Part shown: positions 1 to 64,000 of the stretch, in pieces | How the letters are laid out: every line of letters starts with the position of its first letter | Numbering within the stretch: position 1 is the first letter of the stretch | Assembly: GCA_045596145.1 (NCBI GenBank) | Contig: JAZOBV010000119.1 | Coordinates: 26,029-90,028 of the forward strand | Source of the DNA: Candidatus Pelethomonas sp. | Lineage (GTDB): Bacteria > Bacillota > Clostridia > Oscillospirales > Oscillospiraceae | Direction of reading: 5' to 3' | Length of the DNA stretch: 64,000 bases | The notes under the pieces: generated by a model | Database searches by the model: none | What the model was told of the DNA's origin: nothing | Seen by the model: the letters and a program-made list of their open reading frames with translations, nothing else | Program-made: the position numbers and the translations under genes

Positions 1-48149: not shown

Positions 48150-49154
48150 TCAGCGTGCAACGAAACCTACTTTTTTGTAAACCTTGCGCAAAGTTTTCTC
48201 CGCCACATAGGATGCCTTTTCCGCACCCGCGCGGTAGACACTCTCAAGGTATGCCTTGTCCTGCATGATGCGCTGCGCCTCCTCGCGGATGGGGCGCAGC
48301 AGCTCCACAACAGCTTCGCCGACAGCGGGCTTGAATTTGCCGTAGCCCTGACCGTCAAACTCCTGCTCGATCTCGGCAAAGGTCTTGCCGGTGACTGCGG
48401 AGTAGATCGTCATCAGATTAGCCACACCGGGCTTGTTTTCCACATCGTAGCGAACGCAGTTTTCCGTGTCGCTGTCTGTGATGGCGCGCTTGAACTGCTT
48501 CATAATGAAAGCGGGATCGTCCATCAGCGTAATGCGTCCGGTATCCTCGTTTTCACTCTTGCTCATCTTGGAGCCGGGATTGGTCAGGCTCATAATACGC
48601 GCGCCGACCTTGGGGATGTAAGGCTCGGGCATCTTGAACACATCGCCGTAGATGCCGTTGAACCGCTGCACGATATTGCGGGCAAGCTCGACATGCTGCT
48701 TCTGATCGTCGCCCACGGGGACGAAGTCGGGCTGATAGAGCAGAATGTCCGCCGCCATCAGACTGGGATAGGTGAACAGACCGCCGTTGATGTTTTCGGC
48801 GTTCTTGGCGGATTTGTCCTTAAACTGGGTCATGCGGCTCAGCTCGCCGAACATGGCGTAGCAGCCCAGCACCCAGCCCAGCTCCGCGTGCTGATGCACA
48901 TGGGACTGGATAAACAGGGTGTTTTTCTCGGGGTCCAGACCGCAGGCGATATACTGGGCAAGCTGCTCCAGAGTGCGGCGGCGGAGATCCGCGGGATTGT
49001 GGCGCACAGTAATGGTGTGCAGGTCAGCCATGAAATAATAACAGTCAAACTGATCGGCACGCTCAGCCCAGTTTTTGATCGCACCGAGGTAGGAACCAAG
49101 GGTCAGATCGCCGCTGGGCTTGATGCCGGATAGCATGATTTTCTTTTCTTCCAT
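48150..49154 (-). CDS. trpS: tryptophan--tRNA ligase
   Basis: Start trimmed to MEEKKIMLSGIKPSG (ATG 49154, AAGGAGAAA upstream). KMSKS motif. A TTGTCA-17-TATAAT promoter lies upstream; no T-box is present. Confidence 0.95.
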   Translation of the reverse strand: MEEKKIMLSGIKPSGDLTLGSYLGAIKNWAERADQFDCYYFMADLHTITVRHNPADLRRRTLEQLAQYIACGLDPEKNTLFIQSHVHQHAELGWVLGCYAMFGELSRMTQFKDKSAKNAENINGGLFTYPSLMAADILLYQPDFVPVGDDQKQHVELARNIVQRFNGIYGDVFKMPEPYIPKVGARIMSLTNPGSKMSKSENEDTGRITLMDDPAFIMKQFKRAITDSDTENCVRYDVENKPGVANLMTIYSAVTGKTFAEIEQEFDGQGYGKFKPAVGEAVVELLRPIREEAQRIMQDKAYLESVYRAGAEKASYVAEKTLRKVYKKVGFVAR

Positions 49155-49257
49155 AAATTTTTCTCCTTGTGATATATTCAGCGCATACTGCGGCATTGTT
49201 TTTATTAACAACATATTATAACATGTCCGGATGAAATTGACAACCGAAAAACAGGAC

Positions 49258-50322
49258 TCAGCGCCATAATCTTATTACTCCGGCATCCTGAAGCTGCTTG
49301 AGGAGCAGCAAAAGCACCGGCAGCAGAATCATTCCCCCCACACCAAGAAAGTGATACCCCAGATACATAGCGAGGAGCACAGTGATGGAAGGAAGACCCG
49401 CCTGACCGGCAAGCAGGCGGGGTTCCAGCAGCGAATGGACGAGCATTGCCGCGCCGTAGAGTATAAGAAGAGAGAGTCCGAGTCCGGTATCGCCGGTCAG
49501 AAAGCAGAATAAAGACCATGGAATCAGGATCGTGCCTGTTCCCAGAACCGGGAGAGCGTCTACCAAAGCGATAAAAAAAGCACCCAAAAGCGCAAAATCC
49601 AGTTTCAGCCACCAGAACCCCAGCAGCATGATAAAAAAGGTGACAAGGATCAAAAGAAGCTCTGAGCGCAGCCATTTGAGCATAGCGCTGCGGAAGCATT
49701 GTGCCGCGCCGCGGCACCGCTCCTGCCAAGGGGGAGGGAGCTGACGTTTGAGGAAGGAGAGGATCATGCTGTAATTAACGGCGGTAAAGTACAGGGCGAG
49801 CACAGTTGTTACGCAGAATAAGCCCACGCTGGGAAGGGCAGATGCCAGTGCGGAGATGCGGTCCATCAAAAAGCCTCCCGCCTTGCCGACAAGTGCGGGA
49901 GCGTTTTCTCCCAGCGCGGCGGCGGTTTTGTCCAGCGCGGTTCGTAAAAAGGGAGGGCAGGCGGTATACCAGCTCTCAACGCGGTCCAGTGCGCTGTTCC
50001 AGAGAGCGGGGAATGCCTCGATCGTCTTCGGAAGCTGCTGTGACCATTCCATTAGCTCGGAGCCCAGCCGCAGGGCAAGCAGTGCCGCTGCGCCGCCAAG
50101 GCTCAGCAGCAGTGCTGTAGTTGTTGCCACGGCGGCAAAGGAGCGGCGCACGCCAATGGCGCGGCGCAGCCGCTGCACGATGGGTTCCAGCAGCGCGCTT
50201 AAGCCCAGCGAGAGCAGAAAGGGGAGCAGCGGAACGAAGAGAAAGCGGAGAAACAGGATAAGCCCTGTCAGCCACAGGGCGATGCGCAGCGCGCGGTGCA
50301 TATAAGAGTATTCTTGCGGCAT
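49258..50322 (-). CDS. AI-2E family transporter (PerM/YtvI-like membrane protein)
   Basis: 354 aa with about eight TM segments and the family-typical GLGLSLLILYGA...LEPRL region. The start could be the internal Met8. Confidence 0.75.
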   Translation of the reverse strand: MPQEYSYMHRALRIALWLTGLILFLRFLFVPLLPFLLSLGLSALLEPIVQRLRRAIGVRRSFAAVATTTALLLSLGGAAALLALRLGSELMEWSQQLPKTIEAFPALWNSALDRVESWYTACPPFLRTALDKTAAALGENAPALVGKAGGFLMDRISALASALPSVGLFCVTTVLALYFTAVNYSMILSFLKRQLPPPWQERCRGAAQCFRSAMLKWLRSELLLILVTFFIMLLGFWWLKLDFALLGAFFIALVDALPVLGTGTILIPWSLFCFLTGDTGLGLSLLILYGAAMLVHSLLEPRLLAGQAGLPSITVLLAMYLGYHFLGVGGMILLPVLLLLLKQLQDAGVIRLWR

Positions 50323-50433
50323 GATTTGGGCATATCCTCACTTTCCGGAATAATAAGGCACAAAAGGGAATTGTCAAAACGCGTAGATTGTGGTAGATTA
50401 ATGAAGACAAATGTCTTTATGGGAGGGGCAGAT

Positions 50434-50874
50434 ATGGGAAGCTCGACCAAGTTTTATATCGTTGCGGCAGACGCGCTGCCGGAGGTGTTCGTCAAGGTGG
50501 CGGAGGCAAAGCGCCTTCTGGTGACCGGTGAGGCGGAAACGGTAGGCGAAGCCGCCCGCATGGTGGGCATCAGCCGCAGTGCGTTTTACAAGTATAAGGA
50601 TTCTGTCCAGCCGCTGAGCAATATGAAGGTGGGACACATTATCACGTTTTACACCATGCTCAAGGACAGTCCGGGCGTGCTGAGTGATGTGTTGTCTATT
50701 TTTGCCGGAAGCGGTGCAAATATTCTGACCATCAATCAGAGTATCCCCACCAACAGCTGTGCGTCAGTGACGATTTCGGCAGAAACCTCGGATATGGAGA
50801 TGAGTCTTGAGGAGCTGATGGAAACGGTGAGCGCGGTGGATGGCGTGGTGCGCTTTGATATCCTTGCCGGATAA
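50434..50874 (+). CDS. ACT domain-containing protein (UPF0735/PheB-like)
   Basis: Start at MGSSTKFYIV (ATG 50434, GGGAGGGG upstream). An N-terminal HTH-like segment (GISRSAFYKYKD) is followed by a C-terminal ACT fold. Confidence 0.8.
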   Translation: MGSSTKFYIVAADALPEVFVKVAEAKRLLVTGEAETVGEAARMVGISRSAFYKYKDSVQPLSNMKVGHIITFYTMLKDSPGVLSDVLSIFAGSGANILTINQSIPTNSCASVTISAETSDMEMSLEELMETVSAVDGVVRFDILAG

Positions 50875-50895
50875 TTTTATTCGTCCCGCCGTCCG

Positions 50896-50961
50896 GCGAT
50901 AACCAAATGGAACTCCCGACACTATAATGGTAGTGGCAGTCTGGTTGTTTAGAACGGAAAG
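50896..50961 (+). repeat. 66-bp direct repeat, left copy (candidate attL)
   Basis: gcgataaccaaatggaactcccgacactataatggtagtggcagtctggttgtttagaacggaaag is identical base-for-base to 52438-52503 (checked by hand). The flanking bases differ on both sides. Confidence 0.95.
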
Positions 50962-51072
50962 CTCCATGCAGACCAGACGGCATACGCCTGCGGCGTAGGG
51001 TCATCGAACATGCGTTCGATTATCGGCGGTTGGGTGCGCCCGGGTGGATAACTTTCACTGATGCACTATATC

Positions 51073-51101
51073 TTGCGTTAAGTTCTGCTTTGAGTTACAA
51101 T
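51073..51101 (+). promoter_or_regulatory. sigma70-like promoter inside the insertion, facing the RHH gene
   Basis: TTGCGT (51073-78), 17-nt spacer, TACAAT (51096-101). A 7-bp hairpin, atcgaac-atgc-gttcgat, lies about 55 bp upstream. Confidence 0.4.
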
Positions 51102-51137
51102 ATATGGGGGGTGTGCTACAGTATCGAAATAAGGGAG

Positions 51138-51320
51138 GTGTGGAAAATAAGTATAAAATGGGACAGCAGGAACCTGCGCACGGTAAGCACTCACCTGCGC
51201 ACGGAAGAAGCGGAAGAACTGCAGCAGATATGCGCCCTGCAGCATATCACGCCGTATTCGATGATGCGGGAATACCTGCGCGACTACATCAAGCAGCACC
51301 GCAATGCGCTGCGGCGCTGA
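51138..51320 (+). CDS. ribbon-helix-helix (CopG/MobC-like) small DNA-binding protein, start uncertain
   Basis: The frame reads ...WKISIKWDSRNLRTVSTHLRTEEAEELQQICALQHITPYSMMREYLRDYIKQHRNALRR. This is a beta-strand plus two amphipathic helices, typical of RHH. A strong SD, AAGGGAGG, sits at 51131-38, but no canonical start codon lies 5-10 nt downstream in this frame. Confidence 0.5.
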   Translation: MWKISIKWDSRNLRTVSTHLRTEEAEELQQICALQHITPYSMMREYLRDYIKQHRNALRR

Positions 51321-51354
51321 CGGTGCCCCTGCAGGGCGGTCAATCGTCGCCGTA
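51320..51354. repeat. inverted repeat, left arm (35 bp)
   Basis: acggtgcccctgcagggcggtcaatcgtcgccgta. The reverse complement of 52057-52092 is identical except for one extra C in the C-run. It contains the 10-bp palindrome ccctgcaggg. Confidence 0.9.
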
Positions 51355-51771
51355 AAAGGGACACTCCTGCAGACGTAGCCGGGATAGCCGGGCGCCTGCT
51401 GCGCTTCTCACGCATGGCAGCGGTTGTGCTGCAGGTGTTGCCGCCGATGGTCGCGCTTTAGCGTGTGCTGCAGTCCGCGCTATGCTGCCGCGCGCGTTCA
51501 CTGTCGCGGCTGATAACCTTGCGGGGGCGTCGATGCAGTCAGCGCCGCCCCTTTCGTATGTGCTGCAAGCCTAACAGGCGGTCAAGGGTAAAGCAAGCAG
51601 CGCCCCGGCGCCCGCGCTGCGGTCGCTTCGGCGGGTGTGTGCGCCGCCGTGTGCGCTTGGGCGTGGGCGCCCCCTGCGTCGCCCTCTCCCGCCGCCGCCC
51701 ATGGCGGTCGTGGCGCTGCCCTGTGACTGCGCCCGTTTAATCGGCTGCATCACACGAAAGGAGCAGACGCC

Positions 51772-52071
51772 ATGACTGCAAACATCAACAACACCACCCG
51801 CAAGAACATCTACCGCCGCGACGGTTTCCGCTGCGCTCTGTGCGACAGCACCAAAGGACTGCAGGTGCATCACTACATACACCGCTCCCGCGGCGGCTCC
51901 AACCAACCGCACAACCTTATATGCCTATGTTGGAAATGTCATGCGGTCGCGCATGGTACGCAAATGCCCGACTACCCCGACTATGTCACGCAGGAGTATA
52001 TCGAGCAGGCTATATGCGAATATCTGAGCGATTTCTATGCCGGGGACTGGTACCCATACGGCGACGATTGA
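51772..52071 (+). CDS. HNH endonuclease (99 aa, free-standing)
   Basis: AAAGGAG lies 7 nt before ATG 51772. CALCDSTKGLQVHHYIHRSRGGSNQPHNLICLCWKCHAVAH gives the CxxC...HH...N...CxxCH..H pattern of the HNH fold. Confidence 0.85.
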   Translation: MTANINNTTRKNIYRRDGFRCALCDSTKGLQVHHYIHRSRGGSNQPHNLICLCWKCHAVAHGTQMPDYPDYVTQEYIEQAICEYLSDFYAGDWYPYGDD

Positions 52072-52092
52072 CCGCCCTGCAGGGGGCACCGT
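52057..52092. repeat. inverted repeat, right arm (36 bp)
   Basis: tacggcgacgattgaccgccctgcagggggcaccgt. It encodes the last four residues (YGDD) and the stop codon of the HNH ORF. Confidence 0.9.
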
Positions 52093-52437
52093 AAGAGCTG
52101 CGGTGCCCCCGAACAACTCCGGGTGCTGTCCTCGGCTGCTCCCCGACCGCCGCGGCTGCGGTGCCAATGAAACGACATGGCTGCTTGTTGGCAACTAAGA
52201 GGTGGGCGCCCGGCTCCCCCCCTCGGCGGCTGTTGGGTTTCTTGGGGGTGGTTGCCGCCTTTGCTCCGCGCCCCCCCGGGCGCCTTTTGATTTGCGGCGC
52301 GATTGCTGCGCGCCGTGCCTCGTCGCCGCGCTGTTTGCGTGGGGGGGTGGTGGCGCGGCTCCTCGGGTGCTGCCCTGCGGTGCGTTGCGCTGCAGGTGGG
52401 CGCGGTGCTGCCCTAAAGAAAAAAATAGTGCTGAACA

Positions 52438-52503
52438 GCGATAACCAAATGGAACTCCCGACACTATAATGGTAGTGGCAGTCTGGTTGTTTAGAACGGA
52501 AAG
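52438..52503 (+). repeat. 66-bp direct repeat, right copy (candidate attR); also the native aspartokinase leader/promoter region
   Basis: Identical to 50896-50961. It contains a TATAAT hexamer and ends 1 nt before the aspartokinase SD (GGGAG). Confidence 0.95.
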
Positions 52504-52513
52504 GGAGTACCAC

Positions 52514-53491
52514 ATGAAACTGATCGTTCAGAAATTTGGTGGCAGCTCCGTCCGGGACGCGCAGCGTCTTCGGAACGTGGCTGCCATCATTGCCGATACC
52601 CGGCGGCAGGGGAATGCGCTGATCGTTGTTCTCTCCGCGCAGGGGGATACCACGGATGAATTGCTGCGCAAGGCACATGAGCTGAGCGGAAATCCCGCGC
52701 CGCGGGAGCTGGATGCGCTGCTTGCCACGGGGGAACAGGCATCTGTTGCGCTGTGCGCGATATTACTGGAGGAAATGGGGCTGCCTGCGGTCAGTCTGAG
52801 CGCGTGGCAGGTAGGGATCCATACCGGGGACGGTCACGGCGACGCCCGCATCACGAGGATCGAAACAGAGCGGGTGCTGCAGGAGCTGGAGAGAGGAAAA
52901 ATCGTTCTCGTTGCCGGTTTTCAGGGCGTTGACCGGGCGCAGGATATCACAACGCTGGGGCGCGGCGGCTCGGATACCAGCGCGGTGGCGCTGGCGGCAG
53001 CATTTCACGCCCGGCGCTGCGAGATCTATACCGATGTTGACGGCGTATATACCACCGATCCACGCATTATGCCCACCGCCCGCAAGCACGAGGAGATCGA
53101 CTGCGACGAGATGCTTGCGCTTGCGCTGCGGGGCGCGCAGGTGCTGCACAGCCGCAGCGTGGAGCTGGCACGCGATCACAAGGTCGATCTTGAGGTCCTG
53201 TCCAGTTTGACGCGAGGCAGGGGAACCAAAGTTACGCCGCGAAAGAATATGGCCCTGCCGCACTTGGCGGGTGTGACACGGGATCGGGATACTGTTTCGG
53301 TCGTGGGAACGGGACTGATGCTGCTGCCCGGTGCGGCGGCAAAGCTGTATCAGGTGCTCAATGATGCCCACATTGTTGTGCACGAGATCGGGCAGAGCGA
53401 GCAGTGCATCTATGCACGGGTAGAAGAAACCGATGCCCTTCGCGCGCTGCGTTTGGCGCATAGGGCCTTTTTTGAAATAGAGCAGGAATAA
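52514..53491 (+). CDS. aspartate kinase (short form, single C-terminal ACT-like domain)
   Basis: Start at MKLIVQKFGGSSV (ATG 52514). Motifs GRGGSDTSAVALAA and YTDVDGVYTTDPR. It is only 325 aa. Confidence 0.85.
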   Translation: MKLIVQKFGGSSVRDAQRLRNVAAIIADTRRQGNALIVVLSAQGDTTDELLRKAHELSGNPAPRELDALLATGEQASVALCAILLEEMGLPAVSLSAWQVGIHTGDGHGDARITRIETERVLQELERGKIVLVAGFQGVDRAQDITTLGRGGSDTSAVALAAAFHARRCEIYTDVDGVYTTDPRIMPTARKHEEIDCDEMLALALRGAQVLHSRSVELARDHKVDLEVLSSLTRGRGTKVTPRKNMALPHLAGVTRDRDTVSVVGTGLMLLPGAAAKLYQVLNDAHIVVHEIGQSEQCIYARVEETDALRALRLAHRAFFEIEQE

Positions 53492-53532
53492 AATTTGGGC
53501 GCGTTGCAGAAGCAACGCGCCCAAATCTCTTT
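53492..53532. terminator. bidirectional Rho-independent terminator
   Basis: A 15-bp stem, atttgggcgcgttgc / gcaacgcgcccaaat, between convergent genes. Confidence 0.8.
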
Positions 53533-53571
53533 AAAAAATATTCTTTTCGGAAAATAACATCCGATTTTACG

Positions 53572-54033
53572 TTAATCCTCGTCCTCTTCACCATGACCGT
53601 GATCGTGGTCGCAGCAGCCCTCGCAGTTGGCGCAGTCGCAGAGATCATTGGGGATACCCTTGCGGTCATAGTAATCCTTCACCGCGGCGCGGACTGCCTG
53701 CTCAGCCAGAACAGAGCAGTGGACCTTGACTGCGGGCAGACCGTCCAGCGCCTCGACAACTGCCTTGTTGGTCAGCTTCAGCGCTTCGCTGAGGGGTTTG
53801 CCCTTGATGAGATCGGTGGCGATGGAGCTGGTAGCGATGGCAGAGGCGCAGCCAAAGGTCTGGAACTTTACATCCTCGATGATCTCATCGTCATTGATCT
53901 TCAGGTACATTTTCATAATGTCGCCGCACTTGGCATTGCCGACCTCGCCGACACCGTTTGCGTCCTCAAGAACGCCTACATTGTGAGGAGCGGCGAAATG
54001 CTCCATGACTTTTGCACTATATTCCATAGCCAT
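53572..54033 (-). CDS. iscU: Fe-S cluster assembly scaffold IscU/NifU-like, with a Cys/His/acidic C-terminal tail
   Basis: GNAKCGD, FGCASAIATSS and VHCSVLA scaffold cysteines. The tail is CDCANCEGCCDHDHGHGEEDED. Confidence 0.9.
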   Translation of the reverse strand: MAMEYSAKVMEHFAAPHNVGVLEDANGVGEVGNAKCGDIMKMYLKINDDEIIEDVKFQTFGCASAIATSSIATDLIKGKPLSEALKLTNKAVVEALDGLPAVKVHCSVLAEQAVRAAVKDYYDRKGIPNDLCDCANCEGCCDHDHGHGEEDED

Positions 54034-54069
54034 AATAATTGACTTCCTTTCTGATGCTTCTATAGCTGA

Positions 54070-64000: not shown

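What the first reader, a model, noticed from the sequence alone, without database searches (positions are those of the whole stretch)
50896..52503. A 1.48-kb high-GC insertion flanked by perfect 66-bp direct repeats, carrying only RHH and HNH genes: a recombinase-less mobile or episome-derived module
What the sequence shows:
- The 66 nt at 50896-50961 and 52438-52503 are identical base-for-base, and identity stops abruptly on both sides.
- The right copy is the native leader of aspartokinase. It contains a TATAAT hexamer and ends 1 nt before the SD.
- The 1,476 bp between the copies therefore look inserted into the ACT-gene/ask spacer, with the target region duplicated.

Why this is unusual:
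- 66 bp is far too long for a transposase target-site duplication.
- It fits either att-type site-specific integration or Campbell integration of a 1,542-bp circle carrying a copy of the host leader.
- The cargo has no integrase, transposase, Rep or reverse transcriptase.
- It holds a promoter, a hairpin (atcgaac/gttcgat), a small RHH (CopG/MobC/Xis-like) gene, a 99-aa HNH nuclease and two GC-rich non-coding blocks.

Possible readings are a non-autonomous cis-mobilisable element using a helper recombinase in trans, an HNH-driven homing-type cassette, or a minimal satellite. I know of no described element class with exactly this layout. This is the most unusual locus in the window.
Basis: partly seen in the sequence, partly recalled or inferred. 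Interest (0 to 1): 0.85.

Follow-up and report, generated by a model that had tools for sequence, protein, structure and literature searches.

The report
Integrated HNH–RHH mobile minicircle element
The 1.5-kb insert is one copy of an apparently undescribed family of tiny mobile DNA circles in gut Oscillospiraceae that encode only a 100-residue HNH nuclease and a small DNA-binding protein, and that sit in chromosomes between unusually long (26-160 bp) duplications of the target.

Summary
Window 50896-50961 and 52438-52503 are identical 66-mers. Conspecific metagenome contigs carry the empty site: ACT gene, one 66-mer, ask.

The insert is not a one-off. HNH homologues led to 54 analysable chromosomal copies in Oscillospiraceae, each 1.0-2.2 kb. 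Each is bracketed by its own direct repeat of different sequence (26-113 nt exact, median 49).

Shared features:
- The target ends in G at the left junction.
- A left-end hairpin with covarying stems lies 10 or 13 nt from that junction.
- A LexA (SOS) box is enriched about 30-fold.
- An RHH-like gene and an IscB/McrA-like HNH gene are present.
- An inverted repeat (GTCAAGGG...CCCTTGAC) precedes the HNH gene.
- A right-end hairpin is followed by variable filler.

No member encodes a recombinase, transposase or Rep. Closed circular contigs of 1.33-1.51 kb recur in independent samples and assemblers. Three near-identical cargos carry three unrelated junction segments.

Best reading: an SOS-controlled, HNH-dependent minicircle element. 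A site-specific nick would start a one-ended, repair-dependent insertion that duplicates the target, and recombination between the repeats would regenerate circles. The mechanism is inferred, not shown.

I found no description in the literature I could search. The window copy carries several private lesions.

The parts
50896..50961 (+). Left copy of the 66-bp direct repeat, which is duplicated target (ask leader). It ends in ...GGAAAG.
   Evidence: Empty sites L001 and L007-L009 carry exactly one copy.
50962..51000 (+). Left end (LE) of the element. It comprises the terminal spacer CTCCATGCAGACCAGACGGCAT, the hairpin T-ACGCC-TGC-GGCGT-A (50983-50997) and AGGG. The spacer is 22 nt here instead of the family's 13, because of a 9-nt imperfect tandem duplication.
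   Evidence: Forty of 54 elements carry GGYAT-stem-loop-stem'-AGR. On the alignment 96.6% of cells pair and 42 cells changed on both sides, against 10.9 in shuffles.
51005..51018 (.). LexA (SOS/Cheo) box CGAACATGCGTTCG.
   Evidence: The core GAAC-N4-GT[TA]C occurs in 32 of 54 cargos: 0.44 per kb against 0.014 per kb in the flanks, with a shuffle mean of 1.6.
51095..51122 (+). Sigma-70-like promoter of the RHH gene: TTACAA, 16 nt, TACAGT. The GTGCTACAGTA motif is conserved in relatives.
   Evidence: sequence reading. L013/L015 have TTGACA-17-TACACT at the same place.
51138..51320 (+). Small RHH-like gene. The start is uncertain. A GTG at 51138 abuts the SD. The codon that is ATG in L010 and GTG in L198 is ATA (51147) here.
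   Evidence: The family motif is RQAxWDxxNLRTVSTxL...C...G.TPY.LLR. The profile hits ParG, CopG-family and AvtR structures (E 0.005-0.04).
51321..51439 (.). Private ~118-nt insert, absent from the nearest relative L010. It holds the left arm (51326-51354) of the perfect 29-nt inverted repeat, which is an inverted copy of the 3' end of the HNH gene.
51440..51771 (+). Conserved GC-rich non-coding block upstream of the HNH gene. It carries the family inverted repeat: 5' arm GGTCAAGGGTA at 51580-51590 and imperfect 3' arm GCCCTGTGACT at 51718-51728. The SD is at 51756-51764.
   Evidence: The inverted repeat is found in 63 of 76 loci, with the 3' arm 41-62 nt before the HNH start and the two arms changing together.
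51772..52071 (+). HNH nuclease gene, 99 aa. It has a CxxC...HH...N...CxxC-H zinc-finger ββα-Me core plus a conserved C-terminal helix.
   Evidence: AF2 pLDDT is 91.8. The nearest relatives are the HNH domains of IscB, McrA, Cap5 and Cascade-HNH.
52072..52414 (+). Conserved GC-rich 3' non-coding block and right end (RE). It contains the right arm of the 29-nt inverted repeat (52057-52085, overlapping the HNH stop), a terminator-like hairpin at 52268-52283, the motif GGCGCGGCTCCTCGGG at 52352-52367, and the repeated RE core GGTGCTGCCCT at 52366-76 and 52404-14.
   Evidence: It is about 85% identical to L010, as conserved as the genes.
52415..52437 (+). Variable 'filler' between the right end and the right repeat: AAAGAAAAAAATAGTGCTGAACA.
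   Evidence: Filler length and sequence differ even between close relatives.
52438..52503 (+). Right copy of the 66-bp direct repeat. It is the functional leader of ask, whose ATG is at 52514.

Best explanation
Window 50962-52437, together with one 66-bp repeat, is an integrated copy of a small mobile element family of gut Oscillospiraceae. I call it here an HNH-RHH minicircle element.

SHOWN
1. The insertion is polymorphic within the species. Empty sites exist.
2. At least 54 relatives of 1.0-2.2 kb lie in different chromosomal sites. Each sits between its own long direct repeat (26-113 nt exact, up to about 160 with mismatches).
3. The junction next to the left end is specific. The target ends in G, and the junction lies 10 or 13 nt 5' of a hairpin whose stem covaries. 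The other junction has no sequence signature and carries variable filler.
4. The only conserved proteins are a catalytically intact-looking HNH nuclease and an RHH-like protein.
5. A LexA box is a family feature.
6. Closed circles of 1.33-1.51 kb occur in independent samples. Some have the right and left ends almost abutting. Others have a host-like segment of 68-73 nt between the ends.
7. Isolates carry several copies.

INFERRED
- After SOS induction relieves LexA repression, the HNH protein nicks one strand at the G^ position defined by the left-end hairpin. The RHH protein would act as regulator or architectural partner. The nick would be made on the element and at loosely matching (A/T)A(A/G)G^ sites in the chromosome.
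- The free 3' end of the nicked target is joined to, or primes copying of, the element from its left end.
- The far end is rejoined upstream in the unwound target by template switching or microhomology. The stretch between that point and the nick is then copied twice. This would give a long duplication of variable length plus filler.
- Once the repeats exist, RecA recombination or single-strand annealing between them excises a circle carrying one repeat copy. It also allows Campbell-type re-entry, which keeps the repeats identical.
- The circles probably replicate, perhaps by HNH-nicked rolling-circle synthesis. The GC-rich structured blocks would then act as origin signals.

In the window, the right repeat keeps the native ask leader intact, so the insertion is probably near neutral.
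For: - Empty sites.
- Family and repeats.
- Left-junction specificity: the last base of the repeat is G in 46 of 54 (1.19 bits), and there is no signal at the other boundary.
- Left-end hairpin: 40 of 54 are canonical. The stem lies 13 nt (23 cases) or 10 nt (6 cases) from the junction. There are 184 Watson-Crick pairs and no G·T pairs. There are 42 double-sided changes against 10.9 in shuffles (0 of 500), and slid controls pair at 32-51%.
- Independent insertions at one site share the specific boundary but differ at the other boundary and in filler: L028/L045, and L052/L053/L074 in the rplL 3' end.
- No other enzyme gene in any member.
- HNH is intact and conserved.
- RHH-like fold.
- LexA box enrichment, 34 hits against 1.6 expected.
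- Circles:
  - k-1 = 30-nt overlaps in Logan contigs L015, L110, L118 and L208.
  - A 55-nt overlap in metaSPAdes contig L199 at 17x coverage.
  - All 12-15 contigs carrying P0050, P0104 or P0077 are under 2 kb and lie inside the circles.
  - L198 shows that an integrated copy instead breaks inside its repeat.
- One cargo (95-98% identical) with three unrelated junctions: L013, L015 and L199.
- Multi-copy isolates: Yanshouia hominis BX1 and Ruminococcaceae D5.
- A 91-nt stutter of right end plus repeat start in the complete O. hominis genome, absent from L013.
Against: - No biochemical or read-level evidence is available. Nicking by the HNH protein, its site, and replication of the circles are all inferred.
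- HNH nucleases are not known to catalyse strand transfer, so host ligase or polymerase must be invoked.
- The closed circular contigs could also be head-to-tail tandem arrays.
- Perfect repeats in copies whose cargos have diverged by 8% (L010 against L198) fit repeated homologous re-entry better than a single old transposition.
- The hairpins in the covariation test were picked by a complementarity finder, so that test is partly circular.
- The window copy departs from the family pattern in four ways. Its left-end spacer is 22 nt instead of 13. Its 3' arm of the inverted repeat is imperfect. It has ATA where relatives have the RHH start codon. It has a 118-nt private insert. It may no longer be mobile.
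- The exact HNH protein was seen on one contig only.
Confidence: 0.6

Rival explanations
1. A plasmid-like circle that enters only by homologous (Campbell) recombination. The element is a Rep-less minicircle that carries a captured piece of host DNA, here the 66-bp ask leader. RecA recombines that piece with the chromosome, so the repeats are simply the shared homology and nothing is duplicated at insertion.
For: - Circles with a single host-like junction segment exist (L015, L199).
- Repeats are perfect in 38 of 54 copies, even where cargos are old.
- The same orthologous site is occupied in related species (L010/L198, L032/L044).
- A LexA box links the element to the SOS response and RecA.
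- Repeat lengths of 26-160 bp are around the minimal length for RecA.
Against: - It does not explain how a circle acquires a segment of a site it has never occupied. Yet near-identical cargos have unrelated junctions, and 54 sites are all different.
- It does not explain why the segment always ends in G at a fixed distance from the left-end hairpin while its other end is arbitrary.
- Some circles have no host segment at all (L208).
Confidence: 0.22
2. A non-autonomous element moved in trans. A transposase encoded elsewhere in the host would move it. Candidates are an IS200/IS605 TnpA acting on the terminal hairpins, or an IS1634-like DDE enzyme that makes long duplications. The HNH protein would only bias inheritance by homing or maintenance, as IscB and TnpB do.
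For: - The HNH is closest to IscB HNH domains.
- It has subterminal hairpins, a short specific target at the left end and circular forms. From my own knowledge, these are features of IS200/IS605.
- IS1634 is a precedent for long, variable-length direct repeats (from my own knowledge; the family is among the hits, not read).
Against: - By established knowledge, IS200/IS605 transposition makes no target duplication, and DDE elements have terminal inverted repeats. Neither fits.
- HNH and RHH are the only genes conserved across about 80 divergent clusters, including free circles. That argues they are the element's own machinery.
- No helper gene lies within 5 kb in 80 loci (loci, not searched exhaustively).
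Confidence: 0.13
3. An assembly artefact. A free circle sharing 66 bp with the chromosome was threaded into the contig by the assembler, and the chromosome of this strain is in fact empty.
For: - A 66-bp shared segment creates a loop in a de Bruijn graph.
- The source is a single 99.5-kb contig.
- Free circles exist in this family.
Against: - The same integrated architecture is seen in over 50 independent assemblies, including the complete O. hominis chromosome CP060490 and isolate genomes.
- A circle carrying 66 bp identical to the host leader itself implies an earlier integration at that site.
Confidence: 0.03
4. Site-specific (att x att) integration by a tyrosine or serine recombinase supplied by a helper phage or ICE, with the 66-mer as the att core.
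For: Long direct repeats flank many integrase-driven islands (established knowledge). The cargo is small, like a satellite.
Against: - The repeats differ in sequence and length at every site, even for near-identical cargos.
- No family member is found in 2.9 million viral contigs or in the phage and plasmid collections.
- No integrase lies nearby.
Confidence: 0.02

Closest known systems
IS200/IS605-type OMEGA elements (IscB / IsrB / IshB carriers)
   Same: - The HNH domain is most similar to that of IscB (PDB 9k2z, E 1e-9; partial match to NCBIfam guided_IscB, 2.8e-14).
- Both have subterminal hairpins at both ends.
- Both have a short specific target flush with the left end, at a fixed distance from the left-end hairpin.
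- Both have circular forms, and large conserved structured non-coding regions next to the nuclease gene.
- Both occur without any transposase gene in the element.
   Different: - The protein has no RuvC, PLMP or bridge-helix parts. It is 99 aa of HNH only.
- No Rfam hit to HEARO/ωRNA.
- Long target duplications are present, whereas IS200/IS605 makes none.
- The right end is imprecise.
- An RHH partner gene and a LexA box are present.
IS1634 group (IS4-related DDE insertion sequences of mycoplasmas)
   Same: They create long direct repeats of variable length on insertion.
   Different: - IS1634 encodes a DDE transposase of about 500 aa and has terminal inverted repeats.
- This element has neither.
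- It is half the size and has asymmetric ends.
Small rolling-circle plasmids of Gram-positive bacteria (pMV158 type: copG-repB, dso hairpin, sso)
   Same: - Small circles.
- An RHH (CopG-like) gene upstream of a nuclease gene.
- A hairpin-associated specific site.
- Long GC-rich structured non-coding DNA that could serve as a single-strand origin.
- A Firmicutes host.
   Different: - The nuclease is HNH, not an HUH or Rep_trans initiator with a catalytic tyrosine.
- No match to any plasmid in PLSDB.
- It integrates into chromosomes with target duplications.
Free-standing HNH homing endonuclease genes and nicking HNH enzymes (I-HmuI type)
   Same: A small HNH nuclease is the only enzyme of a selfish element. 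A nick is the likely initiating lesion.
   Different: - Homing copies the gene into a homologous allele without target duplication and without circles.
- This element occupies dozens of unrelated sites.
- It has defined ends.
Target-primed insertion of non-LTR retroelements (TPRT)
   Same: - One precise junction primed at a nick.
- A second junction that is variable, with filler.
- Target duplications of variable length.
   Different: - No reverse transcriptase is present in the element.
- The intermediates seen are DNA circles.
- The duplications are much longer.

Membership tests
IS200/IS605 (including IscB/IshB OMEGA elements) | HUH Y1 transposase TnpA, and/or an RNA-guided TnpB or IscB protein (RuvC with or without HNH, PLMP) | tested here: not met
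   The only ORFs are a 99-aa HNH and an RHH-like protein. The guided_IscB match covers only profile positions 181-243 and scores 53 bits against a cut-off of 175.
IS200/IS605 (including IscB/IshB OMEGA elements) | Insertion without target-site duplication | tested here: not met
   26-160-bp direct repeats flank 54 of 54 analysable copies.
IS200/IS605 (including IscB/IshB OMEGA elements) | Subterminal hairpins, with the left cleavage site at a fixed distance 5' of the left-end hairpin | tested here: met
   The left-end hairpin lies 10 or 13 nt from the junction in 29 of 40 canonical cases. A right-end hairpin with a TGCG loop is present.
IS200/IS605 (including IscB/IshB OMEGA elements) | ωRNA / HEARO-type RNA next to the nuclease gene | tested here: not met
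   No Rfam match at E<=1 in 50300-53000. A different conserved inverted repeat is present.
DDE insertion sequences that make long repeats (IS1634 group) | DDE transposase gene and terminal inverted repeats | tested here: not met
   There is no such ORF. The ends are asymmetric.
DDE insertion sequences that make long repeats (IS1634 group) | Long direct repeats of variable length at insertion sites | tested here: met
Integrase-driven integrative elements (att-type) | Tyrosine or serine recombinase gene | tested here: not met
   None in any of 57 cargos.
Integrase-driven integrative elements (att-type) | A common att core shared by the copies | tested here: not met
   The repeats are unrelated in sequence. 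The only shared feature is the terminal G.
Rolling-circle plasmids (HUH or Rep_trans initiators) | Rep initiator with a catalytic tyrosine | tested here: not met
   Pfam, NCBIfam and PHROG scans find only HNH and weak RHH. No PLSDB match.
Rolling-circle plasmids (HUH or Rep_trans initiators) | Autonomous circular replicon | tested here: inconclusive
   Closed circular contigs without flanks occur in many samples. Copy number and replication were not measurable.
Free-standing HNH homing endonuclease genes | HNH ββα-Me nuclease with catalytic residues | tested here: met
   Pfam HNH 6.9e-8. Invariant C21, C24, H33, H34, N48, C53, C56, H57 and H61. The AF2 model has pLDDT 91.8 and matches McrA, IscB and Cap5 HNH domains.
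Free-standing HNH homing endonuclease genes | Spread by copying into a homologous cognate site, without duplication or defined ends | tested here: not met
   It occupies unrelated sites and has duplications and conserved termini.
Ribbon-helix-helix (CopG/Arc/MetJ) proteins, for the small ORF | β-strand, helix, helix fold detectable by profile | tested here: inconclusive
   A profile of 22 members hits ParG (0.005), CopG-family regulators (0.02-0.05) and AvtR (0.04). Pfam RHH_1 is hit by 4 of 22 members, best 4e-4. All hits are below curated cut-offs.
LexA-regulated (SOS) genes of Firmicutes | CGAAC-N4-GTTCG operator near the promoter | tested here: met
   In the window it lies at 51005-51018. 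The core is present in 32 of 54 cargos, about 30-fold over the flanks. Binding by LexA was not tested.

The most novel reading that the evidence does not exclude
This would be the first class of prokaryotic mobile element, and possibly of replicon, whose only enzyme is a roughly 100-residue HNH nickase. The nickase would both start rolling-circle replication of a 1.3-1.5-kb circle at a hairpin-defined site and start target-primed, DNA-templated insertion into the chromosome. The long duplications of variable length would be a by-product. That would be a DNA analogue of TPRT, under SOS control, and it would also rank among the smallest self-propagating DNA elements known.
Probability: 0.3. Interest if true: 0.95.

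Novelty: categorically new. Interest (0 to 1): 0.88.

Why it matters
- All known autonomous bacterial transposable elements and small plasmids rely on DDE/DEDD, HUH, serine or tyrosine recombinases, Cas1, reverse transcriptase or Rep initiators. An element family that spreads with only an HNH nuclease and an RHH protein would add a new mechanistic class.
- It would give HNH nucleases a role beyond homing, restriction and RNA-guided cleavage.
- It would explain a recurrent population of about 1.4-kb 'orphan' contigs in human and animal gut metagenomes.
- The long duplications let the element land in promoters and gene ends without destroying them. Examples are the ask leader here and the rplL 3' end in three species. 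That is an unusual, low-cost parasitic strategy.
- It is also a source of promoter and leader duplications in an abundant gut family.
- The IscB-like HNH with large conserved structured non-coding DNA bears on the origin of OMEGA and Cas9 nucleases.
- A minimal nick-and-copy insertion system could be of biotechnological interest.

Tried and rejected
- **Known RNA families.** An Rfam scan of 50300-53000 at E<=1 found nothing. The GC-rich blocks are therefore not a known ribozyme, ωRNA/HEARO or riboswitch.
- **Phage and plasmid collections.** blastn of the cargo against 50,697 phage and 72,556 plasmid records gave no match.
- **Viral contigs.** IMG/VR holds only generic phage HNH genes at 46% identity or less. 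The phage-gene and satellite readings were dropped.
- **Metagenome scans.** I searched for the window's left end and for the 73-nt junction of circle L015. The host origin of the circle junctions therefore remains inferred from their look (promoter- and terminator-like).
- **Exact look-up of the window's HNH.** Not on record with the contig tool. It is present only on the 99.5-kb source contig.
- **The 29-nt perfect inverted repeat as an invertible switch or family feature.** Rejected. It is absent from L010, L020 and L013 and lies in a private insert.
- **tRNA-type att site.** There is no tRNA in 48-56 kb.
- **Defence-system reading.** PADLOC gives only generic HNH-domain hits.
- **Extra domain in the HNH protein.** The AF2 model and Foldseek show a plain HNH fold.
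- **A second nick motif at the far repeat boundary.** No signal was found.
- **ORF-based classification of the target context.** Too noisy in this high-GC DNA to use, beyond clear cases such as rplL.
- **Literature.** Seven searches found no description.
Full report
**1. The observation**

The two 66-mers at 50896-50961 and 52438-52503 are identical. They are the only two matches in the window even with three mismatches allowed, and none is expected by chance. Identity ends abruptly on both sides.

The right copy abuts GGAGTACCAC-ATG of a 325-aa aspartokinase (AA_kinase, E 9e-54). The left copy starts 21 nt after the stop of a 146-aa ACT-domain gene.

The 1,476 bp in between reach 68-74% GC, against roughly 50-60% around them. 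They hold a 99-aa HNH ORF (51772-52071) and a small ORF ending at 51320 with weak RHH similarity. No other credible gene is present.

**2. It is an insertion, and empty sites exist**

The exact ACT protein occurs on nine metagenome contigs. In six of them the ACT gene is followed by a single copy of the 66-mer and then ask. Three of those six carry an allele with five differences at the 3' end of the 66-mer. These contigs are 94-98.5% identical to the window's flanks, so they come from the same species but not the same strain. The window holds no second copy.

**3. It belongs to a family**

- The HNH protein has 155 close homologues. Most are known only from contigs of 1.0-1.7 kb.
- A full scan of 1.84 billion cluster representatives finds about 80 clusters at 50% identity or more over the full length. 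These stand out from 11,160 generic HNH hits, so this is a compact clade.
- Longer contigs show the same pair, small ORF plus HNH, in unrelated chromosomal places. One lies between hpf and divIC (L010/L011). Another lies upstream of a SleB-like hydrolase gene in the complete genome of Oscillibacter hominis (L012/L013). Each is flanked by its own perfect direct repeat, of 49 and 39 nt.
- A scan of one genome per GTDB species gave 137 relatives, of which 80 loci were fetched. All are Oscillospiraceae or unclassified Clostridia from guts.
- Of the loci with enough flank, 54 have a direct repeat bracketing the HNH gene. The repeats are 26-113 nt exact (median 49), or 26-162 nt if a few mismatches are allowed. 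Spacing is 1.0-2.25 kb, and every repeat has a different sequence. Thirty-eight are clean and perfect.
- A 66-bp repeat is therefore ordinary for this family.

**4. Anatomy shared by the family**

*Left end.* The repeat ends in G in 46 of 54 cases (1.19 bits), with a weak (A/T)A(A/G) preference before it. The cargo usually starts with C. Ten or 13 nt further on comes GGYAT-stem-loop-stem'-AGR.
- Forty of 54 elements have this canonical hairpin, with at least 12 different stem sequences.
- There are 184 Watson-Crick pairs and not one G·T pair. The absence of G·T pairs hints at a DNA-level hairpin rather than an RNA one.
- On an alignment of 37 hairpins, 96.6% of cells pair. Forty-two cells changed on both sides, against 10.9 in shuffles (0 of 500). 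Slid registers pair at only 32-51%.
- Caveat: the hairpins were located with a complementarity finder. The independent evidence is their fixed position between the conserved GGYAT and AGR flanks.

*LexA box.* A Gram-positive LexA box follows in many members. The consensus CGAAC-N4-GTTCG is from my own knowledge. The core occurs 34 times in 77 kb of cargo, 6 times in 441 kb of flanks, and 1.6 times on average in shuffles. The window's copy is at 51005-51018.

*Small ORF.* It has its own σ70-like promoter and a conserved motif (RQAxWDxxNLRTVSTxL...C...G.TPY.LLR). A profile of 22 members hits the RHH proteins ParG, CopG-family regulators and AvtR at E 0.005-0.04. The RHH call is therefore probable, not proven.

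*Inverted repeat before the HNH gene.* G(T)CAAGG(G)...(C)CCTTG(A)C precedes the HNH gene in 63 of 76 loci. Its 3' arm ends 41-62 nt before the start codon. It encloses either 21-40 or 115-160 nt, and the two arms change together. The CAAGG arm resembles the target preference (...AAGG^...CAAG^, CCTTGG^). That resemblance is only a lead.

*HNH protein.* It has all the zinc and catalytic residues. It folds with high confidence (pLDDT 91.8) as a plain HNH domain, closest to those of McrA, Cap5, IscB and Cascade-HNH.

*Right end.* It is GC-rich, with a hairpin whose loop is usually TGCG and whose stem varies. This is followed by 3 to more than 40 nt of filler that differs even between close relatives. 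The boundary with the repeat shows no sequence preference.

*Conservation and gene content.*
- The non-coding blocks are as conserved as the genes, about 85% between the window and L010.
- In some subfamilies the gene order is HNH then RHH.
- A few members carry cargo: a tRNA-Ile gene in L010/L198 and a Spo0A_C-like ORF in L092/L099.
- No member encodes a recombinase, transposase, Rep or reverse transcriptase.

**5. Evidence of movement**

- Near-identical cargos have unrelated junctions. The O. hominis copy (39-nt repeat), circle L015 (73-nt junction) and circle L199 (about 68-nt junction) are 95-98% identical in cargo.
- Two Oscillibacter genomes carry insertions at the same site with the same G-side boundary (AAAAGG|). 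Their other boundaries lie 8 nt apart and their fillers differ (L028, L045).
- Three species carry insertions in the 3' end of rplL at CCTTGG|, with repeats of 93, 85 and 68 nt.
- The isolate Yanshouia hominis BX1 has at least four copies at 94-98% identity. Ruminococcaceae bacterium D5 has two at 98.5%.

**6. Circles**

- Four Logan contigs (L015, L110, L118, L208) close on themselves with the exact k-1 = 30-nt overlap, at arbitrary positions inside the cargo.
- A metaSPAdes contig (L199, 17x coverage) closes with a 55-nt overlap.
- The units are 1,334-1,512 nt.
- All 12-15 contigs that carry each of the HNH proteins P0050, P0104 and P0077 are shorter than 2 kb, although they come from different samples. 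Every one of them that was shown and compared lies wholly inside its circle.
- As a control, an integrated copy in Logan (L198) breaks inside its repeat rather than closing.
- In L208 the right-end hairpin lies only 7 nt from the left end, so that circle has no host segment.
- In L015 and L199 a promoter- or terminator-like segment of about 70 nt, ending in G, sits between the ends.
- A 1,200-nt contig of the BX1 isolate is circularly permuted in the same way.
- Tandem arrays cannot be excluded without reads.

**7. How it most likely works**

The asymmetry is the main clue. One junction is precise and sequence-specific. The other is imprecise, with filler and variable duplication length. This is the signature of a one-ended process that starts at a specific nick and ends by template switching or end joining. 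It is not the signature of a concerted double-strand transfer.

I therefore favour the following sequence:
1. SOS induction relieves LexA repression.
2. The HNH protein nicks at G^, positioned by the left-end hairpin on the element and by a loose AARG motif on the target.
3. The target 3' end is joined to, or primes copying of, the element from its left end.
4. The far end re-anneals upstream in the unwound target.
5. The intervening 26-160 nt are copied twice.

A 91-nt stutter of 'right end plus first 21 nt of the repeat' in the complete O. hominis genome is absent from a sister contig. It looks like a footprint of such switching.

Once repeats exist, recombination between them gives a circle with one repeat copy and allows homologous re-entry. 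This would explain three things:
- the circles with host-like junctions;
- the perfect repeats around diverged cargos (L010 against L198);
- the fillers, as remnants of earlier junctions.

The excess of circle-only contigs suggests that circles replicate. The layout of RHH gene, nuclease gene, hairpin site and long structured GC-rich DNA mirrors copG-repB, dso and sso of rolling-circle plasmids (from my own knowledge). HNH stands in place of the HUH Rep. All of this section is inference.

**8. The window copy in particular**

Its repeats are perfect, and the native ask leader is preserved downstream. However, it departs from its relatives in four ways:
- a 22-nt rather than 13-nt left-end spacer, from a 9-nt imperfect tandem duplication;
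- ATA where L010 has the ATG start and L198 the GTG start of the RHH gene;
- a bulged 3' arm of the inverted repeat upstream of the HNH gene;
- a private 118-nt insert containing an inverted copy of the HNH 3' end, which produces the perfect 29-nt inverted repeat.

It may be a decaying copy.

**9. Comparison with what is known**

It resembles each of the following in part, and fails a defining feature of each (see the membership table):
- IS200/IS605-OMEGA elements, in HNH type, hairpins, left-flush target and circles;
- IS1634, in long variable repeats;
- pMV158-type plasmids, in layout;
- nicking homing endonucleases;
- TPRT elements, in junction asymmetry.

Seven full-text searches found no description. 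There was no match in the phage, plasmid, viral-contig, Rfam or PADLOC resources.

**10. Verdict**

The finding opens onto what appears to be a new class of very small mobile DNA. The existence, anatomy and mobility of the family are well supported. The enzymology is a hypothesis.

Noticed in passing
window 51326-51354 and 52057-52085 (imperfectly extended to 51306-51354 / 52057-52106): A perfect 29-nt inverted repeat. The left arm is an inverted copy of the last codons and stop of the HNH gene. It lies in a ~118-nt insert (51321-51439) that the nearest relative L010 lacks. It is not conserved in L010, L020 or L013. It could be a fold-back or template-switch scar, or a remnant of a second, inverted copy.
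   Followed up: partly
L010 5401-5476 (also L198 ~186-262): The closest relatives of the window's element carry a tRNA-Ile(GAU) gene between the promoter and the RHH gene. The window's element has nothing at that place.
   Followed up: partly
window 51138-51149: The RHH start codon is doubtful in the window. L010 has ATG and L198 has GTG at the position where the window has ATA (51147). The only in-frame GTG (51138) directly abuts the SD. The NCBI-derived protein P0121 (76 aa) would start at a TTG (51090) upstream of the likely promoter.
   Followed up: partly
L012 6603-6785 (O. hominis CP060490), compared with L013: In the complete genome, the last ~70 nt of the element plus the first 21 nt of the right repeat are tandemly duplicated (91-92 nt). 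A metagenome contig of the same insertion does not show this.
   Followed up: partly
L204-L212 and circle L208 (about positions 1180-1440 of the unit): The circles carrying HNH P0104 contain a repeated non-coding module of about 150 nt (GTCGATAGCGCCTAAACCGGATAG...). Its copy number differs between samples, which is iteron-like. None of the 12 contigs has host flanks.
   Followed up: partly
L092 ~114-491 and L099 ~126-485 of the cargo: Two elements carry an extra ORF of about 120 aa. On reading, it resembles the C-terminal DNA-binding domain of Spo0A. This was recognised by eye and not scanned.
   Followed up: no
L005, L006, L009 (empty-site species): Three short contigs of the same species end inside or right after the 66-mer. 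This could mean the assembly graph branches there, that is, occupied and empty alleles coexist in those samples. It could also be chance.
   Followed up: no
L002-L004 against window 50944-50961: The last 18 nt of the 66-mer exist in two alleles in the species: GTTTAGAACGGAAAG and GTCAGAATGGAGAG. Both repeat copies in the window carry the same allele as L001 and L007-L009.
   Followed up: no
L052, L053, L074 (Pseudoflavonifractor phocaeensis An507, a Flavonifractor MAG, Lawsonibacter celer NSJ-47): Three species have an element in the 3' end of what reads as rplL (...KKLEEVGAKVELK*, assigned by eye, not scanned). The duplication restores the gene end. This suggests a hot spot at CCTTGG.
   Followed up: partly
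L094 and L095 (CAKTPP010000002.1, 122 kb apart): Two copies on one contig are 99.5% identical. They seem to share part of their flanking sequence (ATCATTTTCT[T/C]CGGCGAC). The site itself may lie in a larger duplicated segment.
   Followed up: no
window 52268-52283: A terminator-like hairpin with a T-run (GCGCCCCCCCGGGCGC CTTTTGATTT) lies on the + strand inside the 3' block. It is conserved in L010 and could shield ask from read-through out of the element.
   Followed up: no
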